Position numbers and translations under genes: made by a program
In this document: in pieces, positions 1 to 48,818 of the stretch
How the letters are laid out: each line of letters opens with the position of its first letter
How positions within the stretch are numbered: the first letter of the stretch is position 1
Notes under the pieces: generated by a model
Seen by the model: the letters and a program-made list of their open reading frames with translations, nothing else
Database searches by the model: none
What the model was told of the DNA's origin: nothing
DNA from: a virus
UHGV virus genome: UHGV-1992300
DNA length: 48,818 bases
Reading direction: 5' to 3' (one strand)

Positions 1-34
1 TTCAACTTCTCTCATTAGTTAGTGTGGCTTTTAG

Positions 35-286
35 TCAAGTAAGATGACGTCTTGGTCTCGCTGATGCCTGGCGCTCAATCCAGCGATCAATTTCTTCCAG
101 GTTGTAAAAGCATGGACTGTTATCCCATGGCATACCGTCATGAGCGACATGCTTATATTCCCTTCCTTCCATAAACGATTTTTCCCGGGCCTTTTTTAAC
201 GTACCTTTTTTTATTCCTTTCAGCGCAATTAACTGCTCTTCGGATACCCATTTGCCGGGAGAGACAATCATGATTACTTCGCTCAT
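35..286 (-). CDS. excisionase-like small DNA-binding protein
   Basis: 83-aa ORF at the far left of the early-left arm; a 'DGREY'-containing segment resembles the lambda Xis DNA-binding region (from memory). Integrase would lie left of the window. Confidence 0.55.
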   Translation of the reverse strand: MSEVIMIVSPGKWVSEEQLIALKGIKKGTLKKAREKSFMEGREYKHVAHDGMPWDNSPCFYNLEEIDRWIERQASARPRRHLT

Positions 287-358
287 CGATTTCTTTATCT
301 CTTACATCAGACGAGCGCCGGTTGCAGAATACCAGTCACAACCGGCGACAGTTGAACA

Positions 359-2830
359 TTAAGAATCAGCCTGACTCGGGATCAGTTTTTGCCAGATAAC
401 TGAAACGTATTTTGCTTGGTAACGGGCGTCATCAAGTGCATTATGGCGCTCACCTTCGAATGGAATAGCCGTTCTGGCATCGAAATCTATGGCTTTCCCC
501 AGCTCAACGATTGTGCGTACATCGCGATCGTTGTAGTAACGCCACGGGCAGGGGATCCCCTGCCGTTCGTATGAACGGCGCAAAATCGTGTTGTCGAAGT
601 TGGCTCCATTTCCCCAAACCTGAACAAAAAATTCACCGGAGTTTTCGTCGATAAATTCCCGCAATTGTAACAGTGCATCATCTAGCGGGATTTCATCGGT
701 CATAATGGCAGATTGTGCTTCGCGTGATTGCTTAAGCCACCATTTAATGGTGTCCCGATCAATGACTCCGCCAGCAGTTTCCAGATCGATAGTCTTACTA
801 AATTCCGGTCCTATATCTCCGGTTTGCGGATCGAAAAATATTGCACCTATTGAGATGATCGGTGCATCAGGATTTTTTCCCATGGTTTCAAGGTCGATCA
901 TTAGATGGTCACACGTCCTGCTGGTGGATGTGATTTCGTGATGACTGTTCACCTTAATTGAGTGATCTGCCGTCTCGCCAGTTTCATTATCGCTATTGTG
1001 ATGCTGATTGCCGCCAGTGTTCTCCTTGTGTGGATGTTCAGCGCCTTCCATTTCCTCCGGATCATCTTCCTGAACTTCAACCTGATACTCTTCATCGAAT
1101 GTTTTTTGGTATGTTGCGTCGCCCATCACCGCGCCACAATCAGGGCAGTTGCCGCCGCCGGTCTGACCGCAGGCGGTGCAGACTTTTTCCACTTCCTGTT
1201 GCGCCACTGGTTCAGGCTGTTTCGTTTCTGGCTCGTTTTGTAACGCATTTGGGCTGTTTTGTTCCGCTTTTTGGTAGTTCCGTTCCGATTCATGCTGGTT
1301 CTGGTTCACAGAATCGCGGGTCTGGATCCCCTTAACCCATTTCGGATCATTCGGGTCACTAATCCCTTCAACAAATTCACCATGTGATGCAGCAAGCAAC
1401 TTATCGGCGTCAGGCTGGCTGATATTGGCTGCCTGCATAATTTTGTTTACTTCGTCAGCGGTAACTTTTATCGGCTCTGGTTGTTCTGAATCTTCAGCGG
1501 TATCTACATTTTGCGGTAAGCCCGTGTATGTGCCATTTTTTCGGGCAAAATATTCTTCTTTTGTGATTTCAGTGGCGCCAGCAGCCAGTGCCTTATCCAG
1601 ACCAGAAAGTTTGTTTGCGCGACCGTATTTTTCTCCGTCCTTATCTGTGAAGAGGAAATAGAACGGCCCCTCACGCTCTACAGATGGTTCAGCTTCCGGC
1701 GCGGTTTCATTTTTTGGGATATCAGATACCTCAGTTTCCACTGCATCAGTTTGTGTTTCTGATGACTGGAGAACATCAACAGTGCCCAGGTCTGTTTCTT
1801 CATTCTCAAACACGCCCTTTGTCGTCAGGTATTCGCAGATATATTTGTTCAGTGCTACGGGATCTTTGTGAATGTCGATCGGACGCTCACGGACAAGGCC
1901 AAAAATAGTTTGGCGGTCGTAGCGAAGGGCATCAGGCTGTTTGCGCATTGATGCCGAGATACGCTTCCAGTCTTCGCGGTCGTTGTCGATAACTTCTTTT
2001 TTTGCCCAGCGATGGATGCTGCCGTCAATGTTTCCGGCATCCACATCACCAGGCCAGAGAGCGTAGGCCAGTTCGTCATCCAGTGTTTTCCATGTCTGCT
2101 TGTATTCGCGATGAATGGCAGCAATGACCGGGCTGATTTTTCCTGTTGAATTTTCACTGTGCTGTTGATTGGTTCTGGCGCGGGCGAGATCAACAACAGA
2201 CGTGTATTTTCCGGTTTCCTTGCGTTCACCTTCGCGACGTTTTTTCCAGATGCGCATCTCTGCCTGAATTTCGGGCCATTTGGCACCAGGCTTACATTTA
2301 TGCTTAACCCACCCGATGGCATGCAGCTTAAGCTCCGGATACATGGCGTTAACTTCTGGCATTTTCATCAACGCTTCAACGATATGTCCGTCGAATGTTG
2401 CCATGTCTTCCTGCAACAATTCCTGTGCGCTAATAACCATATCAACGGTGATGTTTTCACATGTGTCGAACTTAACCATGACAGCGTTCTGTACTTCAGG
2501 GGCCAGCTTGTCAAAAGTGACGTTCATCGGATCGGATTCAGTCTCAACCGGGACAAAGGAAGCAGACTCCTCATCCCAGCGGTTTTCCTGCATATATTCA
2601 GCATCCCAGGAATCGAGGGCAGGGCGGGGTATACCGGGTTTATCCTCGCAGACAAGAAATTTATAAGCGCAGTCCTGAGCAGCCGGATAATGTTCCAGGA
2701 ATTGCCAGTGAAATTTTGCGCGGGCGCGACGTTCATCACCGGCTTCAATGGCAGTGGCTACAGCGACGGCACCTTCTTCCTTTATTGCCTGTTCGTCCGG
2801 AATGGCGGCGCAAATAAAGACTTTACTCAT
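359..2830 (-). CDS. large prophage exonuclease (annotated in relatives as exodeoxyribonuclease VIII-like); C-terminal DnaQ/DEDDh-type 3'-5' exonuclease domain
   Basis: 823-aa ORF with GAGGT RBS. C-terminal ~190 aa carry exonuclease motifs ('MIDLETMG', 'WGNGANFD', 'HNALDDA'); central Cys4 'CTACGQ...CPDCG' zinc-ribbon-like motif. No adjacent recT/bet-like partner seen. Confidence 0.75.
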   Translation of the reverse strand: MSKVFICAAIPDEQAIKEEGAVAVATAIEAGDERRARAKFHWQFLEHYPAAQDCAYKFLVCEDKPGIPRPALDSWDAEYMQENRWDEESASFVPVETESDPMNVTFDKLAPEVQNAVMVKFDTCENITVDMVISAQELLQEDMATFDGHIVEALMKMPEVNAMYPELKLHAIGWVKHKCKPGAKWPEIQAEMRIWKKRREGERKETGKYTSVVDLARARTNQQHSENSTGKISPVIAAIHREYKQTWKTLDDELAYALWPGDVDAGNIDGSIHRWAKKEVIDNDREDWKRISASMRKQPDALRYDRQTIFGLVRERPIDIHKDPVALNKYICEYLTTKGVFENEETDLGTVDVLQSSETQTDAVETEVSDIPKNETAPEAEPSVEREGPFYFLFTDKDGEKYGRANKLSGLDKALAAGATEITKEEYFARKNGTYTGLPQNVDTAEDSEQPEPIKVTADEVNKIMQAANISQPDADKLLAASHGEFVEGISDPNDPKWVKGIQTRDSVNQNQHESERNYQKAEQNSPNALQNEPETKQPEPVAQQEVEKVCTACGQTGGGNCPDCGAVMGDATYQKTFDEEYQVEVQEDDPEEMEGAEHPHKENTGGNQHHNSDNETGETADHSIKVNSHHEITSTSRTCDHLMIDLETMGKNPDAPIISIGAIFFDPQTGDIGPEFSKTIDLETAGGVIDRDTIKWWLKQSREAQSAIMTDEIPLDDALLQLREFIDENSGEFFVQVWGNGANFDNTILRRSYERQGIPCPWRYYNDRDVRTIVELGKAIDFDARTAIPFEGERHNALDDARYQAKYVSVIWQKLIPSQADS

Positions 2831-2922
2831 TTTGTTTTACCTCATTACAGATTTAAGGGTGAACAAATCCCTGCCATTGCTGGCATATAAGAATGAAACC
2901 GGATATTTATTACGGAACTGTT

Positions 2923-3114
2923 TTAAAGACCTGCCGGGATTTCGTTATTATCCTGGTGAATAACTTTATCGACCGGGTAACAGTTACCGGGAATTTTCTG
3001 TTCGGTTGCTGCAGTCACACACTCCTGCATTGTCCTGTGAACACTGACTGCAATATCAACTGGCTCTCCGGAAACAAGAAAAACTGTCAGAACAAGTGCA
3101 AATGCTGTATTCAT
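2923..3114 (-). CDS. ydfD: YdfD-like small membrane (lysis) protein
   Basis: 63 aa from internal ATG 'MNTAFALVLTVFLVSGEPVD...': N-terminal hydrophobic helix; start overlaps the stop of the upstream DicB-like ORF; matches my recollection of Qin YdfD. Confidence 0.5.
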   Translation of the reverse strand: MNTAFALVLTVFLVSGEPVDIAVSVHRTMQECVTAATEQKIPGNCYPVDKVIHQDNNEIPAGL

Positions 3115-3299
3115 TGCCAGCATCCTTTTTGTATCGGACGTAAACGGGCCAGCATTGAAAGAATGCATATTTTATTTAATAGCTCCCGTTCGTGTTTTCT
3201 CTTGTTAATGGCATCTTCAGTAAATACAGGGTTACTGATATTGACACCAATTTCAAAACAACCTTCAGACGTATTAACGTTTGGTAATAACGTTTCCAT
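3111..3299 (-). CDS. dicB: DicB-like cell-division inhibitor
   Basis: 62 aa 'METLLPNVNTSEGCFEIGV...NKICILSMLARL' with GAGGA RBS; near-identical (from memory) to E. coli DicB; lies downstream of a DicF-like element. Confidence 0.65.
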   Translation of the reverse strand: METLLPNVNTSEGCFEIGVNISNPVFTEDAINKRKHERELLNKICILSMLARLRPIQKGCWQ

Positions 3300-3468
3300 T
3301 ATCGCGTCCTCAACAATGAATTTTGTGATGCGGTGCCTGGTGCCTCCAGGTGACGTTAACCAGTTAACAATTAACGCCGGATACAGAGAATCCACCCATA
3401 ACACTGTTTTTGGTTTTAACTGTTCCGCGTGCGCTCAGCCGCATTCACCACATCACAAAATTCACTTT

Positions 3469-3526
3469 AAAAAGGGCGGCAGAGCAGTCACGGAGTAAAA
3501 CTGATACCGCCAAACGTCACCAGAAA
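3469..3526 (-). ncRNA. dicF: DicF-like small RNA
   Basis: Minus-strand read is TTTCTGGTGACGTTTGGCGGTATCAGTTTTACTCCGTGACTGCTCTGCCGCCCTTTTT: GC hairpin plus U-tract terminator, ~170 nt upstream of the DicB-like ORF, matching the DicF sequence as I recall it. Confidence 0.6.
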
Positions 3527-3862
3527 ATTGATAACAGAGGGCGTTGCAGCGGGGTTGTCACTTAAGCGTATGGTCAACCTGACAACTCGGTNNNNNNNNN
3601 NNNNNNNNNNNATAACCCCGCCATACTTACCGCCGCGCCATTTCGCGGATTGCCACAACCGGAAGCGCACGGTCGACGAAAATTTAACGACAGGCTATCT
3701 ATGAACCAGCTACCTCGCCGTGCGCTTTCGCGTTATGGTCTGACTTTTCAGGGAAATATCCTTTCAGTAAACTGTCAGTGCCGGATGCTCACCCGTGTCC
3801 GGCGCGCGCACTCCACCTCACCCGTGGAGAACTCCTTAATCACCAACCCTCAGGAGGGTGAA

Positions 3863-4138
3863 ATGTCGACTGAAAATGATGAAATCATTAACTCCCTGAT
3901 ACGCCAGATTAATAATTTTGATAAAGCATTGCAACATGCTGCGGCGCGTAGTGATATAACTCTTTTAGCAATTTCATTTCTTGCATCTGTTATGGATAAA
4001 AATGAAGTCGTACGACAGAGTCTTGTTGATTATATCGACTCGCTTCAACCCGGCACTTTCAATCATGAGAGCTTCAATCATGAGAAAGAGCATGTTAAGT
4101 CTGTAATTAATTCTCTTATTTTGAATCAAAAGAATTAA
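3863..4138 (+). CDS. hypothetical protein (AT-rich, opposite orientation to the early-left operon)
   Basis: 91-aa ORF from ATG 3863 with strong SD (AGGAGGGTGAA-ATG); AT-rich coding sequence; overlaps the 3' end of a minus-strand ORF by 23 nt. No recognisable domain. Confidence 0.4.
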   Translation: MSTENDEIINSLIRQINNFDKALQHAAARSDITLLAISFLASVMDKNEVVRQSLVDYIDSLQPGTFNHESFNHEKEHVKSVINSLILNQKN

Positions 4139-4448
4139 TGCTTTTTGTTGCAAAGTAATTTTCAAGGGGTTCTATTCGAATCCCTTTCTTTTTCATTAAC
4201 AAGCCAAACCCCTTATCAATGATGTCCATTAGATCCAGGAAGTATTTTTCATGTAAATCCTGGTTATCAGAGAGCTGCTTCTCTTCGTACAGCCCGATAA
4301 AGGCTCGGCGTACGTTACCGGATATATTGTCGATGGTTTCTTTTTCTACGGTACTCAGGTCAAGAGTCGCCAGTTGAGAGCGAACCACATTCGATGCCAT
4401 TTCCTGGAATGGTACTGGTAAATCTTTAAATTCCATCGTCAACCTCAT
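4116..4448 (-). CDS. hypothetical early-left operon protein
   Basis: 110-aa ORF whose ATG overlaps the stop of the upstream ORF (ATGA coupling); no recognisable domain. Confidence 0.45.
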   Translation of the reverse strand: MRLTMEFKDLPVPFQEMASNVVRSQLATLDLSTVEKETIDNISGNVRRAFIGLYEEKQLSDNQDLHEKYFLDLMDIIDKGFGLLMKKKGIRIEPLENYFATKSINSFDSK

Positions 4449-4681
4449 CAGTCAGTGTTTCTGGTTAACCAGCGACGCGCGCCAGCTTCAGTTTTAAACG
4501 TTTTGCTTCTGGTATACGTCATCGCGGTAAACGTGCCGTCCTGGTTGGGGAACACGCCACATACCAGAGATTCGTTGTTGCCAAGATTGAGCATATCCAT
4601 GTTGACCTCATTTCCCCTTAACGCCGGGGTAGCGGAACAAAAACCTGCTGCATAGTTATTAAAGTTGAAACCTGCCGTCAT
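4448..4681 (-). CDS. hypothetical early-left operon protein (first gene after PL-like promoter)
   Basis: 77-aa ORF immediately downstream (leftward) of the operator/promoter region at 4783-4826; occupies the ydfA-like position. Confidence 0.45.
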   Translation of the reverse strand: MTAGFNFNNYAAGFCSATPALRGNEVNMDMLNLGNNESLVCGVFPNQDGTFTAMTYTRSKTFKTEAGARRWLTRNTD

Positions 4682-4782
4682 GTTCTTACGCCTCGGGCTG
4701 GCTACTTAACCCCTGACCACTGCCTGGTAACTCGAAGTATTGCCCTGCATTCTGTGGGGCGGGGTGGGTTGGTATGAAAAGA

Positions 4783-4826
4783 AGGATACCCATAGGTATT
4801 TAAAAAGTAAATACCCATGGGTAAAT
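4783..4826 (-). promoter_or_regulatory. PL-like leftward promoter with two palindromic operator sites
   Basis: Minus-strand read gives -35 TTTACT, 17-bp spacer, -10 TATCCT. Overlapping palindromes ATACCCATAGGTAT (4786-4799) and TACCCATGGGTA (4812-4825) share half-sites with the sites in the divergent cI/cro region. Confidence 0.5.
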
Positions 4827-4865
4827 TTTTGCGGTGTCTTAACTGGTGACTAGTTGTTTGGTGAG

Positions 4866-5285
4866 CTATGATGCGTTTTGTGCTTTCTTTTTACGGATTT
4901 CTTCGTAGATCATATTGTAATACTGTTTTTTCTCTTCAAGAGTTTTTAATAATTTATCCGCTTCACTTTCTGGCAGTTCGTCTAAGAGATCTAAAAAAAT
5001 ACGTTGTCGTGGCGTTAGAACCCTTGTTTCATAACTGGAGGCTGTGTTCGTTGATGATGAAACGATACCATCCATCCATCCCCGGGGTAACCCAAAGGAC
5101 TCTTCGATAATCTCCACCATATCATCAGCGATCCGTTTTTTTCCCTTTTTCCCCTCTGGGTACAACATTCTTGATACATAAGAAGGCTCGCGCCCGATCT
5201 TTCTGGCCACGTTAACCGCTTTACCATCGCATTTCTCATCACGAATTTTGATGAGTTGCTGTCGTCTAAATTCATATTTGTCCAT
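4866..5285 (-). CDS. CI/DicA-like prophage repressor (HTH)
   Basis: 139 aa; N-terminal HTH-like segment 'VARKIGREPSYVSRMLY'; C-terminal region resembles DicA ('LLDELPESEADKLL...'); divergent from a Cro-like gene across an operator-rich 100-bp spacer. Confidence 0.75.
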   Translation of the reverse strand: MDKYEFRRQQLIKIRDEKCDGKAVNVARKIGREPSYVSRMLYPEGKKGKKRIADDMVEIIEESFGLPRGWMDGIVSSSTNTASSYETRVLTPRQRIFLDLLDELPESEADKLLKTLEEKKQYYNMIYEEIRKKKAQNAS

Positions 5286-5304
5286 AGGTAAATAATAGAT
5301 GCGA

Positions 5305-5360
5305 TTACCGCAAGGTAAACAACCTGTGGGTATTGACTTTTGTTTACCTGTGGGTATTCT
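5305..5360 (+). promoter_or_regulatory. OR/PR-like operator-promoter region
   Basis: Three related sites TTACCGCAAGGTAA (5305-5318), ACCTGTGGGTATT (5322-5334) and TACCTGTGGGTATT (5345-5358); -35 TTGACT (5333-5338), 16-bp spacer, -10 TATTCT (5355-5360); AAGGAG RBS precedes the ATG at 5386. Confidence 0.55.
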
Positions 5361-5385
5361 TTGCTGTGTTTACTAAGGAGTAGCT

Positions 5386-5667
5386 ATGGAAGAATTAAGA
5401 ATATTTCTCAATTCTCTTTCGTCAGATGAACAGCGTATGTTTGCATGCGAGTGTGGTACCAGCATCGGTTATCTAAGAAAGGCATTGAGTAAAGGTCAAG
5501 TGTTAGGGGCATCGTTATGTGTCCTTATTGAGCGAGCCAGTAATGGTGAAGTTACACGTCAGCAACTAAGGCCTTTTGATTGGATGAATATTTGGCCCGA
5601 GCTGGAAGATACCAAAACGTTAACACAACCACTTTCTAGGAGCTTGATTCATGAAAATCAAGCATGA
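5386..5667 (+). CDS. Cro/YdaS-like HTH regulator
   Basis: 93 aa; 'GTSIGYLRKALSKGQ' HTH-like segment; position and size match Cro/YdaS-family proteins of Rac/Qin-type prophages. Confidence 0.7.
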   Translation: MEELRIFLNSLSSDEQRMFACECGTSIGYLRKALSKGQVLGASLCVLIERASNGEVTRQQLRPFDWMNIWPELEDTKTLTQPLSRSLIHENQA

Positions 5668-6076
5668 ACACATCCGCATGGCGATGAATGTCTGGGCGCA
5701 TCCGGACGGCGAAAAAGTGCCGGCTGCGAAAATTACCAAAGCGTATTTCGAGCTGGGAATGACGTTCCCGGAACTGTATGACGACAGCCATCCGGAAGCC
5801 CTGGCCCGTAATACCCAGAAAATTTTCCGTTGGCTGGATAAAGACACCCCTGATGCTGTTGAAAAAATGCAGGCTCTGTTACCGGCGATCGAAAAGGCGA
5901 TGCCGCCTTTGCTGGTGGCCCGTATGCGTAGCCACAGTTCTGAATATTACCGTGATATCGTCGAACGGAGGGATCGGCTGGTGAAGGATGTCGATGATTT
6001 TGTTGCGTCAGCGGTTGTTTTGTATGACCAGATGAATCGCGGCGGCCCGGCAGGGAATGCTGTGGTGATGCACTAA
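5651..6076 (+). CDS. YdaT-like protein (CII-position regulator)
   Basis: 141 aa immediately after the Cro-like gene with a short overlap; matches the YdaT family by size, position and sequence character (from memory). Confidence 0.6.
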   Translation: MKIKHEHIRMAMNVWAHPDGEKVPAAKITKAYFELGMTFPELYDDSHPEALARNTQKIFRWLDKDTPDAVEKMQALLPAIEKAMPPLLVARMRSHSSEYYRDIVERRDRLVKDVDDFVASAVVLYDQMNRGGPAGNAVVMH

Positions 6077-6098
6077 AAGCACGGTGTTCGGGGGTTTT

Positions 6099-7091
6099 AT
6101 GAGCAGCAAGCTTCATGGTCTTGTCTGGGAAGGGTGCGCCTTCACCGGCATGATCTTATCCAGGGTGGCGGTTATGGCCCGTCTTGCAGACTACAGCAAT
6201 GACGAGGGCGTGTCATGGCCTGCCATTGAAACTATCCGGCGTCAGATCGGTGCAAGAAGTGAATCCACAGTGAAATCGGCTATTGCAGAACTGGCGAAAG
6301 AGGGCTGGCTGACGAAGGAAGAGCGTAAGGTCGGTGGGCGTAATGTAAGCAATATCTATCGGCTTAATGTGGAAAAACTCGAAGCAGCTGCGGCGGCGGC
6401 GCGTGAGTCATATAAACCGAAAAGAAAAATTAGCCCGGCAAAAAATGACCCGTTAACAGTTGACCCGTCAAATATTGACCCGTTAACAGTTGACCCGTCA
6501 AATATTGACCCCTCAACGGTTGACCCGTCAAATTTTGATGGATCAACCGTTGATAAAAAACTGCCGATTAGGGGGGCGATGATTGACCCCGATCCGTCAG
6601 TATTAAAACCTGATCCGTCAGATAAAAGATCTTCTTGTCCGGACGCTTCGCAACCGGACCCGCAGACGGCTGAACAGGATTTTTTAACCCGACACCCTGA
6701 CGCGGTTGTGTTCAGTGCGAAAAAACGCCAGTGGGGAAGTCAGGAAGATTTGGTGTGCGCACAGTGGATCTGGGGACGAATCGTGAGTCTTTACGAGCAG
6801 GCGGCCAGCGATGATGGCGAGATCACTAGACCGAAAGAACCCAACTGGACAGCATGGGCCAATGACGTTCGCACAATGCGGATGCTGGATGGCAGAACTC
6901 ACAGACAAATTTGTGAAATGTTTGGGCGTCTCCAGCGGGATTCGTTCTGGGTAAAAAACATCATGAGTCCGGCAAAACTCCGGGAAAAATGGGATGAACT
7001 GGTTATCCGCCTGGGGCGTTCGCCTGCGCAGCGTTGCGTGAATCACATTTCTGAACCGGACACTGAAATACCGCCGGGATTCAGGGGGTGA
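6099..7091 (+). CDS. replication initiation protein (lambda O-like, iteron-containing)
   Basis: ~330 aa; N-terminal HTH-like region; internal peptide repeats (PLTVDPSNID x3) are encoded by the iteron array; directly followed by a DnaC-like gene. Start at ATG 6099 preferred over GTG 6084. Confidence 0.8.
   Translation: MSSKLHGLVWEGCAFTGMILSRVAVMARLADYSNDEGVSWPAIETIRRQIGARSESTVKSAIAELAKEGWLTKEERKVGGRNVSNIYRLNVEKLEAAAAAARESYKPKRKISPAKNDPLTVDPSNIDPLTVDPSNIDPSTVDPSNFDGSTVDKKLPIRGAMIDPDPSVLKPDPSDKRSSCPDASQPDPQTAEQDFLTRHPDAVVFSAKKRQWGSQEDLVCAQWIWGRIVSLYEQAASDDGEITRPKEPNWTAWANDVRTMRMLDGRTHRQICEMFGRLQRDSFWVKNIMSPAKLREKWDELVIRLGRSPAQRCVNHISEPDTEIPPGFRG
6446..6553. repeat. replication origin iterons (seven 15-bp direct repeats, TGACCCGT-core)
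   Basis: TGACCCGTTAACAGT / TGACCCGTCAAATAT units repeated in tandem inside the O-like gene, followed by an A/T-richer stretch, as in lambda ori. Confidence 0.75.
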
Positions 7092-7097
7092 CGTGTC

Positions 7098-7844
7098 ATG
7101 AAAAACATTGCGGCAGGCGGCGTTCTTGAACGTATCCGAAGACTGGCTCCGCCACATGTAACCGCCCCATTCAGAACGGTAGCGGAGTGGCACGAGTGGC
7201 AACTTGCTGAAGGCCAGAAACGTAGCGAGGAGATCAACCGCCTGAATCGCCAGTTGCGGGTGGAAAAAATTCTGAATCGCTCAGGCATCCAGCCGTTGCA
7301 CCGTAAATGCTCGTTTGCGAATTACCAGGTGCAGAACGACGGTCAGCGATACGCGTTGAGCCAGGCGAAATCTATCGCTGATGAACTGATGACCGGATGC
7401 ACAAATTTCGCGTTTAGCGGAAAACCTGGTACCGGGAAGAACCACTTAGCAGCAGCTATCGGGAATCGCCTGCTGAAAGACGGTCAGACAGTGATTGTGG
7501 TTACCGTGGCTGATGTTATGAGTGCCCTCCACGCCAGCTATGACGATGGGCAGTCAGGCGAAAAATTTTTGCGGGAACTGTGCGAAGTGGATCTGCTGGT
7601 TCTTGATGAAATTGGCATTCAGCGCGAGACGAAAAACGAGCAGGTGGTACTGCACCAGATTGTTGATCGCCGGACAGCGTCGATGCGCAGCGTGGGGATG
7701 CTGACAAACCTGAACTATGAGGCCATGAAAACATTGCTCGGCGAGCGGATTATGGATCGCATGACCATGAACGGCGGGCTATGGGTGAATTTTAACTGGG
7801 AGAGCTGGCGTCCGAATGTCGTCCAGCCAGGAATTGCGAAGTAA
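7098..7844 (+). CDS. DnaC-like helicase loader (AAA+ ATPase)
   Basis: 248 aa with Walker A '[15 protein letters not shown]' and Walker B 'LLVLDEIG'; overlaps the stop of the O-like gene. Confidence 0.9.
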
Positions 7845-7866
7845 TTTTTACCGGGAGAAAAATTTA

Positions 7867-8628
7867 ATGGAGACTGTTTTTGACGCACTGAAAGCAATGG
7901 GAAAAGCCACATCCATAGAACTTGCTGCGCGACTTGATATCAGTCGTGAAGAAGTGCTGAACGAACTATGGGAACTGAAAAAGGCTGGTTTTGTTGATAA
8001 AAGCGCGTACACCTGGCGTGTGGCTGATAACAACGTTCAGCAGGAACAGCCAGCGCAGGCAGAACTGCCGGAAGAAATCACCACAGCAACAGTAGCGAAA
8101 ATCTCAGAGTGCGATTTAACCGCGACGATTGAACAACGAGGACCACAAACGGCTGATGAGCTGGCTACATTGTTTGGTACCACATCACGCAAAGTGGCTT
8201 CAACGCTGGCAATGGCAATCAGCAAAGGTCGTCTGATTCGCGTAAATCAGGGCGGTAAATTTCGTTACTGCATACCGGGCGATAATTTACCAGCAGAGCC
8301 GAAAGCAGCATCGGTAGCGGAAACTGATGGTAAGGCCTTTCCTCATACCGCAGGTGTTGCGTTACCAGTACAGGAGGCTGCAACACAGGAAGATATTAAA
8401 ACAGAAACTGTGGCGGACATTGTGCAGTCGCTGCCATCGTTTACTGAAACGCGAGCGGATGACCTGGTTTTACCATCACTGCATATGGCAAACCGCGAAC
8501 TGCGTCGGGCGAAAAATCATGTCCAGAAGTGGGAGCGAGTCTGCGCCGCGCTGCGGGAGCTGAATAAACACCGGGATATTTTCAGTTCGATTGCTGATAT
8601 TCCGGTTCATTCACCGACAACAAAGTGA
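7867..8628 (+). CDS. hypothetical protein (winged-helix-like N-terminus)
   Basis: ORF from ATG 7867 with GGAGA RBS; no function recognisable. Confidence 0.55.
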
Positions 8629-8643
8629 TCTCCGGAGGTGCTT

Positions 8644-9066
8644 ATGACAAGAGCATTTACACCAGAAGAGCGGGAAAAAATTAAGGGGCTGATCGTGGAA
8701 TTCGTACGCCTTAACGGACGAGGCACGATTCGGCAGTTATCGGATGAAATTGGTGTCAGTCATGCGTCTGTCGGTCGTTTATGCATGGAGCTGGCCGCCA
8801 GTGGTGATGTTTACAATTCCGGTTACGGAGTATTCCCGTCTGAGCAGGCGCGCAAGGGCTGGCAAAACGCCCGCAAAAAACTCTCAAGGGCAAAGCTGAA
8901 GAAACCATCTGTGGTTGATCCGGACCTTATCTGGCTATTACCAGACGGCGAAATACGCCGCTACGACAGGCGCCTAAACATAATCTGTCGCGAGTGCCGG
9001 AAGAGTGAAGCTATGCAGCGTGTACTGGCTTTCTATCAGGGTAATTTTCAGGAGACGGTACTGTGA
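8644..9066 (+). CDS. hypothetical protein
   Basis: ATG 8644 preceded by GGAGG; 140 aa; possible HTH 'GTIRQLSDEIGVSHASVGR'. Confidence 0.5.
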   Translation: MTRAFTPEEREKIKGLIVEFVRLNGRGTIRQLSDEIGVSHASVGRLCMELAASGDVYNSGYGVFPSEQARKGWQNARKKLSRAKLKKPSVVDPDLIWLLPDGEIRRYDRRLNIICRECRKSEAMQRVLAFYQGNFQETVL

Positions 9067-9123
9067 GTGAAATTAGCTATCAGGCTTCAATTACCGCTGG
9101 CATTCGCATCAAAGGAGAGGAGC

Positions 9124-9480
9124 ATGGAAATAAAACCAGAGGATGAGTTAAGCAATATCGTTTTATTTCCGGTAAAAGAGGATGACCCTCGTAATCAGGT
9201 TAATTTTCTTTATGAGCCATCGGAAAGACCATATTGTCATCACGCCTCTGTTCGGGTTGACGAAAAAGAGCGTCAGGTCCGCTGTAAAATCTGCGGTGCA
9301 GTTGTGGAGCCGTTTGACTGGATGCTCTCTGTGGCGAAAAGAGAAACCAGACTGGCAGATGATGTAAGGCTATTGCGCCAGGAGGAACAGGAAAGGCGGA
9401 AAAATATAGAAAAGTTAATTCAGATTGAGTGTAACGCAAAAGCGCGGATATGCAGGGCGACAAAATCCAGAACTGAATAA
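9124..9480 (+). CDS. hypothetical Cys/His-containing protein
   Basis: Start at 'MEIKPED' preceded by AAAGGAGAGG; contains 'CHH...CKICG' zinc-binding-like motif. Confidence 0.5.
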   Translation: MEIKPEDELSNIVLFPVKEDDPRNQVNFLYEPSERPYCHHASVRVDEKERQVRCKICGAVVEPFDWMLSVAKRETRLADDVRLLRQEEQERRKNIEKLIQIECNAKARICRATKSRTE

Positions 9481-9575
9481 TTAAATTTAGCACTGTAAAT
9501 AAAATCAAATCCTTAACCGGAGGGATTTCTGCACCCTCAGAACATCAGGAGGCCGTCCGAAAGGGCGGTAGTGAA

Positions 9576-9758
9576 ATGCGAAAATTCAAAATAATTATTG
9601 AAACGGGAATAGCCGGTGGAGATTTCGAGGATGCATTCGAAGTGGATGATGATGCAACACCAGATGAAATACAGGATGAAGCTAAAGATATTTTCTTTAA
9701 CTACTGCAATTACTCATACCACGAAATAAAAGACGAAGAGGAAGAACAAAATGGCTGA
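9576..9758 (+). CDS. hypothetical acidic small protein
   Basis: 60-aa ORF, Asp/Glu-rich; weak RBS. Confidence 0.35.
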   Translation: MRKFKIIIETGIAGGDFEDAFEVDDDATPDEIQDEAKDIFFNYCNYSYHEIKDEEEEQNG

Positions 9759-9927
9759 TTTTGGTTCAACTAAATATAACGCCAGTTTTGAAGAATGGCA
9801 TGAACTGTTAATGGATTATGCAGAGTTACGCGGTGGAAGTGCCGCTGATGCTGAAGCATGGCGTGATGATTATGAAGCAGGGAAAACACCGGTCGAAGCA
9901 TATTGTGATGAGTGGGGCGATGAATGA
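9751..9927 (+). CDS. hypothetical small protein
   Basis: 58-aa ORF (below the ORF-track cutoff) bridging neighbours; its stop overlaps the next start (ATGA). Confidence 0.35.
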   Translation: MADFGSTKYNASFEEWHELLMDYAELRGGSAADAEAWRDDYEAGKTPVEAYCDEWGDE

Positions 9928-10283
9928 GCGAGATTAATTATCAGGAAGGGCATGAAAAGGCAGGGCAGGCAAAACCAGTGGCATGGCGATATCGCTACGT
10001 GAAAAAAGGCGTTACAGACTTTCAGGGGAAGCAGTGGGTTGGTGACTGGAAATATGTACCGACAAAAGAGGATTGCAACGACAGACCGAACTATGAAATT
10101 CAGGCGTTATTCACTGCCCCGCCTGTGCCACTGACACCAGAAGGATTGATTAAAGCAGTGCGTTTCTATGAACAGGTAAAGCGTGAGAATCCGCCAGTCG
10201 AAACCGGAGCATGGAAAGACGCTGTTGACTGGGTGCTCAAAGAGGCTTGCCAGTCTGTAAACATTGGCATCAAAGGAGAGTGA
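9924..10283 (+). CDS. hypothetical protein
   Basis: 119-aa ORF, translationally coupled; ends in the conserved junction motif. Confidence 0.5.
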   Translation: MSEINYQEGHEKAGQAKPVAWRYRYVKKGVTDFQGKQWVGDWKYVPTKEDCNDRPNYEIQALFTAPPVPLTPEGLIKAVRFYEQVKRENPPVETGAWKDAVDWVLKEACQSVNIGIKGE

Positions 10284-10285
10284 GA

Positions 10286-10777
10286 ATGCAAATTTCACCG
10301 GTTACTCTTCGTGTTGCGAAGGCGTTTATATCCAGACATCACCGACACAATAAACCCCCGGTGGGGCATAAATTCAGCATTGGTCTGAGAAATGATGCCG
10401 GAGAATTGATAGGTGTGGCGACAGCCGGTAGACCTGTTGCACGACATTTGGACGATGGATTAACGCTTGAAGTAAATCGCACATGTACCACAGGAGAACG
10501 CAACGCTAACAGCGCGCTTTATGGTGCTGTCTGGCGGGCAGCAAAGGCTATGGGTTATCAACGTTGTATTACGTACACCCAGGCAGATGAATCAGGAGCA
10601 TCTCTCCGCGCAGCTGGTTTTGTTCGTGTGAAAGAGCTTCCTCCAAGAAAAAGCTGGGCGGAATCAAGCGTCGCCCTGCGGAGTAAACGCGATCCGGTCG
10701 GAAACGGTGGTGTTCCTCGTGTGCTCTGGGAAATCAGGAGAATGAGTACCACTGGCATTCGCATCAAAGGAGAGTGA
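10286..10777 (+). CDS. hypothetical protein
   Basis: Start at ATG 10286 'MQISPVTL' after AAAGGAGAG; 163 aa; no confident domain call. Confidence 0.5.
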   Translation: MQISPVTLRVAKAFISRHHRHNKPPVGHKFSIGLRNDAGELIGVATAGRPVARHLDDGLTLEVNRTCTTGERNANSALYGAVWRAAKAMGYQRCITYTQADESGASLRAAGFVRVKELPPRKSWAESSVALRSKRDPVGNGGVPRVLWEIRRMSTTGIRIKGE

Positions 10778-10778
10778 T

Positions 10779-11042
10779 ATGGCAACTTTGACAAAAAAAG
10801 AACAAGCATGGTTGAGCGAATTACAGGACGTTCTTGATCGCTGTCCATCACCGAAAAAAATTGGTTTTTACACCATTGGCGATAAAAGCATTTACCTGTA
10901 TGACCTGCGCCGCATGGATGAAATCATGGAGGCTCTTGATAATCGTTCGTCGATGGATTGGTGTGTTGCTGTTCATGATATGAATGCAGGGTTTGATGAA
11001 AAGATTTTGTTCCCCTCATCAGTTGAAAGCACTGCGGGTTAA
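10779..11042 (+). CDS. hypothetical protein
   Basis: 87-aa ORF starting 1 nt after the previous stop, behind the conserved junction RBS. Confidence 0.5.
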   Translation: MATLTKKEQAWLSELQDVLDRCPSPKKIGFYTIGDKSIYLYDLRRMDEIMEALDNRSSMDWCVAVHDMNAGFDEKILFPSSVESTAG

Positions 11043-11052
11043 GGAGTAACAC

Positions 11053-11220
11053 ATGACCACTATTACCAAAGAACGTATTGAATTGTTCATTAAAAACCCG
11101 CTTGAAAACGGGCTTACCCGTGGTGAACAAATGGAACTGGCACGGATTGCGCTGGCATCGCTGGAAGCAGAGCCGGTTGTGTTCTGGTTTGAAAAATATC
11201 AAGAAGGGGCTACGGCATGA
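11053..11220 (+). CDS. hypothetical small protein
   Basis: 55-aa ORF with AAGGAG RBS; stop overlaps next start (ATGA). Confidence 0.35.
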
Positions 11221-11561
11221 CGACTTTTACCAGAGAGCAGTTAATAGCTCACGCAGAGGAGACTATTGAAGCACAGAGACTGTGCATACCGGGCACAATC
11301 GACCATGACATCATCCGCACATATAAGATGGATATTGCTGTTCTGGAAATCGCACTGGTATCGCTGGCAGCACAGCCAGCCGGTAAATTGCATGAATACA
11401 AACCAGTGGGATATCAGCGTCTGGTCGATGAGTTAACCATGCTGGTAAAGCAGTTAACCTGGCAACTGAGGAAAGCGAAGCCAGACTGCAAATTACCGGA
11501 TAAGGCGATGAGTTATCTGGAGCGGAACGGACTGATAAGCGTGGAGGATATTTTACGATGA
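11217..11561 (+). CDS. hypothetical protein
   Basis: 114-aa ORF, coupled upstream and downstream (a 27-codon hydrophobic ORF follows at 11558-11641). Confidence 0.5.
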
Positions 11562-12082
11562 CCTGGCCTGAAGCATTAACAACGGTAGGAATTGCGATGG
11601 CGGTGGCGCTGGTGGTGTATTCGATTTGCCACTGGGGATAAAAACGGTTTGCGGGAAAAGGAGAGTTAAGTAGAATTGCAGCGGGTGCTTGAGGCTATCT
11701 GTCTCAGGCATGAACACCAAAAGGCAGATAGAGAAAAGCCCCAGTTAACATTACGCGTCCGGCAAGACGCTTAACATTAATCTGAGGCCATATCTATGCT
11801 CTACACACGTAGGTTAGCCTCTTACGTGCCGAAAGGCAAGGAGAAGCAGGNNNNNNNNNNNNNNNNNNNNNNNNNNNCTAATCGCCCTGATCGTCATCTG
11901 TTTAACCGTCATTGTGACGGCACTGGTAACGAGGAAAGACCTCTGCGAGGTACGAATCCGAACCGGCCAGACGGAGGTCGCTGTCTTCACAGCTTACGAA
12001 CCTGAGGAGTAAGAGACCCGGCGGGGGAGTAATCTCCCGCCACCTCTGATGTGCCAGGCATCCTCAACGCACCCGCACTTAA

Positions 12083-12101
12083 CCCGCTTCGGCGGGTTTT
12101 T
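12083..12101 (+). terminator. intrinsic terminator (upstream copy)
   Basis: CCCGC-TTCG-GCGGG hairpin followed by TTTTT. Confidence 0.7.
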
Positions 12102-12177
12102 GCATTAGTCTGGTTGACAAAAATAGAAAAATGCGAAAATATGTGGTTTACGAATTCTAAAAAAAGCGAAACTTGAA

Positions 12178-12828
12178 ATGAATGAAAATCAGTTAGCTCC
12201 TTGTTGGGAATTTCAACCTTATCTTGCTGAAAACTATGTTCGCCACTTGTTGGCGGAGATCGCTAACGTACTTGAGCAGCTGTACTATCATAAGCACGCA
12301 TTAGACAGCAACTGGTCTGAAGGTGTAAGGGCTTATGATTGGGTCAGAAATCATCTTATTCAAAATGAAGATGCAATTCCTGGCCTTGAGATGATTTCCA
12401 AGGGGTTGGACTATGTAGTTGCTTTAAATAAAGTTCCGCTACAATTTACCAAAGATTGCATTAATAACCCCAAAAAGAAACATCGTCTGCGTCGAAATAA
12501 AGTAGAGTATGAGCAGCTCTCATTGTTTGGTGATGTTGAGGCTGAGCAAGATATTACATGGCGAGTCATAGCTGAGCCTTTTTTATCCGAAGAGGGCGAT
12601 GGTGAATTAGAGTCCACACTGCCTCGTTGGGAGGTAGCTCTTGTTGGATTTAATACTTATGGTGCTCAGATTAGTATAGTTTCTCATCAATCTACAGCAT
12701 CGATGCCGCTTATGCCTCTTGATTATAACACACTCCCTGACGAAGCGGAGATTAATAAGGTGCCTCTTCGTCGGCGTACGAAGGATAAAGATTTGGATGT
12801 GAGCAGTGATGGAACATCAGGTGAATAA
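12178..12828 (+). CDS. hypothetical protein, first gene of terminator-bracketed cassette
   Basis: 216-aa ORF; candidate sigma70 -35 TTGACA at 12114-12119 upstream; no domain recognised; mixed acidic and basic segments. Confidence 0.6.
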   Translation: MNENQLAPCWEFQPYLAENYVRHLLAEIANVLEQLYYHKHALDSNWSEGVRAYDWVRNHLIQNEDAIPGLEMISKGLDYVVALNKVPLQFTKDCINNPKKKHRLRRNKVEYEQLSLFGDVEAEQDITWRVIAEPFLSEEGDGELESTLPRWEVALVGFNTYGAQISIVSHQSTASMPLMPLDYNTLPDEAEINKVPLRRRTKDKDLDVSSDGTSGE

Positions 12829-13912
12829 CTTCACTGAGTATCGGGGTGATAAGCTCAAACTAGCGAGAATGGCTGTTGGGCTTTCTTGTGAAGAGTTAGC
12901 CGAAAAAATTGGCAAGACAAAGCAATTCGTTAGCAAACTGGAGAAGGGGTGCAGGCCATCGGAGCAATGTCTTGAGTTAATATCTTCAGCGCTTATGATT
13001 AAGTCCAGTTTTCTTTTTACTGAACGAAAATACGCTCTGGAAAGTGATGTCTGCCATTTTCGGAGTAAGAAGTCCAGGACTCAAACGCTGACTAATAGTG
13101 TATTGGCCAGGGCTGAGATTCTTAATATTATAATTTCTGCTGTTGAAGGTGAAATCGAATTTCCTGACGTTAACATACCGGAGCACCCAGGGGCTGAATT
13201 ACTTACTCCGAATGATATTGAGCGAGTGGCAGAAGATTGTCGCCGTGCCTGGAATTTAGGTCTTGGCCCTATATCATCAATGGTTAAATTGGCGGAGAGT
13301 TTAGGGGTAATCGTTGCGCATGTTACGGGAGTCGATGATCGTGTTGATGCTTTTACTGTTCACAATAACAGGCCTGTTATCATCAGGAACAATGTTAAAA
13401 AAAGCATATGTAGATTTCGCTCTGATTTAGGTCATGAATTAGGGCATTTAGTAATGCATGAGGGCATAACGACAGGTGATAAACTTACGGAATCACAAGC
13501 CGATCACTTTTCGAGCGCCTTATTAGTTCCCAGGTTATCTTTCATTAAAGAATTTCCACGAATACGAGGTAAGCAATTCGACTGGAATGCTCTGGTTGAA
13601 TTTAAACTTAGATGGAAAATCAGCCTTAAAATGTGTATTTATCGAGCCAGCGCATTAGGCTTATTGACCCAGGAACAGGCAAGAACTGGCTATATGCATC
13701 TTAATTCCAGAGGGTATACGAGAGTTGAACCTGGTGATGAACTTTTGCGCCCTGAAGAACCCGGCATGCTGGCCGAGGCGATTGAAATGCTGGATGATGC
13801 AACCTGGCTAAGAATTCTTATGAAAACTGGCTTGAGCCAAGATTTAATTCGTGAGTTGTTCTCCATCAACAGACCTATTACAAATCCAAGAAATATTTTC
13901 CAGATTGTTTGA
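12809..13912 (+). CDS. XRE-family HTH fused to ImmA/IrrE-type (M78) zinc metallopeptidase
   Basis: N-terminal HTH 'LSCEELAEKIGKTKQFVSKLEKG'; HEXXH motif 'HELGHLVMHE' in the central domain; start overlaps the 3' end of the upstream gene by ~20 nt. Confidence 0.8.
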   Translation: MEHQVNNFTEYRGDKLKLARMAVGLSCEELAEKIGKTKQFVSKLEKGCRPSEQCLELISSALMIKSSFLFTERKYALESDVCHFRSKKSRTQTLTNSVLARAEILNIIISAVEGEIEFPDVNIPEHPGAELLTPNDIERVAEDCRRAWNLGLGPISSMVKLAESLGVIVAHVTGVDDRVDAFTVHNNRPVIIRNNVKKSICRFRSDLGHELGHLVMHEGITTGDKLTESQADHFSSALLVPRLSFIKEFPRIRGKQFDWNALVEFKLRWKISLKMCIYRASALGLLTQEQARTGYMHLNSRGYTRVEPGDELLRPEEPGMLAEAIEMLDDATWLRILMKTGLSQDLIRELFSINRPITNPRNIFQIV

Positions 13913-13916
13913 GTAT

Positions 13917-13937
13917 ACCCGCTTCGGCGGGTTTTTT
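13917..13937 (+). terminator. intrinsic terminator (downstream copy, same sequence as 12083-12101)
   Basis: ACCCGCTTCGGCGGG followed by TTTTTT; 16-mer core identical to the upstream copy. Confidence 0.7.
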
Positions 13938-14021
13938 GTTTTTATTTTCAACGTGTTTGAAGTTTTGGACGGTGCCAGAATAGAATCAAAAATACTTAAG
14001 TAGCGCGCAGGGAGAAGAGGG

Positions 14022-14243
14022 ATGGACCCCGAACAGGGGGAGTGCTATTTATCTGGAAGGATTCTGTTGATGAAAATCGAAGAATTACGTGAAATTTTTA
14101 GTGAAGATGGCCTCTATGCTGTGCGCGTTGAGAATGGGGGTATTACCTACACAGCGTTAATTCCTGATGATCATGTAGTGTTATCTGTTGAGGCATTCAT
14201 TGAATACTTGGAAAGACTCGGTTTCAAGGTAGTTCGGGAATAA
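14022..14243 (+). CDS. hypothetical small protein
   Basis: 73-aa ORF with GGGAGAAGAGGG RBS. Confidence 0.4.
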   Translation: MDPEQGECYLSGRILLMKIEELREIFSEDGLYAVRVENGGITYTALIPDDHVVLSVEAFIEYLERLGFKVVRE

Positions 14244-14302
14244 GTTATAATACGTGAGCCAGCCTGAACAACTGGCACCTGCTGCGCCAGCAGAGAAAAC
14301 AG

Positions 14303-14581
14303 ATGGCGCACGATACCAAATTTTACAATTCGGATAACTCTGCCGCCCCTGCCAGCAGGCACGGGCGGCGTTCTCATGCATTCAAATCTGACTGGTATCA
14401 GCACGACCCCTGCACCGAAGAACAGGCTGAATGGCTCATTCAGTGTTACCGCGGGCGCGGATGCGAGGTTAAAAAAGCCCTTAGCCTCGACTACCGTCAC
14501 TGGATAATCTCCGTCAGGCTCCCTTACTCAGAACGGCCAGCGCGTCCGTCCCGCACATTCCAGCAACGGATCTGGAGGTAA
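14303..14581 (+). CDS. hypothetical protein
   Basis: 92-aa ORF; stop abuts the start of the next gene. Confidence 0.45.
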   Translation: MAHDTKFYNSDNSAAPASRHGRRSHAFKSDWYQHDPCTEEQAEWLIQCYRGRGCEVKKALSLDYRHWIISVRLPYSERPARPSRTFQQRIWR

Positions 14582-14582
14582 T

Positions 14583-15641
14583 GTGCGGGTATTACTTCGA
14601 TCTGTTCTGGTACCGGAACTCGGTCTGGTTATCGTTAAGCCAGGCCGTGAATCAATGTCAGCATTCCATAACGGCAGAATACTGGTGGAGCCGGAACCAA
14701 AAAGCATGCGTAATCTGCCGTCCGGGGTCGTTCCTGCCGCTCGCCAGCCGCTGGTGGAAGACAAAACATTGCTGCCGTTTTTCAGTAACGCACGGGTGAT
14801 TCGTGCTGCTGGTGGTGCTGGTGCATTGTCTGACTGGCTGTTGCGCCATATTAAATCCTGCCAGTGGCCACACGGCGATTATCATCACAGCGAAACCGTC
14901 ATTCACCGTTATGGTACCGGCGCAATGGTGTTGTGCTGGCACTGCGACAACCAGCTGCGTGACCAGACATCCGAATCACTCGGGCAACTTGCTCATCAAA
15001 ACCTGTCAGCATGGATGATTGACGTCATCGGTCACGCAATAAGCGGTACGCAGGAGCGTGAATTATCTCTGGCTGAATTATCCTGGTGGGCGGTCCGCAA
15101 TCAGGTGGCGGACGCGCTACCGGAAGCGGTATTACGTCGTTCGCTGGGGTTGCGTGCGGAAAAAATTCGCTCTGTGTACAGTGAAAGCGACATCATACCG
15201 GGAGAGCAGACCGCCACCAGCATACTGAAACAGCGCACAAAAAATCTTGCGCCGCTGCCTCACGCCCACCAGCAACAGAACCCACCACAGGAAAAGACGG
15301 TGGTCAGCATTGCCGTTGATCCCGAGTCACCGGCCCAGTATCTCCAGCGCCAGAAATCACAACGGGAAGAGATGCCTGTATACACGCGCTGGGTAAAAAC
15401 GCAGAAATGCATGACGTGTGGCAATCAGGCAGATGATCCGCATCACATCATTGGTCATGGACTGGGAGGGATGGGAACAAAGGCTGATGATTTGTTTGTT
15501 ATTCCGCTGTGCCGTAAATGCCATAGCGAACTACACGCCGGGGTAAAAGATTTTGAAGAAAAACACGGCAGCCAGCTGTTGTTGCTGATTCGTTTTTTAA
15601 TGCACGCGAGAAATTCGGGTGTTCTGAAGTGGAAAGCATAA
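14583..15641 (+). CDS. YdfU/DUF968-like protein with C-terminal Cys/His-rich nuclease-like motif
   Basis: 352-aa ORF (start uncertain: GTG 14583 after GGAGG, or a later ATG); C-terminal 'CMTCG...HHIIGHG...CRKCH' cluster; sits just upstream of rusA and the Q-position gene, like ydfU in Qin. Confidence 0.6.
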   Translation: MRVLLRSVLVPELGLVIVKPGRESMSAFHNGRILVEPEPKSMRNLPSGVVPAARQPLVEDKTLLPFFSNARVIRAAGGAGALSDWLLRHIKSCQWPHGDYHHSETVIHRYGTGAMVLCWHCDNQLRDQTSESLGQLAHQNLSAWMIDVIGHAISGTQERELSLAELSWWAVRNQVADALPEAVLRRSLGLRAEKIRSVYSESDIIPGEQTATSILKQRTKNLAPLPHAHQQQNPPQEKTVVSIAVDPESPAQYLQRQKSQREEMPVYTRWVKTQKCMTCGNQADDPHHIIGHGLGGMGTKADDLFVIPLCRKCHSELHAGVKDFEEKHGSQLLLLIRFLMHARNSGVLKWKA

Positions 15642-16022
15642 ATGACTGAACGCATAGAATTTGTTTTGCCTTACCCGCCAACGGTGAACACTTACTGGCG
15701 TCGTCGTGGCAGCACATATTTTGTATCAAAAGCCGGGGAGCGTTATCGCCGGGCAGTGGCGCTTATTGTTCGCCAGCAGCGGCTGAAATTAAGCCTGTCC
15801 GGAAGGTTGGCAATAAAAATTATTGCAGAACCACCGGATAAGCGCCGCCGTGATCTGGACAATATTCTGAAAGCGCCGCTGGATGCGCTGACGCATGCGG
15901 GGTTGCTAATGGACGATGAGCAGTTTGATGAAATCAATATCGTTCGTGGTCAGCCAGTATCTGGTGGACGTCTGGGGGTGAAGATTTACCCCATAATGCT
16001 TGAAGGGCAGGTCAAAAAATGA
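15642..16022 (+). CDS. rusA: Holliday junction resolvase RusA
   Basis: 126 aa; 'LPYPPTVNTYWRR' and 'DLDNILKAPLDAL' match the RusA family; typical nin-region position. Confidence 0.9.
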   Translation: MTERIEFVLPYPPTVNTYWRRRGSTYFVSKAGERYRRAVALIVRQQRLKLSLSGRLAIKIIAEPPDKRRRDLDNILKAPLDALTHAGLLMDDEQFDEINIVRGQPVSGGRLGVKIYPIMLEGQVKK

Positions 16023-16836
16023 AACTGGAAGATTTACCGAAATACTACTCCCCAAAATCCCCCGGCCTGACTGATGCATCGGCCTCAACGTCGAAAGATG
16101 CGCTGAGTATCACTGATGTGATGGCCGCGCAGGGCATGACACAGAATCGGGCTGAGATGGGGTTTTCTGCGTTCCTTGGGAAAATGGGCATTAGTATGAA
16201 TGACAGAGAGCGGGCAACAGAATTGCTGACAGAATATGCACTCAGTCGGTGTGATCGCGTGGCGGCGTTAAGAAAACTCCCGGCAGAAATAAAACCGGCA
16301 GTGATGCGTATTATGGCTTCGTATGCGTTTGAAGATTATGCCCGTAGCGCGGCGAGCAAAAAACAGTGCCCCTGCTGTCACGGAAAAAAATTTATTGAAA
16401 GCGAGGTTTTTACAAACAAGATCCAGTATCCGGATGGTAAGCCGCCGGTATGGGCAAAGTGTACGAAAGGTGTGTATCCGTCTTACTGGGAAGAATGGNN
16501 NNNNNNNNNNTGGTAAAAGTTGCCTGTCCGGAGTGTGGCGGAAAGGGTGAGGTTTCCACCGCCTGTAAGGATTGCCGTGGGCGTGGTGTCGCCATTCATC
16601 GTGAAGAGTCGGTAAAACGTGGTATGCCTGTTATCAGAGATTGCCAGCGTTGTGGTGGTCGTGGCTGTGAAAGGCTGCCATCAACGGAGGCATTTAATGC
16701 CATATGCAAAGTGACGAGTGCTATCACGCTTGATACGTGGAAAAAATCAGTGAAACGCTTTTACGATACGTTGGTGGTTCGGTTTGACATTGAAGAGGCA
16801 TGGGCGGAGCGGCAGTTAAAGAGGGTAACGCGATAG
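16019..16836 (+). CDS. Q-position late regulator with DnaJ-like CxxCxGxG zinc-finger repeats (putative antiterminator), interrupted by an N-run
   Basis: Two ORF pieces in different frames either side of the 12-N gap (16499-16510); four CxxCxGxG-like repeats are split across the gap, so a single gene is likely. Sits immediately upstream of a promoter plus terminator. Confidence 0.45.
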
Positions 16837-16842
16837 TGTTGT

Positions 16843-16869
16843 TGATTTTTCCCGAATCTGTGGTAAATT
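16843..16869 (+). promoter_or_regulatory. PR'-like late promoter
   Basis: TTGATT ... TAAATT (short 15-bp spacer) just downstream of the Q-position gene and ~50 bp upstream of a strong terminator. Confidence 0.4.
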
Positions 16870-16916
16870 TGCTCTAACGATGGGCGTTTTATGCCTGACG
16901 TTAGAAGATTTTTTAC

Positions 16917-16940
16917 ACCCCGCCGCCTGGCGGGTTTTTT
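16917..16940 (+). terminator. tR'-like intrinsic terminator
   Basis: CCCGCC-GCCT-GGCGGG hairpin followed by TTTTTT. Confidence 0.7.
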
Positions 16941-17060
16941 ATGACTGAAATCGCGTCAGTACAGTAAACGCGCTGGTGGCGGTGAATACCTGTCTTTCAG
17001 CTTGCTGGCTTTTTCGACAAGAGTTATTGGTGTGTCACGTTAACCGGAAAAGGAAAAGAC

Positions 17061-17258
17061 ATGCTAAAACAGCAGGATATGACAGAAACCGCCAGAGTGG
17101 TGTTTAATGAATTAAGCGTTACCGACCCGGCGACAGTCGGGGAGATAGCGCAGAATACTTACCTTTCACGCGAACGCTGCCAGTTAATACTGACTCAGCT
17201 GGTTATGGCGGGTCTGGCAGACTATCAGTTCGGTTGTTACAGACGCCTTCCGCAGTGA
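17061..17258 (+). CDS. hypothetical small protein
   Basis: 65-aa ORF with AAGGAAAAG RBS between tR' and the methyltransferase. Confidence 0.4.
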   Translation: MLKQQDMTETARVVFNELSVTDPATVGEIAQNTYLSRERCQLILTQLVMAGLADYQFGCYRRLPQ

Positions 17259-17408
17259 AGGCTTTTTTATTTGTGGTAAATGGGCGGCTGGTGGGTGTTA
17301 GGGGCACCCACCAGCCATCTGCTCATGCGTTGGGTTCACAAGCAAACCTCAGGCCCACTGCTTTGCGCAAAAGCAGAATGAGCCTATCAGAGACAGGCTT
17401 AATGATCC

Positions 17409-18458
17409 ATGCTTAATACTGTAAAAATATCCAGTTGTGAGTTAATCAACGCCGACTGCCTGGAATTTATCCGGTCGTTACCCGAAAATTCTGTTGACCT
17501 GATAGTCACGGACCCGCCGTACTTTAAAGTGAAGCCTGAGGGCTGGGATAACCAGTGGAAGGGCGACGATGATTACCTGAAGTGGCTGGACCAGTGTCTG
17601 GCGCAGTTCTGGCGGGTGCTGAAACCTGCCGGAAGTCTTTACCTGTTCTGTGGTCATCGCCTGGCATCTGATATCGAAATCATGATGCGTGAACGCTTCA
17701 GTGTGCTGAACCATATTATCTGGGCGAAGCCGTCCGGACGCTGGAACGGATGCAACAAGGAAAGCCTGCGGGCGTATTTCCCCGCCACAGAGCGCATTCT
17801 GTTCGCGGAACATTATCAGGGGCCGTATCGTCCGAAAGATGCCGGGTATACGGCGAAGGGCAGTGCACTGAAACAGCATGTGATGGCCCCGCTGATTTCT
17901 TACTTTCGTGATGCGCGCGCGGCCCTGGGGATAACGGCAAAACAGATTGCAGATGCCACAGGAAAGAAAAACATGGTGTCGCACTGGTTCAGTGCCAGTC
18001 AGTGGCAGCTACCGAACGAAAGCGATTATCTGAAATTACAGTCGCTGTTTGCCCGGGTGGCAGAAGAGAAACATCAGCGCGGTGAACTGGAAAAGCCCCA
18101 CCACCAGCTGGTGGATACGTATACGTCACTGAACCGGCAGTATGTGGAGCTGCAGAGTGAATATAAGCATCTGCGGCGGTATTTTGGTGTGACGGCGCAG
18201 GTGCCGTACACGGATGTGTGGACACATAAACCGGTGCAGTTCTATCCCGGGAAACATCCGTGCGAAAAACCGGCAGAAATGCTGCAGCAGATAATCAGCG
18301 CAAGCAGTCGTCCGGGAGACCTGGTTGCAGATTTTTTTATGGGCTCAGGTTCAACGGTAAAAGCGGCACTGGCGCTCGGGCGTCGTGCGATTGGCGTTGA
18401 ACTGGAGACCGGACGTTTTGAGCAGACAGTCAGGGAAGTTCAGGATTTAATCGTTTGA
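17409..18458 (+). CDS. DNA N6-adenine/N4-cytosine methyltransferase (beta-class amino-MTase, apparently orphan)
   Basis: 349 aa; motif IV 'DPPY' near the N-terminus and 'FMGSGST' AdoMet-binding motif near the C-terminus; no adjacent restriction endonuclease. Confidence 0.9.
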   Translation: MLNTVKISSCELINADCLEFIRSLPENSVDLIVTDPPYFKVKPEGWDNQWKGDDDYLKWLDQCLAQFWRVLKPAGSLYLFCGHRLASDIEIMMRERFSVLNHIIWAKPSGRWNGCNKESLRAYFPATERILFAEHYQGPYRPKDAGYTAKGSALKQHVMAPLISYFRDARAALGITAKQIADATGKKNMVSHWFSASQWQLPNESDYLKLQSLFARVAEEKHQRGELEKPHHQLVDTYTSLNRQYVELQSEYKHLRRYFGVTAQVPYTDVWTHKPVQFYPGKHPCEKPAEMLQQIISASSRPGDLVADFFMGSGSTVKAALALGRRAIGVELETGRFEQTVREVQDLIV

Positions 18459-18507
18459 AACGGATGAGATTGCAGAATTAATTACGCACCATTATTATTC
18501 TGCTCCC

Positions 18508-18583
18508 GGCCCTTTAGCTCAGTGGTGAGAGCGAGCGACTCATAATCGCCAGGTCGCTGGTTCAAATCCAGCAAGGGCCACCA
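18508..18583 (+). tRNA. tRNA, anticodon CAT (Ile2/Met type; ileZ-like)
   Basis: Cloverleaf read by eye: acceptor GGCCCTT/AAGGGCC, D-arm TAGCTCAGTGGTGAGAGC, anticodon loop CTCATAA, T-loop GGTTCAAATCC, 3' CCA. Confidence 0.85.
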
Positions 18584-18590
18584 TCACATA

Positions 18591-18667
18591 CCGCCATTAG
18601 CTCATCAGGAAAGAGCGCCAGCCTTCGAAGCTGGTTGCGCGGGGTTCAAGTCCCCGATGGCGGTCCA
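18591..18667 (+). tRNA. tRNA-Arg, anticodon TCG
   Basis: Acceptor CCGCCAT/ATGGCGG, anticodon stem-loop CCAGC-CTTCGAA-GCTGG, T-arm CGGGGTTCAAGTCCCCG, 3' CCA. Confidence 0.8.
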
Positions 18668-18680
18668 TTATCTGCATCAT

Positions 18681-18757
18681 GCGTTGTTAGCTCAGCCGGA
18701 CAGAGCAATTGCCTTCTAAGCAATCGGTCACTGGTTCGAATCCAGTACAACGCGCCA
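18681..18757 (+). tRNA. tRNA-Arg, anticodon TCT
   Basis: Acceptor GCGTTGT/ACAACGC, anticodon stem-loop ATTGC-CTTCTAA-GCAAT, T-arm ACTGGTTCGAATCCAGT, 3' CCA. Confidence 0.85.
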
Positions 18758-19048
18758 CACTTATTTTCCCTGGCTCGCTTTTGTGGGCCTTTTTTTTAAA
18801 TGTCTCACAATTTAGGCGGTTGACTGTTGTCTGGTTTGCGGGGAGTTTGTTAAAAGAAACTGGCATGGTGAATCCCCCTGTGCGGAGGGGCAATCAGCGA
18901 GTAGGTATATGGGATAATCGCGGATTCAGGTGCTGGTACTGAATTCACCGGGAGGCACCCGGCACCATGCAATGGCACATAGCGCCACTCTCCAGCCCCT
19001 CTCCGGAGGGGCTGTTTATATTGATTTTGTCAGATGTGAGTAAACTCC

Positions 19049-19384
19049 TTATGGACTTTGTTGTTTTAGCCCATAAGGACATATTTGCAGAGTGCAACGG
19101 TTATTAAAGCATTCATTCAATACGTTATCTGTATTTGTAGGGCATTCCTGGCTGTTTTTGATTAAATTCCAGAATGTTTTATTGAATGGTACTACGTTGT
19201 AAATGGTTACAGGTAGCACTTTGTTATTGAGCATGATGCCTGTGTGAGTCAGTGTAAATATACTTTCAGGAGGTAAGAAAGCATCCGATTGATACCAGAT
19301 TATTAATTTTATTTTACTCCATATGACTGAAAAAGATATTCCGCATGATGGCTGGATAACTGTATCAATCACAATCCACTTCAT
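19049..19384 (-). CDS. hypothetical protein in AT-rich insert (stx-equivalent locus)
   Basis: 111-aa ORF with AAGGAAA RBS 5 nt before the ATG; region 19020-19630 is far more AT-rich than its flanks; four Cys in the C-terminal 30 aa; no recognisable domain. Confidence 0.45.
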
Positions 19385-19644
19385 TTAGTTTCCTTGTTTA
19401 TGCCTTGCTGGTGATGTTCTGAAAAGTATAAATGATATTTTTGATTGTAAACCATAGAGCAGAATTATTTTTCTGATGTTGTTTATTGTTTATTTAAATG
19501 CAGGGTGGTTTATATCTCGTCTTGTAGTTTATCCATGCATATCTGCTTGATGATGAGGTTTTTATTTAAGGTATGGTTTTGTGTTTTTTCTGTATTACAT
19601 GTCAGGTATTTTAAAGAATTATTTTTCAGATGGTGGAAAGAACC

Positions 19645-21606
19645 ATGGCATTTAAACACTATGATGTTGTCAGGGCGGCATCGCCGTCAGACCTTGCGAA
19701 ACGACTGACACAAAAACTGAAGGAGGGGTGGCAGCCATTTGGCAGTCCGGTGGCCATCACGCCTTATACCCTGATGCAGGCCATTGCGGCGGAAGGTGAT
19801 GTCACCACACCTGTGGTGGTGAAGCCGTCGGATGGAGAAGGCGCAGTTATCAGCACCACCAGCAACCCGGAGTATTACTTTGTTGTTGCCCTGGCCGGGC
19901 AGTCAAACGGTATGGCGTATGGTGAAGGGCTTCCGCTGCCGGAGACATATGACCGTCCGGACCCGCGTATTAAACAGCTGGCGCGTCGCAGCACTGTCAC
20001 GCCGGGTGGTGCGTCCTGTAACTACAATGACATTATTCCTGCGGACCACTGCCTGCATGATGTTCAGGATTTGAGTAAGTTTTCACACCCGAAAGCCAGC
20101 GCAGCTCAGTATGGATGCGTGGGGCAGGGATTACATATCGCGAAGAAATTGTTGCCGTTTATTCCGGCGAATGCCGGTATTCTTCTGGTTCCGTGCTGCC
20201 GTGGTGGTTCTGCATTTTTGGCGGGCGATGAAGGTACCTTCAGCGAATCCACCGGCGCAAGCGAGACCTCGGCACGCTGGGGTGTTGATAAGCCACTGTA
20301 CAAGGACCTGCTTACCCGTACTCAGGCCGCACTGAAGGCCAACCCTAAAAATATTCTGCTTGCAGTGGTCTGGATGCAGGGCGAGTTTGATTTGAAACAG
20401 GGTGCATACGCCACTCAGCCGGGGCTGTTTGATTCCATGGTGGAAAAATATCGTTCTGACCTGTCGGAATTCGGAGGTCAGTGTCTCGGGGGCTCTCCGT
20501 CATCGGTTCCCTGGATTTGTGGCGACACGACCTACTACTGGAAGCAGACTTATTCTTCGCAATACGATGCGGTGTATGGTGCATACAAGACGAAATCCGC
20601 AAAAAAAATCTTCTTTGTGCCGTTTATGACGGATGAAAACGGGCGAAATGTGGGTACCAACGAGCCGTCAGAAGATCCGGATGTTGCGGATATTGGGTAT
20701 TACGGAGCCGGTGGTCGAACGGACGCCAAAACCTGGACGACGGCCGACCGTAAAACGCATTTTGGATCATGGGCACGTCGTGGGATTATTTCCGACCGTC
20801 TGGCAACGGCGATTCTTGTGCATGCCGGGAGAAACGCTGAATTCATTACCGGAAAACAGCCTGATACGGTGAAGCCCACCGGACCTTCCGGTGAAGGTAC
20901 GGAGAGAGAGCCGGAAGCCCCGGTCAGTAACCGAACCCTGATGAGTCTGCTGGCGTCCGGCGAAGACCTGGCATCACAGGGCTGGCGCTATTATCACAAA
21001 CCGGCGAGCGGAGACAATGTTAACAAAAACATTGCTGAAGCGGTGGTCAGTGATGCGGGGGCTACGGGAGGTAAGGCCCTGCAACTGAATAAACCGGAAA
21101 ACCACATCTGGTTTCTGGAGCATGATGCAGCCGGACAGGGAGTGGAGTTACTGAAGAAGGGGGGACGTGTGAGCGTACGGTTTAAGTTGCCGGGTTCACT
21201 GGTGCCGAATCAGTTTGCCCTGGGCATTTACTGGCAGTTGTCGTCCCTGCCGGAGGGAGTGACGCTGGCAGAGGAAGGCAACGACATGCTGATGTCCTTC
21301 TTTCTGCAGACGGATGCGACGAACCTGAACGCGATGCACCACAAGAAGCCGAATGCGAAGCTGGAAACGTTCGGGGTCTTTGATAACGGATGGCACACAC
21401 TGGCTTTTGAGTTTGCCGGAAACAACAGCATTCAGGTGACGCCGGTACTGGATGAGAAACGGGGGACGCCGTTCACACTGGTGAAATCTCCGGCATCAGG
21501 GGCGGCGGACAAACTGCAACTGACAGGCATATCAAAGGCGGCGACATATACGCTGCTGATTGACAGTGTGAAGGTGGAAGTGAACAACGCGGACATCGCG
21601 GCATGA
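19645..21606 (+). CDS. NanS-p-like sialate O-acetylesterase (DUF1737 N-terminus + SASA esterase domain)
   Basis: Starts 'MAFKHYDVV'; 'ALAGQSNGMAYGEG' esterase motif; same position as the nanS-p/yjhS-like gene downstream of stx in Stx phages (from memory). Confidence 0.85.
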   Translation: MAFKHYDVVRAASPSDLAKRLTQKLKEGWQPFGSPVAITPYTLMQAIAAEGDVTTPVVVKPSDGEGAVISTTSNPEYYFVVALAGQSNGMAYGEGLPLPETYDRPDPRIKQLARRSTVTPGGASCNYNDIIPADHCLHDVQDLSKFSHPKASAAQYGCVGQGLHIAKKLLPFIPANAGILLVPCCRGGSAFLAGDEGTFSESTGASETSARWGVDKPLYKDLLTRTQAALKANPKNILLAVVWMQGEFDLKQGAYATQPGLFDSMVEKYRSDLSEFGGQCLGGSPSSVPWICGDTTYYWKQTYSSQYDAVYGAYKTKSAKKIFFVPFMTDENGRNVGTNEPSEDPDVADIGYYGAGGRTDAKTWTTADRKTHFGSWARRGIISDRLATAILVHAGRNAEFITGKQPDTVKPTGPSGEGTEREPEAPVSNRTLMSLLASGEDLASQGWRYYHKPASGDNVNKNIAEAVVSDAGATGGKALQLNKPENHIWFLEHDAAGQGVELLKKGGRVSVRFKLPGSLVPNQFALGIYWQLSSLPEGVTLAEEGNDMLMSFFLQTDATNLNAMHHKKPNAKLETFGVFDNGWHTLAFEFAGNNSIQVTPVLDEKRGTPFTLVKSPASGAADKLQLTGISKAATYTLLIDSVKVEVNNADIAA

Positions 21607-21962
21607 TAAAAAAAGCCGCCAGCGGCAGGAATGGAAGCTGGCGGAGGTAATCCCAATGGAGAATGTAAAGAAAAGATGCTTTCGACATCAATCATTTCTA
21701 AATGAAAACAGTTCTCATTGTCAACCATAACGGTAAGAAATTATGACATTTATTCATCAGGTAATGCTGTACTTCTGTATGGCAGTCTGTGTTATGTATC
21801 TTCTTTCGGGTGGGTACAGGGCAGTGCGCGATTTCTGGCGCAGGCAGATTGATAAAAGGGCCGCTGAGAGAATCAGCGCCAGTCAGTCAGCCGGAAGCAA
21901 ACCCGAAGATCCGCTCATTCCGTAGTCACTTTCTTGACAACACCTTTCAACGAGAAAATCCC

Positions 21963-22208
21963 ATGTCAGAAATCACATCCCTGGTCACTGCTGAGGCAGT
22001 GAAGGAAGTCCTGCGCTCTGAAGAAGTCCTGAGCGCACTGAAACAGAAACTCCGCCAGAACCTTGAGTCGCGTCTTGATGCAGAAGTGGATGCCATTCTG
22101 GATGAGCTGCTGGGCGTACCAGCGGTTCCGGAGCCGGAAGGTATCGCGGGTGACGGGAGTGCTTCAGATGGCGGTGAACCCACACCTGACAGCGACATGA
22201 TGATGTAA
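21963..22208 (+). CDS. hypothetical acidic small protein
   Basis: 81 aa from internal ATG '[13 protein letters not shown]'; weak RBS. Confidence 0.35.
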
Positions 22209-22284
22209 GCCTGCGCAAGGGACCATCGGTGTGTGCCGGTGGTCTTTATATTGTTGTGAGCTTCCGGATAACGGGAGACGGGGT

Positions 22285-22500
22285 ATGTACCAGATGGAAA
22301 AAATCACAACAGGTGTGTCATACACCACGTCAGCGGTGGGAACGGGCTACTGGTTCCTGCAGTTGCTGGACAGGGTTTCCCCGTCTCAGTGGGCGGCAAT
22401 AGGCGTGCTGGGGAGTCTGCTGTTTGGGCTGCTGACGTACCTGACTAACCTGTATTTCAAAATCAAAGAGGACCGGCGTAAGGCGGCGCGGGGAGAGTAA
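22285..22500 (+). CDS. S: phage-21-type pinholin S (dual-start)
   Basis: '[10 protein letters not shown]...[51 protein letters not shown]' closely matches S21 as I recall it, including the M-x-x-M dual start. Confidence 0.85.
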
Positions 22501-22504
22501 AGTG

Positions 22505-23395
22505 ATGAATAAAAAATATGAACTGGTTGTTAAGGGGATAAATAATTACGGGGATAAGGTTACTGTTACTGTGAAGCCGGAAGGTGACGGGCAAGCGTCG
22601 CTGTTGTTGCCAGATGTGGCGATTAGTCTTGACCGTACTGAAGGTGCCACGCTGGAGTTTTACGAAGCTGAGGCGAAAAAGCAGGCGAAGCAGTTTTTCA
22701 TGGATGTTGCTGCCGGGTTATGTGAATGGAACGAACCGTTGCCGGAAAAGCGCCCCGTAATTTTAGAGGCGCAGGATGTGTTGATAACCTACAAAGGAAA
22801 GCTACCGGGAAGAATTACTTGTTCTCTGAAGATGCCGCCGTCAACACTGCGGTCAGAAAAAGATGATGTTGAATCACGTATTGAAAAACTGGAGAGCTAC
22901 GTCGTTGAGCTGAATAAGAAATGGTCGATATTGGTGCCTTCTGGCGATGAAAAGCAGTTTGCTGCGTTTGACGATTATTGTCGGAAAGTGATGAGCAGAA
23001 ATCTCGCAGAGTGTTTCAGTATTCATAATGATAATTTCAGTGAGCTGGAATGGGAGTGTAACCGGCCATCCTTTGTTGTATCCGGTGATGCTGGGAAAAT
23101 AACCATCTCAGAAAATGGGAAAGTAACACCTCCATCGCACCAGCACAGTGAGGAGCTCATTGAATTTGCCATTGATTACCTGAAGAACAATAAAAAGCAG
23201 GGGCTGATGAAGCGCGTTGGCCGTTGCATGGGATATCTTCAGGTAGCCGCTGAGATTGAAGCGCTGGCCAGTGGTGCTGATAAGGATGCAATTGTGCGGG
23301 AGGCTCTTCTTCGTGATTTTAATACTCCACCCTTTAAAAAAGTGCCGGCTTACTGGCTTCATCCGGGGCTGACTTATCTTAAAGTGCGTATTTAG
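22505..23395 (+). CDS. hypothetical protein inserted between holin and endolysin
   Basis: 297-aa ORF starting 5 nt after the holin stop and ending 36 nt before the endolysin start; AT-richer than the flanking lysis genes; no TM segment or signal peptide; no domain recognised. Confidence 0.6.
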   Translation: MNKKYELVVKGINNYGDKVTVTVKPEGDGQASLLLPDVAISLDRTEGATLEFYEAEAKKQAKQFFMDVAAGLCEWNEPLPEKRPVILEAQDVLITYKGKLPGRITCSLKMPPSTLRSEKDDVESRIEKLESYVVELNKKWSILVPSGDEKQFAAFDDYCRKVMSRNLAECFSIHNDNFSELEWECNRPSFVVSGDAGKITISENGKVTPPSHQHSEELIEFAIDYLKNNKKQGLMKRVGRCMGYLQVAAEIEALASGADKDAIVREALLRDFNTPPFKKVPAYWLHPGLTYLKVRI

Positions 23396-23431
23396 TGGGC
23401 CAGGGACAGCGGCTGAATATTTAATATATCC

Positions 23432-23965
23432 ATGAACACCAAAATCAAATACGGCCTGTCGGCTGCCGTTCTGGCGCTGATTGCCGCTGGTGCGCCTGCG
23501 CCTGACATTCTCGACCAGTTTCTGGATGAAAAGGAAGGCAACCACACCACAGCATACCGTGATGGTGCAGGTATCTGGACCATCTGCCGTGGTGCCATCA
23601 TGGTGGATGGCAAACCTGTCGTTCCGGGCATGAAGTTGTCGAAGGAAAAATGCGACCAGGTTAACGCCATTGAGCGTGATAAAGCGCTGGCGTGGGTGGA
23701 GAAAAACATCAGAGTGCCGCTGACCGAACCCCAGAAAGCGGGGATCGCGTCATTCTGTCCGTACAACATTGGTCCCGGTAAGTGTTTCCCGTCGACGTTT
23801 TACAGACGAATTAATGCTGGTGATCGAAAAGGTGCCTGCGAAGCGATTCGCTGGTGGATTAAGGACGGTGGCAGAGACTGCCGTATTCGTTCAAACAACT
23901 GTTACGGTCAGGTATCCCGTCGTGACCAGGAGAGCGCGCTGGCGTGCTGGGGTATCGACAGATAA
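23432..23965 (+). CDS. R: SAR endolysin (lysozyme R21-like)
   Basis: N-terminal weakly hydrophobic SAR segment 'LSAAVLALIAAGAPAP', then lysozyme-like domain ('EGNHTTAYRDGAGIWTICRG'). Confidence 0.85.
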   Translation: MNTKIKYGLSAAVLALIAAGAPAPDILDQFLDEKEGNHTTAYRDGAGIWTICRGAIMVDGKPVVPGMKLSKEKCDQVNAIERDKALAWVEKNIRVPLTEPQKAGIASFCPYNIGPGKCFPSTFYRRINAGDRKGACEAIRWWIKDGGRDCRIRSNNCYGQVSRRDQESALACWGIDR

Positions 23966-24121
23966 GCAGAATATTTTGCTGAAAAATGAGGAATGGCCAC
24001 GCGGGCGGATAACACGAAATCCTGCGAACTGGCGAAACGTAAGTGAATAAAAGTAAAAACCCCGTTTGTTGGCACCAAGCGAGGTTTTGTGTTTCTGACC
24101 TTGAGTAAGGCAAGGGAGAAC

Positions 24122-24304
24122 ATGGCGAAGTGTAAACGAATTCTGTTGAGGTTGACTATGAAAAATGGCCTTGAACTGAAAGCGCCTGTAACTGATGACA
24201 TCAGCAGAGCACTGGCTTTTGCCATTAAGTGGGTGGCGGTCGGTGTTGCTGTGTCCCCGATGCTGTATGGGCTGGCAAAACTGGTCATTGCGTTGAAATC
24301 GTGA
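24122..24304 (+). CDS. hypothetical small membrane protein
   Basis: 60 aa with AAGGGAGAA RBS; C-terminal hydrophobic helix. Confidence 0.3.
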
Positions 24305-24319
24305 AGGGAGGATTAAGCA

Positions 24320-24450
24320 TGTCAGACAAACTCATAACGCTGGCGAAGATCCTCTGTGTAATTGTCGGCATTTCATTTTCACTAATGCTGGTTGCTCTTT
24401 TTCTTTCCATGGCCTGGATGATGTTGTCTTCGTCGGGGTTGCTGGGGTGA
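24320..24450 (+). CDS. hypothetical small membrane peptide
   Basis: 43 aa with GGGAGG RBS; single hydrophobic helix. Confidence 0.3.
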
Positions 24451-24920
24451 ACATAAACCGAATGCTTTCCGCGTTTATCGTTATTCTGCTGGTGGCCTGT
24501 GGTGCGCTGTGGATGGCAACAGACCATTACCGTGATAACGCGATTACCTACAAAGCGCAGCGCGATAACAAAGCCAGTGAACTGAAGCTGGCGAACGCAA
24601 CCATTACTGATATGCAGGTGCGCCAGCGCGATGTTGCTGCGCTCGATGCAAAATACTCGAGGGAATTAGCCGATGCGAGAGCTGAAAATGAAACTCTTCG
24701 CGCTGACGTTGCCGCTGGTCGTAAGCGCCTGCGGATCAACGCCACCTGTCCAGGCTCCGTGCGTGAAGCCCCCACCACCTCCGGCGTGGATAATGCAACC
24801 GGCCCCCAACTGGCAGACACCGTTACACGGGATTATTTCACCCTCAGAGAGCGGCTGATGACGATGCACAAGCAACTGGAAGGGGCACAGGACTATATCC
24901 GCACTCAGTGCCTGAAATAA
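24447..24920 (+). CDS. Rz: i-spanin Rz
   Basis: N-terminal TM helix then '[15 protein letters not shown]...' matching lambda Rz; start may be GTG 24447 or ATG 24462. Confidence 0.8.
24673..24858 (+). CDS. Rz1: o-spanin Rz1 (lipoprotein, embedded in Rz in the +1 frame)
   Basis: 61 aa; lipobox 'VVSAC'; proline-rich '[14 protein letters not shown]' as in lambda Rz1. Confidence 0.8.
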
Positions 24921-25230
24921 GTTTTGTTGATGCGCCGTATCGTCGCTATATTCCCTCATTAACAGAGACCGCAGCCCGACAGGGAGACTCCTCTGCGCGA
25001 GTGTGCGGGGATAATTAAAAACGATGCACACCGGGTTTTTACCGCGTTAATGATTCGCGGGTTTATCCCGGTGCGATGGTGGAAGAAACAGGAAGCTGTA
25101 TTACAGAAAGTGCTACTACTGTATCCCGATGCGATGTATGTAATGTGAGTCAGATAATGGCACAGGATGTGGTGATGTGGCAGTCTGGAACACAGGATAT
25201 ATTGTCAGAATAAGACCCGTAGGAATAAAA

Positions 25231-25557
25231 ATGAAAAGACGCCTTTTACTACTTTTTCTGTTATCTGTCCTGGCAGTGGGATGCTCACAGCAAAAAGCTG
25301 ATGAGCCCCGGCAATTAGTGACGGTGTATCCACGATATCCGGAATATGCTGCAGCAAATTATATCAAGGGGCTGGTTGAGGTTAAGTTCGATATTGGTGC
25401 TGATGGGACTGTGACACGGATCGTTTTTCTCCGCTCAGAGCCTCATAATTTGTTTCGTGATGAAGTGGTGAAGGCCATGGCGAAATGGCGATTTGAAAAG
25501 AATCGCCCCTGTCAGGGAGTGAAGAGACAATTTATCTTTACGCCGTCACGTCCCTGA
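25231..25557 (+). CDS. lipoprotein with TonB C-terminal-like domain
   Basis: Signal/lipobox 'LLLLFLLSVLAVGC'; 'YPEYAAANYIKGLVEVKFDIGADGTVTRIVFLRSEPHNLFRDEVVKAMAKWRFE' aligns by eye with the E. coli TonB C-terminal domain. Confidence 0.6.
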   Translation: MKRRLLLLFLLSVLAVGCSQQKADEPRQLVTVYPRYPEYAAANYIKGLVEVKFDIGADGTVTRIVFLRSEPHNLFRDEVVKAMAKWRFEKNRPCQGVKRQFIFTPSRP

Positions 25558-25649
25558 TGCTTCCAGGTAGAGAGGGGCTGGACGCAGGAGAAAAATGAAA
25601 GAGCCAGCGGTTATATTTTTGTCATGGCTGACGAGGAATGATGGAAGAA

Positions 25650-25672
25650 GGCGTTGTATGCCACACAACGCC
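25650..25672. terminator. bidirectional hairpin between convergent genes
   Basis: GGCGTTGT-(7 nt)-ACAACGCC with T-rich sequence on both sides. Confidence 0.5.
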
Positions 25673-25679
25673 TCACTGT

Positions 25680-25859
25680 TCATTTCTTCTTTTTCTCTGG
25701 TGGAACCCGATGAATAAGAGTTGCACTGGTTTCCGATGAGATGGCGATATACTCGGGCAAAGTATGCTGGCAGTTTTCCAACTGGTCAAAAATACCTGCT
25801 CTCGTCTGTTGCAATGCCTGCAGCATGCGGCGGCAATGCGCCTTGCTTTTACTAACCAT
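25680..25859 (-). CDS. hypothetical small protein
   Basis: 59 aa from internal ATG with GAGGAAGGAAAG RBS; the longer ORF-track version would overlap the neighbouring gene. Confidence 0.3.
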   Translation of the reverse strand: MVSKSKAHCRRMLQALQQTRAGIFDQLENCQHTLPEYIAISSETSATLIHRVPPEKKKK

Positions 25860-25920
25860 CTTTCCTTCCTCTATCAGTCGCTGCGTGAACTCATCATGTA
25901 ATACCAGGTAAATGCGGATG

Positions 25921-26172
25921 TTATCGGTTTTGGCTACGCAGCATAGTACAAAACGGACAGGTGCATCCCGGGACGGGGGAGGCGTCACATGTCCCTGGGA
26001 TGGTTGTTCCGGGTAATGCACTGTGTGGGGCATAAAAATGTCCGATAATTTTACTTTCTACCGCAGTTAGTTGATTCGTTGGTCCTGGTAGCACATTGGG
26101 CGAGGATTTAAATGCCAGGCAACTGAAGGATGATGTTGCAAGGGAGATAGCGAGAATATTTCTGATTTTCAT
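25921..26172 (-). CDS. hypothetical small secreted Cys-rich protein
   Basis: 84 aa from 'MKIRNILAISLATSSFSCLA' (signal-peptide-like); C-terminal 'CDASPVPGCTCPFC'. Confidence 0.35.
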   Translation of the reverse strand: MKIRNILAISLATSSFSCLAFKSSPNVLPGPTNQLTAVESKIIGHFYAPHSALPGTTIPGTCDASPVPGCTCPFCTMLRSQNR

Positions 26173-26320
26173 TTGATGATGCCTCTGTGTGAAATGACGG
26201 TAAACGACGCACTTGTGCCGGCACATAATAGCAAGCACCATAATAGATCAGATTCGATTCTTGCTGTAAGTGATAATCATTCTCGTTTTCGGGTCCTTTC
26301 CGTCGATCCAACAGGTTACG

Positions 26321-26332
26321 GGGCGGCGACCT
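26321..26332. other. cosN cohesive-end site (lambda-identical)
   Basis: GGGCGGCGACCT followed by CGCGGGTTTTCGCTATTTATGAAAATTTTCC, matching the left end of the lambda genome as I recall it; sequence diverges after ~45 nt. Confidence 0.75.
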
Positions 26333-26515
26333 CGCGGGTTTTCGCTATTTATGAAAATTTTCCGGGAACCATGTCCGGTTTCTCTTCAAGTTAACTATAT
26401 GAAAAATAAAAAAAGAGGTCTTCTGTGAACCGGACATGCACAAAAAATAGACATGTAAGCCGGACATGACCGGTTTTGTTGTGATTGTGAAGTGAGAGTT
26501 TTTGCGAGGTGAGGA

Positions 26516-27025
26516 GTGGCTACGCAGACTGAAGTTGCCAGGCATTTAAGTCTGACCGATCGCCAGCTTCGCAGATTGCAGAAATTGCCGGGTGCCCCGA
26601 TATCGAATAAGCGAGGGCAACTGGATCTGGATGCCTGGCGCGATTTTTACATATCGTATCTGAGAAGAAGTAAAAACGATGTGCCTGATGGTGATAGCGA
26701 AGACGACTATGAGGAGAAATTGCTTATTGCCAGATGGGAACTGACAGCAGAACAGGCTGTTACACAGCAGTTAAAAAATGAGGTGTCAAAAGGAAAACTT
26801 ATTGATACCGGGTTCTGTATTTTTGCTCTCAGCAAGCTGGCAATGGCGTTATCCAGTACGCTTGATTCCATCCCTTTATCCATGCAGCGACAGTTTCCTG
26901 ATTTAACACCGCGCCATCTTGACCATCTGAAAACCCTTATTGCGAAGGGGGCAAATCAGTGTGCGCGGGCGGGGGATAAATTACCGGATTTACTCGATGA
27001 ATATATCAGAGCAACAACTGAATAA
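26516..27025 (+). CDS. nu1: terminase small subunit (Nu1-like)
   Basis: C-terminal half 'FCIFALSKLAMALSSTLDSIPLSMQRQFPDL' matches lambda Nu1; N-terminal DNA-binding part differs; GTG start after GAGGTGAGGA. Confidence 0.85.
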   Translation: MATQTEVARHLSLTDRQLRRLQKLPGAPISNKRGQLDLDAWRDFYISYLRRSKNDVPDGDSEDDYEEKLLIARWELTAEQAVTQQLKNEVSKGKLIDTGFCIFALSKLAMALSSTLDSIPLSMQRQFPDLTPRHLDHLKTLIAKGANQCARAGDKLPDLLDEYIRATTE

Positions 27026-28925
27026 TATGATGAGTGCTGTCACAACAGCATTACAGCCCCTGATAAGGGCATTGCCGGTGACGCCAGTTGAATGGGCTGA
27101 TCAAAATTATTATCTGCCTAAAGAATCTTCATATGGTGAGGGAGAATGGAAAACGCTGCCGTTCCAGATCGCCATCATGAACAGCATGGGGAATGATCAG
27201 ATCCGGACTGTTAATCTGATTAAATCTGCCCGTGTTGGCTATACAAAGATGTTGCTGGGGGTGGTCGGGTATTTTATTGAGCATAAATCCCGAAACAGTC
27301 TGCTTTTTCAGCCCACGGATTCTGCCGCTGAAGATTTTATGAAGTCTCACGTGGAGGCGACGATTCGGGATGTGCCATGTCTGAAAGACCTTTCTCCATG
27401 GCTGGGGCGTAAACATCGTGACAATACTCTCACGCTGAAACGCTTTTCATCGGGTGTGGGCTTCTGGTGCCTGGGCGGCGCTGCCGCCAAAAACTACCGT
27501 GAAAAATCCGTGGACGTGGTCTGCTATGACGAACTTTCCTCGTTCGAACCGGATGTCGAAAAAGAGGGTTCGCCAACCCTGCTTGGGGATAAACGTATTG
27601 AGGGCTCTGTATGGCCCAAATCCATTCGCGGCTCGACGCCTAAAATCAAAGGCACCTGCCAGATCGAAAAAGCGGCCAACGAGTCGGCGCATTTCATGCG
27701 TTTTTATGTGCCCTGCCCACACTGTGGGGAGGAGCAGTATCTGAAATTTGGCGATGAATCCACGCCTTTTGGCCTTAAATGGGAGAAGGACAGCCCCGAA
27801 AGCGTTTTCTACCTCTGTGAACATCATGGCTGCGTGATCCATCAGTCTGAGCTTGACCAGAGCAACGGGCGGTGGATCTGTGAAAACACGGGGATGTGGA
27901 CCCGTGACGGTCTGACGTTTTTCAGCGCCGCGGATAATGAAATTCCGCCGCCGCGCTCCATCACGTTCCATATCTGGACAGCGTACAGTCCGTTCACCAC
28001 CTGGGTACAGATTGTCTATGACTGGCTGGATGCACTGAAAGATCCCAACGGCCTGAAAACCTTTGTGAACACCACGCTGGGCGAGACCTGGGAAGAGGCC
28101 GTGGGCGAAAAACTCGATCACCAGGTACTGATGGATAAGGTCGTGCATTACACGGCGGCGGTGCCTGCCCGGGTGGTTTATCTGACGGCGGGCATTGACT
28201 CGCAGCGAAACCGTTTTGAGATGTATGTCTGGGGATGGGCACCGGGAGAGGAAGCTTTTCTGGTGGATAAAATCATCATTATGGGGCGTCCTGATGAGGA
28301 AGAGACGCTGTTACGTGTGGATGCGGCGATCAACAAAAAATACTGCCATGCAGATGGCACCGAAATGACCATTTCCCGTGTCTGCTGGGACACCGGGGGG
28401 ATCGATGGCGAAATTGTCTATCAGAGGTCAAAAAAACACGGTGTTTTCCGGGTGCTGCCGGTAAAAGGTGCATCTGTTTATGGCAAGCCGGTGATCACCA
28501 TGCCAAAAACCCGCAATCAGCGGGGCGTTTATCTGTGTGAAGTGGGGACGGACACCGCAAAAGAAATTCTCTATGCCCGTATGAAAGCCGAGCCCACGCC
28601 TGCGGATGAAGCCACGTCGTATGCCATCCGTTTTCCTGATGATCCGGAGATTTTTTCGCAGACAGAGGCGCAGCAACTGGTCGCGGAAGAGCTTGTGGAG
28701 AAGTGGGAAAAAGGAAAGATGCGTCTGCTGTGGGATAACAAAAAGCGGCGTAACGAAGCGCTGGACTGCCTGGTGTATGCCTACGCGGCATTACGTGTGT
28801 CCGTGCAACGCTGGCAGCTTGATCTGGCTGTACTGGCAAAATCCCGGGAAGAAGAGACGACCCGGCCAACCCTTAAAGAACTGGCAGCGAAGCTGTCCGG
28901 AGGAGTGAATGGTTACAGTCGCTGA
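26997..28925 (+). CDS. A: terminase large subunit (gpA-like)
   Basis: 'MNISEQQ...AVEWADQNYYLPKESSYGEGEWKTLPFQ...' collinear with lambda gpA throughout. Confidence 0.95.
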   Translation: MNISEQQLNNMMSAVTTALQPLIRALPVTPVEWADQNYYLPKESSYGEGEWKTLPFQIAIMNSMGNDQIRTVNLIKSARVGYTKMLLGVVGYFIEHKSRNSLLFQPTDSAAEDFMKSHVEATIRDVPCLKDLSPWLGRKHRDNTLTLKRFSSGVGFWCLGGAAAKNYREKSVDVVCYDELSSFEPDVEKEGSPTLLGDKRIEGSVWPKSIRGSTPKIKGTCQIEKAANESAHFMRFYVPCPHCGEEQYLKFGDESTPFGLKWEKDSPESVFYLCEHHGCVIHQSELDQSNGRWICENTGMWTRDGLTFFSAADNEIPPPRSITFHIWTAYSPFTTWVQIVYDWLDALKDPNGLKTFVNTTLGETWEEAVGEKLDHQVLMDKVVHYTAAVPARVVYLTAGIDSQRNRFEMYVWGWAPGEEAFLVDKIIIMGRPDEEETLLRVDAAINKKYCHADGTEMTISRVCWDTGGIDGEIVYQRSKKHGVFRVLPVKGASVYGKPVITMPKTRNQRGVYLCEVGTDTAKEILYARMKAEPTPADEATSYAIRFPDDPEIFSQTEAQQLVAEELVEKWEKGKMRLLWDNKKRRNEALDCLVYAYAALRVSVQRWQLDLAVLAKSREEETTRPTLKELAAKLSGGVNGYSR

Positions 28926-29115
28926 ACTGCAGGCGCTGCGTCAGGCGCGCCTTGATTTATTAACCGGTAAACGGGTGGTGTCTGTCCAGAAAGATGGTCG
29001 CAGAATTGAATATACGGCGGCTTCTCTGGATGAGCTTAACCGGGCGATCAATGATGCGGAGTCGGTACTGGGGACAACCCGACGTCGCCGTCGTCCGCTG
29101 GGAGTGAGGTTATGA
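28909..29115 (+). CDS. W: head-tail joining protein W
   Basis: 68 aa; 'LTGKRVVSVQKDGRRIEYTAASL' matches lambda gpW. Confidence 0.85.
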   Translation: MVTVAELQALRQARLDLLTGKRVVSVQKDGRRIEYTAASLDELNRAINDAESVLGTTRRRRRPLGVRL

Positions 29116-30704
29116 AACGAACGCCTGTCCTGATTGATGTGAACGGCGTTCCGCTTCGTGAGAGTCTCAGCTACAACGGGGGCGGCGCAGGATTTGGCGG
29201 GCAAATGGCGGAGTGGTTGCCACCGGCGCAGAGTGCCGATGCAGCCCTGCTGCCTGCGTTGCGTCTGGGGAATGCCCGGGCAGATGATCTGGTGCGCAAT
29301 AACGGGATAGCGGCTAATGCGGTGGCCCTGCATAAGGATCATATTGTCGGGCATATGTTTCTGATCAGCTACCGTCCGAACTGGCGCTGGCTGGGGATGC
29401 GGGAGACTGCGGCAAAAAGTTTTGTCGATGAGGTGGAGGCGGCCTGGTCGGAATACGCCGAAGGGATGTTTGGCGAGATCGACATGGAAGGGAAACGCAC
29501 GTTCACGGAATTTATCCGTGAAGGTGTGGGCGTTCATGCGTTTAACGGCGAAATCTTTGTGCAGCCGGTCTGGGATACGGAGAGCACGCAACTGTTTCGT
29601 ACGCGTTTTAAAGCCGTGAGTCCGAAACGGGTGGACACGCCAGGACACGGTATGGGGAACCGTTTTCTGCGGGCCGGTGTGGAGGTCGATCGATATGGTC
29701 GTGCCGTTGCGTACCATATCTGTGAGGATGATTTTCCTCGCTCCGGGAGTGGACGATGGGAACGGATCCCGCGTGAACTTCCCACCGGGCGTCCGGCCAT
29801 GCTGCATATTTTCGAGCCGGTGGAGGACGGGCAGACCCGTGGGGCCAATCAGTTTTACAGCGTAATGGAACGGCTGAAGATGCTCGATTCCCTGCAGGCA
29901 ACACAGCTTCAGTCGGCCATAGTGAAGGCGATGTATGCAGCGACGATTGAAAGTGAACTTGATACCGAAAAGGCCTTTGAATATATCGCCGGTGCGCCGC
30001 AGGGGCAGAAGGATAATCCGCTTATTAATATTCTGGAGAAGTTCTCCACCTGGTATGACACGAATAGCGTGACGCTGGGCGGTGTCAAAATTCCGCACCT
30101 TTTCCCCGGTGATGATCTGAAACTTCAGACCGCGCAGGATTCAGACAATGGATTTTCGGCGCTTGAACAGGCGCTGCTGCGGTATATCGCCGCCGGTCTT
30201 GGCGTTTCCTACGAACAGTTGTCCCGTGATTACTCGAAGGTCAGTTATTCAAGTGCCCGCGCATCCGCCAATGAGTCGTGGCGCTATTTTATGGGGCGGC
30301 GAAAATTTATTGCGTCCCGGCTGGCCACGCAGATGTTTTCCTGCTGGCTGGAAGAGGCACTTCTTCGGGGGATTATTCGTCCGCCACGGGCGCGTTTTGA
30401 TTTTTATCAGGCGCGATCAGCCTGGTCACGGGCTGAGTGGATTGGAGCCGGAAGAATGGCCATTGACGGGCTCAAGGAGGTTCAGGAATCAGTGATGCGC
30501 ATTGAGGCCGGACTGAGCACGTATGAGAAAGAGCTGGCGCTGATGGGCGAGGATTATCAGGACATTTTCCGCCAGCAGGTCAGGGAATCTGCAGAGCGGG
30601 AAAAAGCCGGACTCTCACGTCCGGTGTGGATAGCGCAGGCGTATCAGCAGCAGATAGCGGAGAGTCGCAGGCCGGAAGAGGAGACAACACCACGTGAGAC
30701 GTAA
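29112..30704 (+). CDS. B: portal protein (gpB-like)
   Basis: 530 aa in lambda portal position, coupled to W and C. Confidence 0.9.
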   Translation: MKRTPVLIDVNGVPLRESLSYNGGGAGFGGQMAEWLPPAQSADAALLPALRLGNARADDLVRNNGIAANAVALHKDHIVGHMFLISYRPNWRWLGMRETAAKSFVDEVEAAWSEYAEGMFGEIDMEGKRTFTEFIREGVGVHAFNGEIFVQPVWDTESTQLFRTRFKAVSPKRVDTPGHGMGNRFLRAGVEVDRYGRAVAYHICEDDFPRSGSGRWERIPRELPTGRPAMLHIFEPVEDGQTRGANQFYSVMERLKMLDSLQATQLQSAIVKAMYAATIESELDTEKAFEYIAGAPQGQKDNPLINILEKFSTWYDTNSVTLGGVKIPHLFPGDDLKLQTAQDSDNGFSALEQALLRYIAAGLGVSYEQLSRDYSKVSYSSARASANESWRYFMGRRKFIASRLATQMFSCWLEEALLRGIIRPPRARFDFYQARSAWSRAEWIGAGRMAIDGLKEVQESVMRIEAGLSTYEKELALMGEDYQDIFRQQVRESAEREKAGLSRPVWIAQAYQQQIAESRRPEEETTPRET

Positions 30705-32199
30705 TCTTTCACACATTATTGCCGCAGCATTCAATGAACCGCTGCTTCTGGAGCCCGCCTATGCGCGGGTTTTCTTTTGCGCGCTCGGGCGCGAGATGGG
30801 GGCAGCAAGTCTTTCGGTACCGCAACAGCAGGTACAGCTTGATGCTCCCGGGATGCTGGCTGAAACGGACGAGTACATGGCCGGAGGTAAACGACCGGCC
30901 CGTGTTTACCGGGTGGTGAACGGTATTGCGGTACTGCCGGTGACCGGCACGCTGGTGCACCGGCTGGGGGGGATGCGGCCATTTTCCGGAATGACTGGCT
31001 ATGACGGCATTGTCGCCTGTCTTCAGCAGGCAATGGCAGATAGCCAGGTGCGGGGCATACTGCTGGACATTGACAGTCCGGGCGGGCAGGCCGCCGGCGC
31101 GTTTGACTGCGCTGACATGATTTACCGCCTCCGGCAGCAGAAGCCGGTCTGGGCACTGTGTAATGACACGGCCTGTTCTGCAGCCATGCTGCTGGCGTCG
31201 GCCTGCTCCCGACGGCTGGTTACCCAGACATCCCGTATCGGCTCCATTGGCGTGATGATGAGCCATGTCAGCTATGCCGGTCATCTGGCGCAGGCCGGTG
31301 TGGATATCACGCTGATTTACTCAGGAGCGCACAAGGTGGATGGCAATCAGTTTGAAGCGTTGCCGGCAGAGGTTCGCCAGGACATGCAGCAGCGGATTGA
31401 TGCGGCGCGCCGGATGTTTGCCGAAAAAGTGGCGATGTATACCGGTCTGTCTGTTGATGCGGTCACGGGAACAGAGGCTGCCGTTTTTGAAGGTCAGTCC
31501 GGCATTGAGGCCGGGCTGGCGGATGAATTAATCAATGCGTCGGATGCCATCAGTGTGATGGCCACGGCGCTGAACAGTAATGTCAGAGGAGGCACTATGC
31601 CGCAATTAACTGCAACGGAAGCCGCCGTGCAGGAGAACCAGCGAGTGATGGGGATCCTGACATGCCAGGAAGCGAAAGGACGTGAACAGCTTGCCACGAT
31701 GCTGGCAGGGCAACAGGGCATGAGCGTTGAACAGGCCCGGGCGATTCTGGCCGCGGCGGCACCGCAGCAGCCGGTGGCATCCGCACAGAGTGAAGCCGAT
31801 CGCATTATGGCGTGTGAAGAAGCGAACGGTCGTGAACAACTGGCGGCAACGCTGGCGGCGATGCCGGAGATGACGGTGGAAAAAGCCCGCCCGATCCTGG
31901 CTGCTTCACCGCAGGCGAATGCCGGACCATCACTCCGTGATCAGATCATGGCACTGGATGAGGCAAAAGGGGCTGAGGCGCAGGCTGAACAGCTGGCTGC
32001 CTGCCCGGGAATGACTGTGGAGAGCGCCCGGGCTGTGCTGGCTGCGGGATCAGGTAAGGCAGAACCGGTCTCTGCATCCACAACCGCCCTGTTTGAACAT
32101 TTCATGGCGAACCATTCACCGGCTGCGGTCCAGGGGGGCGTGTCACAGGCGTCAGAAGACGGTGATGCGGACGTGAAAATGCTCATGGCCATGCCATGA
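30694..32199 (+). CDS. C: head maturation protease / scaffold (gpC with nested Nu3-like C-terminal region)
   Basis: S49/ClpP-like N-terminal domain; C-terminal three ~37-aa repeats (EAKGREQLA...VEQARAILAA). Confidence 0.9.
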   Translation: MRRNLSHIIAAAFNEPLLLEPAYARVFFCALGREMGAASLSVPQQQVQLDAPGMLAETDEYMAGGKRPARVYRVVNGIAVLPVTGTLVHRLGGMRPFSGMTGYDGIVACLQQAMADSQVRGILLDIDSPGGQAAGAFDCADMIYRLRQQKPVWALCNDTACSAAMLLASACSRRLVTQTSRIGSIGVMMSHVSYAGHLAQAGVDITLIYSGAHKVDGNQFEALPAEVRQDMQQRIDAARRMFAEKVAMYTGLSVDAVTGTEAAVFEGQSGIEAGLADELINASDAISVMATALNSNVRGGTMPQLTATEAAVQENQRVMGILTCQEAKGREQLATMLAGQQGMSVEQARAILAAAAPQQPVASAQSEADRIMACEEANGREQLAATLAAMPEMTVEKARPILAASPQANAGPSLRDQIMALDEAKGAEAQAEQLAACPGMTVESARAVLAAGSGKAEPVSASTTALFEHFMANHSPAAVQGGVSQASEDGDADVKMLMAMP

Positions 32200-32235
32200 A
32201 GTCAGTGCTGAACATCAATACGAGGTTTTAACAAT

Positions 32236-32583
32236 ATGGTGACGAAAACCATCACTGAACAGCGTGCGGAAGTACGTATTTTTGCCGGTAATGATCCGGC
32301 TCACACCGCCACAGGCAGCAGCGGGATTTCCTCGGCAACACCGGCACTGACACCCCTGATGCTGGATGGGGCCACCGGGAAACTGGTGGTCTGGGACGGA
32401 CAGAAAGCCGGTAGTGCGGTTGGCATACTGGTACTGCCGCTTGAAGGCACAGAGGAGGTGCTGACCTATTACAAGTCGGGGACCTTTGCGACGGAGGCAA
32501 TCCGCTGGCCTGAAAGTGTGGATGAACACAAAAAGGCCAACGCCTTTACCGGCAGTGCCCTGAGTCACGCGGCGCTGCCGTAA
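32236..32583 (+). CDS. D: head decoration protein D
   Basis: 'DPAHTAT...TPLMLD...KLVVWDG...VGIL...YYKSGTF' matches lambda gpD. Confidence 0.9.
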   Translation: MVTKTITEQRAEVRIFAGNDPAHTATGSSGISSATPALTPLMLDGATGKLVVWDGQKAGSAVGILVLPLEGTEEVLTYYKSGTFATEAIRWPESVDEHKKANAFTGSALSHAALP

Positions 32584-32640
32584 CACGTTATCAGGCCACC
32601 GCGTTGGCCTGACTGATTTCTTAATGAAAGGAACTGATTT

Positions 32641-33669
32641 ATGGGATTGTTTACGACCCGCCAGTTACTCGGTTATACCGAACAAAAAGTTAAATTCCGT
32701 GCGCTGTTTCTGGAGCTGTTTTTCCGCCGTACGGTGAATTTCCACACCGAAGAGGTGATGCTGGACAAAATTACCGGAAAAACGCCGGTGGCGGCCTATG
32801 TCTCCCCGATCGTTGAAGGAAAAGTGCTTCGCCATCGCGGTGGTGAAACCCGCGTGTTACGTCCGGGCTACGTCAAGCCCAAACACGAATTTAATTACCA
32901 GCAGGCGGTTGAGCGCCTTCCTGGTGAAGATCCGGCTCAGCTGAACGACCCGGCCTACCGTCGTCTGCGTATCATTACCGATAACCTCAAACAGGAAGAG
33001 CACGCCATTGTCCAGGTGGAAGAAATGCAGGCGGTGAATGCCGTGCTGTATGGCAAATACACCATGGAAGGGGATCAGTTTGATACTGTCGAGGTGGATT
33101 TCGGGCGCTCTGAAGGAAATAACATTGAGCAGGCTGACGGTAAAAAATGGTCTGAGCAGGACCGTGATACGTTTGATCCGACGCATGATATTGACCTCTA
33201 CTGCGATCAGGCCAGCGGCCTTGTGAATATCGCCATTATGGACGGTACGGTCTGGCGTCTGCTGAATGGCTTTAAGCTGTTCCGCGAAAAACTGGATACC
33301 CGTCGCGGCTCAAATTCACAACTCGAAACGGCAGTGAAAGACCTGGGGGCGGTGGTGTCCTTCAAGGGGTATTACGGCGATCTGGCCATTGTGGTGGCGA
33401 AAACGTCTTATGTGGCAGAAGACGGTACCGAAAAACGTTATCTGCCGGAGGGCACACTGGTCCTGGGGAATACGGCAGCAGAGGGCATTCGTTGCTATGG
33501 TGCCATTCAGGATGCGCAGGCGTTGTCCGAAGGTGTGGTGGCCTCTTCCCGTTACCCGAAACACTGGCTGACCGTGGGCGATCCGGCCCGTGAATTCACC
33601 ATGACGCAGTCCGCACCGCTGATGGTGCTGCCGGATCCGGATGAGTTTGTGGTGGTACAGGTGAAATAA
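32641..33669 (+). CDS. E: major capsid protein E
   Basis: 342 aa collinear with lambda gpE ('YVSPIV', 'PGYVKPKHE', 'KLDTRRGSNS', 'GDPAREFTM'). Confidence 0.95.
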   Translation: MGLFTTRQLLGYTEQKVKFRALFLELFFRRTVNFHTEEVMLDKITGKTPVAAYVSPIVEGKVLRHRGGETRVLRPGYVKPKHEFNYQQAVERLPGEDPAQLNDPAYRRLRIITDNLKQEEHAIVQVEEMQAVNAVLYGKYTMEGDQFDTVEVDFGRSEGNNIEQADGKKWSEQDRDTFDPTHDIDLYCDQASGLVNIAIMDGTVWRLLNGFKLFREKLDTRRGSNSQLETAVKDLGAVVSFKGYYGDLAIVVAKTSYVAEDGTEKRYLPEGTLVLGNTAAEGIRCYGAIQDAQALSEGVVASSRYPKHWLTVGDPAREFTMTQSAPLMVLPDPDEFVVVQVK

Positions 33670-33720
33670 TCCGTGAGCGGGGGCGAAATGCCCCCGTGTC
33701 TTTTTTCACAGGAGGCTGAG

Positions 33721-34104
33721 ATGGCAACAAAAGAAGAAAATCTGAATCGTCTTCGTCAACTGGCTGGCCTGCTGGGGCGCGAGGCGGATATGTCGGGGAG
33801 TGCTGCGGATATTGCTCAACGTGTGTCTGAGTGGGAAGAGGAGCTTGCTGTTTCCCCGGAGGGCATTATGCACTCTGATGAGAGCGGGGCTGATCAAAAT
33901 CACACAGACGATGGTGAGCAGTTGAACAACACGGATGCTCCGGATGATGTTAAAGCCGTCCGGGTACGGAAGTGCCTGCAAGTAATGGGGTATTGCCCGG
34001 AGACAGGCCGTCCCGTTGAACTGACGTACCGGGGTATGCGTGTTCTGGTGCCATCATCACTGGCAACGGCCATGATACAGCACGGAACGGCTGAATATGC
34101 GTGA
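33721..34104 (+). CDS. FI: DNA packaging protein FI-like
   Basis: Start 'MATKEENLNRLRQL' after AGGAGG; lies between E and FII as in lambda. Confidence 0.65.
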   Translation: MATKEENLNRLRQLAGLLGREADMSGSAADIAQRVSEWEEELAVSPEGIMHSDESGADQNHTDDGEQLNNTDAPDDVKAVRVRKCLQVMGYCPETGRPVELTYRGMRVLVPSSLATAMIQHGTAEYA

Positions 34105-34450
34105 TTTTCAGAATGCCTTTGATGCTGCCCTCGCCGGGGTGGACAGTACGATCGTTGAAGTGATGGGGATCCGTGCGCAGTTCACCTCCGGAGCACAACG
34201 TGGCGGCGAAGTTCAGGGGGTTTTTGACGATCCGGAGTCGCTGGGTTTTGCCGGTGGCGGGGTCCGTATTGAAGGAAGCAGCCCGTCATTATTTGTGCGG
34301 ACGGATACGGTGCGTGCCGTGCGGCGTGGTGACACGCTGACCATTAACGGCGAGATGTTCTGGGTGGATCGTGTTTCTCCGGATGACGGGGGAAGCTGTT
34401 ATCTCTGGCTCAACCGTGGGCAACCACCCGCTGTTAACCGGCGACGATAA
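34097..34450 (+). CDS. FII: head completion protein FII
   Basis: 'GVFDDPESLGFAGGGVRIEGSSPSLFVRTD...FWVDRVSPDDGGSCYLWL' matches lambda FII. Confidence 0.9.
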   Translation: MRDFQNAFDAALAGVDSTIVEVMGIRAQFTSGAQRGGEVQGVFDDPESLGFAGGGVRIEGSSPSLFVRTDTVRAVRRGDTLTINGEMFWVDRVSPDDGGSCYLWLNRGQPPAVNRRR

Positions 34451-34465
34451 ACGCAGGGTGAAATT

Positions 34466-35041
34466 ATGGCGATAAAAGGGCTTGATCAGGCGATTGATAA
34501 TCTGAGCCGGGTTCGTAAAAACGCCATTCCGGCGGCTTCAGCAATGACGATTAACCGCGTGGCCACAACGGCGATTAATCAGTCTTCATCACAGGTTGCC
34601 CGGGAGACAAAGGTACGCCGGAAACTGGTTAAGGAACGGTCCAGACTGAAACGGGCCACGGTCAGAAATCCGAATGCAAAAATTATCGTTAACCGCGGTG
34701 ATCTCCCTGTGATTAAGCTGGGGATCAGAATGCTGGGGCGTCGTCCGGACAGCATACTCAAAGCCGGTCAGCATCGTTATCAGCGGGCATTTATCCAGCG
34801 ATTAAATAATGGGCGCTGGCATGTTATGCAACGTCTTCCTCAGGCCAGATATGAGGAGGGCAATGACGACAAGGGAAGGAAAAAGCGTAATCGCCTTCCC
34901 ATTCAGGTGGTGAAAATCCCGATGGCGGCCCCACTGAAACAGGCATTTGATGAGAATGTTGACCGTATCCGGCGTGAACGCCTGCCTAAAGAACTGGCAT
35001 ACGCGCTGAAACAACAACTGAGGATTGCGATAAAACGATGA
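34466..35041 (+). CDS. Z: tail completion protein Z
   Basis: 191 aa in lambda Z position with similar sequence. Confidence 0.85.
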   Translation: MAIKGLDQAIDNLSRVRKNAIPAASAMTINRVATTAINQSSSQVARETKVRRKLVKERSRLKRATVRNPNAKIIVNRGDLPVIKLGIRMLGRRPDSILKAGQHRYQRAFIQRLNNGRWHVMQRLPQARYEEGNDDKGRKKRNRLPIQVVKIPMAAPLKQAFDENVDRIRRERLPKELAYALKQQLRIAIKR

Positions 35042-35433
35042 AACACACTGACATTCGTGCCGCAGTGCTGGATGCACTCGAGCAGCATGAACACGGGGCG
35101 ACGCTGTTTGATGGTCGCCCCGTTGTTTTTGACGAAGAGGATTTTCCTGCGATCGCGGTTTATCTGACGGATGCAGAGTATACCGGTGAAGAGCTGGATG
35201 CAGATACCTGGCGGGCCACGCTGCATATTGAGGTGTTTTTACCGGCACAGGTACCGGATTCAGAGCTTGATCAGTGGATGGAAAGCCGGATTTACCCGGC
35301 GATGACCGCGATCCCGGCACTGGCAGGACTGATTACCACGATGGTTACGCAGGGCTATGAGTATCGTCGTGATGACGATATGGCGTTATGGAGTTCTGCA
35401 GATCTGACTTATTCCATTACATACGAGATGTGA
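35038..35433 (+). CDS. U: tail terminator protein U
   Basis: '[18 protein letters not shown]...[17 protein letters not shown]' near-identical to lambda U. Confidence 0.9.
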
Positions 35434-35440
35434 GGACGAT

Positions 35441-36187
35441 ATGGCAACACCAAATCCCCTTGAGCCGGTAAAAGGTGCCGGTACCACTCTGTGGGTTTAC
35501 AACGGCAAGGCTGATGCTTACGCAAACCCGTTGTCAGACGATGGCTGGCAGCGACTGGCTAAGGTGAAGGATCTGACGCCGGGCGAGATGACGGCTGAAC
35601 CCTACGATGATAACTACCTGGATGATGAAGACGCGGACTGGACCGCGACCGGGCAGGGACAGAAATCTGCAGGTGATACCAGTTTTACGCTGGCCTGGAA
35701 ACCGGGAGAGGAAGGCCAGAAAGGGCTTATAGGCTGGTTTGAAAGCGGCGATGTCCGGGCCTATAAAATCCGTTTTCCGAATGGCACGGTGGATGTGTTT
35801 CGTGGCTGGGTCAGCAGTATCGGTAAGGCCGTGACGGCGAAAGAAGTGATCACCCGCACGGTGAAAGTCACTAACGTGGGTAAACCTTCTGTAGCGGAAG
35901 AACGCAGCAAAATTACGCCGGTCACTGCGATTAAGGTAACGCCGACAGGTACGGTTGAAAAAGGGAAAACAACCACCCTGACCGTTACTGTGGAACCGGA
36001 AAATGCAACGGATAAGACATTCAGGGCGATTTCCGCCGATCCATCAAAAGCCACCATTAGCGTGAAAGATATGACGATTACTGTGACGGGGGTTAAGGAT
36101 GGAAAAGTCAGCATCCCTGTGATTTCCGGTAATGGTCAGTTTGCTGCGGTGGCTGAAATTACCGTTAATAATGTGCCGGGTGGCTAA
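35441..36187 (+). CDS. V: major tail tube protein V (with C-terminal Ig-like domain)
   Basis: 248 aa in lambda V position; C-terminal Big_2-like segment. Confidence 0.9.
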
Positions 36188-36205
36188 AGAGCTGAGAGAT
36201 AAGCG

Positions 36206-36637
36206 ATGTTCCTGAAAACAGAACAATTTGAATATAACGGTGTATCCGTCACGCTTTCTGAGCTGTCTGCGCTGCAGCGTATTGAGCATCTTGCCCTCCT
36301 GAAACGGCGGGCAGAAGAGGCTGAAGCCAGCGGCAACCTGCAGGTGAGTGTGGAAGATCTTGTCAGAACCGGCGCGTTTCTGGTGGCGATGTCCCTGTGG
36401 CATAACCATCCACAGAAAACGCAGTCACCGTCAATGAATGAGGCCGTGATGAAGATAGAGCAGGAAGTGCTCACCACCTGGCCTGCAGATGCCATTGCCC
36501 GGGCGGAAGACGTGGTGTTGTGCCTGTCCGGGATGATCGAAGCTGTTCGTCCGGATACTGATATTACTGAAGTGGCGAAAAATAACACGCTGACTGATGA
36601 TGATTTTTCTGCGGGAAAGTCTTCGACGGCGAGCTGA
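36206..36637 (+). CDS. G: tail assembly chaperone G
   Basis: 143 aa; slippery GGGAAAG at 36613-36619 near its 3' end. Confidence 0.85.
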   Translation: MFLKTEQFEYNGVSVTLSELSALQRIEHLALLKRRAEEAEASGNLQVSVEDLVRTGAFLVAMSLWHNHPQKTQSPSMNEAVMKIEQEVLTTWPADAIARAEDVVLCLSGMIEAVRPDTDITEVAKNNTLTDDDFSAGKSSTAS

Positions 36638-37077
36638 ACTTTGCCCTCAGACTGGCGCGTGAGATGGGGAGACCCGACTGGCGCGCCATGCTTGCCGGGA
36701 TGACATCCACCGAATATGCCGACTGGCACCGTTTTTACCGCACGCATTATTTTCAGGATACCCAGCTGGATATGCATTTTTCCGGGCTGACGTACGCTGT
36801 ACTCAGCCTGTTTTTTTGCGATCCGGATATGCATCCCTCTGATTTCAGTCTGCTTGTCCCCCGGCATGAGGAAGAGCAGGTGGAGAGGCCGGATGAGGAC
36901 AAAATGCTGATGCAGAAAGCGGCAGGACTTGCCGGAGGCGTCCGGTTCGGTGGGGACGGAGGGCGCGATATTTTATCGTCTGCGGATGTGGCGGATGTCA
37001 TGGTGGATGATGCCGCATTAATGATGGCTTCAGCGGGGATTCCGGGAGGTGTGAGATATGTCCCAGCCGGTTGGTGA
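36206..37077 (+). CDS. tail assembly chaperone G-T fusion (-1 programmed frameshift)
   Basis: The T frame (36664-37077) is open in the -1 frame relative to G; the lambda-type slippery heptamer GGGAAAG is present at 36613-36619. Confidence 0.7.
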
Positions 37078-39631
37078 TCTTGTTATTGACCTTAGTCTGG
37101 ATGCTGTCCGTTTCGATGAGCAGATGAGCCGGGTAAGGCGTCATTTTTCAGGTCTGGATACCGACGCCAGAAAAACCGCCAGTGCTGTTGAACAGGGCCT
37201 GAGCCGCCAGGCGCTGGCTGCACAAAAAGCCGGGATTTCCGTCGGGCAGTATAAAGCGGCCATGCGAACCCTGCCCGCACAGTTTACGGATATCGCCACG
37301 CAGCTTGCCGGTGGTCAGAATCCCTGGCTCATCCTGCTGCAACAGGGCGGTCAGGTGAAGGACTCCTTCGGCGGGATGATCCCCATGTTCAGGGGGCTTG
37401 CCGGTGCGATCACCCTGCCGATGGTCGGGGTCACCTCGCTGGCGGTGGCGACAGGTGCGCTGGTGTACGCCTGGTACCAGGGAGATTCCACGCTTTCAGC
37501 GTTTAATAAAACCCTGGTTCTTTCCGGTAATCAGTCCGGACTGACTGCCGATCGTATGCTGACTCTCTCAAGAGCCGGGCAGGCAGCAGGGCTGACGTTT
37601 AACCAGGCGAGAGAGTCACTGGCAGCCCTGGTGAATGCCGGTGTGCGTGGTGGTGAACAGTTTGATGCCATCAACCAGAGTGTCGCGCGTTTTGCGTCTG
37701 CATCCGGTGTGGAGGTGGATAAAGTCGCTGAAGCCTTCGGGAAGCTGACCACTGACCCGACGTCGGGACTGATGGCGATGGCGCGCCAGTTCCGTAACGT
37801 GACGGCAGAGCAGATTGCGTATGTTGCACAGCTGCAGCGTTCCGGAGACGAGGCCGGGGCATTGCAGGCGGCGAACGATATCGCCACGAAAGGCTTTGAT
37901 GAGCAGACCCGTCGCCTGAAAGAAAACATGGGAACACTGGAGACCTGGGCGGATAAAACAGGGAAGGCATTCAAATCGATGTGGGATGCCATTCTGGATA
38001 TCGGTCGTCCTGAATCCTCAGCGGATATGCTCGCCAGTGCGCAGAAGGCATTTGATGAGGCGGATAAAAAATGGCAGTGGTACCAGAGCCGGAGCCAGCG
38101 CCGGGGAAAGACCTCCTCTTTTCGTGCGAACCTTCAGGGGGCATGGGATGACCGGGAAAATGCCCGTCTGGGTCTGGCAGCGGCCACGCTGCAGTCGGAT
38201 ATGGAAAAAGCCGGTGAACTGGCGGCAAGGGACCGGGCTGAGCGTGAGGCGTCACAGCTGAAGTATACCGGAGAGGCGCAGAAGGCGTATGAGCGCCTGC
38301 AGACGCCGCTGGATAAATATACCGCCCGTCAGAAAGAGCTGAATAAGGCCCTGAAAGACGGAAAAATCCTGCAGGCGGATTACAACACGCTGATGGCGTC
38401 GGCAAAAAAGGATTATGAATCGACGCTGAAAAAGCCGTCAGGTGTGAAGGTGTCTGCCGGTGAGCGCCAGGAAGACCGGGCGCATGCAGCCATGCTGGCG
38501 CTTGAAACCGAGCTCAGGACGCTGGAAAAACACAGCGGTGTGAATGAGAAAATCAGCCAGCAGCGCCGGGATTTATGGGAAGCGGAAAATCAGTATGTGG
38601 TCCTGAAAGAGGCCGCCACGAAACGGCAGTTATCTGAGCAGGAAAAATCCCTGCTGGCCCATGAGAAAGAAACGCTGGAGTACAAACGCCAGCTGGCTGA
38701 GCTGGGCGACAAGATAGAACACCAGAAGCGGCTGAATGAGCTGGCACAGCAGGCGGCGCGGTTTGAGCAGCAGCAGAGCGCGAAGCAGGCGGCAATCAGC
38801 GCAAAAGCCCGCGGCCTCACTGACCGTCAGGCGCAGCGGGAGTCGGAAGAGCAGCGCCTTCGTGAGGTGTACGGTGATAATCCGGCTGCGCTGGCGAAGG
38901 CCACATCGGCACTGAAGAACACCTGGTCTGCGGAGGAGCAGCTTCGTGGAAGCTGGATGGCCGGGATGAAGTCCGGCTGGGGCGAGTGGGCGGAAAGTGC
39001 GACGGACAGTTTTTCGCAGGTTAAAAACGCGGCCACGCAGACCTTTGACGGTATTGCACAGAATATGGCGGCGATGCTGACCGGCAGTGAGCAGAACTGG
39101 CGTGGTTTCACCCGTTCCGTGCTCTCCATGCTGACAGAGATTTTTCTGAAGCAGGCAATGGTGGGGATTGTCGGAAGTATCGGCAGCGCCATTGGCGGGG
39201 CTGTTGGTGGTGGCGCATCCGCGTCAGGCGGTACAGCCATTCAGGCAGCTGCGGCGAAATTCCATTTTGCGACCGGAGGATTTACGGGAACCGGCGGCAA
39301 ATATGAACCTGCGGGGATTGTTCATCGCGGGGAGTTTGTCTTCACGAAGGAGGCGACCAGCCGGATTGGTGTCGGCAATCTGTACCGCCTGATGCGGGGC
39401 TATGCGGAAGGTGGTTATGTCGGCGGTGCCGGAAGTCCGGCGCAGATGCGGCGGGCGGAAGGCATTAATTTTAATCAGAACAATCACGTGGTGATTCAGA
39501 ACGACGGCCCCAACGGGCGGGCAGGGCCGCAGCTGATGAAAGCGGTGTATGAGATGGCCCGCAAGGGGGCACAGGATGAACTCCGGCTGCAGTTGCGTGA
39601 TGGCGGTATGTTATCAGGGAGCGGTGGATGA
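37058..39631 (+). CDS. H: tail tape measure protein H
   Basis: 857 aa, Ala/Gln-rich coiled-coil-like, between GT and M. Confidence 0.95.
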   Translation: MSQPVGDLVIDLSLDAVRFDEQMSRVRRHFSGLDTDARKTASAVEQGLSRQALAAQKAGISVGQYKAAMRTLPAQFTDIATQLAGGQNPWLILLQQGGQVKDSFGGMIPMFRGLAGAITLPMVGVTSLAVATGALVYAWYQGDSTLSAFNKTLVLSGNQSGLTADRMLTLSRAGQAAGLTFNQARESLAALVNAGVRGGEQFDAINQSVARFASASGVEVDKVAEAFGKLTTDPTSGLMAMARQFRNVTAEQIAYVAQLQRSGDEAGALQAANDIATKGFDEQTRRLKENMGTLETWADKTGKAFKSMWDAILDIGRPESSADMLASAQKAFDEADKKWQWYQSRSQRRGKTSSFRANLQGAWDDRENARLGLAAATLQSDMEKAGELAARDRAEREASQLKYTGEAQKAYERLQTPLDKYTARQKELNKALKDGKILQADYNTLMASAKKDYESTLKKPSGVKVSAGERQEDRAHAAMLALETELRTLEKHSGVNEKISQQRRDLWEAENQYVVLKEAATKRQLSEQEKSLLAHEKETLEYKRQLAELGDKIEHQKRLNELAQQAARFEQQQSAKQAAISAKARGLTDRQAQRESEEQRLREVYGDNPAALAKATSALKNTWSAEEQLRGSWMAGMKSGWGEWAESATDSFSQVKNAATQTFDGIAQNMAAMLTGSEQNWRGFTRSVLSMLTEIFLKQAMVGIVGSIGSAIGGAVGGGASASGGTAIQAAAAKFHFATGGFTGTGGKYEPAGIVHRGEFVFTKEATSRIGVGNLYRLMRGYAEGGYVGGAGSPAQMRRAEGINFNQNNHVVIQNDGPNGRAGPQLMKAVYEMARKGAQDELRLQLRDGGMLSGSGG

Positions 39632-39957
39632 AAACCTTTCGCTGGAAAGTGAAGCCGGATATGGAGGTGAACTCGCAGCCATCGGTGCGTGAAGTGCGTT
39701 TTGGTTACGGGTACTCACAGCGTATGGCGGCAGGGCTGAATGCTGACCTGAAAACATACAGGGTGACGCTTTCCGTGACCCGGGAGGAGGCCCGGCATCT
39801 GGAAGCGTTCCTGGCAGAGCACGGTGGCTGGAAGGCATTTTTGTGGAAGCCACCCTATGCATACCGGCAGATAAAGGTGACCTGTGCCGGGTGGTCTGCG
39901 CGGGTCGGGATGTTGCGCGTTGAGTTCAGCGCGGAGTTTAAGCAGGTGGTGAACTGA
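39628..39957 (+). CDS. M: minor tail protein M
   Basis: 109 aa, same size and position as lambda M. Confidence 0.9.
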   Translation: MKTFRWKVKPDMEVNSQPSVREVRFGYGYSQRMAAGLNADLKTYRVTLSVTREEARHLEAFLAEHGGWKAFLWKPPYAYRQIKVTCAGWSARVGMLRVEFSAEFKQVVN

Positions 39958-40655
39958 TGCAGGATATTCGCGAAGAAAGTCTGAACGAGTCGGTTAAGTC
40001 AGAGCAGTCACCGCGGGTGGTACTCTGGGAAATCGACCTGACGGTGCAGGGCGGTGAGCGGTATTTTTTCTGCAATGAGCTGAATGAAAAAGGGGAGCCG
40101 GTGACCTGGCAGGGGCGTGAATATCAGGCGTACCCGATTGAGGGGAGTGGCTTTGAGATGAACGGGAAGGGCAGCAGTGCCAGACCATCGCTGACGGTGT
40201 CCAATCTGTTTGGTCTGGTCACCGGGATGGCGGAAGACCTGCAGAGTCTGGTGGGGGCCACGGTGGTCCGCCGCCGGGTGTATGCCCGTTTTCTGGATGC
40301 GGTGAATTTCGTTGCGGGCAATCCGGAGGCGGACCCGGAGCAGGAGCTGAGTGACCGCTGGGTGGTGGAGCAGATGTCGCAGCTGACAGCCATGACGGCC
40401 TCGTTTGTGCTGGCCACACCGACCGAGACGGACGGGGCGCTGTTTCCCGGTCGTATCATGCTGGCGAACACCTGTATGTGGACCTACCGCTCTGATGAGT
40501 GTGGTTACACGGGCGGGGCTGTGGCGGATGAGTTCGACAACCCCACCACGGATATCCGTAAGGACAGATGCAGCAAGTGCATGCGCGGGTGTGAACTGCG
40601 CAGGAATGTCGGCAATTTTGGCGGTTTCCTTTCCATTAATAAACTTTCGCAGTAA
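39957..40655 (+). CDS. L: minor tail protein L
   Basis: 232 aa; C-terminal Cys cluster; lambda L position. Confidence 0.9.
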   Translation: MQDIREESLNESVKSEQSPRVVLWEIDLTVQGGERYFFCNELNEKGEPVTWQGREYQAYPIEGSGFEMNGKGSSARPSLTVSNLFGLVTGMAEDLQSLVGATVVRRRVYARFLDAVNFVAGNPEADPEQELSDRWVVEQMSQLTAMTASFVLATPTETDGALFPGRIMLANTCMWTYRSDECGYTGGAVADEFDNPTTDIRKDRCSKCMRGCELRRNVGNFGGFLSINKLSQ

Positions 40656-40665
40656 ATCCCGGTTT

Positions 40666-41409
40666 ATGACACAGACTGAATCAGCGATTCTGGCGCATGC
40701 CCGGCGGTGTGCGCCTGCGGAGTCGTGCGGCTTCGTGATAAGCACGCCGGAGGGGGAGCGGTATATCCCTTGTGTGAATATTTCCGCGGAGCCGGAGGCG
40801 TATTTTCGTATCGCACCGGAAGACTGGCTGCGGGCAGAGATGCAGGGGGAGATTGTGGCACTGGTCCACAGTCATCCCGGTGGGCTGCCCTGGCTGAGCG
40901 AGGCTGACCGGCGGCTGCAGATAAAAAGCGCACTGCCCTGGTGGCTGGTCTGCCGGGGTGACATTCACAAATTCCGCTGTGTGCCACATCTGACGGGACG
41001 GCGCTTTGAGCACGGGGTGACGGACTGTTACACGCTGTTCCGGGATGCTTATCATCTGGCGGGGACTGAGATGCCGGATTTTCATCGCGAGGATGACTGG
41101 TGGCGTCACGGTCAGAATCTCTATCTGGATAATCTGGAGGCCACAGGGCTGTATCAGGTGCCGTTGTCAGCGGCGCAGCCGGGCGATGTGCTGCTGTGCT
41201 GTTTTGGTTCATCGGTGCCGAATCATGCCGCCATTTACTGTGGTGACGGCGAGCTGCTGCACCATATTCCTGAACAACTGAGTAAACGGGAGAGGTATTC
41301 CGAAAAATGGCAACGACGAACGCATTCTGTCTGGCGTCACCGCCACTGGCACGCATCTGCCTTCACGGGGATTTGCAACGATTTGGCCGCCGCCTCAGCC
41401 TGTATGTGA
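40666..41409 (+). CDS. K: tail assembly protein K (JAB/MPN + NlpC/P60-like)
   Basis: 'HSHPGG' JAB-type motif; overlaps gene I by ~100 nt as in lambda. Confidence 0.85.
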   Translation: MTQTESAILAHARRCAPAESCGFVISTPEGERYIPCVNISAEPEAYFRIAPEDWLRAEMQGEIVALVHSHPGGLPWLSEADRRLQIKSALPWWLVCRGDIHKFRCVPHLTGRRFEHGVTDCYTLFRDAYHLAGTEMPDFHREDDWWRHGQNLYLDNLEATGLYQVPLSAAQPGDVLLCCFGSSVPNHAAIYCGDGELLHHIPEQLSKRERYSEKWQRRTHSVWRHRHWHASAFTGICNDLAAASACM

Positions 41410-41987
41410 ACACGGCAGCGGAAGCCATCCGTGCCCTGTCGTTACAGGTGCCGGGCTTTCGCCGTCAGATGAACGAAGGCTGGTACCAGATACGTATTGC
41501 CGGTGATGACACGGCACCGGAGGCGGTGTACGCCCGTCTTCACGAACAGCTGGGTGAGGGAACGGTCATCCACATTGTGCCGCGACTGGCCGGAGCCGGA
41601 AAGGGCGGACTGCAGATTGTGCTGGGGGCGGCAGCCATCGTGGGCTCTTTCTTCACGGCCGGTGCCTCGATGGCGTTATGGGGTTCAGCCCTGGCAGCCG
41701 GTGGTTTTTCTGCCACCACGATGCTGTTTTCACTGGGGGCCAGCATGATACTGGGCGGTGTGGCCCAGATGCTGGCCCCGAAGGCAAAAACACCGGATTA
41801 CCGCGTAACGGATAACGGCAGACAGAACACGTACTTTTCCTCGCTGGATAACATGATTGCCCAGGGGAACCCGATGCCGGTGCCTTACGGGGAAATGCTG
41901 GTTGGCTCCCGCCGTATATCCCAGGACATCAGCACCCGTGATGAAGGCGGGGGCGGAAAGGTCGTGGTTATCGGGCGGCAGGGGTAA
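41307..41987 (+). CDS. I: tail assembly protein I
   Basis: 226 aa with Gly/Ala-rich hydrophobic C-terminal half; lambda I position; start not verified. Confidence 0.8.
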   Translation: MATTNAFCLASPPLARICLHGDLQRFGRRLSLYVNTAAEAIRALSLQVPGFRRQMNEGWYQIRIAGDDTAPEAVYARLHEQLGEGTVIHIVPRLAGAGKGGLQIVLGAAAIVGSFFTAGASMALWGSALAAGGFSATTMLFSLGASMILGGVAQMLAPKAKTPDYRVTDNGRQNTYFSSLDNMIAQGNPMPVPYGEMLVGSRRISQDISTRDEGGGGKVVVIGRQG

Positions 41988-42200
41988 AAAGAATAAAAAA
42001 ATCCCGCAGTGATCGCGGACAGGAACTGCGGGAGAGTTACGAAGATTAAGTGTAAGGAATTATTCTTATATCACGACAAAAAAATTAACGCAGAGAAATT
42101 ATACGCGCCACAGTCAGTTTGTGAAAATGTGAAGATATTCAGAATTTTTATGCCATTACCGGTTTTAACCAACAGGATTATCGGTGGGCATGAAAGAAAA

Positions 42201-42233
42201 CCCCGGTATCTGCTGATACCGGGGTTTCTCTTT
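42201..42233. terminator. strong bidirectional hairpin terminator between I and J
   Basis: Perfect 10-bp stem CCCCGGTATC-TGCT-GATACCGGGG with an A-tract on one side and a T-rich tract on the other. Confidence 0.6.
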
Positions 42234-42330
42234 AGCATGGCAGAAATGTGTTTCATGCTTTTCGGGCGAAGGATATCCGACTTCTGTACGGAATGGCAAG
42301 TGGCGGTTAATTTATTCAGGGGAAGGCTGT

Positions 42331-45300
42331 ATGGGAAAAGGTGGCGGTAAGGCACACACGCCTCGTGAGGCGAAGGATAATCTCAAATCCACGCAGATGA
42401 TGAGTGTGATTGATGCGATTGGTGAGGGACCGATAGAAGGCCCGGTGAAGGGACTGCAGAGTATCCTGGTGAACAAAACCCCGCTGACGGACACGGACGG
42501 TAATCCCGTGATACACGGTGTGACCGCGGTCTGGCGTGCCGGGGAGCAGGAGCAGACACCACCGGAAGGCTTTGAGTCCTCCGGAGCTGAAACCGGACTG
42601 GGCGTGGAAGTGACGAAGGCAAAACCGGTGACGCGCACCATTACGTCCGCGAACATTGACCGCCTGCGGGTTACCTTCGGGGTGCAGTCACTGGTGGAGA
42701 CCACCTCAAAGGGTGACCGTAACCCGGCATCCGTCCGCCTGCTGATTCAGTTACAGCGTAACGGTAACTGGGTGACAGAAAAGGACGTCACCATTAACGG
42801 CAAGACCACCTCACAGTTCCTGGCCTCGGTGATTCTGGATAATCTGCCTCCCCGGCCCTTTAACATCCGGATGGTCAGGGAGACGGCGGACAGCACCACG
42901 GACCAGCTGCAGAATAAGACGCTGTGGTCGTCATACACCGAAATCATCGATGTGAAACAGTGCTACCCGAACACGGCCATTGTGGGGCTGCAGGTGGATG
43001 CGGAGCAGTTCGGCGGCCAGCAGATGACGGTGAACTACCATATCCGCGGTCGCATCATCCAGGTGCCGTCAAACTATGACCCGGAAAAACGCACGTACAG
43101 TGGTATCTGGGACGGCAGCCTGAAACCGGCATACAGCAACAACCCGGCCTGGTGTCTGTGGGACATGCTGACTCACCCGCGCTACGGCATGGGAAAACGT
43201 CTGGGGGCGGCGGATGTGGACAAGTGGGCGCTGTATGCCATCGGGCAGTACTGCGACCAGACGGTCCCGGATGGTTTCGGGGGGACCGAGCCGCGGATGA
43301 CCTTTAATGCGTACCTGGCACAACAGCGTAAGGCGTGGGACGTTCTCAGTGATTTCTGCTCGGCGATGCGCTGTATGCCGGTATGGAACGGCCAGACGCT
43401 GACGTTCGTTCAGGACCGTCCGTCGGATGTGGTGTGGCCGTACACCAACAGCGATGTGGTGGTGGATGATAACGGCGTGGGGTTCCGCTACAGCTTCAGT
43501 GCCCTGAAGGACCGGCACACGGCGGTGGAGGTGAATTACACCGACCCGCAGAACGGCTGGCAGACCTCCACGGAACTGGTGGAAGACCCGGAAGCCATAC
43601 TGCGCTACGGACGCAACCTGCTGAAGATGGACGCGTTCGGCTGTACCAGCCGCGGTCAGGCCCACCGTGCCGGACTGTGGGTGATAAAGACCGAACTGCT
43701 GGAAACGCAGACGGTGGATTTCACGCTCGGGTCTCAGGGGCTGCGGCACACACCCGGTGACATCATTGAAATCTGTGATAACGACTATGCCGGGACCATG
43801 ACCGGCGGACGTGTCCTGTCCATCGATGCCGCCAGCCGTACCCTGACGCTGGACCGGGAGGTGACACTGCCGGAGACCGGCACGGCCACTGTTAATCTGA
43901 TTAACGGCAGCGGTAAGCCGGCGAGCGTGGCCATTACCGCACACCCCGCGCCGGACCGGATACAGGTCAGTACCCTGCCTGATGGTGTGGAGACATACGG
44001 GGTGTGGGGACTCTCCCTGCCGTCACTGCGTCGTCGCCTGTTTCGCTGTGTCTCCATCCGGGAAAACACGGACGGCACCTTTGCCATCACGGCGGTGCAG
44101 CACGTACCGGAAAAAGAAGCCATTGTGGATAACGGGGCCAGCTTTGAGCCGCAGTCAGGCAGCCTGAACAGCGTTATCCCACCGGCAGTGCAGCACCTGA
44201 CGGTGGAGGTGAGTGCAGCTGACGGTCAGTATCTGGCACAGGCGAAATGGGACACGCCGCGGGTGGTGAAGGGGGTGCGCTTCAGTCTGCGTCTGACCAG
44301 CGGAAGCGGAGAAGACAGCCGTCTGGTGAGCACCGCCATCACCGCAGACACGGAGCACCGTTTCAGTGGTCTGCCGCTGGGGGAATACACCCTGACGGTG
44401 CGGGCCATTAACAGCTACGGCCAGCAGGGCGAACCTGCGACCACCACATTCCGGATTGCCGCACCGGCAGCACCGTCGCGGATTGAGCTGACGCCGGGCT
44501 ATTTTCAGATAACGGCGGTCCCGCGTCTTGCGGTGTATGACCCGACGGTGCAGTTTGAATTCTGGTTCTCAGAAAAACGCATCACGAACACAGCACAGGT
44601 GGAAAAATCTGCCCGTTATCTGGGGACCGGCAGTCAGTGGACTGTCCAGGGGAGCCGGATTAAGCCGGGGACGGATTTCTGGTTTTACGTGCGAAGCGTC
44701 AACCTGGTGGGAAAATCTGCTTTTGTGGAAGCCAGCGGGCAGCCCAGCAATGATGGTGAAGGGTATCTGGAAATTTTCCGGGGGCTGATAGATGAGACGC
44801 TTCTGGGCCAGGCACTGAAAGAGCGCATTGATGCTTCAGCGCTGCGTACGGAGGTCACGCAACTGGAAGAAGATATCCGTCAGCGGATGGACACGGATAT
44901 CGCAGAAGTGACCCGGAAAATCGGGAAGGCGGAAAACAGCCTCACGCAGCTGGTTGCGAAAAAGAATGAGGACCAGACACTGGCCATCGCGCAGGTGAGC
45001 CAGAAAGTGGACCGGGTGAGCAGTGAAATCTCACAGACTGTCAGCCAGGGGCAGTCAGAAAACGCCCGACAGATAGCACAGGTCCGCCAGTACGTGGATA
45101 AAAAAGGGAGTGAAATTACCTCGACCACGGATAAAAAGCTGGGTGACCAGGCCGTGACCATACAGCAAATCCAGCGGGTTCAGTCAGACACGCGCAATGA
45201 GCTGAATGCCATGTATATGCTGAAGGTGCAGAAAACAAAAAACGGTATTCCCTATGTGGCCGGGATTGGCGCGGGGATTGAGGATGTTGATGGTCAGACC

Positions 45301-46023
45301 CTGAGTAACATTCTGCTGCAGGCCGATCGCATTGCGATGATTACCCCGGAGAACGGCAACACCACGCCGCTGTTTGTGGCGCAGGGGAATCAGCTGTTCA
45401 TGAACGACGTGTTCCTGAAGCGACTGTTTGCGGTGAGCATCACGTCATCCGGCAATCCTCCGACGTTTTCCCTGACGCCGGATGGCAGGCTGACAGCCCG
45501 CAATGCGGATATCAGTGGAGCCATCACGGCGAATACCGGCACGCTCAATAATGTCACCATTAACAAGAACTGTGTCATCAGAGGGAAACTGTCTGCAAAC
45601 CAGATTGAAGGCGATCTCGTTAAAACAGTGGGTAAGGCTTTCCCTCGTGACTCCCGTGCACCGAAGCGTTGGCCATCAGGAACCATTACCGTCAGGGTTT
45701 ATGACGATCAGCCGTTTAACCGGCAGATTGTTATTCCGGCGGTGGCTTTCAGCGGTGCCAGACATGAGCGGGAGAACAGCGATACTTATTCGTCATGCCG
45801 CCTGATAGTGAAGAAAAACGGTGCTGAAATTTATAACCGTACCGCGATGGATAATACGCTGGTTTACAGTGGTGTTATTGATATGCCTGCTGGTCGCGGC
45901 GACATGACGCTGGAGTTTTCTGTATCAGCATGGTGGGTAAATGGCTGGTATCCCACAGCAAGTATCAGCGATTTGCTGGTTGTTGTGATGAAGAAAGCCA
46001 CTGCAGGCATCACGATTAGCTGA
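42331..46023 (+). CDS. J: host-specificity / central tail fibre protein J
   Basis: 1230 aa; N-terminus '[22 protein letters not shown]' and most of the length collinear with lambda J; extra coiled-coil-like segment before the C-terminal receptor-binding part. Confidence 0.95.
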
Positions 46024-46041
46024 ATTTTATAACCCATATAC

Positions 46042-46066
46042 GGGCGCCAGAAATGGCGCCTTTTTT
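46042..46066 (+). terminator. intrinsic terminator after J
   Basis: GGGCGCC-AGAAAT-GGCGCC followed by TTTTTT. Confidence 0.6.
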
Positions 46067-46090
46067 ATTGCAGAAAAGCGAGAGGTAATT

Positions 46091-46690
46091 ATGCGTAAAT
46101 TATGTGCAGCCATTTTGTCCGCAGCCATCTGTCTGTCCGTATCCGGTGCGCCTGCATGGGCGTCTGAACATCAGTCCACACTGAGCGCGGGGTATCTTCA
46201 TGCCCGTACGAACGCTCCCGGCAGCGATAATCTGAACGGGATTAACGTGAAATACCGTTATGAGTTTACGGACGCGCTGGGGCTGATTACGTCCTTCAGT
46301 TATGCCAATGCTGAGGATGAGCAAAAAACGCACTACAGCGATACCCGCTGGCATGAAGATTCCGTGCGTAACCGCTGGTTCAGCGTGATGGCGGGGCCGT
46401 CTGTACGCGTGAATGAATGGTTCAGCGCGTATGCGATGGTGGGTGTGGCTTACAGCCGTGTGTCGACTTTCTCCGGGGATTATCTCCGCGTAACTGACAA
46501 CAAGGGGAAAACGCACGATGTGCTGACCGGAAGTGATGACGGTCGCCACAGCAACACGTCTCTGGCGTGGGGGGCTGGCGTGCAGTTTAACCCGACCGAA
46601 TCCGTGGCCATTGACCTTGCTTATGAAGGTTCCGGCAGTGGTGACTGGCGCACTGACGGTTTCATCGTGGGTGTCGGTTATAAATTCTGA
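46091..46690 (+). CDS. lom: Lom/Ail-family outer-membrane beta-barrel protein
   Basis: Signal peptide; sequence with C-terminal 'GVGYKF' matches the Lom family; lambda lom position; own terminator on each side. Confidence 0.9.
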   Translation: MRKLCAAILSAAICLSVSGAPAWASEHQSTLSAGYLHARTNAPGSDNLNGINVKYRYEFTDALGLITSFSYANAEDEQKTHYSDTRWHEDSVRNRWFSVMAGPSVRVNEWFSAYAMVGVAYSRVSTFSGDYLRVTDNKGKTHDVLTGSDDGRHSNTSLAWGAGVQFNPTESVAIDLAYEGSGSGDWRTDGFIVGVGYKF

Positions 46691-46716
46691 TTAGCCAGGT
46701 AACACAGTGTTATGAC

Positions 46717-46743
46717 AGCCCGCCGGTTCAGGCGGGCTTTTTT
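46717..46743 (+). terminator. intrinsic terminator after lom
   Basis: AGCCCGCC-GGTTCA-GGCGGGCT followed by TTTTTT. Confidence 0.6.
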
Positions 46744-46754
46744 GTGGAGTGGAT

Positions 46755-48818
46755 ATGGCAGCAGTAAAAATCTCAGGTGTGCTGAAAGATGGTGCGGGAA
46801 AACCAATACAGAACTGCACTATTCAACTGAAGGCAAAGCGTAACAGCACCACGGTACTGGTGAACACGGTGGCCTCTGAAAATCCGGATGAAGCCGGGCG
46901 TTACAGCATGGATGTTGAGTATGGCCAGTACAGCGTCACCCTGCTGGTTGAAGGTTTTCCGCCTTCACATGCCGGAACCATTACCGTCTATGAAGGTTCC
47001 AGACCAGGTACGCTGAATGATTTTCTCGGTGCCATGACGGAAGATGATGTCATGCCGGAGGCATTGCGTCGTTTTGAGGCAATGGTGGAAGAAGCGGCAC
47101 GCAACGCTGAAGCCGCCTTTCAGAGCGCAGCGGCGGCAAAGAAATCCGAAACTGCAGCGGCATCATCGAAGAACGCGGCGAAAACCTCAGAAACGAATGC
47201 AGCTAACAGCGCACAGGCGGCAGCGTCCTCGCAGACTGCATCGGCAAACTCCGCGACAGCAGCCAAAAAATCAGAAACCAACGCGAAAAACAGCGAGACA
47301 GCCGCAAAGACGAGCGAAACCAACGCAAAGTCCAGCCAGACGGCAGCGAAAACCAGCGAAACGAATGCCAAAGCCAGTGAAACTGCGGCGAAAAATAGCC
47401 AGAATGCAGCAGCCGAAAGCGAGAGCGCGGCAGCCGGTTCTGCGACTGCAGCAGCTGGATCAGCAACTGCTGCGGCTAACAGCCAGAAAGCAGCGAAGAC
47501 GAGCGAAACTAACGCAAAGTCCAGCCAGACGGCAGCGAAGACCAGCGAAACNNNNNNNNNNNNNNNNNNNNNNNNNNNNNNNNNNNNNNNNNNNNNNNNN
47601 NNNNNAGCAGCCGAAAGCGAGAGTGCTGCAGCTGGTTCTGCAAGTGCGGCGGCTGCTTCTGCCACTGCATCAGCAAACAGTCAAAAAGCTGCAAAAACCA
47701 GTGAAACCAATGCAAAGACAAGCGAGACTGCAGCGGCGAACTCGGCGCAAGCATCGGCAGCAAGCCAGACAGCAGCTAAAGCAAGTGAGGATGCAGCCAG
47801 AGAGTATGCAAGCCAGGCAGCAGAGCCGTATAAATATGTCTTACAGCCACTGCCTGATGTGTGGATACCGTTTAACGATTCACTGGATATGCTTGCTGGC
47901 TTTTCGCCTGGTTATAAGCAAATAACCGTAGGTGATGATGTTATTAAAATGCCATCCGATAAGGTTGTTAGCTTCAAACGCGCATCAGGTGCAACATACA
48001 TTAATAAATCAGGTGTATTAACCGTTGCTGAAGTTGACGAACCGCGATTTGAACGAGAAGGTTTGCTGATTGAAGGACAGAGAACAAACTATTTCAGAAA
48101 TTCAAATACACCAGAAGCATGGAATAACACGGGTAGTGTGTCTGTTGAGTCGTTCGACAGTGATAAGGGGTTTAACTATGGAAGGATAACTGTTATTAAT
48201 GAAAATCCGACAGCACAAGGATATCAGGCAATTGCTGTAAACACGAATGATGCTTACACCTGCCCGGCAGGTTCTTATACGACGATATCGTGTCTGACGA
48301 AAAGTGATAATTCCCGGTGTCGTGCAAGGTTCGGAAAAATGTCTGATAATGGTGCGTTTGTTTTTCATTCAGATGCAGTTCTGGATCCTGTTACGGGAAA
48401 TGTTGTTCATGGAAATAATGTGACGGTGACGGCAGAAAGAGTCGGTGAATGGTGGTTGTTTACCGCCACTCTTTTTGCAGATGCGGAAATGATAATCAGC
48501 TCAAGATTTGAAATCCTGGCGATGCCTGGAATCAGTATTATCCCCAATGGCTCTACGTTAGATATTGCGATGCCTCAGGCGGAGATTGGGTCGTACAGGA
48601 CGTCATTTATCATTACTGAAGGGGCTCCTGGCACTCGCTCCAGCGACATGGTGACAATACCTGTAAGAAACAATATTCACCGATTACCATTCAGTGCTCT
48701 TGTTGAAGTTAATAAAAACTGGGATATCCCTCCCAGCAAATCACCATTAATCTTTAATGTTAAAGATTATCAGGAAAATGGTCTGTTCACGCATGGGGTG
48801 ATGCTGCCAACTTACTGA
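46755..48818 (+). CDS. stf: side tail fibre protein (Stf-like), gap-interrupted repeat region
   Basis: N-terminus 'MAAVKISGVLKDGAGKPIQNCTIQLKAKRNSTTV' matches lambda Stf; central AAKTSETNA-type tandem repeats contain the 54-N run; divergent C-terminal domain. Confidence 0.8.
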   Translation: MAAVKISGVLKDGAGKPIQNCTIQLKAKRNSTTVLVNTVASENPDEAGRYSMDVEYGQYSVTLLVEGFPPSHAGTITVYEGSRPGTLNDFLGAMTEDDVMPEALRRFEAMVEEAARNAEAAFQSAAAAKKSETAAASSKNAAKTSETNAANSAQAAASSQTASANSATAAKKSETNAKNSETAAKTSETNAKSSQTAAKTSETNAKASETAAKNSQNAAAESESAAAGSATAAAGSATAAANSQKAAKTSETNAKSSQTAAKTSEXXXXXXXXXXXXXXXXXXXAAESESAAAGSASAAAASATASANSQKAAKTSETNAKTSETAAANSAQASAASQTAAKASEDAAREYASQAAEPYKYVLQPLPDVWIPFNDSLDMLAGFSPGYKQITVGDDVIKMPSDKVVSFKRASGATYINKSGVLTVAEVDEPRFEREGLLIEGQRTNYFRNSNTPEAWNNTGSVSVESFDSDKGFNYGRITVINENPTAQGYQAIAVNTNDAYTCPAGSYTTISCLTKSDNSRCRARFGKMSDNGAFVFHSDAVLDPVTGNVVHGNNVTVTAERVGEWWLFTATLFADAEMIISSRFEILAMPGISIIPNGSTLDIAMPQAEIGSYRTSFIITEGAPGTRSSDMVTIPVRNNIHRLPFSALVEVNKNWDIPPSKSPLIFNVKDYQENGLFTHGVMLPTY

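What the first reader, a model, noticed from the sequence alone, without database searches (positions are those of the whole stretch)
3863..4138. AT-rich plus-strand ORF embedded antisense in the early-left operon
All other early-left genes run on the minus strand from the PL-like promoter. This 91-aa ORF has a strong SD inside a GC-rich palindrome (CCCTCAGGAGGG), an AT-rich body, and overlaps the 3' end of a minus-strand gene convergently. That is a moron-like signature in a region where lambdoid phages often carry exclusion genes.
Basis: seen in the sequence. Interest (0 to 1): 0.45.

Follow-up and report, generated by a model that had tools for sequence, protein, structure and literature searches.

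The report
Prophage accessory gene behind structured leader
The 91-codon ORF is a real, selected prophage gene of unknown function, pointing against the phage's early genes where lambda and Rac carry their exclusion gene sieB, and it lies behind a conserved folded RNA leader that fronts many unrelated small genes in other phages.

Summary
Observation confirmed. ORF 3863-4138(+) is annotated by RefSeq as a hypothetical protein. It is AT-rich (35% GC against 52%). It overlaps a minus-strand gene tail-to-tail by 23 nt and lies inside a Qin/Sp9-type dicBF early-left operon (DicF at 3474-3525). It is coding: dN/dS is 0.28 in frame, within-clade SNPs are 9 synonymous to 4 non-synonymous, and all indels are in frame. 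It belongs with phrog_18692 in one uncharacterised family, linked through a Salmonella intermediate. The family is confined to Escherichia and Salmonella prophages. In three different phage backbones it is always antisense to the early lytic operon. The main finding lies outside the given coordinates. An ~85-nt plus-strand leader (3780-3862) has a conserved 5' hairpin, a covarying second hairpin and an anti-SD/SD helix. A -10-like hexamer sits 5-8 nt upstream in every context. The same leader precedes at least ten unrelated small ORFs elsewhere. One of them, ECs1762 of O157 Sakai, has been detected as an RNA-crosslinking protein in an uninduced lysogen. The gene occupies sieB's position but is not SieB. 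The protein is an acidic three-helix bundle with no informative homologue. Its role in exclusion or defence is inferred, not shown.

The parts
3745..3773 (+). Candidate sigma-70 promoter: -35 TTTTCA (3745-3750), 17-nt spacer, -10 TAAACT (3768-3773). The predicted start is about 3779-3781.
   Evidence: It scores only 8/12 against consensus and was missed by the 9/12 scan. A -10-like hexamer sits 5-8 nt upstream of hairpin 1 in all 13 contexts examined. These include contexts with unrelated upstream sequence (TAAAAT; TGnTATTAT). Inferred, not mapped.
3780..3803 (+). Leader hairpin 1, GCCGGAUGCUCACCCGUGUCCGGC, at the predicted 5' end of the transcript.
   Evidence: The stem is invariant in 28 diverse leaders. 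It is extended by U.G and G.U pairs that exist only in the plus-strand RNA. The plus-strand fold has z = -2.65 and the minus-strand fold z = +0.12.
3811..3829 (+). Leader hairpin 2, CUCCAC-CUCACCC-GUGGAG.
   Evidence: It shows compensatory changes across phage backbones (CCCGAC/GUCGGG, CCCAAC/GUUGGG). Other leader types have longer, unrelated stems at the same place.
3832..3856 (+). Anti-SD CUCCU (3832-3836) paired with AGGAG (3852-3856), which is part of the SD GGAGGG at 3853-3858.
   Evidence: RNAalifold keeps this helix in both the 10- and the 28-sequence alignments. The closing pair covaries (A-U in 23 and U-A in 5 of 28). The SD is at least partly paired in all 28 single-sequence folds.
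3863..4138 (+). The 91-aa ORF (A1). It encodes an acidic (pI 5.4), all-helical, soluble protein of the phrog_18692-like family.
4164..4196 (+). Terminator-like hairpin AAGGGGUUCUAUUCGAAUCCCUU followed by UCUUUUUCAU, 26 nt past the stop codon and inside the convergent gene.
   Evidence: 9 pairs, 4 G-C. As read from the sequence, the complementary minus-strand hairpin is not followed by a T run. It should therefore stop only plus-strand transcription.
4116..4436 (-). Convergent early-left gene 'B' (106 aa, phrog_6937). It has a constant N-terminal ~50 aa and a variable C-terminus, and its last 23 nt overlap the ORF.
4448..4681 (-). YdfA/YdaF-like DUF1391 gene, the first gene of the early-left operon (RefSeq calls a 50-aa version).
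3526..3862 (-). Untranslated dicF precursor region of the early-left transcript. It is complementary to the ORF's promoter and leader, and it contains the N-gap at 3592-3611.
   Evidence: PMC5069750; PMC10448788.
3474..3525 (-). DicF small RNA.
   Evidence: Rfam RF00039, 76.7 bits against a gathering score of 48.

Best explanation
The ORF is a genuine, independently transcribed accessory (moron-type) gene of a Qin/Sp9-like lambdoid prophage. It occupies a cargo slot embedded antisense in the early-left (dicBF) operon, the position that sieB holds in lambda and Rac. Proposed working, with steps marked. (1) While the prophage repressor keeps the early-left promoter off, a weak plus-strand promoter at 3745-3773 starts a transcript at about 3780 (inferred from comparative placement). 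(2) The ~83-nt leader folds into a 5'-terminal hairpin, a second hairpin and an anti-SD/SD helix, so translation is held low or gated (structure supported by covariation; its effect on translation is inferred). (3) The 91-aa product is made and the transcript ends at the hairpin and T tract at 4164-4196 (inferred). (4) When the early-left operon fires, transcription runs head-on through the gene and produces RNA fully complementary to its mRNA and leader, which switches the gene's expression (inferred by analogy with P22 sieB/sas). (5) The protein is a soluble acidic three-helix bundle with no catalytic signature, so it most likely acts by binding a partner. The most likely arena is conflict between phages (exclusion of superinfecting phage), or control of the prophage's own toxic early products. 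This last step is the weakest. Rough sub-probabilities: real selected protein gene 0.95; own transcription unit expressed in the lysogen 0.6; exclusion or defence role 0.3.
For: Coding and selection: dN/dS is 0.28 in frame only, SNPs are 9 synonymous to 4 non-synonymous, and indels are in frame. All 198 of 5,426 complete E. coli genomes that have the ORF carry it at 80% or more of its length. Family: the intermediate P0098 is 36% identical to A1 (E 7e-11) and 47% identical to phrog_18692 members (E 2e-25). Conserved antisense placement in three backbones: the dicBF/Sp9 type, Salmonella Rac-like prophages between ydaE and the repressor, and Cox/C-type elements. In each, the gene overlaps the 3' end of the upstream early gene. 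Transcription-unit signals: a positionally conserved -10; a leader structure with 97% of cells paired and a covariation score of 0.160, against 0.056 +/- 0.015 in shuffles (0/500) and at most 0.047 when slid; plus-strand-specific folding; and a plus-strand terminator-like site. Cargo slot: the same SD-ATG or leader precedes A1, A4, A3 and A2 and at least six further unrelated families. Dispensability: many loci keep gene B and the dicF leader but lack the ORF. Expression of the slot in a lysogen: ECs1762, the A2 cargo behind the same leader in Sakai Sp9, was recovered from uninduced cultures in the UV-crosslinked RNA-associated proteome and labelled in a PNK assay (PMC7618764). Positional parallel with sieB.
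Against: No transcript, start site or protein data exist for this allele. The candidate promoter is weak (8/12) and was missed by the standard scan. The leader region is also part of the conserved dicF precursor on the other strand, which could explain part of its conservation in E. coli. That does not explain its conservation in Salmonella Rac-like and Cox-type contexts. A2 is unrelated to A1 and basic (pI 9.5 against 5.4), so its RNA binding cannot be transferred to A1. There is no hit to any defence model. The fold is a generic helical bundle. The covariation rests on related sequences, and hairpin 2 could not be aligned across all leader types.
Confidence: 0.6

Rival explanations
1. The plus-strand unit works mainly as RNA. 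Its transcript is a cis-antisense RNA that pairs with the early-left (dicBF) precursor and the 3' end of gene B. This promotes RNase III cleavage or transcriptional interference and keeps the toxic DicF/DicB output low in lysogens. The encoded protein is secondary.
For: The promoter and hairpin 1 persist in many loci that have lost the SD and ORF, and in ydfC-type loci. The transcript would be fully complementary to the dicF precursor, whose maturation involves RNase III (PMC10448788). All cargo types overlap the 3' end of the upstream early gene. Precedents exist in P22 sas and BTP1 STnc6030.
Against: Purifying selection acts on the protein frame. The family is conserved at protein level down to about 26-36% identity across genera. 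The conserved anti-SD/SD helix makes sense only if translation matters. This reading could co-exist with the main explanation.
Confidence: 0.2
2. The ORF and the variable C-terminal half of the convergent gene B form a cognate pair, such as effector and inhibitor, or a lysogen-expressed defence with an early-expressed self-immunity factor (as with SieB/Esc or BstA/aba).
For: Each cargo type is linked to one B C-terminus. A1 goes with the 106/109-aa B, A4 with the 133-aa B, and A2 with the 135-aa B whichever of two N-terminal variants B carries. The Salmonella Rac-like partner (71 aa) is homologous to the B4 C-terminus (59% identity, E 1e-22).
Against: The two genes are adjacent and overlap physically, so linkage is expected anyway. 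B stays intact in frequent loci without any cargo. In Cox-type elements the partner is a different HTH-like protein. No interaction could be modelled with the tools available.
Confidence: 0.15
3. The protein is an RNA-binding regulator like ECs1762, the cargo of the same slot in O157 Sakai.
For: ECs1762 crosslinks to RNA in vivo (PMC7618764). Another cargo of the slot matches the GhoS endoribonuclease family at threshold.
Against: A1 is not detectably related to A2 or to the GhoS-like cargo, and it is acidic. It has no known RNA-binding domain.
Confidence: 0.1
4. There is no gene. The ORF is a chance open frame, or the interval belongs to a minus-strand gene interrupted by the N-gap.
For: The frame stays open 53-140 codons upstream of the ATG in A1 loci, and some annotators-162-aa versions.
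Against: The selection signal is specific to the plus frame and the reverse frames contain stops. The upstream extension is closed 14 codons (A4, A3) or 0 codons (A2) before the shared ATG. The N-gap lies 250 nt away in the untranslated dicF precursor, and the unmasked sequence shows no annotated gene there.
Confidence: 0.02

Closest known systems
sieB (superinfection exclusion B) of lambda, P22 and the Rac prophage, with the P22 sas antisense RNA
   Same: The genomic logic is the same. Both are single genes on the opposite strand inside the leftward early operon. In lambda, sieB lies between ral and N. In Rac, it lies between the division-inhibitor module (kilR and the KilS sRNA) and the DUF1391 gene ydaF, which it meets tail-to-tail. 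Here the order is dicB, DicF, ORF, gene B, DUF1391 gene, repressor. In P22, antisense RNA changes what is translated from sieB (PMC12197685, PMC7067206).
   Different: There is no sequence similarity (BLASTP E 1.8), no Pfam SieB hit and no hydrophobic segment of membrane-spanning length. The protein is half the size of SieB. The structured leader found here is absent upstream of sieB in Rac and lambda. No exclusion phenotype is known.
phrog_18692 (PHROGs family of unknown function)
   Same: The two are homologous through intermediates. A1 matches the profile end to end at E 0.022, hhalign gives 31% identity over 78 columns, and P0098 bridges both. Length, leader, orientation and slot are the same.
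   Different: A1 is a separate clade with about 26% identity to phrog_18692 members. HMMER alone does not connect them: an exhaustive phmmer search of 1.84 billion representatives found only A1 itself.
ECs1762 of E. coli O157:H7 Sakai prophage Sp9 (an RNA-associated protein found by TRAPP)
   Same: It occupies the same slot, behind the same leader, with SD and start codon at the homology break. It shows the same 23-nt convergent overlap with a B-type gene, and it is flanked by dicB and a DicA-type repressor at the ompW integration site.
   Different: The sequence is unrelated (phrog_10348), the protein is basic, and the spacer before the ATG is one base shorter. Its RNA crosslinking (PMC7618764) says nothing direct about A1.
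Prophage morons / accessory loci encoded antisense to lytic genes (for example STMMW_20121 of ST64B)
   Same: Both have an autonomous promoter-gene-terminator unit, foreign base composition, presence/absence polymorphism and orientation against the lytic operon (PMC7067206).
   Different: This unit carries a conserved, covarying 5' leader with a sequestered SD that is reused with many different cargo genes in several phage lineages. I found no description of this in the library searched, and no Rfam family covers it.

Membership tests
SieB superinfection exclusion protein (Pfam PF14163) | Sequence match to the SieB family or to a characterised SieB | tested here: not met
   No Pfam family at E <= 1. 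BLASTP against Rac SieB gives E 1.8 over 10 residues.
SieB superinfection exclusion protein (Pfam PF14163) | Hydrophobic, membrane-associated protein of about 160-190 aa (feature taken from my own knowledge of the family) | tested here: not met
   The protein is 91 aa. The maximum Kyte-Doolittle score over 19 residues is 1.43 for A1 and 0.89-1.24 for relatives, below the usual 1.6.
SieB superinfection exclusion protein (Pfam PF14163) | Gene on the opposite strand inside the leftward early operon | tested here: met
   The layout matches lambda and Rac.
SieB superinfection exclusion protein (Pfam PF14163) | Aborts lytic growth of superinfecting phages | not testable with these tools
   Needs plating assays.
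phrog_18692-like small protein family | Detectable homology over the full length | tested here: met
   Transitive homology: A1-P0098 E 7e-11, P0098-A4 E 2e-25. Fourteen columns are invariant in the joint alignment, including R29, D31, E74, K75 and H77.
phrog_18692-like small protein family | Same genomic slot, leader and orientation | tested here: met
Moron (autonomous prophage accessory unit) | Own promoter and own terminator | tested here: inconclusive
   There is a positionally conserved but weak -10/-35 and a plus-strand terminator-like hairpin. No transcript data exist for this allele. A different cargo behind the same leader is expressed in an uninduced lysogen (PMC7618764).
Moron (autonomous prophage accessory unit) | Base composition unlike the neighbours | tested here: met
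   34.8% GC against 55.4% upstream and 51.6% for the window.
Moron (autonomous prophage accessory unit) | Present or absent among otherwise similar phages, so dispensable for phage growth | tested here: met
   Loci without the ORF, and loci with ydfC in its place, share the flanks.
Known anti-phage defence systems (PADLOC-DB 2.0) | Match to a defence-protein model | tested here: not met
   The only match is BrxA at E 0.014, 12.7 bits, a partial hit.
Type I toxin-antitoxin (convergent antisense RNA, small hydrophobic toxin) | Toxin under about 60 aa with a membrane helix; antisense RNA partner | tested here: not met
   The product is a 91-aa soluble acidic protein. Convergent overlap and a structured leader with an occluded SD are shared features. 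Toxicity was not tested.
Rfam RNA families (for the leader) | Match to a curated covariance model | tested here: not met
   Only DicF, a sub-threshold STnc100 hit and a spurious miRNA hit were found in 2800-5500 at E <= 1.

The most novel reading that the evidence does not exclude
The conserved promoter-leader is a reusable 'cargo port' shared by lambdoid (Qin/Sp9-like, Rac-like) and Cox/C-type temperate phages. In this reading, its sequestered ribosome-binding site is unlocked, or its mRNA is cleaved, when the perfectly complementary early-operon transcript of an induced or superinfecting related phage appears. A lytic-cycle RNA signal would then become a switch in translation of whichever small effector sits in the slot. 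That would be an RNA-triggered, modular exclusion or abortive-infection device, with the 91-aa protein as one of at least ten interchangeable effectors.
Probability: 0.12. Interest if true: 0.85.

Novelty: new variant of a known kind. Interest (0 to 1): 0.58.

Why it matters
The kind of element is familiar: a prophage accessory gene set antisense in the early operon, as sieB is. Two things appear to be undescribed. First, the 91-aa protein belongs to a fast-evolving, uncharacterised family. That family keeps the same antisense placement in three different temperate-phage backbones. Second, the gene is driven by a conserved, covarying 5' leader with an occluded ribosome-binding site, and the same leader fronts at least ten unrelated small proteins. 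Cargo types A1-A4 were found in about 1,060 of 5,426 complete E. coli genomes if counted once each. These include O157:H7, where the neighbouring gene ECs1763 is already used as a marker of genomic island OI-57. If the slot is a hotspot for phage-phage conflict genes, it offers a ready list of small candidate effectors and a defined RNA element to test. It also bears on how the toxic dicBF operon is kept in check, because the unit is complementary to the DicF precursor.

Tried and rejected
1. Family libraries. Pfam, NCBIfam, PADLOC and PHROGs scans of the 91-aa protein gave nothing above noise, apart from a weak full-length phrog_18692 match.

2. Exhaustive phmmer search against 1.84 billion representatives. 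It found only the protein's own cluster and one spurious repeat protein.

4. Longer ORF. Versions of 145-162 aa starting upstream are rejected, because the upstream frame is closed in loci that carry other cargo types behind the same leader.

5. Minus-strand gene across the N-gap. Rejected.

6. A3 (73 aa) and A2 (77 aa) as relatives of A1. A3 gave hhalign E 0.45 against the A1/A4 profile. A2 matches only its own PHROG family and was not compared directly.

7. Leader upstream of sieB. The covariance model found nothing in Rac K-12 or lambda (best E 0.64, not at sieB) and no second copy in the window.

8. Per-species genome scan with the B N-terminal domain. It returned only two E. albertii loci, because the method needs exact 8-mers.

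9. Literature. Searches on dicF/ydfC antisense transcription, lambdoid defence hotspots and EDL933 locus tags gave nothing on this ORF or leader. The K-12 annotation shows no antisense RNA in the ydfC-dicF spacer.

10. Hairpin 2 in the 28-sequence alignment. RNAalifold did not recover it, because the stems differ in length and register. It was supported only by the 10-sequence alignment and by single-sequence folds.

Full report
**1. What the window is**

The left end of the window is the early region of a lambdoid prophage of the Qin/Sp9 (PPompW) type. A 99.9% identical E. coli chromosome has the same block next to ompW. On the minus strand it carries integrase, excisionase, a 823-aa exonuclease, a DUF1482 (YdfD-like) gene, dicB, a 106-aa hypothetical gene, a DUF1391 (YdfA-like) gene and a repressor. 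On the plus strand it carries cro-like, YdaT-like and replication genes. Rfam places the DicF small RNA at 3474-3525 on the minus strand, at 76.7 bits against a gathering score of 48. The minus-strand genes therefore form a dicBF-type early-left operon. In K-12 Qin this operon is transcribed from a promoter next to the repressor gene. [quoted passage not shown]

**2.

- The ORF runs from ATG 3863 to TAA 4138, 91 codons. RefSeq annotates it as a hypothetical protein.
- GGAGGG lies 4 nt before the ATG inside CCCTCAGGAGGG.
- The ORF is 34.8% GC. The 250 nt upstream are 55.4% GC and the window is 51.6%.
- It overlaps the 3' end of the 106-aa minus-strand gene by 23 nt.
- The N-gap at 3592-3611 lies in the untranslated dicF precursor. 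The identical genome reads gtcctcaacgggggaaggaa there, and no gene is annotated.

**3. It is a protein-coding gene under selection**

The exact protein occurs on at least 1,000 contigs, and its 90% cluster also includes Salmonella enterica and E. albertii sequences. The ORF is present, at 80% or more of its length in every case, in 198 of 5,426 complete E. coli genomes.

IMG/VR loci supply 14 DNA alleles in two clades that are 79% identical at protein level. Between the clades there are 44 nucleotide differences:

- dN/dS is 0.28 in the ORF frame.
- It is 0.65 and 0.94 in the two shifted frames, and 0.44-1.62 on the reverse strand, where every frame has stops.
- Within the main clade, unique SNPs are 9 synonymous to 4 non-synonymous, although non-synonymous sites are about four times more numerous.
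- The length variants of 86, 91 and 96 aa differ by whole copies of a 15-nt repeat (NHESF).

**4. The true start is 3863**

In A1 loci the frame stays open far upstream, and some annotators call products of 117-162 aa. The same upstream sequence precedes other ORFs, and there the frame closes 14 codons (A4, A3) or 0 codons (A2) before the shared ATG.

**5. What family it belongs to**

No Pfam, NCBIfam or PADLOC model matches. An exhaustive phmmer search of 1.84 billion cluster representatives finds only the protein's own cluster.

PHROGs gives one weak but end-to-end match to phrog_18692 (E 0.022). A 92-aa protein of that family (A4) sits at the same place in other prophages. Profile-profile comparison gives 31% identity over 78 columns, E 1e-3.

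A profile search with both clades recovered a third clade from Salmonella (P0098, P0099, P0100). P0098 is 36% identical to A1 over the full length (E 7e-11) and 47% identical to A4 (E 2e-25). These therefore form one family. Fourteen columns are invariant in the joint alignment, among them R29, D31, K46, R51, E74, K75 and H77.

The protein is acidic (pI 5.4) and has no segment hydrophobic enough to span a membrane. AlphaFold gives three helices (2-43, 48-60, 68-84) at pLDDT 72.5. Fold searches return only generic helical bundles.

**6. The genomic placement is conserved across phage types**

- In E. coli, all 58 A1 loci examined have the dicF precursor region on one side and gene B on the other, apart from two that run off the contig end on the dicF side. 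The repressor/cro module, dicB allele and exonuclease vary.
- In Salmonella Rac-like prophages, a family member lies between ydaE and the repressor. It is on the opposite strand to RecT, RecE and YdaE, and it overlaps a 71-aa early gene by 41 nt.
- In elements with a P2-style switch (C-like repressor and integrase on one strand, Cox on the other), it lies one gene downstream of cox. It is again antisense to the early operon and again overlaps the preceding gene.

The K-12 and lambda records show the same logic for sieB. Rac reads kilR, KilS sRNA, then sieB on the other strand, then ydaF (DUF1391), ydaG and racR. Lambda reads ral, then sieB on the other strand, then N. The ORF therefore sits in the sieB position. 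It is not SieB.

**7. The slot holds interchangeable cargo**

Homology with ydfC-type phages such as Tritos stops at 3848 and resumes at 4469.

The exact string CCCTCAGGAGGGTGAAATG is followed in IMG/VR by three ORF types: A1, A4 and a 73-aa A3 (phrog_7249). A variant with one fewer A is followed by a 77-aa A2 (phrog_10348). Counts in the 5,426 complete E. coli genomes are 198 for A1, 127 for A4, 650 for A2 and 88 for A3.

Every type converges on a gene B that has a constant N-terminal ~50 residues and a type-specific C-terminus, with 11-41 nt of overlap.

Many loci keep B and the dicF precursor region but lack any cargo. In them, 64 nt replace window 3827-4119. The ORF is thus dispensable and behaves as a discrete unit.

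**8. The leader**

This is the main finding. The ~85 nt before the ATG are conserved even between the E. coli dicBF context, the Salmonella Rac-like context and the Cox-type elements, where the sequence further upstream is unrelated.

On ten diverse sequences RNAalifold predicts three helices:

- Hairpin 1 (window 3780-3803) is invariant. It is extended by U.G and G.U pairs, which exist only in the plus-strand RNA.
- Hairpin 2 (3811-3829) has compensatory changes at two pairs (U-A/C-G/A-U and C-G/G-C/A-U).
- The third helix pairs CUCC(U/A) at 3832-3836 with (A/U)GGAG at 3852-3856. The latter is the Shine-Dalgarno region, and the closing pair covaries.

Counting on the named structure gives 97.1% of cells paired. 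There are 11 double-sided changes, against 3.8 +/- 1.4 in shuffles. The covariation score is 0.160, against 0.056 +/- 0.015 in shuffles (0 of 500 reach it) and at most 0.047 when partners are slid. The sequences are related, so these controls are indicative rather than a probability.

The plus-strand RNA of the window folds much better than shuffles (z = -2.65, well-defined centroid). The minus strand does not (z = +0.12).

In 28 diverse leaders, hairpin 1 and the anti-SD/SD helix survive in the consensus, with the closing pair A-U in 23 and U-A in 5. Twenty-six of the 28 fold on their own into three hairpins with the SD at least partly paired. Hairpin 2 differs in length and sequence between leader types but is always a hairpin.

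A -10-like hexamer lies 5-8 nt upstream of hairpin 1 in all 13 contexts. These include near-consensus TAAAAT and TGnTATTAT where the flanking sequence is unrelated. In the window it is TAAACT at 3768-3773, with TTTTCA 17 nt upstream.

A terminator-like hairpin with a T tract follows the ORF on the plus strand only. No Rfam family covers the leader. It is present once in the window and is absent upstream of sieB in Rac and lambda.

**9. The leader fronts many unrelated genes**

A scan for hairpin 1 variants in IMG/VR, added to the earlier loci, gives 55 distinct leaders. They precede the following:

- the A1/A4/P0098 family
- A2
- A3
- a 64-aa ORF (phrog_4987)
- a 69-aa ORF (phrog_4274)
- ~60-aa ORFs (phrog_17494)
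- 94- and 100-aa ORFs (phrog_8894)
- CxxC-containing 61- and 80-aa ORFs (phrog_10133)
- 112-aa and 81-aa ORFs with no family
- two very short doubtful ORFs

That makes at least ten unrelated families. The 94-aa phrog_8894 ORF matches the GhoS endoribonuclease family at the curated threshold (21.2 bits against 21). All others have unknown function.

**10. Evidence that the slot is expressed in a lysogen**

In O157:H7 Sakai prophage Sp9, which is integrated at ompW, the slot is ECs_1762. This is exactly the A2 protein, flanked by dicB (ECs_1761) and B2 (ECs_1763).

A 2025 study recovered native ECs1762 in the UV-dependent RNA-associated proteome of uninduced cultures. It also confirmed RNA crosslinking with a tagged copy in a PNK assay, and noted that the protein has no recognisable RNA-binding domain (PMC7618764).

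This shows that a plus-strand gene behind this leader is translated without prophage induction. It does not show what A1 does, because A2 is unrelated and basic while A1 is acidic.

**11. Interpretation**

Shown:

- The ORF is a real, selected gene.
- It belongs to a family with conserved antisense placement.
- It lies behind a conserved plus-strand leader structure that includes SD occlusion.
- The slot carries interchangeable cargo, with presence/absence polymorphism.

Inferred:

- The promoter and transcription start.
- Expression of this allele in the lysogen.
- Silencing or switching by head-on early-left transcription, by analogy with P22 sieB/sas.
- A role in phage-phage conflict or in control of the dicBF products.

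The rival readings are an RNA-level antisense function, a cognate pairing with the variable half of gene B, and RNA binding. None is excluded, and the first could co-exist with a protein function.

**12. Novelty**

The kind of element, a moron antisense in the early operon like sieB, is known. The protein family is uncharacterised. I found no description of the reusable structured leader in the literature library or in Rfam. I rate the finding as a new variant of a known kind, of moderate-to-good interest.

Noticed in passing
window 3474-3525 (-): A full-length DicF small RNA (Rfam 76.7 bits), with dicB downstream. The early-left operon is therefore a dicBF operon. The finding lies antisense to the DicF precursor, whose RNase III site in K-12 is about 137 nt upstream of DicF.
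   Followed up: partly
window 3592-3611: The run of N masks 20 nt of the untranslated dicF precursor region. A 99.9% identical genome reads gtcctcaacgggggaaggaa there. No gene is interrupted.
   Followed up: yes
[not shown]
   Followed up: partly
window 4060-4089 (+), inside the ORF: A 15-nt tandem repeat (CAATCATGAGAGCTT / CAATCATGAGAAAGA) encodes NHESF/NHEKE. Natural alleles have one, two or three copies, giving proteins of 86, 91 or 96 aa.
   Followed up: yes
L434, L449, L477, L474 (IMG/VR contigs): The same leader precedes 94- and 100-aa ORFs of phrog_8894. The 94-aa ORF matches the GhoS endoribonuclease/antitoxin family at the Pfam threshold. Together with RNA-crosslinking ECs1762, this hints that some cargo acts on RNA.
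   Followed up: no
window 4787-4823 (both strands): A 16-bp imperfect palindrome (TACCCATGGGTATTTA...TAAATACCTATGGGTA) followed by a T-rich tail lies between the repressor gene and the first early-left gene. It could be a terminator for the repressor gene, an operator-like site, or both. It also gave a spurious miRNA hit in Rfam.
   Followed up: no
window 3267-3476 (-): A sub-threshold Rfam match to STnc100 (38.7 bits against a gathering score of 47) covers the whole spacer between DicF and dicB.
   Followed up: no
L542 6406-6503 (K-12 Rac): Rac carries an annotated small RNA, KilS, between kilR and sieB. This is the position DicF holds relative to dicB and the ORF here. The two prophage types therefore share a layout of division inhibitor, sRNA, antisense accessory gene and DUF1391 gene.
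   Followed up: partly
L041, L056, L266 and about 40 other IMG/VR loci: Cargo-less loci keep the candidate promoter, hairpin 1 and half of hairpin 2, then run straight into the 3' end of gene B. If the promoter is active, these loci would make a pure antisense RNA.
   Followed up: partly

Follow-up and report, generated by a model that had tools for sequence, protein, structure and literature searches.

RosmerTA, described by Millman et al. in 2022, consists of two co-oriented genes, the first for a domainless toxin and the second for an antitoxin of ∼370 amino acids that combines a helix-turn-helix (HTH) domain with an M78 peptidase. It defends against phages, and a construct lacking rmrA (ΔrmrA) was not transformable (Millman preprint). 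The underlying architecture, an Xre-COG2856 fusion preceded by a toxin gene, has been known as a toxin-antitoxin type since 2009 to 2015 (Makarova 2009, as cited in PMC9519451; vmi480/vmi470, PMC4671572). The vmi480/vmi470 pair of Vibrio mimicus couples a validated 198-amino-acid toxin, which is lethal in E. coli, to a 362-amino-acid HTH-Zn-peptidase antitoxin (PMC4671572), and the E. coli prophage pair E101_02645/02644 of Rousset et al. renders clpP essential (bioRxiv 10.1101/2020.05.25.114553). Other described pairs are RmrTA, a Rosmer pair carried by Gordonia phage Kita, whose antitoxin is of the ImmA type and which protects E. coli from some BASEL phages (Ernits et al. 2023, PMC10440598), and RipAB (Spr1630/Spr1629) of Streptococcus pneumoniae, a Rosmer-class pair whose antitoxin contains an HTH and an ImmA-like peptidase and whose toxin, RipA, targets the sliding clamp DnaN (PMC12795458). 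A published trait of these other Rosmer systems is their dependence on ClpX and ClpP, with clpX and clpP being essential only when Rosmer is present (PMC13566846; bioRxiv 10.1101/2020.05.25.114553; PMC12795458).

Here, we analyzed a 48,818-nucleotide (nt) stretch of viral DNA, UHGV-1992300 (referred to as the window), in which an initial annotation made from the sequence alone had described a self-contained, insulated two-gene moron encoding an unknown 216-amino-acid protein and an HTH/M78 fusion. This description holds, as does its general idea of an effector restrained by an ImmA/IrrE-type switch. The annotation could name no system that it fits; both proteins, however, match existing PADLOC profiles for RosmerTA. 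Profile searches identified gene 1 as RmrT (PDLC03929; E value of 4.6e-25, profile positions 5 to 195 of 198) and gene 2 as RmrA (PDLC03943; E value of 6.2e-105, profile positions 2 to 342 of 370), and we consider the cassette to be, with high probability, a moron-borne two-gene toxin-antitoxin module of the RosmerTA type. The two genes are adjacent, co-oriented, and overlapping on the plus strand and form one unit, gene 1 belongs to a catalogued RmrT toxin family (PDLC03929), the rmrA product joins an XRE HTH to an M78 Zn-peptidase whose HEXXH motif is intact, and the rmrT-rmrA pairing is kept across unrelated genomic contexts. The cassette is genuine and clearly bounded, yet already known, given that the RosmerTA type dates from 2022 (Millman et al. 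2022). As a discovery it carries little weight: PADLOC already recognizes both genes, and the cassette is present in well-known E. coli strains.

The putative toxin RmrT and its partner RmrA

The rmrT open reading frame (ORF; 12178 to 12828, plus strand) begins with ATG and encodes a putative toxin of 216 amino acids (PADLOC PDLC03929, PHROG 5786). It had been described as lacking a recognizable domain, and indeed neither the 216-amino-acid query alone nor a profile built from 58 sequences found a relative in Pfam, NCBIfam, or the PDB sequences. PDLC03929 is nevertheless matched by all 58 diverse members of the gene-1 family (best E value of 3e-72). The RmrT that Millman et al. verified, from E. 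coli OLC-716 (239 amino acids), has no detectable similarity to the protein studied here, and an hhalign comparison of it with the gene-1 family gave a probability of 0.1%, that is, the two are unrelated in sequence. A tblastn search of 50,697 deposited phage genomes with gene 1 gave no match, and a DNA search of deposited phage genomes gave matches only to the hokD end of the query. In the literature, we found no experimental study of the PDLC03929 RmrT family, which is common in enterobacteria and would be a reasonable target for work on the Rosmer mechanism.

RmrT is an alpha/beta protein that lacks any hydrophobic segment and is soluble. The toxin of Kita, by comparison, is membrane anchored and depolarizes the membrane (PMC10440598); because the RmrT of this cassette is soluble, the membrane-pore mechanism of that other RmrT is unlikely to apply to it. 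An AF2 model based on an alignment of 58 sequences reached a pLDDT of 85.9 (an earlier model from 13 close sequences had a pLDDT of 62) and predicts a fold with a weak likeness to restriction endonucleases and their alpha-beta-beta-beta-alpha-beta core. The catalytic D...(D/E)xK of PD-(D/E)xK enzymes, expected on strands 2 and 3, is absent from the family consensus, which reads F-V-F-x-I and V-P-x-R-F on these strands and contains no acidic-x-Lys. Because the catalytic motif is not conserved, we do not claim that RmrT is a nuclease. The conserved polar residues of the family are D43, R51, R/Q89, D93/94, E110, R129, and E133.

The sizes and gene order of vmi480/vmi470 and E101_02645/02644 match those of the gene-1 family, which also has Vibrio members. 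An alignment-based protein search with the gene-1 family listed no V. mimicus entry, a tblastn search of plasmids with a Vibrio member of the family gave distant matches only, and a genome scan found V. sonorensis only.

The second gene, rmrA (12809 to 13912, plus strand; Pfam HTH_3 and Peptidase_M78, PADLOC PDLC03943), encodes the predicted antitoxin and regulator. Its start could be GTG at 12806 or ATG at 12809; RefSeq takes the ATG, which yields a protein of 367 amino acids and an overlap of 20 nt with rmrT. As the initial annotation had proposed, the product is an XRE-HTH/M78 fusion containing the sequence HELGHLVMHE. The XRE HTH is encoded at about nt 12848 to 13024 (HTH_3, E value of 5e-7), and the M78 (ImmA/IrrE) Zn-peptidase at about nt 13334 to 13651 (Peptidase_M78, E value of 6e-11), with the HEXXH motif (HELGH) at nt 13433 to 13447 and a C-terminal helical region 3' of the peptidase domain. 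Residues H209, E210, H213, and E228 are invariant in nine RmrA partner proteins that share 30 to 72% identity, and E228 is probably the third zinc ligand. The NCBIfam model for the spr1629 (RipB) antitoxin (NF052239) matched RmrA with an E value of 1.5e-45; because its score of 155.9 bits lies below the cutoff of 335, RmrA is related in class to the spr1629 antitoxin but is not its equivalog.

Insertion at the hokD terminator and the control region

Next to the cassette, and outside it, lies a hok/sok type I toxin-antitoxin locus (11683 to 12012, plus strand). A sok RNA match spans 11683 to 11850 (Rfam, 109.9 bits), and the hokD ORF ends at 12012, its start being masked by a run of Ns (11851 to 11877); at the identical locus of E. 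coli 042, hokD is annotated by RefSeq. The terminator-like hairpin with its T-run, ACCCGCTTCGGCGGGTTTTT, occurs in exactly two copies on the plus strand of the window, at 12082 to 12101, where it forms the left edge of the insertion, and at 13917 to 13936, where the cassette transcript now terminates. The chance expectation for this exact 20-nt direct repeat was zero, with no match across 100 shuffles. The initial annotation had correctly noted repeated hairpins that bracket the cassette, placing them one base off. The match to cassette-free phages ends at 12102, the sequence 3' of the right-hand copy resumes as in those phages, and phage PhiR42_1 carries an empty site with one terminator copy. 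Both hairpins are one hokD terminator, duplicated over 20 bp at the point of insertion. The terminator was ruled out as a component of the cassette on two grounds: the empty site has a single copy, and the ends of cassettes in other contexts are different. The cassette (41 to 44% G+C, versus 47 to 55% in its flanks) lies directly 3' of the hokD terminator, within the nin region of a lambdoid E. coli prophage that resembles Rac and Qin. In related phages relBE sits in the same region, and the hokD neighborhood of lambdoid nin regions is apparently an insertion hotspot for such modules. The cassette contains no third gene; the next downstream ORF is a gene of the phage backbone on the far side of the terminator.

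Upstream of rmrT, the control region (12102 to 12177, plus strand) contains two direct repeats, GGTTGACAAA at 12112 to 12121 and GGTTTACGAA at 12145 to 12154, spaced ∼33 nt apart. The first of them includes a −35-like TTGACA at 12114 to 12119, which had been proposed as part of a sigma70 promoter belonging to the cassette. This element is indeed kept upstream of distant homologues; the candidate −10 (AAATAT, 12137 to 12142), at a spacing of 17 nt, is weak, and a consensus scan called no promoter at 12114 to 12142. A new detail is that paired GGTTKACRAA sites are conserved in front of rmrT: the pair was found at 8 of 11 independent loci, compared with 2 of 3,564 control windows. We infer that the control region contains the promoter together with putative operator sites for the RmrA HTH, and the operator-like repeats offer a concrete handle on the regulation of the operon by RmrA.

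Conserved operator-like repeats would also suit a regulatory switch. In ImmR/ImmA (ICEBs1), CapH/CapP (CBASS), and DdrO/IrrE, the analogues named in the initial annotation, an XRE HTH is likewise partnered with a stress-responsive M78 peptidase, and an HTH-M78 protein acting in this way would be a repressor or antirepressor that, on DNA damage, controls prophage induction or a nearby operon, with gene 1 as a regulated passenger. The M78 domain of RmrA does resemble the PADLOC profile of CapP (E value of 1.6e-14, peptidase core only), and its HTH that of CapH (E value of 1.5e-4), but the match to the RmrA profile is much stronger and covers the full length (E value of 6e-105). Whereas those switches are made of two proteins that govern excision of an element or another operon, the HTH and peptidase of the cassette are fused in a single ORF, not encoded by separate genes that rule an adjacent operon, and are tied to a toxin gene. 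The repeats precede the pair itself and no other operon, a separate immunity region of the prophage (HTH/YdaS/YdaT) lies ∼7 kb upstream of the cassette, and otherwise similar phages lack the cassette. Moreover, the two genes travel together into nonphage contexts, and among the neighborhoods checked rmrA homologues had no constant neighbor other than gene 1. These context data already largely refute the reading as a switch, which we regard as very improbable. The DNA damage trigger suggested by the initial annotation found no support either; other Rosmer systems show the ClpX/ClpP dependence described above.

Linkage, polarity, and role of the pair

The gene-1 family comprises ∼69 representatives at 50% identity, from Enterobacterales, Vibrio, Aeromonas, and Pseudomonas. 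Linkage was checked in eight homologues with 17 to 65% identity and in the O157:H7 allele, which is 41% identical. An HTH-M78 gene for a protein of ∼350 to 385 amino acids lies directly 3' of gene 1 in every relative checked, usually overlapping it, and the overlaps in homologous pairs measure 8 to 26 nt. This runs counter to one outcome that the initial annotation had named as refuting its reading, homologues of gene 1 that are never linked to HTH-M78 genes. The pairs were found in lambdoid prophages at three slots, in P22-like prophages, and on the plain chromosome.

Two natural genomes bear on which gene of the pair is harmful. In a P4-like island of a Salmonella genome, gene 1 is frameshifted and the adjoining rmrA is intact, and in FDAARGOS_1249, rmrT is broken by IS5, again beside an intact rmrA; the reverse case, a broken rmrA next to an intact rmrT, was not seen. 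Such natural toxin knockouts with an intact antitoxin are a new detail, and they indirectly support a polarity in which RmrT would be toxic and RmrA neutralizing. The opposite polarity has a precedent in PD-lambda-2 (Vassallo et al. 2022, PMC9519451), which is also found on E. coli mobile elements, has a defense phenotype, and contains an Xre-peptidase fusion 3' of a toxin-like gene; its Xre-peptidase was toxic when overexpressed, and the upstream gene relieved this toxicity (PMC9519451). Because the Xre-peptidase of PD-lambda-2 is itself toxic, assigning roles from architecture alone can mislead. A harmful HTH-peptidase with gene 1 as the antidote would, however, make the two natural genomes lethal combinations, and it was the ΔrmrA construct of Millman et al. 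that could not be transformed. The peptidase gene is likewise indispensable in vmi480/vmi470 (PMC4671572) and in Pectobacteriaceae, whose members depend on rmrA as an essential gene (PMC13566846). PD-lambda-2 also differs in having three genes (HigB-like, fusion, and P4-antitoxin-like), compared with two in the cassette, and gene 1 is not HigB-like and has no match to HigB or to any other Pfam family. A reversal of roles in this cassette is thus hardly credible.

With RmrT as the putative toxin, we propose a working model, in which the trigger, the chemistry of neutralization (binding, cleavage, or repression), and the target of the toxin are inferred. In a lysogen, the operon would be transcribed from the cassette's own weak promoter, and the HTH of RmrA might occupy both GGTTKACRAA sites and so limit transcription. 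The peptidase domain of RmrA would hold RmrT harmless, probably together with ClpXP of the host. When a phage infects the cell or the element is lost, the control by RmrA might be upset, and free RmrT would cause arrest or death of the cell, by which the infection would be aborted; the prophage would be stabilized as well. A bolder version, which we put forward as doubtful, is that the PDLC03929 RmrT family is a novel type of soluble toxin, whose fold would be a degenerate version of that of restriction endonucleases and would have lost the nuclease motif. Such a toxin might bind a DNA-associated host or phage target, neither cutting DNA nor damaging the membrane, and might be held harmless by a relay of two proteases, first the zinc peptidase of RmrA acting on a conserved C-terminal tail and then ClpXP. 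RmrA would set expression through the GGTTKACRAA repeats, and interference of a phage with the relay would be the trigger.

For this pair (12178 to 13912), defense against phages is extrapolated from the antitoxin class that it has in common with the verified Rosmer systems. It might instead be a pure addiction module that stabilizes the prophage by postsegregational killing, as hok/sok does (and relBE in related prophages), with no part in phage defense. The location is suggestive in this regard, as the cassette adjoins hokD/sok in a region where related phages carry relBE, and so are the essentiality of rmrA-type antitoxins in their hosts and the unrelatedness of this RmrT family to the verified RmrT. 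Two unrelated RmrT/RmrA pairs did, however, give phage protection, and the family also occurs at ordinary chromosomal positions (such as locus L013), where there is no element to stabilize. We therefore judge pure addiction to be unlikely, though well ahead of the reversed roles and of the regulatory switch; maintenance and defense are in any case not mutually exclusive.

Among 5,426 complete genomes of E. coli, ∼237 (∼4%) carry an identical cassette, for example, those of strains 042, ABU 83972, and VR50. It is accordingly accessory and not a core part of the nin region, the other outcome that would have refuted the initial annotation. In E. coli 042 and ABU 83972, RefSeq labels the products of the two cassette genes "hypothetical protein" and "helix-turn-helix domain-containing protein."

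Anatomy and insertion of the cassette

The window (48.8 kb) contains just two exact copies of the 20-nt sequence ACCCGCTTCGGCGGGTTTTT, at 12082-12101 and 13917-13936 (0 matches in 100 shuffles), both scored as terminator-like, with a hairpin and a T-run. They flank two plus-strand open reading frames (ORFs), gene 1 (12178-12828, 216 amino acids) and gene 2 (12806/12809-13912, 367 amino acids from the ATG at 12809). This ATG is the RefSeq start for gene 2 in the identical DNA of E. coli 042 and gives a 20-nt overlap with gene 1. Gene 2 encodes HTH_3 (E 5e-7) and Peptidase_M78 (E 6e-11) domains, with HELGH at nt 13433-13447, and gene 1 had no match in Pfam or NCBIfam. The anatomy and general intuition of the initial annotation were sound: it had described a self-contained unit between twin identical terminators, a gene 1 without recognizable domain, and an HTH-M78 fusion with an HEXXH motif, and the cassette is functionally insulated on both sides.

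The window is an E. coli prophage of Rac/Qin-like lambdoid type. It includes DicF, dicB, three tRNAs, lysis genes, RusA, a Q antiterminator, hok/sok, and an immunity region of the YdaS/YdaT kind. Deposited phages found by megablast align only at 12000-12102, which comprises the terminal part of hokD plus the terminator, and similarity ceases beyond this stretch. An empty site is present in phage PhiR42_1, in which a single terminator copy is directly followed by GTTTTTATTTTCAACG..., the sequence that comes after the second copy in the window, at 13937; same-family cassettes in other genomes lack this hairpin at their ends. Therefore, both hairpins are copies of the hokD terminator, 20 bp of which were duplicated when ∼1.8 kb of foreign DNA inserted (12102-13936, counting one repeat copy). 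The G+C content is 41 to 44% in the insertion versus 47 to 55% in the flanks. A stretch of 27 Ns (11851-11877) hides where the hokD toxin ORF begins, and the sok antisense RNA (Rfam RF01794; 11683-11850) ends exactly at this mask. The DicF sRNA (3474-3525, minus strand), a cluster of three tRNAs (Met or Ile2, Arg, and Arg) downstream of the region with the Q antiterminator (18508-18757, plus strand), and the STnc100 sRNA (18834-19023, plus strand) are usual cargo in Qin/Rac- and Stx-like lambdoid prophages.

Assignment to RosmerTA, linkage, and spread

RosmerTA (RmrT/RmrA), named by Millman et al. (bioRxiv 10.1101/2022.05.11.491447), combines a zinc-peptidase antitoxin with a toxin of unknown function; it guards E. 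coli against phages, and a ΔrmrA construct was not transformable (same source). Xre-COG2856 pairs were predicted earlier as a toxin-antitoxin type (Makarova 2009, as cited in PMC9519451), and the architecture was validated for vmi480/vmi470 of Vibrio mimicus (PMC4671572). Judged by sequence, our cassette belongs to RosmerTA on every defining feature testable in silico. Gene 1 matches the PADLOC profile for RmrT (PDLC03929; E 4.6e-25, positions 5-195 of 198) and gene 2 that for RmrA (PDLC03943; E 6.2e-105, positions 2-342 of 370), with far weaker matches of gene 2 to the CapP and CapH profiles (1.6e-14 and 1.5e-4). The earlier impression that the cassette fits no system with a name was thus mistaken; its type is already known, and the interest that remains attaches to an uncharacterized family of toxins, a conserved pair of operators, and the apparent hotspot at hokD. 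The cassette is not ImmR/ImmA or CapH/CapP, because its HTH and peptidase form a single polypeptide and a regulated neighbor is absent, nor is it the three-gene PD-lambda-2, because it has only two genes and the HigB-like partner is missing. The NCBIfam spr1629 antitoxin model matches RmrA with a score below its cutoff, so that RmrA is not a spr1629 equivalog. In PHROGs, gene 1 falls into phrog_5786 (unknown function) and gene 2 into phrog_2439.

A word-indexed search with gene 1 returned close relatives only, all from Enterobacterales, and when 1.84 billion representatives were searched with a profile, 69 proteins matched at E ≤ 1e-3, nearly all of 195 to 225 amino acids and annotated throughout as "hypothetical protein." Their cluster names include Escherichia, Klebsiella, Salmonella, Enterobacter, Serratia, Xenorhabdus, Vibrio, Aeromonas, and Pseudomonas, and PDLC03929 matches 58/58 aligned members. 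The co-occurrence with HTH-M78 genes raised by the initial annotation was found in 8/8 neighborhoods (members 17 to 65% identical to the window protein), an HTH-Peptidase_M78 gene following immediately (342 to 383 amino acids, usually overlapping by 8 to 26 nt). In Serratia prophages the pair is located between Q and the holin, and in Xenorhabdus within the nin region; other pairs adjoin a cI-like repressor in P22-like elements or thiolase genes in plain chromosome. RmrA is better conserved than RmrT across clusters: one 90%-identity RmrA cluster spans E. coli, Salmonella, Citrobacter, and Lelliottia, and its partner toxins form separate 90% clusters, 77 to 84% identical to that of the window (Lelliottia, 83%).

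Among complete E. coli records, 224 contain the window allele with an identity of ≥99%, and most of it is present in ∼237 of 5,426 genomes, including 042, ABU 83972, VR50, and ML35; the cassette is accessory and not, as had been considered, part of a conserved nin core. O157:H7 prophages hold a second allele (toxin 41% and antitoxin 59% identical; locus L018, 2973-4731, E. coli O157:H7 G5295, NZ_CP038346.1) just upstream of hokD, the window allele being just downstream. With alleles on either side, the hokD neighborhood looks like a recurrent landing site.

Control region and antitoxin

Upstream of gene 1, the direct repeats GGTTGACAAA (12112-12121) and GGTTTACGAA (12145-12154) lie 33 nt apart. 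Their consensus, GGTTKACRAA, occurs as a pair (sometimes a triplet) with a spacing of 31 to 33 nt, and also precedes the toxin gene of loci from Serratia, Xenorhabdus, Vibrio, O157:H7, and metagenomes, whose proteins are only 20 to 40% identical. Scored as two plus-strand sites with ≤2 mismatches each, 30 to 34 nt apart and ≤130 nt from the start codon, the pair was found in 8 of 11 independent loci of the toxin family (the window and the related loci L003, L004, L008, L011, L015, L017, and L018) versus 2 of 3,564 control windows drawn from these loci. The first site contains a −35-like hexamer, followed at 17-nt spacing by a −10 that differs in quality between loci (GATAAT for Vibrio, GATATT for L011, and AAATAT for the window). 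Of the sigma70 −35 proposed initially, the TTGACA at 12114-12119 stands, but only AAATAT is available as its −10, and a consensus promoter scan reported no promoter there. The pair probably comprises the promoter −35 and operators for the RmrA HTH; we infer a weak sigma-70 promoter whose −35 and start regions would both be occupied by this HTH, which would constitute autoregulation, as usual for type II antitoxins.

Among nine RmrA partners of this toxin family (30 to 72% identity), H209, E210, and H213 (HExxH) as well as H217 are invariant, and so is E228 in a T-E-x-Q-A-x-x-F motif, which probably serves as the third zinc ligand typical of M78 peptidases. The invariant active site argues that selection preserves the peptidase as an enzyme. 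Also invariant is an F84-R85 motif, with the consensus CHFRS, that lies between the HTH and peptidase domains. Solved relatives of RmrA identified by sequence cover the HTH only (SinR and 434 repressor).

Toxin, working model, and polarity

The RmrT family profile had no Pfam match and no PDB relative, and comparison with the verified RmrT of E. coli OLC-716 by hhalign showed no relationship (probability, 0.1%). An AF2 model from a 58-sequence alignment was confident (pLDDT 85.9, pTM 0.76) and consists of two long helices followed by a three-stranded sheet, one helix, and three further strands, with a less ordered C-terminal tail. No hydrophobic segment was found in RmrT, and the most that can be said is that it appears to be a soluble protein with an intracellular target; the membrane depolarization caused by the Kita-phage RmrT (PMC10440598) is an unlikely mechanism here. 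We do not call RmrT a nuclease, because canonical D...(D/E)xK residues are unconserved; conserved polar positions are D43, R51, R/Q89, D93/94, E110, R129, and E133. In the tail (residues ∼181 to 200, window ∼12718-12777), a short motif is retained across the family, an acidic stretch followed by P-x-hydrophobic-x-hydrophobic-basic (EAEINKVPLRRR in the window), which is a candidate recognition site for RmrA or ClpX.

For the cassette, the analysis established its Rosmer identity, the linkage of its two genes, that the peptidase site is intact and the control region conserved, and that it is inserted as an insulated moron. Toxins of other Rosmer pairs kill when the antitoxin is absent (bioRxiv 10.1101/2022.05.11.491447; PMC4671572), rmrA is essential in carriers (PMC13566846), and clpX or clpP is essential only with a Rosmer toxin, as reported for E. 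coli E101 (bioRxiv 10.1101/2020.05.25.114553), S. pneumoniae (PMC12795458), and Pectobacteriaceae (PMC13566846). In our working model, RmrA would repress the operon via the two GGTTKACRAA sites and, together with ClpXP, hold RmrT inactive, perhaps by acting on the tail that RmrT proteins conserve; if the element were lost or infection occurred, this control would break and RmrT would stop the cell. Phage defense and prophage addiction are both plausible outcomes, not separable by sequence.

In the related PD-lambda-2, the toxic component is the Xre-peptidase (PMC9519451), and therefore the polarity of a Rosmer pair is not to be assumed. Two natural toxin knockouts, anecdotal as they are, favor gene 1 as the toxin: in E. 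coli FDAARGOS_1249 (L020, 458-2017), IS5 lies in the 5′ part of gene 1 and rmrA is identical and intact, and in Salmonella LR134142.1 (L021, 2501-4234), gene 1 is frameshifted next to an intact 367-amino-acid RmrA. The Salmonella copy belongs to a P4-like island that also encodes AlpA, an integrase, and a DUF927 primase.

Follow-up and report, generated by a model that had tools for sequence, protein, structure and literature searches.

The window (the whole 48,818-nucleotide stretch of viral DNA analyzed here, UHGV-1992300) carries, in order, genes for a Q-type antiterminator, a DNA methyltransferase, tRNAs, an SASA/NanS-p esterase, a holin, a lysozyme, and Rz. This order was read from an annotated genome with 97.8% identity across window positions 15643–19802 and confirms the Stx-phage-like layout put forward in the original prediction. 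The three tRNAs that it named (CAT, TCG, and TCT) are also found by ARAGORN. The features from the tRNAs through the esterase gene are as follows.

18508–18583, plus strand: tRNA CAT, annotated as tRNA-Ile2, equivalent to ileZ (ARAGORN, Rfam tRNA)
18591–18667, plus strand: tRNA Arg-TCG, equivalent to argN (ARAGORN, Rfam tRNA)
18681–18757, plus strand: tRNA Arg-TCT, equivalent to argO (ARAGORN, Rfam tRNA)
18772–18797, plus strand: intrinsic terminator 3′ of the tRNAs, stem GGCTCGC/GTGGGCC followed by T8 (terminator scan)
18798–18801, strand not applicable: empty stxAB slot (pairwise blastn, junction sequences)
18834–19023, plus strand: STnc100-family prophage sRNA gene (Rfam RF02076, terminator scan)
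19049–19384, minus strand: coding sequence of 111 aa, assigned to iraL by identity to CFT073 IraL and by NF007393
19385–19417, minus strand: iraL 5′UTR, 33 nt (5′-RACE sequence match)
19418–19451, minus strand: iraL sigma70 promoter, placed by the start mapped in CFT073, with putative hexamers
19452–19644, minus strand: AT-rich DNA 5′ of the iraL promoter (composition; 97% identical to CFT073)
19645–21606, plus strand: NanS-p-type SASA-family carbohydrate esterase gene with an N-terminal DUF1737 (ORF list, annotation of a near-identical genome)

The modules thus run tRNAs, terminator, empty stxAB slot (18798/18801), STnc100 (plus), iraL (minus), and nanS-p. On the left, the tRNA block (18508–18757) is 91% identical to that of 933W, and the terminator at 18772–18797 is homologous to the 933W element described as a [quoted passage not shown] with which it is colinear (933W segment 4386–4409). 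The right-hand border of the variable slot is formed by the NanS-p esterase gene, which shares 91% identity with the start of 933W gp42. From ∼19000 to 19650, GC content is 0.28–0.38 versus 0.49–0.58 on either side (200-bp values), in agreement with the AT-rich block first described there. The part of this DNA that precedes the iraL promoter (19452–19644) stops precisely where the start codon of nanS-p begins and probably has a regulatory role. The view of the locus as a moron region 3′ of Q/PR′ and the tRNAs, in a lambdoid prophage built like the Stx phages, is supported.

Some features elsewhere in the window were observed in passing. Rfam places DicF at 3474–3525 (minus strand; 76.7 bits) and, at 11683–11850 (plus strand; 109.9 bits), sok, the antitoxin RNA of a hokD/sok module. 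Masked bases (N runs) occupy 3592–3611, 11851–11877, 16499–16510, and 47552–47605; the run at 16499–16510 breaks the reading frame of the Q-like antiterminator in the ORF list. Two strong intrinsic-terminator-like hairpins with T-runs, at 16919–16934 and 17245–17262 (plus strand), lie 3′ of the Q-like gene and are candidate tR′-type terminators. The stretch 16780–17450 showed no consensus promoter for sigma70.

The sRNA gene at 18834–19023 matches STnc100 (RF02076) over its full length (model positions 1–206) with 132.4 bits, where the gathering score is 47, and has a minimum free energy of −74.6 kcal/mol (z = −2.26). It contains an internal stem at 18875–18890 and an intrinsic terminator, the stem of which (18993–19014) is followed by a T-rich tail. 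Published qPCR primers for STnc_100 (PMC12370729) match exactly at 18864–18883 and 18937–18956. The promoter scan found no sigma70-like promoter 5′ of the gene on the plus strand. The original prediction had described two GC hairpins here as a lead-in to the minus-strand ORF. Both hairpins are real, but the stem of the first (given as 18865–18890) is the one at 18875–18890, internal to STnc100, and the second (given as 18988–19005) covers only the 5′ half of the terminator stem; they belong to a separate plus-strand gene and not to the ORF.

Among the known prophage sRNAs, STnc100 and the related PasD lie just 3′ of stx and 5′ of the esterase gene (PMC12370729), and the plus-strand EcOnc27 was described as belonging to a pair of convergent sRNAs located 3′ of stx2B (Tree et al. 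2014, PMC4104026). Like STnc100, PasD, and EcOnc27, the window gene is a full-length member in the usual place, between the stx slot and the esterase gene; it is ∼70% identical to the 933W copy. Because stx is absent, the published complementarity between STnc100 and stxB has no target in the window. In phage vB_EcoS-640R1, which also carries iraL, two tandem STnc100 copies (138 and 132.5 bits; positions 4562–4755 and 5031–5219 of the extracted segment) lie 5′ of iraL. On the minus strand at 18853–18978, RefSeq genomes nearly identical to the window carry a pseudogene annotated as “incomplete hypothetical protein,” for which phage 640R1 has a 70-aa hypothetical CDS. Because it falls wholly inside STnc100, on the opposite strand, this annotated gene is probably an artifact.

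The minus-strand ORF at 19049–19384 has the properties first ascribed to it, namely a length of 111 aa, an ATG start, a good Shine–Dalgarno sequence (AAGGAAA), and a Cys-rich C terminus with four cysteines. Its product is identical at 111 of 111 residues to IraL of the uropathogenic E. coli strain CFT073 (c1429/WP_000871291.1), the locus of which, in the potB prophage, has a matching layout (Q, tRNA-Ile/Arg/Arg, IraL, DUF1737, lysis). The product scores 162 bits against NCBIfam NF007393, “anti-adapter protein IraM” (curated cutoff 121), in a match that covers residues 1–110 and profile positions 1–113 of 114, and aligns without gaps to K-12 IraM at 62% identity. Residues 1–78 match PDB 8twd_A, the crystallized IraM(1–78) core (E = 9e-32). 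The residues by which IraM contacts RssB (clusters I–III) are identical at 10 of 13 positions, the changes being T13S, H63N, and I64V. The homology and structure search suggested along with the original prediction has thus led to IraL, NF007393, and 8twd.

Of 5,426 complete E. coli genomes, 1,428 contain the 883-bp region at 80% coverage or more, and the gene is always annotated there as IraM. The IraM/IraL family is small, forming 20 clusters at 90% identity, and hardly extends beyond Escherichia. An hmmscan against Pfam-A returned no match for IraL or K-12 IraM even at E ≤ 10; the precomputed domain assignments that came with the homologue search give PF11183 for nearly all family members. 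[quoted passage not shown] 2014, PMC4045071). From the 100% identity of the protein and the 98% identity of the promoter and 5′UTR, we infer that the IraL of the window has the same RssB-binding, RpoS-stabilizing activity. It is very likely, in our judgment, that the ORF is iraL, a prophage moron expressed in the lysogen.

The transcription start of CFT073 iraL has been mapped by 5′-RACE in log phase (PMC4045071). The RACE sequence, ACATCACCAGCAAGGCATAAACAAGGAAACCA (PMC4045071), matches window positions 19417→19386 at 31 of 32 nucleotides and places the corresponding start at 19417, which bears out the suggestion that the ORF is a real gene with its own promoter, as expected of a lysogen-expressed moron. 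The Shine–Dalgarno sequence lies at 19395–19389, 5 nt ahead of the ATG. Between −100 and the ATG, the window and CFT073 are identical at 133 of 136 positions (97.8%), which exceeds the conservation of at least 96% reported for the upstream regions of all iraL loci (PMC4045071). As hexamers we infer a −10 TATACT at 19430–19425 and a candidate −35 TTTACA at 19451–19446, separated by a suboptimal spacer of 15 nt. A simple promoter scan did not recover the mapped promoter because of this spacer; it gave two other minus-strand consensus matches, which is chance level (2 found versus 2.7 expected). The iraL gene, promoter, transcription start, and Shine–Dalgarno sequence are all intact in the window, and this copy is presumably expressed in the lysogen.

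In CFT073, iraL is up in a fur mutant (mRNA or protein; PMC7157518) and up by 1.6 log2 at 37 °C (mRNA or protein; PMC12890032). We considered PhoP control, by analogy with iraM; a GGTTTA overlaps the −35 region, and TGTTTA-N5-TATTTA lies on the opposite strand. Such PhoP-like matches are, however, to be expected near iraL because the region is so AT-rich, and expression of IraL without stress (PMC4045071) does not fit the idea.

The window differs from the mapped CFT073 promoter and 5′UTR by three SNPs: at −28 (19445), where A replaces T directly beside the likely −35; at −1 (19418), a change of G to A; and at +31. Together with the spacing, which is already suboptimal, these raise the question of whether iraL, although intact, is silent or weak in this prophage, a passenger rather than an active stabilizer of RpoS. 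[quoted passage not shown] For the window, silence or weakness of this kind seems unlikely. The TATACT and TTTACA hexamers are both intact. Moreover, when promoter alleles were counted by allele-specific 45-mers, the window allele proved commoner (796 genomes) than the CFT073 allele (308 genomes), and the iraL coding sequence is 100% identical to that of CFT073. The frequency of the allele and the identity of the coding sequence argue for maintenance by selection.

A separate question is how iraL relates to the stx genes. Module borders were set by pairwise BLAST against 933W, the Stx2c phage 1717, and Shigella phage 75/02. Window positions 18357–18798, which take in the tRNAs and the terminator, share 91% identity with 933W. 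Homology to 933W and 1717 upstream of stxA stops at 18798, and the DNA downstream of stxB begins matching at 18801. The stxAB cassette (about 1.33 kb in 933W and 1717) maps to this clean junction, ∼250 bp upstream of the ORF; nothing in the window corresponds to the next 1,332 bp of 933W, which hold stxA and stxB together with the stx promoter and the 41 bp that follow stxB. Searches of the whole window by tblastn and blastn revealed no remnants of stx1 or stx2, with no match better than E = 0.06. The pair that marks an Stx-converting phage, stxA plus stxB, is absent from the window. At the left end of the homology, the 3′ end of the window DNA methyltransferase gene (18357–18458) aligns with 933W segment 3970–4070, annotated as non-coding DNA 5′ of the tRNAs, which suggests that 933W retains a remnant of the DNA methyltransferase gene.

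The iraL module itself extends from the end of STnc100 (about 19024) to 19644; 933W and phage 75/02 become homologous to the window again precisely at the first codon of nanS-p. The alignment against Stx phages that the original prediction called for thus sets the boundaries at 18798/18801 and 19644. In the other phages, the same gap holds AsxR (933W; reverse strand, Rfam scan), AgvB (Shigella phage 75/02; reverse strand, Rfam scan), or a reversed IraM-like gene (1717). In each of these three (segment positions 5778–6037 in 933W, 3972–4225 in 75/02, and 5335–5546 in 1717), STnc100 (plus) is followed at once by the reverse-strand cargo and then by nanS-p, the variable module ending at the nanS-p start codon. 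In the window, AsxR (RF02703) and AgvB (RF02702) gave no Rfam match at E ≤ 0.1 in 16800–20000, and a blastn-short search for their remnants beside iraL gave chance matches only. The IraM-like gene of 1717 (Stx2-1717_gp43; NC_011357 26252–26575; segment 5001–5324) lies directly 3′ of stx2cAB and STnc100. Its protein is 75% identical to IraL and 65% to IraM and constitutes a third IraM/IraL subclade. By tblastn, IraL-like genes of 72–74% identity are present in ∼40 further Stx2 phage records; the layout was examined in 1717. A literature search on the IraM-like genes of Stx2 phages found nothing specific and no functional study.

CFT073 differs in its stx slot (tRNA-Arg to STnc100), which contains an unrelated 642-bp insert with a gene for a DUF3927 small protein (NC_004431 about 1342567–1343208; segment 22568–23209). 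This insert replaces the post-tRNA terminator of the window and 933W; iraL stays in its own slot despite it.

These maps bear on the original idea that the ORF stands at the Stx locus “instead of toxin genes.” In its explicit form, the AT-rich cassette would have replaced stxAB by exchange in a former Stx phage and would be an alternative cargo of the toxin slot. The overall layout is indeed Stx-phage-like and the window has no stx genes, but the stx cassette maps outside the AT-rich block, and STnc100, part of the DNA downstream of stxB, is kept between the two. Further, an IraM-like gene coexists with stx2cAB in 1717, genes of 72–74% identity occur in the other Stx2 phage records, and in CFT073 the stx slot is filled by the DUF3927 insert while iraL occupies its own. 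Exchange for stxAB is thus very improbable. Because the IraM-like gene coexists with stx2cAB in 1717 and the stx junction sits elsewhere, iraL is no replacement of stx; as judged from these alignments, it is a neighboring module, carried together with the toxin in some phages and without it in others.

Small, reverse-oriented, AT-rich morons in this position are often of the toxin, exclusion, or defense type, and the PHROGs entry for the family reads “unknown function.” The suggestion that the ORF is such a moron, or is spurious within decaying DNA, is nevertheless hardly tenable, as PADLOC found no defense-protein family for it at E ≤ 0.1, the identical protein is a demonstrated RssB anti-adaptor (PMC4045071), the ORF is intact and kept in more than 1,400 genomes, and a decayed stx remnant without homologues, which the original prediction had named as its refuting case, is at odds with the many homologues and the complete lack of stx remnants.

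The C-terminal tail of IraL (residues 81–111; window 19049–19141) has four cysteines in the last 31 residues, at positions 81, 92, 97, and 102, with the signature C81-P-x9-C92-x4-C97-x3-I-C102-P-x-G105. In an 18-sequence alignment of the family, C81–P82, C92, C97, I101–C102–P103, and G105 show no variation, even among members with as little as 53% identity; Cys14, which contacts RssB, does vary in this alignment. A Salmonella homologue at 35% identity keeps the CP...C...C...CPFG pattern. Structural work on IraM truncated the tail at residue 78, describing it as proteolytically unstable, less conserved, flexible, and dispensable for RssB binding (bioRxiv 10.1101/2023.01.07.523045). An AF2 model built from a 16-sequence family alignment has a mean pLDDT of 54.8, with values below 50 in the tail. 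The secondary structure of this low-confidence model, seven strands and a helix at 69–77, agrees with the β-barrel-plus-helix core of 8TWD; its confidence is too poor for a fold search or for judging whether the Cys tail folds. One could speculate that the IraL/IraM tail is a conserved module, responsive to metals or to redox state, by which the anti-adaptor is tuned in its stability or activity and, linked to this, that the gap between the STnc100 terminator and nanS-p is an exchange slot for reverse-oriented “anti-regulators” (anti-sRNAs and anti-adaptors) silenced by antisense late transcription upon induction. We regard this combined proposal as possible but rather doubtful.

The locus can be pictured to work as follows. 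Transcription of iraL would proceed leftward from its own sigma70 promoter (19417), opposing the phage late operon. IraL would bind RssB, the response-regulator-like adaptor, and RssB so bound would stop delivering RpoS (sigma-S) to the ClpXP protease. RpoS would build up, and the general stress regulon would be on even in exponential growth. The iraL transcript would meet the STnc100 terminator hairpin 35 nt beyond the stop codon; because iraL has no terminator of its own, this hairpin may end or stabilize the mRNA, although termination there is uncertain because, on the minus strand, the hairpin is not followed by a U-tract. On induction, Q-antiterminated late transcription would run antisense to iraL and would probably interfere with its expression.

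Every component has been described before (iraL, its product, its promoter, and the neighboring sRNA are all published). What emerges here is a precise map of the hot spot, from the tRNA terminator and the empty stx slot to STnc100 and the reverse-strand cargo slot with iraL. It depicts an RpoS-stabilizing gene that is independent of toxin, found with stx in Stx2c/Stx2a phages and without stx in prophages of UPEC and commensals. Carriage of such a prophage predicts raised RpoS in exponential phase and, in turn, effects on stress tolerance and niche fitness. In O157 phages, a gene that may stabilize RpoS is physically coupled to stx2.

The closest known system is the IraL locus of CFT073, where, as in the window, the gene lies between the tRNAs/STnc100 and the DUF1737/esterase gene. 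That locus has an IS200 after Q, the 642-bp DUF3927 insert, and a truncated esterase gene, whereas the window has a DNA methyltransferase gene, an empty stx slot, and a full-length esterase gene. IraM of K-12 (YcgW/ElbA; 8TWD), the anti-adaptor of Mg2+ starvation, belongs to the same NF007393 family and shares the four C-terminal cysteines with IraL. Its gene adjoins the cryptic prophage e14, whereas iraL of the window lies in a Stx-like moron region. [quoted passage not shown] The sole structural relative of the IraM core is PmrD, the PhoP–PmrA connector (bioRxiv 10.1101/2023.01.07.523045). No sequence relationship of IraL/IraM to PmrD was detected by hmmscan. PmrD and IraM each bind a receiver domain and hold a phosphorylated-like state, but the target of PmrD is PmrA and not RssB.

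Among phages, the IraM-like genes of Stx2c/Stx2a phages (for example, Stx2-1717_gp43 and that of phage 2851) are reversed, like iraL, and occupy the same slot between STnc100 and nanS-p. The DNA of 1717 is colinear with window positions 18801–19900 at 72%; unlike iraL of the window, its IraM-like gene adjoins stx2AB. Finally, AsxR and AgvB of EHEC prophages (Tree et al. 2014, PMC4104026) are positional analogues, reverse-oriented, convergent with an STnc100/EcOnc27-type sRNA, and located directly 5′ of nanS-p. They differ from IraL in being RNAs of 51–60 nt that sponge FnrS or GcvB, whereas IraL is a protein, but like IraL they neutralize a negative regulator of the host.

Follow-up and report, generated by a model that had tools for sequence, protein, structure and literature searches.

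The window, by which we mean the whole 48,818-nt stretch of viral DNA that was analysed, carries a P21-type lysis cassette in which the holin gene S, the endolysin gene R and the spanin genes Rz and Rz1 lie on the same strand (Table 1). The N-terminus of R contains a Gly/Ala-rich hydrophobic segment, GLSAAVLALIAAGAPAP, as a SAR endolysin would have. Between S and R, the ORF list of the window holds an uninterrupted open reading frame (ORF) at 22502..23395 (+). The original prediction, that a real extra gene sits inside a P21-type S-R cassette, is borne out by the Pfam assignments of S (PF04971) and R (Phage_lysozyme) and by the intact frame.

Two codons are candidates for the start of the ORF, GTG at 22502 and ATG at 22505. 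The Shine-Dalgarno sequence within the end of S is spaced 7 nt from the ATG and only 4 nt from the GTG, and ATG 22505 is also the start chosen by PGAP in a genome that is 100% identical across the region. The ATG is therefore the likely start, and the product has 296 residues rather than the 297 first proposed. Since the stop codon of S ends at 22500, the gap amounts to 4 nt before the ATG (1 nt before the GTG) and not to 5 nt, while the predicted distance of 36 nt from the ORF stop to the start of R at 23432 was found as stated. The gene is indeed richer in AT than its neighbours, with a GC content of 46.1% (GC3 46.8%) against 55.1% for S, 54.3% for R and 54.9% for Rz (GC3 59-71%). Its product also looks soluble, as anticipated: the maximal 19-residue Kyte-Doolittle mean is 0.75, GRAVY is -0.39, and a hydropathy scan found neither a transmembrane segment nor a signal peptide, so that the protein would be expected to stay in the cytoplasm.

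Alignment of the S junctions places the gene that follows S 3-4 nt past the S stop codon in the window, in phage 933W (where this gene is R), in BP-4795 and Stx2_95 and at two further loci (L007 and L011); the same spacing occurs in Evi, PhiR42_1 and 2H10. The Shine-Dalgarno sequence embedded in S thus appears to serve whichever gene comes next. In the window the S-coupled start is taken by the inserted gene, and R has moved 36 nt on, behind a leader that lacks a Shine-Dalgarno sequence. The predicted fold of this leader is not unusual (z = 0.52), which led us to discard the idea of a regulatory RNA structure at the start of R; no Rfam family was found in the S-R slot. A consensus scan of 21600-25200 detected no promoter-like site on the + strand and only weak terminator-like hairpins, none of them convincing around the ORF. 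As the gene is coupled to S by the Shine-Dalgarno sequence inside S and no promoter of its own was detected, late expression is to be expected, and the proposed co-transcription with the lysis genes is the natural inference.

Table 1. Position of the genes, signals and protein modules in the lysis region of the window.
Feature	Position	Strand	Basis
S, P21-type class II holin (pinholin), 71 aa, dual start MYQM	22285..22500	+	Pfam PF04971 'Bacteriophage P21 holin S', E 1.5e-32
Shine-Dalgarno sequence GGGGAGAG, within 3' end of S	22490..22497	+	Junction alignment
Long-form YdfR-family gene, 296 aa and stop codon	22505..23395	+	ORF, PHROG 1085, exact protein in public contigs
Module A, aa 1-77, DUF1327 domain, three predicted strands and a long helix	22505..22735	+	Pfam PF07041; AF2 pLDDT 74-93
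Module B, aa 78-120, predicted disordered linker (PEKRPVILEAQDVLITYKGKLPGRIT...)	22736..22864	+	pLDDT <50 over aa 73-120
Modules C-D, aa 121-180, predicted amphipathic helices (ESRIEKLESYVVELNKK...)	22865..23044	+	Low-confidence helices 118-143, 149-170
Module E, aa 181-296, conserved C-terminal domain (predicted)	23045..23392	+	AF2 domain model, dN/dS, invariant columns
A/T-rich spacer of 36 nt preceding R, without Shine-Dalgarno sequence	23396..23431	+	Sequence, junction alignment
R, SAR-type endolysin, 177 aa	23432..23965	+	Pfam Phage_lysozyme, E 2.4e-24
Rz, i-spanin	24447..24920	+	Pfam Phage_lysis, E 2e-47
Rz1 ORF, embedded in Rz	24673..24858	+	ORF list

Family membership and domain organisation

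The inserted gene had been described as encoding no recognisable domain, which did not hold. Its N-terminus (about aa 1-100) matches the Pfam family DUF1327 (PF07041; E 2.7e-40) with a score of 136.9 bits, the gathering threshold being 25, and the profile of PHROG 1085 is matched over its full length: aa 2-297 align with profile positions 1-296 of 296 at E 1.5e-189. Identical copies of the 296-aa sequence occur on 966 public contigs, where the protein goes by the names 'YdfR family protein', 'DUF1327 domain-containing protein' or 'Phage protein'. We are therefore close to certain that the ORF belongs, intact and at full length, to the YdfR/DUF1327 prophage family and is an accessory late gene that uses a translationally coupled start after the pinholin gene.

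Alignments of E. coli variants and of distant homologues served to divide the protein into modules (Table 1), and an alignment of 48 sequences was the input for AlphaFold2 (AF2). Module B is conserved among the E. coli variants and replaced in the Salmonella homologues. The helices of modules C-D, which possibly form a short coiled coil, make up the most variable and indel-prone part of the protein, with insertions or replacements in the 329-, 268- and 287-aa variants. Modelled alone, module E is predicted with confidence (pLDDT 85.6, pTM 0.78) as a small beta-meander followed by 3-4 helices, and the invariant or near-invariant residues of the family cluster here (H214, G239-R240, GRxMGxLQVAAEIE, DF(D/N)xPPFK, W284 and PGxxYLKxR). 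The models thus point to two folded domains, DUF1327 and a previously undescribed C-terminal domain. Module E has no match in Pfam, and a Pfam scan of all 48 aligned homologues returned DUF1327 only. Relatives of either domain were detected neither among solved structures (PDB) nor among predicted viral ones (BFVD), and a sequence profile compared with PDB chains gave nothing below E 0.3. An origin of the two domains by internal duplication was rejected (hhalign probability 0.1%).

Searches for a more specific identity came back empty. NCBIfam and PADLOC yielded only noise for the protein; the sole PADLOC hit, to PbeC, covers the helical segment (E 0.049, 9.9 bits) and does not amount to a defence-system match. 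There is no Pfam holin match, and the transmembrane domain that a holin or antiholin needs is absent. No muralytic domain and no Rz/Rz1-type feature was found in Pfam, NCBIfam or PDB comparisons, R and Rz/Rz1 being present separately, and no similarity to a known lysis regulator or lysis protein family was detected. The gene has not turned out to be a known accessory lysis protein either, given that PHROG 1085 and the YdfR family have no assigned function.

Distribution, variants and selection

The position of the gene, which the original prediction took to be unusual, is shared by many prophages. Of 5426 complete E. coli genomes, 4334 gave a megablast match to the S..R segment of the window, and in 560 of these at least 80% of the query is covered, which corresponds to the long form; searched alone, module E DNA is present in 787 of the 5426, with at least 99% identity in 444 of these. 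A DUF1327 gene occurs in about 100 deposited phage genomes, between S and R in every locus examined, and it lies between a class II holin gene and a lysozyme gene in the window, K-12 Qin (essQ-ydfR-rrrQ), BP-4795, Evi, PhiR42_1 and 2H10. Module E is found in only five of the deposited phage records, which represent three distinct phages. When aa 102-297 were compared with 1.84 billion cluster representatives in an exhaustive phmmer search, only 29 clusters matched, so that the family of the C-terminal part appears to be narrow. In a scan of species-representative genomes the C-domain was confined to Escherichia and Shigella representatives, with no further taxa. It is thus already known that a catalogued family often occupies the holin-endolysin slot of E. 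coli lambdoid prophages and that a protein identical to the one studied here is held in public databases. What we add is modest: the two-domain architecture with its unrecognised C-terminal domain, the fused, split and reordered variants, the Salmonella branch, the likely truncated state of K-12 YdfR and a systematic mis-annotation in RefSeq.

A profile search separates the homologues into two branches, one from E. coli and Shigella and one made up of proteins of 245-338 aa that are annotated as 'hypothetical proteins' in Salmonella enterica prophages. The latter combine a DUF1327-like N-domain, a helical segment and a module E of 35-46% identity, at an overall identity of 25-30%. Their genes follow Q and directly precede a P21-type holin and lysozyme pair, with toxin-antitoxin genes as neighbours. 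As they adjoin the same kind of pair but on its upstream side, the link to the P21-type lysis cassette has been kept across genera, though not the exact position.

Within E. coli the slot is occupied by a whole series of forms. Fused proteins of 296, 329, 287, 268, 333 and 328 aa are found next to proteins that hold modules A, A-B or A-D only (103, 114, 183 and 211 aa) and to stand-alone C-D-E proteins of 185 aa, which are encoded directly between S and R. The order may also be reversed, a 75-aa DUF1327 ORF of its own coming after a 213-aa C-D-E protein, and split or partly deleted versions occur as well. Among 83 loci drawn from IMG/VR and from representative genomes, the 296-aa and the 185-aa form were each counted 29 times and the 329-aa form 9 times, and about 14 loci are split or deleted. 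Because the two domains occur fused, adjacent in reverse order or alone, and always in the same slot, they are probably linked in function. A second 296-aa variant, P0022, is 98% identical to the window protein from residue 121 on and 54% identical in the N-domain, a pattern that suggests recombination at the border of the N-domain or close to it.

Selection acts differently on the two domains, as judged from Nei-Gojobori estimates. For module E, dN/dS is 0.17-0.22 at dS values of 0.07-0.43, so that the C-domain is clearly under purifying selection. The N-domain, with a dN/dS of 0.43-0.69 and one pair at 1.4 on few substitutions, seems less constrained or is possibly diversifying. Because the frame is intact in hundreds of genomes and the C-terminal part evolves at such low ratios, the ORF is more than a chance frame.

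These data bear on how the gene is annotated. PGAP treats the gene as a pseudogene in the genome that is identical to the window: its feature ('YdfR family protein; incomplete; missing C-terminus') spans no more than the first 336 nt, and the 590 nt that follow carry no annotation. Of 40 RefSeq genomes with module E, chosen as a spread sample, most have no feature over this module. The PGAP call goes back to a reference whose C-terminus differs. The intact frame, the signal of selection and the Salmonella homologues argue that the call is wrong. Pseudogene status and neutral evolution were rejected on the frame and the module E ratios, and despite its label the gene is not the conserved pseudogene fragment which the original prediction had named as the alternative.

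Occupied and empty S-R slots

In order to judge whether the cassette depends on the insert, the S-R spacing was compared among 368 deposited phage genomes that match S..R. In most of them S and R lie within about 800 bp with nothing in between; these include 933W, VT2-Sakai, 24B and most Stx2a phages. The comparison of S-R junctions that had been proposed as a check thus gave a clear presence/absence pattern. In 933W, which is a lysis-competent phage, R begins 4 nt after the S stop codon, as it does in most Stx2a phages; the S protein of 933W is 100% identical to that of the window, and the two R proteins share 167 of 177 residues (94%). An identical S and a nearly identical R therefore do without the insert in a phage that lyses its host, so that this S/R pair has no need of the ORF for lysis and the gene is accessory.

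The ORF shows the presence/absence polymorphism, the conserved flanks and the deviant base composition that characterise a moron; a promoter and terminator of its own, which also belong to this definition, were not found in the consensus scan of 21600-25200. Other junctions of related cassettes carry cargo as well, namely ant, KilA-N or methyltransferase genes between R and Rz, and toxin-antitoxin genes, nanS-p or stx between Q and S. Phage 86, locus L007 and the Salmonella locus L014 have reverse-strand ORFs of 86-104 aa behind the gene; these were considered as partner genes and rejected, since they are not homologous to one another and have no Pfam hit.

Possible functions and known counterparts

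Among the papers searched, none that matches 'DUF1327' or treats E. coli ydfR assigns a function, and in two comparative studies of Stx phages the cassette is described with no discussion of the YdfR-family gene. The experimental data on ydfR in these papers come down to a study of RNase E interactions and a hit in a screen for envelope leakiness. The first lead is a bacterial two-hybrid screen in which aa 1-72 of K-12 YdfR were recovered and gave signals with RNase E 1-597 (Gopel et al., 2026; PMC13232886). In the same study Rne 1-598 co-purified with Strep-YdfR, together with DNase-resistant nucleic acid, and overexpression of K-12 ydfR changed few transcripts (PMC13232886). As the contact was detected by two-hybrid signals and by co-purification in vivo without nuclease treatment, it may be bridged by RNA. 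The recovered fragment corresponds exactly to module A, and the N-domain of the window protein is 46% identical to aa 1-74 of K-12 YdfR.

On these grounds we tentatively favour a role as a late cytoplasmic adaptor, in which DUF1327 engages RNase E or RNA and the C-domain binds a second partner. A soluble two-domain protein would be made in the cytoplasm alongside the lysis proteins, at a late stage of infection. Its N-domain would dock on the catalytic half of host RNase E, on RNA, or on both, as reported for K-12 YdfR; dimers may form through the short helical segment, and the second partner or an activity would come in by way of the conserved C-terminal domain. The net effect would be an altered RNA decay late in infection, for example by protection of the long late transcript or a changed turnover of host mRNA, and the protein would not itself form part of the lysis machinery. 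The shared DUF1327 domain, the expected cytoplasmic location and the expected late expression lend this mechanism some support, at low confidence, as do the dispensability for lysis, the recurrence of both domains in one slot, the matching Salmonella architecture and the constraint on the C-domain; we infer the engagement of RNase E by an N-domain that is 46% identical, and with it all downstream steps. Several observations speak against it. RNase E binding is known for the 103-aa K-12 protein only, and the binding surface of the window protein may differ, since its N-domain shares just that level of identity and has the higher dN/dS. The C-domain must presumably act without DUF1327 in many phages, because 29 of the 83 loci encode the 185-aa form. 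The strict linkage to P21-type holins in two genera fits a lysis-related role equally well, and comparison with PDB found no similarity in fold or sequence to any solved protein, solved RNase E regulators included. We consider it rather improbable that the protein represents a new kind of late factor of pinholin/SAR-endolysin cassettes, a two-domain adaptor in which DUF1327 would capture RNase E or RNA and the C-terminal domain would deliver an effector or timing function, so that RNA decay, or some other process of the host, is coupled to the lysis programme.

A direct role in lysis timing would place the same cytoplasmic protein at the pinholin's cytoplasmic tail or at the membrane-tethered SAR endolysin, where it could tune the moment of depolarisation; a version acting in cis is also possible, in which the insert takes the S-coupled start site and thereby lowers or delays translation of R. 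The arrangement of the genes is what speaks for such a role. The start lies 3-4 nt past the S stop in every E. coli locus examined, Qin-type ydfR also overlaps the start of R by 4 nt so that S, ydfR and R form one coupled chain, R of the window is left without a coupled site and without a Shine-Dalgarno sequence, and the Salmonella homologue likewise adjoins a P21-type holin. In addition, a K-12 ydfR deletion mutant is among the hits of a CPRG screen for envelope leakiness (PMC3879167 supplements), although the resistance cassette may have caused this phenotype through polarity on rrrQ, the endolysin gene downstream. The Salmonella gene, however, is upstream of S and uncoupled, S and R do not co-vary with the insert, as the comparison with the gene-less 933W illustrates, and the protein resembles no known lysis regulator or lysis protein family; we therefore hold a timing function, the main rival of the adaptor reading, to be unlikely. 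About as likely, in our judgement, is a generic moron that was horizontally acquired and rides the late operon, with a benefit outside lysis and RNA decay, such as counter-defence, exclusion of competing phages in the late phase or lysogen fitness. A GC content 8-9 points below that of the flanking genes and a clean presence/absence polymorphism between conserved flanks fit this idea, as do the plasticity of the slot with its mosaic alleles, deletions, splits and reordered modules, the variable cargo at the R-Rz and Q-S junctions of the same cassette, and an N-domain dN/dS that would suit an arms race. As neither a promoter nor a terminator of its own was found, though, the gene would stay silent in the lysogen, which is at odds with a classical prophage defence; there is no PADLOC hit, and among the loci examined the gene is never found away from a P21-type holin.

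That the gene is a non-functional remnant, as the PGAP entry in the identical genome implies, appears very improbable. The truncated 336-nt annotation with its 'missing C-terminus', the sampled RefSeq records in which module E mostly lacks a feature and the roughly 14 split or deleted loci out of 83 would agree with decay, yet the annotation traces to a reference with another C-terminus. A frame of 296 codons that is intact in the window and in hundreds of genomes, a module E constrained at dS values of up to 0.43 and confidently modelled by AF2, and an architecture retained in Salmonella at 25-30% overall identity are hardly what a remnant would display. Our preferred, if tentative, reading remains that of the late adaptor of RNase E or RNA.

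The gene is present in about one-seventh of complete E. coli genomes and in some Shiga-toxin phages, whose toxin release would coincide with its expression, and it sits in a cassette that is among the best studied in phage biology. Since the family is named after what looks like a truncated remnant in K-12, its conserved C-terminal domain has been overlooked and is absent from Pfam. The RefSeq pipeline frequently takes the intact gene for a pseudogene, and two-thirds of its length then go without annotation. The series of variants (empty, N-only, C-only, fused and reversed), which comes with near-identical S and R, amounts to a natural genetic experiment from which effects on lysis timing, burst size and late-RNA stability could be read.

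The closest known counterparts share the slot. K-12 YdfR (b1555, P76160) of the Qin cryptic prophage has the same position, and the same 4-nt spacing after S, as the window gene. Its 103 aa consist of module A and a short unrelated tail; the linker, the helical segment and the C-terminal domain of the window protein are missing. As two-domain homologues exist in both E. coli and Salmonella, and as the N-domain of the two-domain variant P0022 is 81% identical to K-12 YdfR, the K-12 protein looks like a truncated derivative or remnant of the long form. Gp05 of phage 86 (YP_794052, 268 aa) and BCI50300 of Stx2_95 (329 aa) have the same full-length architecture in the same slot and are 78-88% identical to the window protein overall and 83-94% identical in module E; the middle modules contain a 33-aa insertion in BCI50300 and a replacement in gp05. 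Phage 86 is Stx2-converting, Stx2_95 is an Stx2a phage, and phage 86 carries an extra segment of about 450 nt before R. The Salmonella proteins P0161 (305 aa) and P0181 (245 aa) share the C-domain motifs GRxMGLLQVAAEIE, DFDNPPFK and PGxxYLK. Unlike the window gene, the Salmonella homologues are encoded upstream of S and not between S and R; some have C-terminal extensions, and most are not recognised by Pfam DUF1327.

More distant parallels can be drawn with phage proteins of known action. LydB of P1, which acts against the holin LydA, and RIII of T4, which acts with the holin T, are likewise soluble proteins encoded in or next to a holin-endolysin cassette, and could serve as models for a factor of this kind; in contrast to these systems, the identical S and the near-identical R work without a YdfR-family gene in 933W. 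Srd of T4, Dip of phiKZ and gp0.7 of T7 are phage-encoded modulators of RNase E. They are early or middle gene products, whereas the window gene is late, and the analogy is at most a functional one. Should the connection with RNase E extend to the phage members of the family, the YdfR-type proteins would be a temperate-phage counterpart of these modulators from virulent phages.

Annotation and arrangement of the long YdfR-family gene

In NZ_CP091756, which is identical to the window over this locus (L003, 20275-21201), PGAP labels the intact 296-codon long YdfR-family gene between S and R a pseudogene, "incomplete, missing C-terminus", and covers its first 336 nt only, leaving out window 22841-23395. 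The C-terminal module carries no annotated feature in most of the RefSeq E. coli genomes sampled, and together these two observations look like a systematic annotation error.

Within this module lies a nearly invariant motif, DF(D/N)xPPFK, at residues 272-279 (nt 23318-23341). The single-stranded DNA-binding protein SSB ends in an acidic tip, DFDDDIPF, to which the motif bears a superficial likeness. The SSB sequence is C-terminal, whereas that of the YdfR-family protein is internal, and the resemblance is therefore probably a coincidence.

Other prophages arrange the same parts differently. In some E. coli prophages (L007-L010, 4001-5313) the modules are split into separate ORFs and their order is reversed, S being followed by a 213-aa protein with the helical and C-terminal modules (C-D-E), a 75-aa DUF1327 ORF and then R. 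Salmonella prophages (L014-L018, 3100-6600) carry a YdfR-family homologue upstream of S. Its neighbours there are toxin-antitoxin genes of the ParE/HTH or HicAB type, joined in L014-L016 by a 177-aa ORF that has no annotation.

The start of R and the S-R junction

In the Stx phage 933W, R is served by an S-coupled site located 4 nt past the S stop (L019, 555-570), whereas R in the window lacks a Shine-Dalgarno sequence and is preceded by the leader AATATTTAATATATCC-ATG (window 23396-23434). The two R proteins also begin differently, with MNTKIK as the first six residues in the window and MSRKLR in 933W, which places one recombination junction inside the 5' end of R. The changed R start may shift the ratio of R to S expression.

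Features around the lysis genes and in the early region

The neighbouring features are collected in the table. The DUF1378 and DUF826 ORFs travel with the lysis cassette in many related loci too. The slot between R and Rz, which in other phages holds ant, KilA-N or a methyltransferase, is here occupied by two small ORFs; both gave no match in a Pfam scan, their PHROG families are of unknown function, and the second codes for a hydrophobic stretch of 26 residues. The 126-aa ORF, with a lipoprotein-like N-terminus (LLFLLSVLAVGCSQ), occupies a position often held by bor in lambda-like phages.

Features flanking the lysis cassette, downstream of Q and in the early region
Feature	Position	Strand	Remark
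DicF sRNA	3474-3525	-	Rfam; prophage early region
sok antitoxin RNA	11683-11850	+	Rfam; hok/sok-type module, prophage early region
Three tRNA genes	18508-18754		downstream of Q
sRNA STnc100	18834-19023		downstream of Q
111-aa ORF	19049-19384	-	in 30-37% GC island
nanS-p	19630-21606		still retained in prophage
DUF1378 ORF	21743-21925	+	small, conserved, function unknown; directly upstream of S
DUF826 ORF	21963-22208	+	small, conserved, function unknown; directly upstream of S
First R-Rz ORF	24089-24304	+	PHROG 1115; overlaps next
Second R-Rz ORF	24229-24450	+	PHROG 4906
126-aa ORF	25177-25557	+	TonB_C domain, E 1.1e-12; downstream of Rz

The region downstream of Q and the Stx phages

The tRNA genes and STnc100 are followed by an island of 30-37% GC. 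Its 111-aa ORF is named "anti-adapter protein IraM" by PGAP in a related genome, and a Pfam scan of the ORF in the window returned no match. Stx phages carry stx at the position that the tRNA genes, STnc100 and the low-GC island take up here (window 18508-19630); the prophage therefore looks like a stx-less relative of the Stx phages that has kept nanS-p.

What the first reader, a model, noticed from the sequence alone, without database searches (positions are those of the whole stretch)
25231..25557. Prophage lipoprotein with a TonB C-terminal-like domain
The product has a lipoprotein signal (lipobox ending ...AVGC) followed by ~85 aa that align by eye with the TonB C-terminal domain (YP..A....G.V.V.F.I..DG.V......S.........EV..A...WRF). 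A free periplasmic TonB-CTD could compete for TonB boxes of outer-membrane transporters and block TonB-dependent phages or colicins, a superinfection-exclusion strategy analogous to Cor/Llp. This is hypothesis, not a known function.
Basis: partly seen in the sequence, partly recalled or inferred. Interest (0 to 1): 0.55.

Follow-up and report, generated by a model that had tools for sequence, protein, structure and literature searches.

The report
Prophage lipoprotein carrying a TonB C-terminal domain
A small gene of a lambda-like E. coli prophage, identical to one in classical phage 21, encodes a lipid-anchored copy of only the receptor-docking end of the TonB protein; databases already annotate it, its function has never been tested, and it may act as a decoy that blunts TonB-dependent phages and bacteriocins.

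Summary
Window 25231-25557 (+) encodes a 108-aa protein with a lipoprotein signal peptide (…LAVG-C18, Ser at +2) and a complete TonB C-terminal domain. Support: Pfam TonB_C E 7e-13; 38-40% identity to E. coli TonB 150-230 without gaps; AlphaFold model 0.9-1.0 Å rmsd from TonB in its BtuB and FhuA complexes.

It is not new as a gene. The identical protein is annotated in phage 21 ("TonB C-terminal domain protein") and in RefSeq (WP_000830178.1). Its DNA is in 1225 of 5426 complete E. coli genomes. In prophage Perceval of strain LF82 it is a moron transcribed in lysogens.

It is not a decayed tonB fragment. dN/dS is 0.12 and the lipobox is conserved. It belongs to a clade of small lipoproteins that are chromosomal in Klebsiella, Raoultella, Serratia and Pantoea, separate from true TonB.

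I found no functional study. The decoy/exclusion idea is plausible, because periplasmic TonB fragments inhibit the Ton system. It remains inferred and needs correcting: the protein is lipid-tethered, probably to the outer membrane, not free. Phage 21 uses LamB, so any exclusion would target other phages. Several TonB-invariant surface residues are replaced.

The parts
25231..25557 (+). CDS of the 108-aa TonB-CTD lipoprotein (stop codon included)
   Evidence: ORF list and sequence. Same coordinates as RefSeq WP_000830178.1 'TonB family protein' in a closely related genome. 100% identical to phage 21 CPT_21_73.
25221..25224 (+). Shine-Dalgarno-like AGGA, 6 nt before the ATG
   Evidence: Read from the sequence. 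Phage 21 annotates a ribosome-binding site at the equivalent position.
25231..25284 (+). Lipoprotein signal peptide (aa 1-17) plus the lipid-modified Cys18; lipobox L-A-V-G-C followed by Ser
   Evidence: Sequence. Lipobox and non-Asp +2 residue conserved across the family.
25306..25545 (+). TonB C-terminal domain (aa 26-105: short N-strand, helix 1, beta1, beta2, helix 2, beta3)
   Evidence: Pfam and NCBIfam, PDB sequence alignment, AlphaFold model and Foldseek.
25519..25542 (+). Strand beta3 (aa 97-104, VKRQFIFT), which aligns with TonB I224-K231, the strand that pairs with TonB boxes
   Evidence: Ungapped alignment with an offset of +127. Strand E94-103 in the model. Role of beta3 from PMC11658791.
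25076..25213 (+). 45-aa ORF just upstream that travels with the gene (annotated as hypothetical in phage 21); coding status doubtful
   Evidence: No PHROG or PADLOC hit. Only its first ~12 codons are conserved in the JLK-2012 variant.
24921..26515 (.). Low-GC accessory ('moron') region between the spanin genes and the small terminase gene, which holds the lipoprotein gene
   Evidence: GC is 46.6% here, against 54.9% for Rz and 51.5% for the terminase genes. The order lysis, [bor], orf45, TonB-CTD, terminase recurs in 80 viral contigs and in three phage types.
24447..24920 (+). Context: i-spanin Rz, with the embedded o-spanin Rz1 at 24673-24858
   Evidence: phrog_13 E 2e-73 and phrog_3198 E 1e-29.
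26516..27025 (+). Context: terminase small subunit (Nu1-like), the first gene of the packaging module
   Evidence: phrog_1790 and phrog_57; RefSeq annotation.

Best explanation
The gene is a mobile accessory gene (moron) of lambdoid prophages. It is expressed in lysogens and also lies in the late operon. It encodes a small lipoprotein that consists only of a complete TonB C-terminal domain, joined to its lipidated Cys by about 8 residues and predicted to sit in the inner leaflet of the outer membrane. Shown: the gene, the signal peptide, the fold, purifying selection, the phage context, transcription in a lysogen, and membership of a clade of small enterobacterial lipoproteins distinct from TonB. 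Inferred mechanism: tethered next to TonB-dependent transporters, the domain uses its free beta3 edge to capture TonB-box strands by beta-augmentation. These strands could belong to transporters such as FhuA, BtuB, FepA and CirA, or to incoming group-B colicins. The domain has no membrane helix or link to ExbB/ExbD, so it cannot deliver energy. It would therefore act as a decoy competing with real TonB. The expected result is lower sensitivity of the lysogen to TonB-dependent phages (T1, phi80 type), group-B colicins, microcins and siderophore-antibiotics, at some cost in iron and B12 uptake.
For: Identity. The TonB residues Y163, P164, F180, G186, F202, W213, Y215 (as F) and F230 are all kept. 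The lipobox with S/T/A at +2 is conserved throughout the family. Selection: dN/dS is 0.12 against the 72% variant. The main allele is 100% identical in more than 70 viral contigs, and its DNA is in 1225 of 5426 E. coli genomes. The position between spanins and terminase is fixed in three phage types. The identical gene in prophage Perceval is transcribed 8-fold above the prophage background in lysogens (PMC9928086). Periplasmic TonB fragments abolish ferrichrome transport and cause iron-limited growth. TonB-box binding is a parallel beta-augmentation on beta3 that depends little on side chains, and TonB boxes occur in all TonB-dependent transporters and TonB-dependent colicins.
Against: I found no experiment on this protein or any relative. 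R166, L170, N190, R204 and K207 are invariant in a sample of 9 TonB-type domains (E. coli TonB plus its closest relatives from the search), but the lipoprotein family has Y, N, variable, D and I/V at those positions. Beta3 is the least conserved segment of the family, with mean pairwise identity 0.25. Chromosomal homologues are stand-alone genes in non-phage contexts, and a constitutive Ton inhibitor seems an odd thing for a host to keep. Inhibition by soluble TonB fragments may act through ExbD rather than through the transporters, and a short outer-membrane tether could not reach ExbD. I could not check whether an 8-residue tether at the domain's N-terminus allows the docking geometry. There was no PADLOC defence hit, and no clear own promoter or Fur box.
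Confidence: 0.4

Rival explanations
1. It is a lysogenic-conversion outer-membrane lipoprotein whose TonB-like fold binds a partner other than TonB boxes, such as another unstructured periplasmic strand, peptidoglycan, or an outer-membrane protein. It would then serve envelope robustness or host interaction, as the neighbouring moron Bor does.
For: The family is a distinct clade with its own conserved motifs (YPxYA, SEPxHLFD) and substitutions at TonB-invariant surface positions. Chromosomal members are orphan genes away from Ton or transporter genes. The gene sits beside or in place of bor in the same moron slot. The TolA/TonB fold binds varied peptide partners, as the TolA-III complexes among the weaker fold matches show.
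Against: The closest sequences and structures are all bona fide TonB domains at about 1 Å rmsd. The residues known to matter for TonB function are retained. I could identify no alternative ligand.
Confidence: 0.3
2. It inhibits the Ton system by titrating ExbD or TonB itself rather than the transporters.
For: Overexpressed periplasmic TonB(33-239) blocks the PMF-dependent ExbD-TonB cross-link.
Against: The phage protein lacks everything N-terminal to TonB residue ~150. It is predicted to be held at the outer membrane by about 8 residues, far from ExbD at the inner membrane (the geometry is inference).
Confidence: 0.07
3. It is a late lytic-cycle function. It could be a lysis accessory or spanin-like protein, as the PHROG label suggests, or an Llp-like factor that inactivates receptors on lysing cells so that progeny are not lost on debris.
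For: It lies directly after Rz/Rz1 in the late operon with no predicted intervening terminator. PHROG 1267 is labelled 'Rz-like spanin'.
Against: The prophage has its own complete Rz/Rz1 pair. The protein lacks the C-terminal membrane helix of a unimolecular spanin, and its fold is TonB_C. Phage 21 adsorbs to LamB, which is not TonB-dependent. The gene is transcribed in lysogens.
Confidence: 0.08
4. It is a non-functional remnant of a tonB gene picked up by the phage.
For: Older annotations call it 'partial tonB-like membrane protein' or 'TonB fragment'.
Against: dN/dS is 0.12. It has a purpose-built lipoprotein signal conserved at 72% and 41% identity. The fold is complete. It is expressed in lysogens. 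It clusters with intact chromosomal lipoproteins, not with TonB.
Confidence: 0.03

Closest known systems
E. coli TonB (P02929), C-terminal domain residues ~150-239 (PDB 1u07, 1xx3, 2gsk, 2grx)
   Same: Same fold (rmsd 0.9-1.4 Å, TM 0.9) with 38-40% identity and no gaps. The YP motif, G186, W213 and the functionally studied aromatic residues are retained. Strand beta3, which binds TonB boxes, is present.
   Different: It has no N-terminal transmembrane helix and no proline-rich spacer, so it has no coupling to ExbB/ExbD. Instead it has a cleavable lipoprotein signal. It ends 4 residues after beta3. TonB-invariant R166, L170, N190, R204 and K207 are replaced.
Uncharacterised small TonB_C lipoproteins of Enterobacterales (Klebsiella, Raoultella, Serratia, Erwinia, Pantoea, Rahnella, Salmonella; e.g. 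P0037, P0040, P0176, P0193)
   Same: This is its true family. Members are 104-133 aa, have the same lipobox-plus-domain architecture, share 31-49% identity and form one clade in a neighbour-joining tree.
   Different: Those genes are stand-alone chromosomal genes: beside lacZ/lacI in Klebsiella and Raoultella, and between ycgN and dsbB in Serratia. This one is phage-borne. I found none that has been studied.
Engineered periplasmic TonB fragments (signal peptide fused to TonB 33-239, 103-239 or 122-239)
   Same: Each is an exported TonB domain with no energy coupling. They inhibit Ton-dependent transport in a dominant-negative way. This is the functional precedent for the decoy idea.
   Different: They are soluble, overexpressed, longer, and possibly act on ExbD. 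The phage protein is natural, lipid-anchored and consists of the domain only.
Phage T5 Llp and phi80/N15 Cor (superinfection-exclusion lipoproteins)
   Same: They are small phage-encoded outer-membrane lipoproteins that act from the periplasmic side on a TonB-dependent transporter, FhuA, to block phage infection.
   Different: They target the phage's own receptor and work allosterically. No Llp or Cor family appeared in the family searches. Phage 21 uses LamB, so any exclusion here would be directed at other phages and bacteriocins.
Lambda Bor (Iss-like lipoprotein moron)
   Same: It occupies the same genomic slot between the lysis genes and cos/terminase, is a lipoprotein and is expressed in lysogens. 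In phage 21 and in many viral contigs both genes sit side by side.
   Different: Its sequence and strand are unrelated. Its reported role is serum resistance.

Membership tests
TonB energy-transducer proteins | N-terminal uncleaved transmembrane anchor that couples to ExbB/ExbD | tested here: not met
   The N-terminus is a cleavable lipoprotein signal with a lipobox. NCBIfam TonB equivalog models match only their C-terminal ~80 positions and score far below their cut-offs: 69 bits against 315.
TonB energy-transducer proteins | Proline-rich periplasm-spanning spacer | tested here: not met
   Only about 8 residues (SQQKADEP) lie between Cys18 and the domain.
TonB energy-transducer proteins | C-terminal TonB_C domain | tested here: met
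   PF03544 scores 49.2 bits against a cut-off of 24.6. Foldseek matches TonB CTD structures at rmsd ~1 Å.
Pfam TonB_C / TolA-TonB C-terminal fold | Score above the gathering threshold, and a fold of two helices packed on a three-stranded sheet | tested here: met
Pfam TonB_C / TolA-TonB C-terminal fold | Binding of a TonB-box strand by beta-augmentation on beta3 | not testable with these tools
   Beta3 is present, but no complex modelling or binding assay was possible.
Bacterial lipoproteins (signal peptidase II substrates), outer-membrane sorted | Basic n-region, hydrophobic core, lipobox [LVI..][ASTV..][GAS]-C within the first ~35 residues | tested here: met
   MKRR-LLLLFLLSVL-AVG-C18. The feature is conserved in all full-length family members.
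Bacterial lipoproteins (signal peptidase II substrates), outer-membrane sorted | No Asp at +2 (the Lol avoidance rule), hence sorting to the outer membrane | tested here: met
   Position +2 is Ser here and S/T/A across the family, never Asp. Actual acylation and localisation cannot be tested here.
Phage morons (lysogenic-conversion genes) | Non-essential insert between conserved modules with atypical base composition | tested here: met
   The gene is present or absent at the same slot in related prophages. GC is 46.8% against 51.5% for the window.
Phage morons (lysogenic-conversion genes) | Transcription from the repressed prophage | tested here: met
   From the literature only. The 100% identical gene LF82_160 is transcribed 8-fold above the prophage background (PMC9928086).
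Phage morons (lysogenic-conversion genes) | Own promoter and terminator | tested here: inconclusive
   No sigma-70 consensus site passed the scan on the + strand, and only 8/12 matches were found by hand. There is no terminator immediately after the gene.
Spanins (the label of PHROG 1267) | An o-spanin paired with or embedded in an i-spanin, or a u-spanin with a C-terminal membrane helix | tested here: not met
   The prophage has separate Rz and Rz1. This protein has a globular TonB_C fold and no C-terminal helix.
Cor/Llp superinfection-exclusion lipoproteins | Homology to Cor or Llp, and blockage of the phage's own receptor FhuA | tested here: not met
   The only families matched are TonB_C families. 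Phage 21, which carries the identical gene, adsorbs to LamB. Functional exclusion was not tested.
Catalogued anti-phage defence systems (PADLOC) | Match to a defence-system protein model | tested here: not met
   No hit at E ≤ 1.

The most novel reading that the evidence does not exclude
A widespread prophage gene, whose DNA is in at least 23% of complete E. coli genomes, encodes an outer-membrane-tethered TonB 'decoy'. It would occupy the TonB boxes of transporters and of incoming colicins. One small protein would then give lysogens broad protection against TonB-dependent phages, group-B colicins, microcins and siderophore-antibiotic conjugates. That would be a new superinfection-exclusion principle: mimicry of the host energy transducer instead of modification of a receptor. 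The chromosomal relatives in Klebsiella, Serratia and Pantoea would be host regulators of the same kind.
Probability: 0.3. Interest if true: 0.7.

Novelty: new variant of a known kind. Interest (0 to 1): 0.42.

Why it matters
If the decoy mechanism holds, a very common prophage gene would alter three things in E. coli lysogens: susceptibility to TonB-dependent phages (relevant to phage therapy), susceptibility to colicins and microcins (gut competition), and uptake of siderophore-coupled antibiotics and of iron. It would also give the first function for a whole family of small TonB_C lipoproteins in Enterobacterales. The test is easy, because phage 21 and its lysogens are standard laboratory material. 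If the mechanism does not hold, this is one more lysogen-expressed lipoprotein moron of unknown role.

Tried and rejected
- **Literature.** Nine full-text searches found no functional study of this protein or of any TonB_C lipoprotein. One search was swamped by unrelated 'lipoprotein' papers.
- **Iron regulation.** The best Fur-box match upstream has 8 of 19 mismatches, so I rejected it.
- **Own promoter.** The consensus scan found none on the + strand, and a relaxed scan gave only 8/12 matches. This is inconclusive.
- **Upstream conserved element.** It matched no Rfam family, even at E ≤ 1. It is not specific to this gene, so it is not a dedicated regulator.
- **Defence catalogue.** PADLOC gave no hit.
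- **Viral structure library.** BFVD gave no significant match, so the fold is rare among catalogued viral proteins.
- **Self-receptor blocking.** The C-terminus of the window's J tail-tip protein resembles those of Stx-phage and ECOR-prophage J proteins. No phi80, T1 or N15 record was among the 40 best matches listed.
- **Spanin reading.** Rejected.
- **tonB pseudogene reading.** Rejected.
- **Failed call.** A first attempt to scan genomes with a 13-sequence alignment failed because no stretch was conserved enough. I repeated it with 6 sequences.
- **Not possible here.** I could not obtain model coordinates to map conservation onto the surface.

Full report
**1. The observation**

- Window 25231-25557 (+) is an ORF of 108 codons with AGGA 6 nt upstream.
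- The product starts MKRRLLLLFLLSVLAVG-C18-SQQ. This is a basic n-region, a Leu-rich core, a lipobox and the Cys that would be lipidated.
- Residues 33-99 match Pfam TonB_C (PF03544) at 49.2 bits against a cut-off of 24.6, E 7e-13. TIGR01352 (tonB_Cterm) gives E 2e-12.
- The full-length TonB equivalog models match only with their last ~80 positions and fall far below their cut-offs.
- Against PDB sequences the best hits are E. coli TonB C-terminal domains (1u07, 1xx3, 2gsk, 2grx; E about 1e-14). Query 23-103 aligns to TonB 150-230 without gaps.
- An AlphaFold model built on a 30-sequence family alignment has pLDDT above 90 across the domain.
- The model superposes on TonB from the BtuB complex (2gsk_B, rmsd 1.0 Å, TM 0.92) and from the FhuA complex (2grx_C, 0.9 Å).

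**2. What is already on record**

- The protein is 100% identical to CPT_21_73 of classical lambdoid phage 21, annotated 'TonB C-terminal domain protein'. It is also identical to genes of phages ev017, Perceval and several ECOR prophages.
- RefSeq names it WP_000830178.1, 'TonB family protein'.
- The 601-bp region around it occurs in 1225 of 5426 complete E. coli genomes, nearly always at ≥99% identity.
- Of the 218 IMG/VR viral stretches confirmed as relatives, the 80 best were fetched; more than 70 of these encode the 100% identical protein.
- A 72%-identical allele occurs in Stx1a phages and phage JLK-2012. A 41% relative occurs in a Klebsiella phage.
- In strain LF82 the identical gene of prophage Perceval ('TonB fragment', LF82_160) was listed among morons. 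It was transcribed 8-fold above the prophage background in LB-grown lysogens (PMC9928086).
- The phage 21 genome announcement does not discuss the gene (PMC9119081).
- Nine full-text searches found no functional work on it or on any TonB_C lipoprotein.

**3. Genomic anatomy**

- The gene lies in a low-GC stretch (46.6%) between the spanin genes and the small terminase gene. Rz is at 24447-24920 (phrog_13) and Rz1 at 24673-24858 (phrog_3198). The terminase small subunit is at 26516-27025.
- In all three phage types, and in 80 viral contigs, the order is the same: endolysin, Rz/Rz1, bor (present or absent), a 45-codon ORF, the TonB-CTD gene, then terminase. The gene always has the orientation of the late operon.
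- No + strand terminator was predicted between Rz and the gene. No convincing sigma-70 promoter or Fur box lies upstream.
- The gene should therefore be read through late in infection. How it is transcribed in lysogens is unresolved.

**4. Not a decayed tonB fragment**

- Between the two E. coli phage alleles dN/dS is 0.12, with synonymous sites near saturation.
- The lipobox with S, T or A at +2 is kept in the 72% and 41% relatives and in every full-length family member.
- An exhaustive HMMER search of 1.8 billion representatives found many proteins of 100-135 aa that align from residue 1 and have the same signal-plus-domain architecture.
- Genome and contig look-ups place these proteins in Klebsiella, Raoultella, Serratia, Erwinia, Pantoea, Rahnella and Salmonella. 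They are stand-alone chromosomal genes in non-phage contexts, for example beside lacZ/lacI or between ycgN and dsbB.
- In a neighbour-joining tree of the domains, the phage proteins group with the Klebsiella/Raoultella lipoproteins inside this small-lipoprotein clade. That clade is separate from the enterobacterial TonB domains.
- The phage gene was most likely captured from such a host lipoprotein gene.

**5. Mechanism**

*Fold and membrane location (shown or rule-based)*
- The protein has the complete TonB docking domain, including beta3 (aa 97-104, equivalent to TonB 224-231), and ends 4 residues later.
- Y163, P164, F180, G186, F202, W213, Y215 (as Phe) and F230 of TonB are all retained.
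- It has no transmembrane anchor and no proline-rich rod, so it cannot transmit energy from ExbB/ExbD.
- Under the +2 sorting rule (established knowledge) it should be an outer-membrane lipoprotein, held by about 8 residues.

*From the literature*
- TonB boxes of transporters and of TonB-dependent colicins bind by parallel beta-augmentation on beta3. Secondary structure matters more than side chains (PMC11658791).
- Exported TonB fragments 33-239, 103-239 and 122-239 inhibit the Ton system (bioRxiv 10.1101/2020.01.05.895219).

*Inference*
- A domain tethered under the outer membrane would capture TonB boxes and compete with TonB.
- This would reduce TonB-dependent entry of phages and bacteriocins, at some cost to iron and B12 uptake.

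*Caveats*
- The same preprint argues that soluble fragments may act by blocking the ExbD-TonB contact. An outer-membrane tether could hardly reach that contact.
- R166, L170, N190, R204 and K207 are invariant in my sample of 9 TonB-type domains. In the lipoprotein family they are replaced by Y, N, variable residues, D and I/V. Beta3 is the family's least conserved segment.
- Host chromosomes keep orthologues, which is odd for a pure inhibitor.
- Phage 21 adsorbs to LamB, so this is not a Cor/Llp-style block of the phage's own receptor. The window's own J C-terminus gave no phi80, T1 or N15 record among the 40 best matches listed.

I put the decoy mechanism at about 0.4. The main rival, at about 0.3, is a different ligand or an envelope or virulence role.

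**6. Comparison with known systems**

- It is a member of the TonB_C domain family. It fails two of the three structural features that define TonB proteins.
- It resembles Llp and Cor only in being a small phage lipoprotein that might act on TonB-dependent transporters.
- It shares its genomic slot and lysogenic expression with Bor.
- The PHROG 1267 label 'Rz-like spanin' appears to be a mislabel. The prophage has its own Rz/Rz1, and this protein has a globular TonB fold.
- PADLOC has no model for it, and the BFVD viral structure library has no significant match.

**7. Verdict**

- The architecture, a lipid-anchored stand-alone TonB C-terminal domain, has no characterised member. I therefore rate it a new variant of a known kind, not a new kind.
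- Interest is moderate, at 0.42.

Noticed in passing
window 24945-25100: A ~150-nt non-coding element just upstream of the moron is better conserved between phage types than the TonB-CTD gene itself. It occurs at 5623 places in 2741 of 5426 E. coli genomes. In both loci without the gene that I opened, it lies between the lysis genes and the terminase. It contains a strong hairpin (CACCGGG…CCCGGTG) that looks like a terminator on the minus strand. It matches no Rfam family.
   Followed up: partly
window 25231-25557 (PHROG 1267): The PHROG family holding this protein is labelled 'Rz-like spanin'. That looks like a mislabel, and it could propagate into phage annotations.
   Followed up: yes
window 25680-25859 (- strand): A small minus-strand ORF (RefSeq WP_000253883.1, phrog_4843, function unknown) accompanies the main TonB-CTD allele in most of the 80 viral contigs examined.
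   Followed up: partly
window 25076-25213: A 45-codon ORF directly upstream is annotated as hypothetical in phage 21. Only its first ~12 codons and its stop region are conserved in the JLK-2012 variant. It may be a leader or may not be coding at all.
   Followed up: partly
window 22502-23395: A 297-aa ORF of unknown function (phrog_1085) lies just upstream of the endolysin gene; by analogy with the related genome LC-1302-2020, where the holin gene ends at 22500, it would sit between holin and endolysin (holin not checked in the window itself). In that genome the same place holds a truncated YdfR-family pseudogene.
   Followed up: no
window 3474-3525 (-), 11683-11850, 18508-18754, 18834-19023: Rfam gathering-level hits elsewhere in the prophage are DicF sRNA, the sok antitoxin RNA, three tRNAs downstream of the antiterminator region, and sRNA STnc100.
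   Followed up: no
L006-L010 (Klebsiella/Raoultella), L013 (Serratia grimesii), L020/L021 (Pantoea): Chromosomal homologues of the phage lipoprotein are orphan genes at fixed host positions: beside lacI/lacZ in Klebsiella and Raoultella, and between ycgN and dsbB in Serratia. In two Klebsiella loci a gene for a ~707-aa protein with a TonB-box-like N-terminal motif, which may be a TonB-dependent receptor (not run against any family model), lies ~5 kb away.
   Followed up: partly
L005 (Modestobacter excelsi assembly, 418-bp contig): A 418-bp contig in an actinobacterial assembly encodes the first 67 residues of the protein at 100% identity. This is almost certainly E. coli or phage contamination of that assembly.
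   Followed up: no
whole window compared with NZ_CP091756.1 1973220-2022037 (L018): The window is position-for-position collinear with this E. coli chromosome around the gene. A positional comparison gave 15194 mismatches in total, and the tRNA positions differ. The window is therefore a mosaic relative and not the same prophage.
   Followed up: no

What the first reader, a model, noticed from the sequence alone, without database searches (positions are those of the whole stretch)
41988..42330. 343-bp structured insert with a perfect bidirectional terminator between tail genes I and J
In lambda, I and J are contiguous. Here they are separated by non-coding-looking sequence containing an 8-bp inverted repeat (TCCCGCAG ... 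CTGCGGGA, ~42008-42040), a perfect 10-bp-stem hairpin flanked by A and T tracts (42201-42233), and another stem (AGCATG ... CATGCT, ~42234-42260). The two ORF-track ORFs here both read through the hairpin. This could be an sRNA gene, a regulatory attenuator within the late operon, or a remnant of an inserted element.
Basis: seen in the sequence. Interest (0 to 1): 0.45.

Follow-up and report, generated by a model that had tools for sequence, protein, structure and literature searches.

The report
PasB small-RNA gene plus terminator cassette
The 343-bp gap between prophage tail genes I and J holds, on the opposite strand, a divergent copy of a known Hfq-dependent small RNA (PasB, also called EcOnc22-24), followed by a near-invariant 179-bp cassette with a two-way transcription terminator; this is mostly known biology that genome annotation leaves unmarked.

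Summary
I ends at 41987, J starts at 42331, and all three inverted repeats are present.

**Left part (41988 to about 42151).** This is a minus-strand small-RNA gene.
- Promoter: TTCACA-16-TATAAT (42125..42098).
- RNA body: 42091/42078 to 41995.
- Terminator: CCCGCAG...CUGCGGG followed by U7.
- It sits where PasB of EPEC E2348/69 sits, immediately after I and antisense to it. It matches the published PasB Northern probe at 20 of 23 bases.
- A covariance model built only from other alleles hits it full length (57.9 bits, E=9e-9).
- Sakai EcOnc22/23/24 belong to the same family. I did not find that link stated in the papers I read.

**Right part (42152-42330).** This cassette is at least 99% identical in 1442 of 1451 E. 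coli records that carry it.
- It holds a 13-bp hairpin that looks like a terminator on both strands, plus the ribosome-binding site of J.
- It pairs freely with at least three PasB alleles.
- Its function is not shown. Lambda and E2348-type gaps carry unrelated plus-strand hairpins at the same place.

The I-J junction is a hot spot for inserted extra genes; Sakai Sp10 carries sodC there.

The parts
41995..42091 (-). PasB-family small RNA, window-type allele. The primary transcript predicted from the -10 box is 97 nt (42091 to 41995). The 5' end homologous to the annotated E2348/69 PasB 5' end is 42078, which gives 84 nt.
   Evidence: Model R1, built from six non-window alleles, hits 41995-42091(-) full length at 57.9 bits, E=9e-9; it is the only significant hit in the window. 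The PasB Northern probe AATCCCGCAGTGATCGCGGAGCT matches 42000-42019 at 20 of 23 bases. Global alignment to the 83-nt PasB gives 65 identities over 89 columns.
42002..42033 (-). Intrinsic terminator of the PasB-like RNA. The stem is CCCGCAG (42032..42026) paired with CUGCGGG (42009..42003), followed by A and U7 (42001..41995).
   Evidence: Terminator scan, fold. Stem and U-tract are invariant in 13 alleles while the loop varies.
42040..42047 (-). AAUCUUCG, holding the family-wide conserved AUCUU core in the single-stranded stretch just 5' of the terminator. This is the candidate seed.
   Evidence: ATCTT is the only invariant block in the RNA body across 13 alleles. Zhu et al. 2026 place the PasB seed just upstream of the terminator.
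42098..42125 (-). Sigma-70 promoter of the PasB-like gene: TTCACA (42125..42120), 16-nt spacer, TATAAT (42103..42098).
   Evidence: 11 of 12 consensus matches. The same promoter is found in E2348/69 PP6 and is conserved in most alleles.
42125..42146 (.). CRP-like palindrome AAATGTGAAGATATTCAGAATT (TGTGA-N6-TCAGA), immediately upstream of and overlapping the -35 box. This is a lead only.
   Evidence: The half-sites are kept in all promoter-bearing alleles, while the spacer differs in Sp15/14/11. The match is not significant on its own: 2 matches in the window against 1.39 expected.
42152..42330 (.). Near-invariant 179-bp cassette ('module B') that fills the rest of the gap up to the J start codon.
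   Evidence: At least 99% identical in 1442 of 1451 E. coli records and 100% in 13 phage records. Also present in 113 IMG/VR loci and in E. albertii. Found joined to at least 3 different PasB alleles.
42198..42227 (.). 13-bp perfect hairpin with loop TGCT. It looks like a terminator on both strands: plus-strand tail CUCUUU after three paired U's, minus-strand tail UCUUUCAU after three paired U's.
   Evidence: Folds with z = -5.7 and -7.1. The hairpin with this loop occurs only in this cassette; matches in other phyla have different loops and flanks.
42193..42263 (-). Hypothetical second small RNA of about 71 nt: a 5' stem AGCAUG/CAUGCU, an A-rich linker, and the hairpin as terminator. Weak candidate promoter TTGCCA-18-TATCCT at 42299..42270.
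   Evidence: The promoter-like hit is only 9 of 12, at the scan threshold. Fold is -31.9 kcal/mol, z = -7.1. No transcript evidence was found. Sakai Sp12 carries the cassette, but Tree et al. list no Hfq peak there.
42319..42333 (+). Ribosome-binding site of J (GGGGAAGG) and its ATG start codon (42331).
   Evidence: Read directly from the sequence and the ORF list.

Best explanation
The I-J gap is a moron (extra-DNA) insertion site holding two independently assorting modules.

**Module A (41988 to about 42151)** is a self-contained minus-strand gene for a PasB/EcOnc22-24-family small RNA. A near-consensus sigma-70 promoter starts transcription near 42091. The RNA ends at the CCCGCAG/CUGCGGG-U7 terminator, 8 nt past the stop codon of I.
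- By homology (inferred for this allele): it is made from the repressed prophage, binds and is stabilised by Hfq through its terminator hairpin and U-tail, and base-pairs with host and prophage mRNAs through the single-stranded AUCUUC region just 5' of the terminator.
- Around that core the window allele differs from the E2348/69 type, so its targets may differ.

**Module B (42152-42330)** supplies J's 5' leader and ribosome-binding site, plus a very stable hairpin with A/U tracts on both sides.
- Most likely this is an insulating bidirectional intrinsic terminator. On the plus strand it would stop non-antiterminated transcription coming from I before it reaches J. On the minus strand it would stop antisense transcription from the J side before it reaches the PasB promoter.
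- During lytic growth, Q-modified polymerase should read through both terminators (established lambda biology, not tested here).
For: **Position and strand.**
- PasB is at NC_011601 1466261..1466343 (-), 6 nt after I in the 240-bp I-J gap of prophage PP6. The window's module A aligns with it, promoter and terminator included.

**Formal family test.**
- Model R1, built without any window-type allele, gives 57.9 bits, E=9e-9, full length at 41995-42091(-).

**Experimental basis of the family.**
- PasB: the Northern band matches the size predicted from RNA-seq coverage (83 nt), stability depends on Hfq, RIL-seq partners are recorded, and levels are higher in overnight static LB than in DMEM.
- EcOnc22: about 85 nt, destabilised in a delta-hfq strain.
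- The J-I intergenic regions of Sakai Sp14, Sp11 and Sp15 rank 40th, 48th and 49th among Hfq-bound intergenic regions.
- After correcting the roughly 128-nt coordinate offset between genome versions, the EcOnc22-24 peaks cover the PasB-homologous body. The offset was checked on AgvB.

**Moron site.**
- Gap sizes: lambda 60 bp; Sakai Sp10 851 bp with sodC; Sp12 341 bp with PasB-2 plus module B.

**Module independence and invariance.**
-.

**Hairpin strength.**
-.

**Non-homologous plus-strand hairpins at the same place.**
- Lambda and the E2348 type.
Against: - There are no expression data for this allele or this strain.
- The true 5' end is uncertain. The annotated E2348/69 5' end lies 15 nt downstream of the start predicted from the TATAAT box.
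- Sakai Sp12 carries a PasB-2 allele plus module B, yet it is absent from Tree et al.'s peak list and from the top intergenic regions. Expression may therefore depend on allele or condition.
- The insulating-terminator role for module B is inference only. No plus-strand or minus-strand promoter that would need insulating has been shown.
- Near-total invariance of 179 bp is more than a terminator alone needs.
Confidence: 0.8

Rival explanations
1. Module B encodes a second, undescribed minus-strand small RNA of about 71 nt (42263 to about 42193), in tandem upstream of PasB. It would start at TTGCCA-18-TATCCT, form a 5' stem-loop (AGCAUG/CAUGCU), carry an A-rich linker, and use the 13-bp hairpin with a UUUUCUUU tail as an Hfq-type terminator module.
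For: The layout is typical of enterobacterial Hfq-dependent sRNAs. The 75-nt minus-strand fold is -31.9 kcal/mol, z = -7.1. A promoter-like site sits at the right distance. The whole 179 bp is near-invariant in about 1450 records, while the adjacent PasB alleles differ by roughly 25-30%, suggesting more constraint or more recent spread than a bare terminator would need.
Against: The promoter match is only 9 of 12, the scan's threshold, and such hits are common in shuffles (mean 0.7 per 1.3 kb). There is no Rfam match. Sakai Sp12 has the cassette, but no Hfq-CRAC peak is listed there. With no sequence variation there is no covariation test. Invariance also fits recent spread linked to a particular J allele.
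Confidence: 0.15
2. The hairpin acts on the plus strand as a feature of the late mRNA itself, either a 3' stabilising or processing barrier for the upstream tail-gene message or an attenuator that sets J expression. PasB, being fully complementary to the I-J spacer of the late transcript, would act in cis on that mRNA.
For: Three unrelated I-J gaps (lambda, E2348/Sp15 type, window type) each have a plus-strand hairpin followed by a U-rich tract upstream of J. Only the window's hairpin is also terminator-like on the minus strand. In the plus-strand fold of 42150-42245 the hairpin is embedded in a larger three-way structure at -42 kcal/mol, z = -5.9.
Against: There is no covariation and no experiment. 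The lambda hairpin is only modestly better than shuffles (z = -2.8). The distance from hairpin to J start varies from about 25 to 100 nt, so a direct effect on the J ribosome-binding site is unlikely. A competing anti-terminator pairing (UACCGG...) is much weaker than the 13-bp stem.
Confidence: 0.2
3. Module B is functionless filler: a scar of an older moron whose gene was lost, which hitch-hikes with a successful J allele.
For: The right edge of the invariant block continues into the first bases of J. No coding potential was found. No homologue exists outside this context.
Against: A 13-bp perfect hairpin with matched A and U tracts is unlikely to persist by chance. The cassette stays intact across B2/ST131, O157:H7, E. 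albertii and free phages. No partial or decayed copies were seen, apart from one IS-disrupted and one rearranged locus.
Confidence: 0.15

Closest known systems
PasB (pathogenicity-associated sRNA B) of EPEC E2348/69; Pearl Mizrahi et al. 2021 (PMC8550237); Zhu, Shabalina & Storz 2026 (bioRxiv 10.64898/2026.05.13.724894)
   Same: Same position and strand: immediately after tail gene I, antisense to the tail operon. Same TTCACA-16-TATAAT promoter, same CCCGCAG/CUGCGGG-U7 terminator, same AUCUUC core, similar length.
   Different: Only about 73% identical over the RNA body (65 of 89 aligned columns). The 5' half differs, the sequence next to the core differs (UAAUCUUCGUAAC against UGAUCUUCAUUUGUC), and the terminator loop is 5 nt longer. 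[quoted passage not shown] No expression or target data exist for this allele.
EcOnc22/EcOnc23/EcOnc24 of EHEC O157:H7 Sakai prophages Sp15, Sp14 and Sp11; Tree et al. 2014 (PMC4104026)
   Same: Same I-J gap and same antisense strand. About 85 nt and Hfq-dependent. Same terminator and AUCUUC core.
   Different: A third allele, with a weaker promoter (AATAAT -10 box, no TTCACA -35 box) and a 240-bp gap that lacks module B. The equivalence of EcOnc22-24 with PasB is my inference from coordinates and alignment. It is not noted in the PasB entry of Pearl Mizrahi et al.'s Table S6, and 'EcOnc' does not occur in the main text of Zhu et al.
Lambdoid 'morons' (Juhala et al. 2000; Hendrix and colleagues), for example sodC-F1/F2 of O157 prophages (D'Orazio et al. 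2008, PMC2569942)
   Same: An autonomous promoter-gene-terminator unit inserted between essential late genes and transcribed from the prophage against or independently of the late operon. sodC occupies this same I-J junction in Sakai Sp10.
   Different: The cargo here is a non-coding RNA plus a gene-less terminator cassette, not a protein gene.
AgvB/AsxR anti-sRNAs and the convergent sRNA pairs downstream of PR' (Tree et al. 2014)
   Same: Prophage-encoded, Hfq-binding short RNAs with a conserved 3' terminator module and variable 5' or seed regions. Alleles are shuffled by recombination.
   Different: Different locus (the lysis/Q region, not the tail operon), different sequence family, 51-60 nt. 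There is no evidence that PasB acts as a sponge for another sRNA.

Membership tests
PasB / EcOnc22-24 sRNA family | Located in the I-J intergenic region of a lambdoid prophage, antisense to the tail genes, with its terminator next to the stop codon of I | tested here: met
   In the window the U-tract ends at 41995 and the I stop codon ends at 41987. Same arrangement in E2348/69 PP6, Sakai Sp11/14/15/12 and phage PhiR5_1.
PasB / EcOnc22-24 sRNA family | Sequence and structure homology to known members | tested here: met
   A covariance model built from six alleles that exclude the window type gives 57.9 bits, E=9e-9, model positions 1-97 of 97. The PasB probe matches 20 of 23 bases.
PasB / EcOnc22-24 sRNA family | Own sigma-70 promoter | tested here: met
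   TTCACA-16-TATAAT, 11 of 12 matches, at 42125..42098; identical hexamers in E2348/69. This is a consensus match only. The transcription start site is not mapped.
PasB / EcOnc22-24 sRNA family | Rho-independent terminator hairpin plus U-tract (the Hfq-binding module) | tested here: met
   A 7-bp invariant stem plus U7.
PasB / EcOnc22-24 sRNA family | Conserved single-stranded seed just 5' of the terminator | tested here: met
   The AUCUU core is invariant in 13 alleles and unpaired in the minimum-energy and centroid folds of the window RNA. The bases flanking the core differ.
PasB / EcOnc22-24 sRNA family | Expressed as an RNA of about 83-85 nt, stabilised by Hfq, and base-pairing with mRNAs | not testable with these tools
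   Shown for E2348/69 PasB and Sakai EcOnc22. There are no data for the window allele.
Bidirectional intrinsic terminator | G+C-rich stem-loop flanked by an A-tract 5' and a U-tract 3', so that both strands read as hairpin plus U-rich tail | tested here: met
   13-bp stem at 42198-42227. The plus-strand RNA reads GGGGUUUCUCUUU and the minus-strand RNA reads GGGGUUUUCUUUCAU. The tool's terminator scan did not list it; it did list shorter stems. Why it was missed was not checked.
Bidirectional intrinsic terminator | Termination actually occurs in vivo or in vitro | not testable with these tools
   Needs term-seq or in vitro transcription.
Any Rfam family (for module B) | A match at or above the gathering score | tested here: not met
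   No gathering-level hit in 41988-42330. The best sub-threshold hits are generic terminator look-alikes, such as SSRC34_2 at 27.3 bits against a threshold of 48.
CRP-dependent promoter (for the PasB promoter) | A TGTGA-N6-TCACA site centred near -41.5 or -61.5 | tested here: inconclusive
   TGTGAAGATATTCAGA at 42128-42143, centred about -44.5 from the predicted start. The half-sites are conserved across alleles, but the match is not significant by itself and the spacing is atypical.

The most novel reading that the evidence does not exclude
The invariant 179-bp cassette is a functional unit in its own right. It could be a second tandem Hfq-type sRNA of about 71 nt, or a mobile 'terminator/leader' module that recombines freely with PasB alleles. 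More broadly, a plus-strand hairpin immediately upstream of J would be a conserved, selected feature of lambdoid late operons, since lambda, the E2348 type and the window type each have a non-homologous one. In addition, PasB alleles with different seed-flanking sequences would form an allelic series with distinct host targets, analogous to the variable 5' regions of AgvB and AsxR.
Probability: 0.2. Interest if true: 0.45.

Novelty: new member of a known kind. Interest (0 to 1): 0.3.

Why it matters
- **An annotation gap.** A small-RNA locus present in about 1660 of 5426 complete E. coli genomes has no annotated feature under the match in any of the 30 RefSeq records sampled. These include ST131, O157:H7 and reference strains. 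The locus has no Rfam model. Model R1, or the alignment behind it, could be used to annotate it.
- **Two literatures joined.** Linking EcOnc22-24 (EHEC, 2014) with PasB (EPEC, 2021 and 2026) shows the family is broader and more variable than the few-nucleotide variants described so far. Alleles differ next to the presumed seed.
- **Why terminators sit inside a late operon.** The I-J junction is a moron site that can carry either an sRNA or sodC. This explains the terminators: they belong to prophage-expressed cargo and are tolerated because late transcription is antiterminated.
- **What remains ordinary.** None of this is conceptually new. Prophage-encoded Hfq sRNAs and morons are well established.

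Tried and rejected
1. **Rfam**, at gathering and at permissive thresholds: nothing for the gap.
2. **Protein coding.** The three ORFs crossing the gap have no Pfam match and run through the terminator. Rejected.
3. **Module B as a remnant of the sodC moron.** BLAST of the window gap against the Sakai Sp10 sodC gap matches only the PasB body and the J start. Rejected.
4. **Origin of the hairpin elsewhere.** An exact-pattern scan of 185,579 species genomes and of IMG/VR finds the hairpin with loop TGCT only in this cassette. The Hahellaceae and Oscillospiraceae matches have other loops and unrelated flanks, so they are chance.
5. **EcOnc33 and EcOnc54 (Sakai Sp6) and EcOnc35 (Sp4) as candidates for a module-B transcript.** They map to other loci.
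6. **A plus-strand promoter that would make a divergent sRNA ending at the hairpin.** The scan finds none, and a class II CRP geometry does not fit the E2348 type.
7. **Covariation analysis.** Not possible for module B, which does not vary, and uninformative for the PasB terminator, whose stem is invariant.
8. **My first idea that the PasB body is simply the 3' UTR of sodC-F.** This was weakened by a terminator-like hairpin right after the sodC stop codon.
9. **IMG/VR variant v26 (L074).** This is a rearranged prophage with a J C-terminus and lom abutting the cassette. Uninformative.

Full report
**1. Observation**

Tail gene I is the ORF 41307..41987 and J is 42331..46023, which leaves a 343-bp gap.
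- TCCCGCAG (42002-42009) pairs with CTGCGGGA (42026-42033).
- CCCCGGTATC (42201-42210) pairs with GATACCGGGG (42215-42224), with loop TGCT. A:T pairs extend this stem to 13 bp (42198-42227), and it has A-rich and T-rich flanks.
- AGCATG (42234-42239) pairs with CATGCT (42254-42259).

The large hairpin is far beyond chance: z = -5.7 on the plus strand and z = -7.1 for the 75-nt minus-strand segment, with 0 of 200 shuffles folding as well. The two ORFs that cross the gap (113 aa on plus, 94 aa on minus) have no Pfam match. Lambda itself has a 60-bp I-J gap, not contiguity.

**2. The left half is a known small-RNA gene on the other strand**

The consensus scan finds two features on the minus strand: a near-perfect sigma-70 promoter, TTCACA-16-TATAAT at 42125..42098 (11 of 12), and a terminator at 42019..42003 followed by T7.

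Literature search led to PasB. This is one of five prophage sRNAs of EPEC E2348/69 found by Hfq RIL-seq. Its Northern band matches the size predicted from RNA-seq coverage (83 nt), it is Hfq-dependent, and it is more abundant in overnight static LB than in DMEM (PMC8550237).
- The published Northern probe AATCCCGCAGTGATCGCGGAGCT matches the window plus strand at 42000-42019 (20 of 23 bases). The RNA is therefore minus-strand.
- PasB maps to NC_011601 1466261..1466343 (-), 6 nt after the I homologue, in a 240-bp I-J gap.
- The window aligns with that gap from the I stop codon through the promoter.
- A covariance model built from six alleles that exclude the window type finds 41995-42091(-) full length at 57.9 bits, E=9e-9. 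It is the only significant hit in 48.8 kb.

The RNA would be 97 nt if it starts 7 nt after the TATAAT box (42091). It would be 84 nt if its 5' end matches the annotated E2348/69 end (42078). Identity to the 83-nt PasB is 65 of 89 aligned columns.

**3. EcOnc22-24 belong to the same family**

Tree et al. 2014 list EcOnc22, EcOnc23 and EcOnc24 in Sakai Sp15, Sp14 and Sp11. The RNA is about 85 nt and is destabilised in a delta-hfq strain. Their Table S1B ranks the J-I intergenic regions of these three prophages 40th, 48th and 49th among Hfq-bound intergenic regions.

The published peak coordinates sit 22-84 nt from the J start in NC_002695.2. However, the paper used the older genome version.
- The AgvB peak (old coordinates 1941783-1941835) corresponds to the Rfam AgvB hit at 1941920-1941981 in the current record. 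That is an offset of about 128-137 nt.
- This fits the 128-nt length difference between versions. The old length of 5,498,450 is from my own knowledge.
- With +128, the three peaks cover CTTTTTTGATGCCTGAAAAATAACTCCATAACGTTAATCTTCATCGTTCTCTCCCGCAG, which is the PasB-homologous body on the PasB strand.

The PasB entry of Pearl Mizrahi et al.'s Table S6 carries no homologue note, although the PasA and PasD1 entries do. The term 'EcOnc' does not occur in the main text of Zhu et al. 2026. I did not find the link stated in the papers I read. It is an inference that depends on the offset being uniform beyond 1.94 Mb.

**4. Family anatomy**

Thirteen alleles were aligned.
- Invariant features: the terminator stem and U-tract, and an AUCUU core just 5' of it. 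Zhu et al. place the seed there.
- Variable features: the 5' half, the flanks of the core, and the terminator loop.
- Most alleles keep TTCACA-16-TATAAT. Sp11/14/15 have AATAAT and no good -35 box.
- Upstream of the -35 box, all promoter-bearing alleles keep TGTGA-N6-TCAGA (window 42128-42143), while the 6-nt spacer differs in Sp15. This looks like a CRP site and would fit PasB's high level in glucose-free stationary culture. However, the site is not significant alone (2 found, 1.39 expected), and its centre at about -44.5 is atypical. I treat it as a lead only.

**5. The right half is a separate, near-invariant cassette**

Positions 42152-42330 are at least 99% identical in 1442 of 1451 E. 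coli records that carry them (1446 of 5426 genomes). These include ST131 and O157:H7 strains. The cassette is also found in 13 phage records, in 113 IMG/VR loci and in E. albertii.
- It is joined to the window-type, the E2348/PasB-2-type and an Sp15-like PasB allele, and to a hybrid allele.
- Conversely, phage PhiR5_1 has the window-type PasB allele with the 240-bp type of gap.
- The two modules therefore assort independently.
- Blastn in 'distant' mode finds no diverged or partial relatives. The hairpin with its TGCT loop exists nowhere else.
- Because the cassette does not vary, covariation cannot be tested.

What the cassette contains: the ribosome-binding site of J; the 13-bp hairpin, which reads as stem plus U-rich tail on both strands; and, on the minus strand, a weak promoter-like site (TTGCCA-18-TATCCT, 9 of 12). 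That site could give an sRNA-shaped transcript of about 71 nt.

Sakai Sp12 carries PasB-2 plus this cassette, but no Hfq peak is listed there. This is weak evidence against an abundant Hfq-bound RNA from the cassette under those conditions.

**6. Context: a moron site with a recurring hairpin**

The I-J gap takes several sizes:

| Phage or prophage | Gap size | Content |
|---|---|---|
| Lambda | 60 bp | Plus-strand hairpin |
| E2348/69 PP6; Sakai Sp11, Sp14, Sp15; PhiR5_1 | 240 bp | PasB-family gene plus a different plus-strand hairpin |
| This window; Sakai Sp12 | 343 bp; 341 bp | PasB-family gene plus module B |
| Sakai Sp10 | 851 bp | sodC-F on the minus strand, followed by a promoterless window-type PasB body |

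Sakai Sp9 is a separate case: I is not annotated, and the 187-bp L-J gap keeps the PasB promoter and the 5' part of the body but lacks the terminator.

Three non-homologous plus-strand hairpins followed by U-rich tracts lie upstream of J:
- lambda: GAAACCGCC-TGCG-GGCGGTTTT;
- E2348 type: GCAGGCACC...GGTGCCTGT followed by TGTTTTTG;
- the window's 13-bp hairpin.

This recurrence suggests a plus-strand role, either stopping non-antiterminated transcription before J or acting as a 3' stability barrier. That is inference only.

**7. Verdict**

The finding is real, and its main content is explained. It is a divergent, unannotated allele of the PasB/EcOnc22-24 Hfq-dependent sRNA, carried as a moron antisense to the late operon. 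Next to it sits a widely spread, invariant terminator/leader cassette whose function is unproven.

- Shown here: coordinates, homology, promoter and terminator motifs, distribution, and modularity.
- Inferred: expression and Hfq dependence of this allele, the seed, the insulating role of the hairpin, Q read-through, and CRP control.

I rate it a new member of a known kind, of modest interest.

Noticed in passing
window 3474-3525 (-), 11683-11850 (+), 18508-18754 (+), 18834-19023 (+): Rfam gathering-level hits elsewhere in the window: DicF, sok (a hok/sok-type antitoxin RNA), three tRNAs and STnc100. The prophage carries several other small-RNA morons.
   Followed up: no
L007 40485-41335 (Sakai Sp10, NC_002695.2 1963484-1964334); L129 (strain Z1323CEC0012): In alleles that carry sodC-F, a window-type PasB body and terminator remain next to I. 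The PasB promoter and the CRP-like block are replaced by sodC and its own terminator-like hairpin (L007 40668..40645). The PasB copy there is either a promoterless remnant or is made only by read-through from sodC.
   Followed up: partly
L132 746-805 (lambda J02459 15445-15504); L001 1931-1954 (E2348/69 PP6): Lambda's 60-bp I-J gap and the 240-bp E2348/Sp15-type gap each contain their own plus-strand hairpin followed by a U-rich tract just upstream of J. Neither is homologous to the other or to the window's hairpin.
   Followed up: partly
window 42125-42146: A CRP-like palindrome AAATGTGAAGATATTCAGAATT overlaps the upstream edge of the PasB -35 box. Its half-sites are conserved across alleles while the spacer varies. 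PasB is reported to be higher in static overnight LB than in DMEM, the opposite of Spot 42, which is repressed by CRP according to prior knowledge.
   Followed up: partly
Sakai NC_002695.2 against the coordinates in Tree et al. 2014 Table S2: The published EcOnc coordinates are about 128-137 nt lower than in the current RefSeq record, from at least 1.94 Mb onward. Taken at face value, they put EcOnc22-24 and AgvB1 in the wrong place.
   Followed up: yes
L126 2586-2772 (Sakai Sp9): Sp9 has a deletion that joins a truncated tail gene L to J. The 187-bp gap keeps the PasB promoter and the 5' part of the RNA body but lacks its terminator and gene I. It is probably a dead copy.
   Followed up: no
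window 21608-21698 (-): A weak, non-significant hit of the PasB model (17.9 bits, E=0.35), driven by a terminator-like hairpin plus U7. It may be another small transcript end.
   Followed up: no
L021 (IMG/VR variant v19), L074 (variant v26): One copy of the cassette is interrupted at about window position 42180 by unrelated sequence (it looked transposase-like by eye; not checked). Another copy abuts an inverted J C-terminus and lom segment. These are rearrangements at the cassette's left edge.
   Followed up: partly
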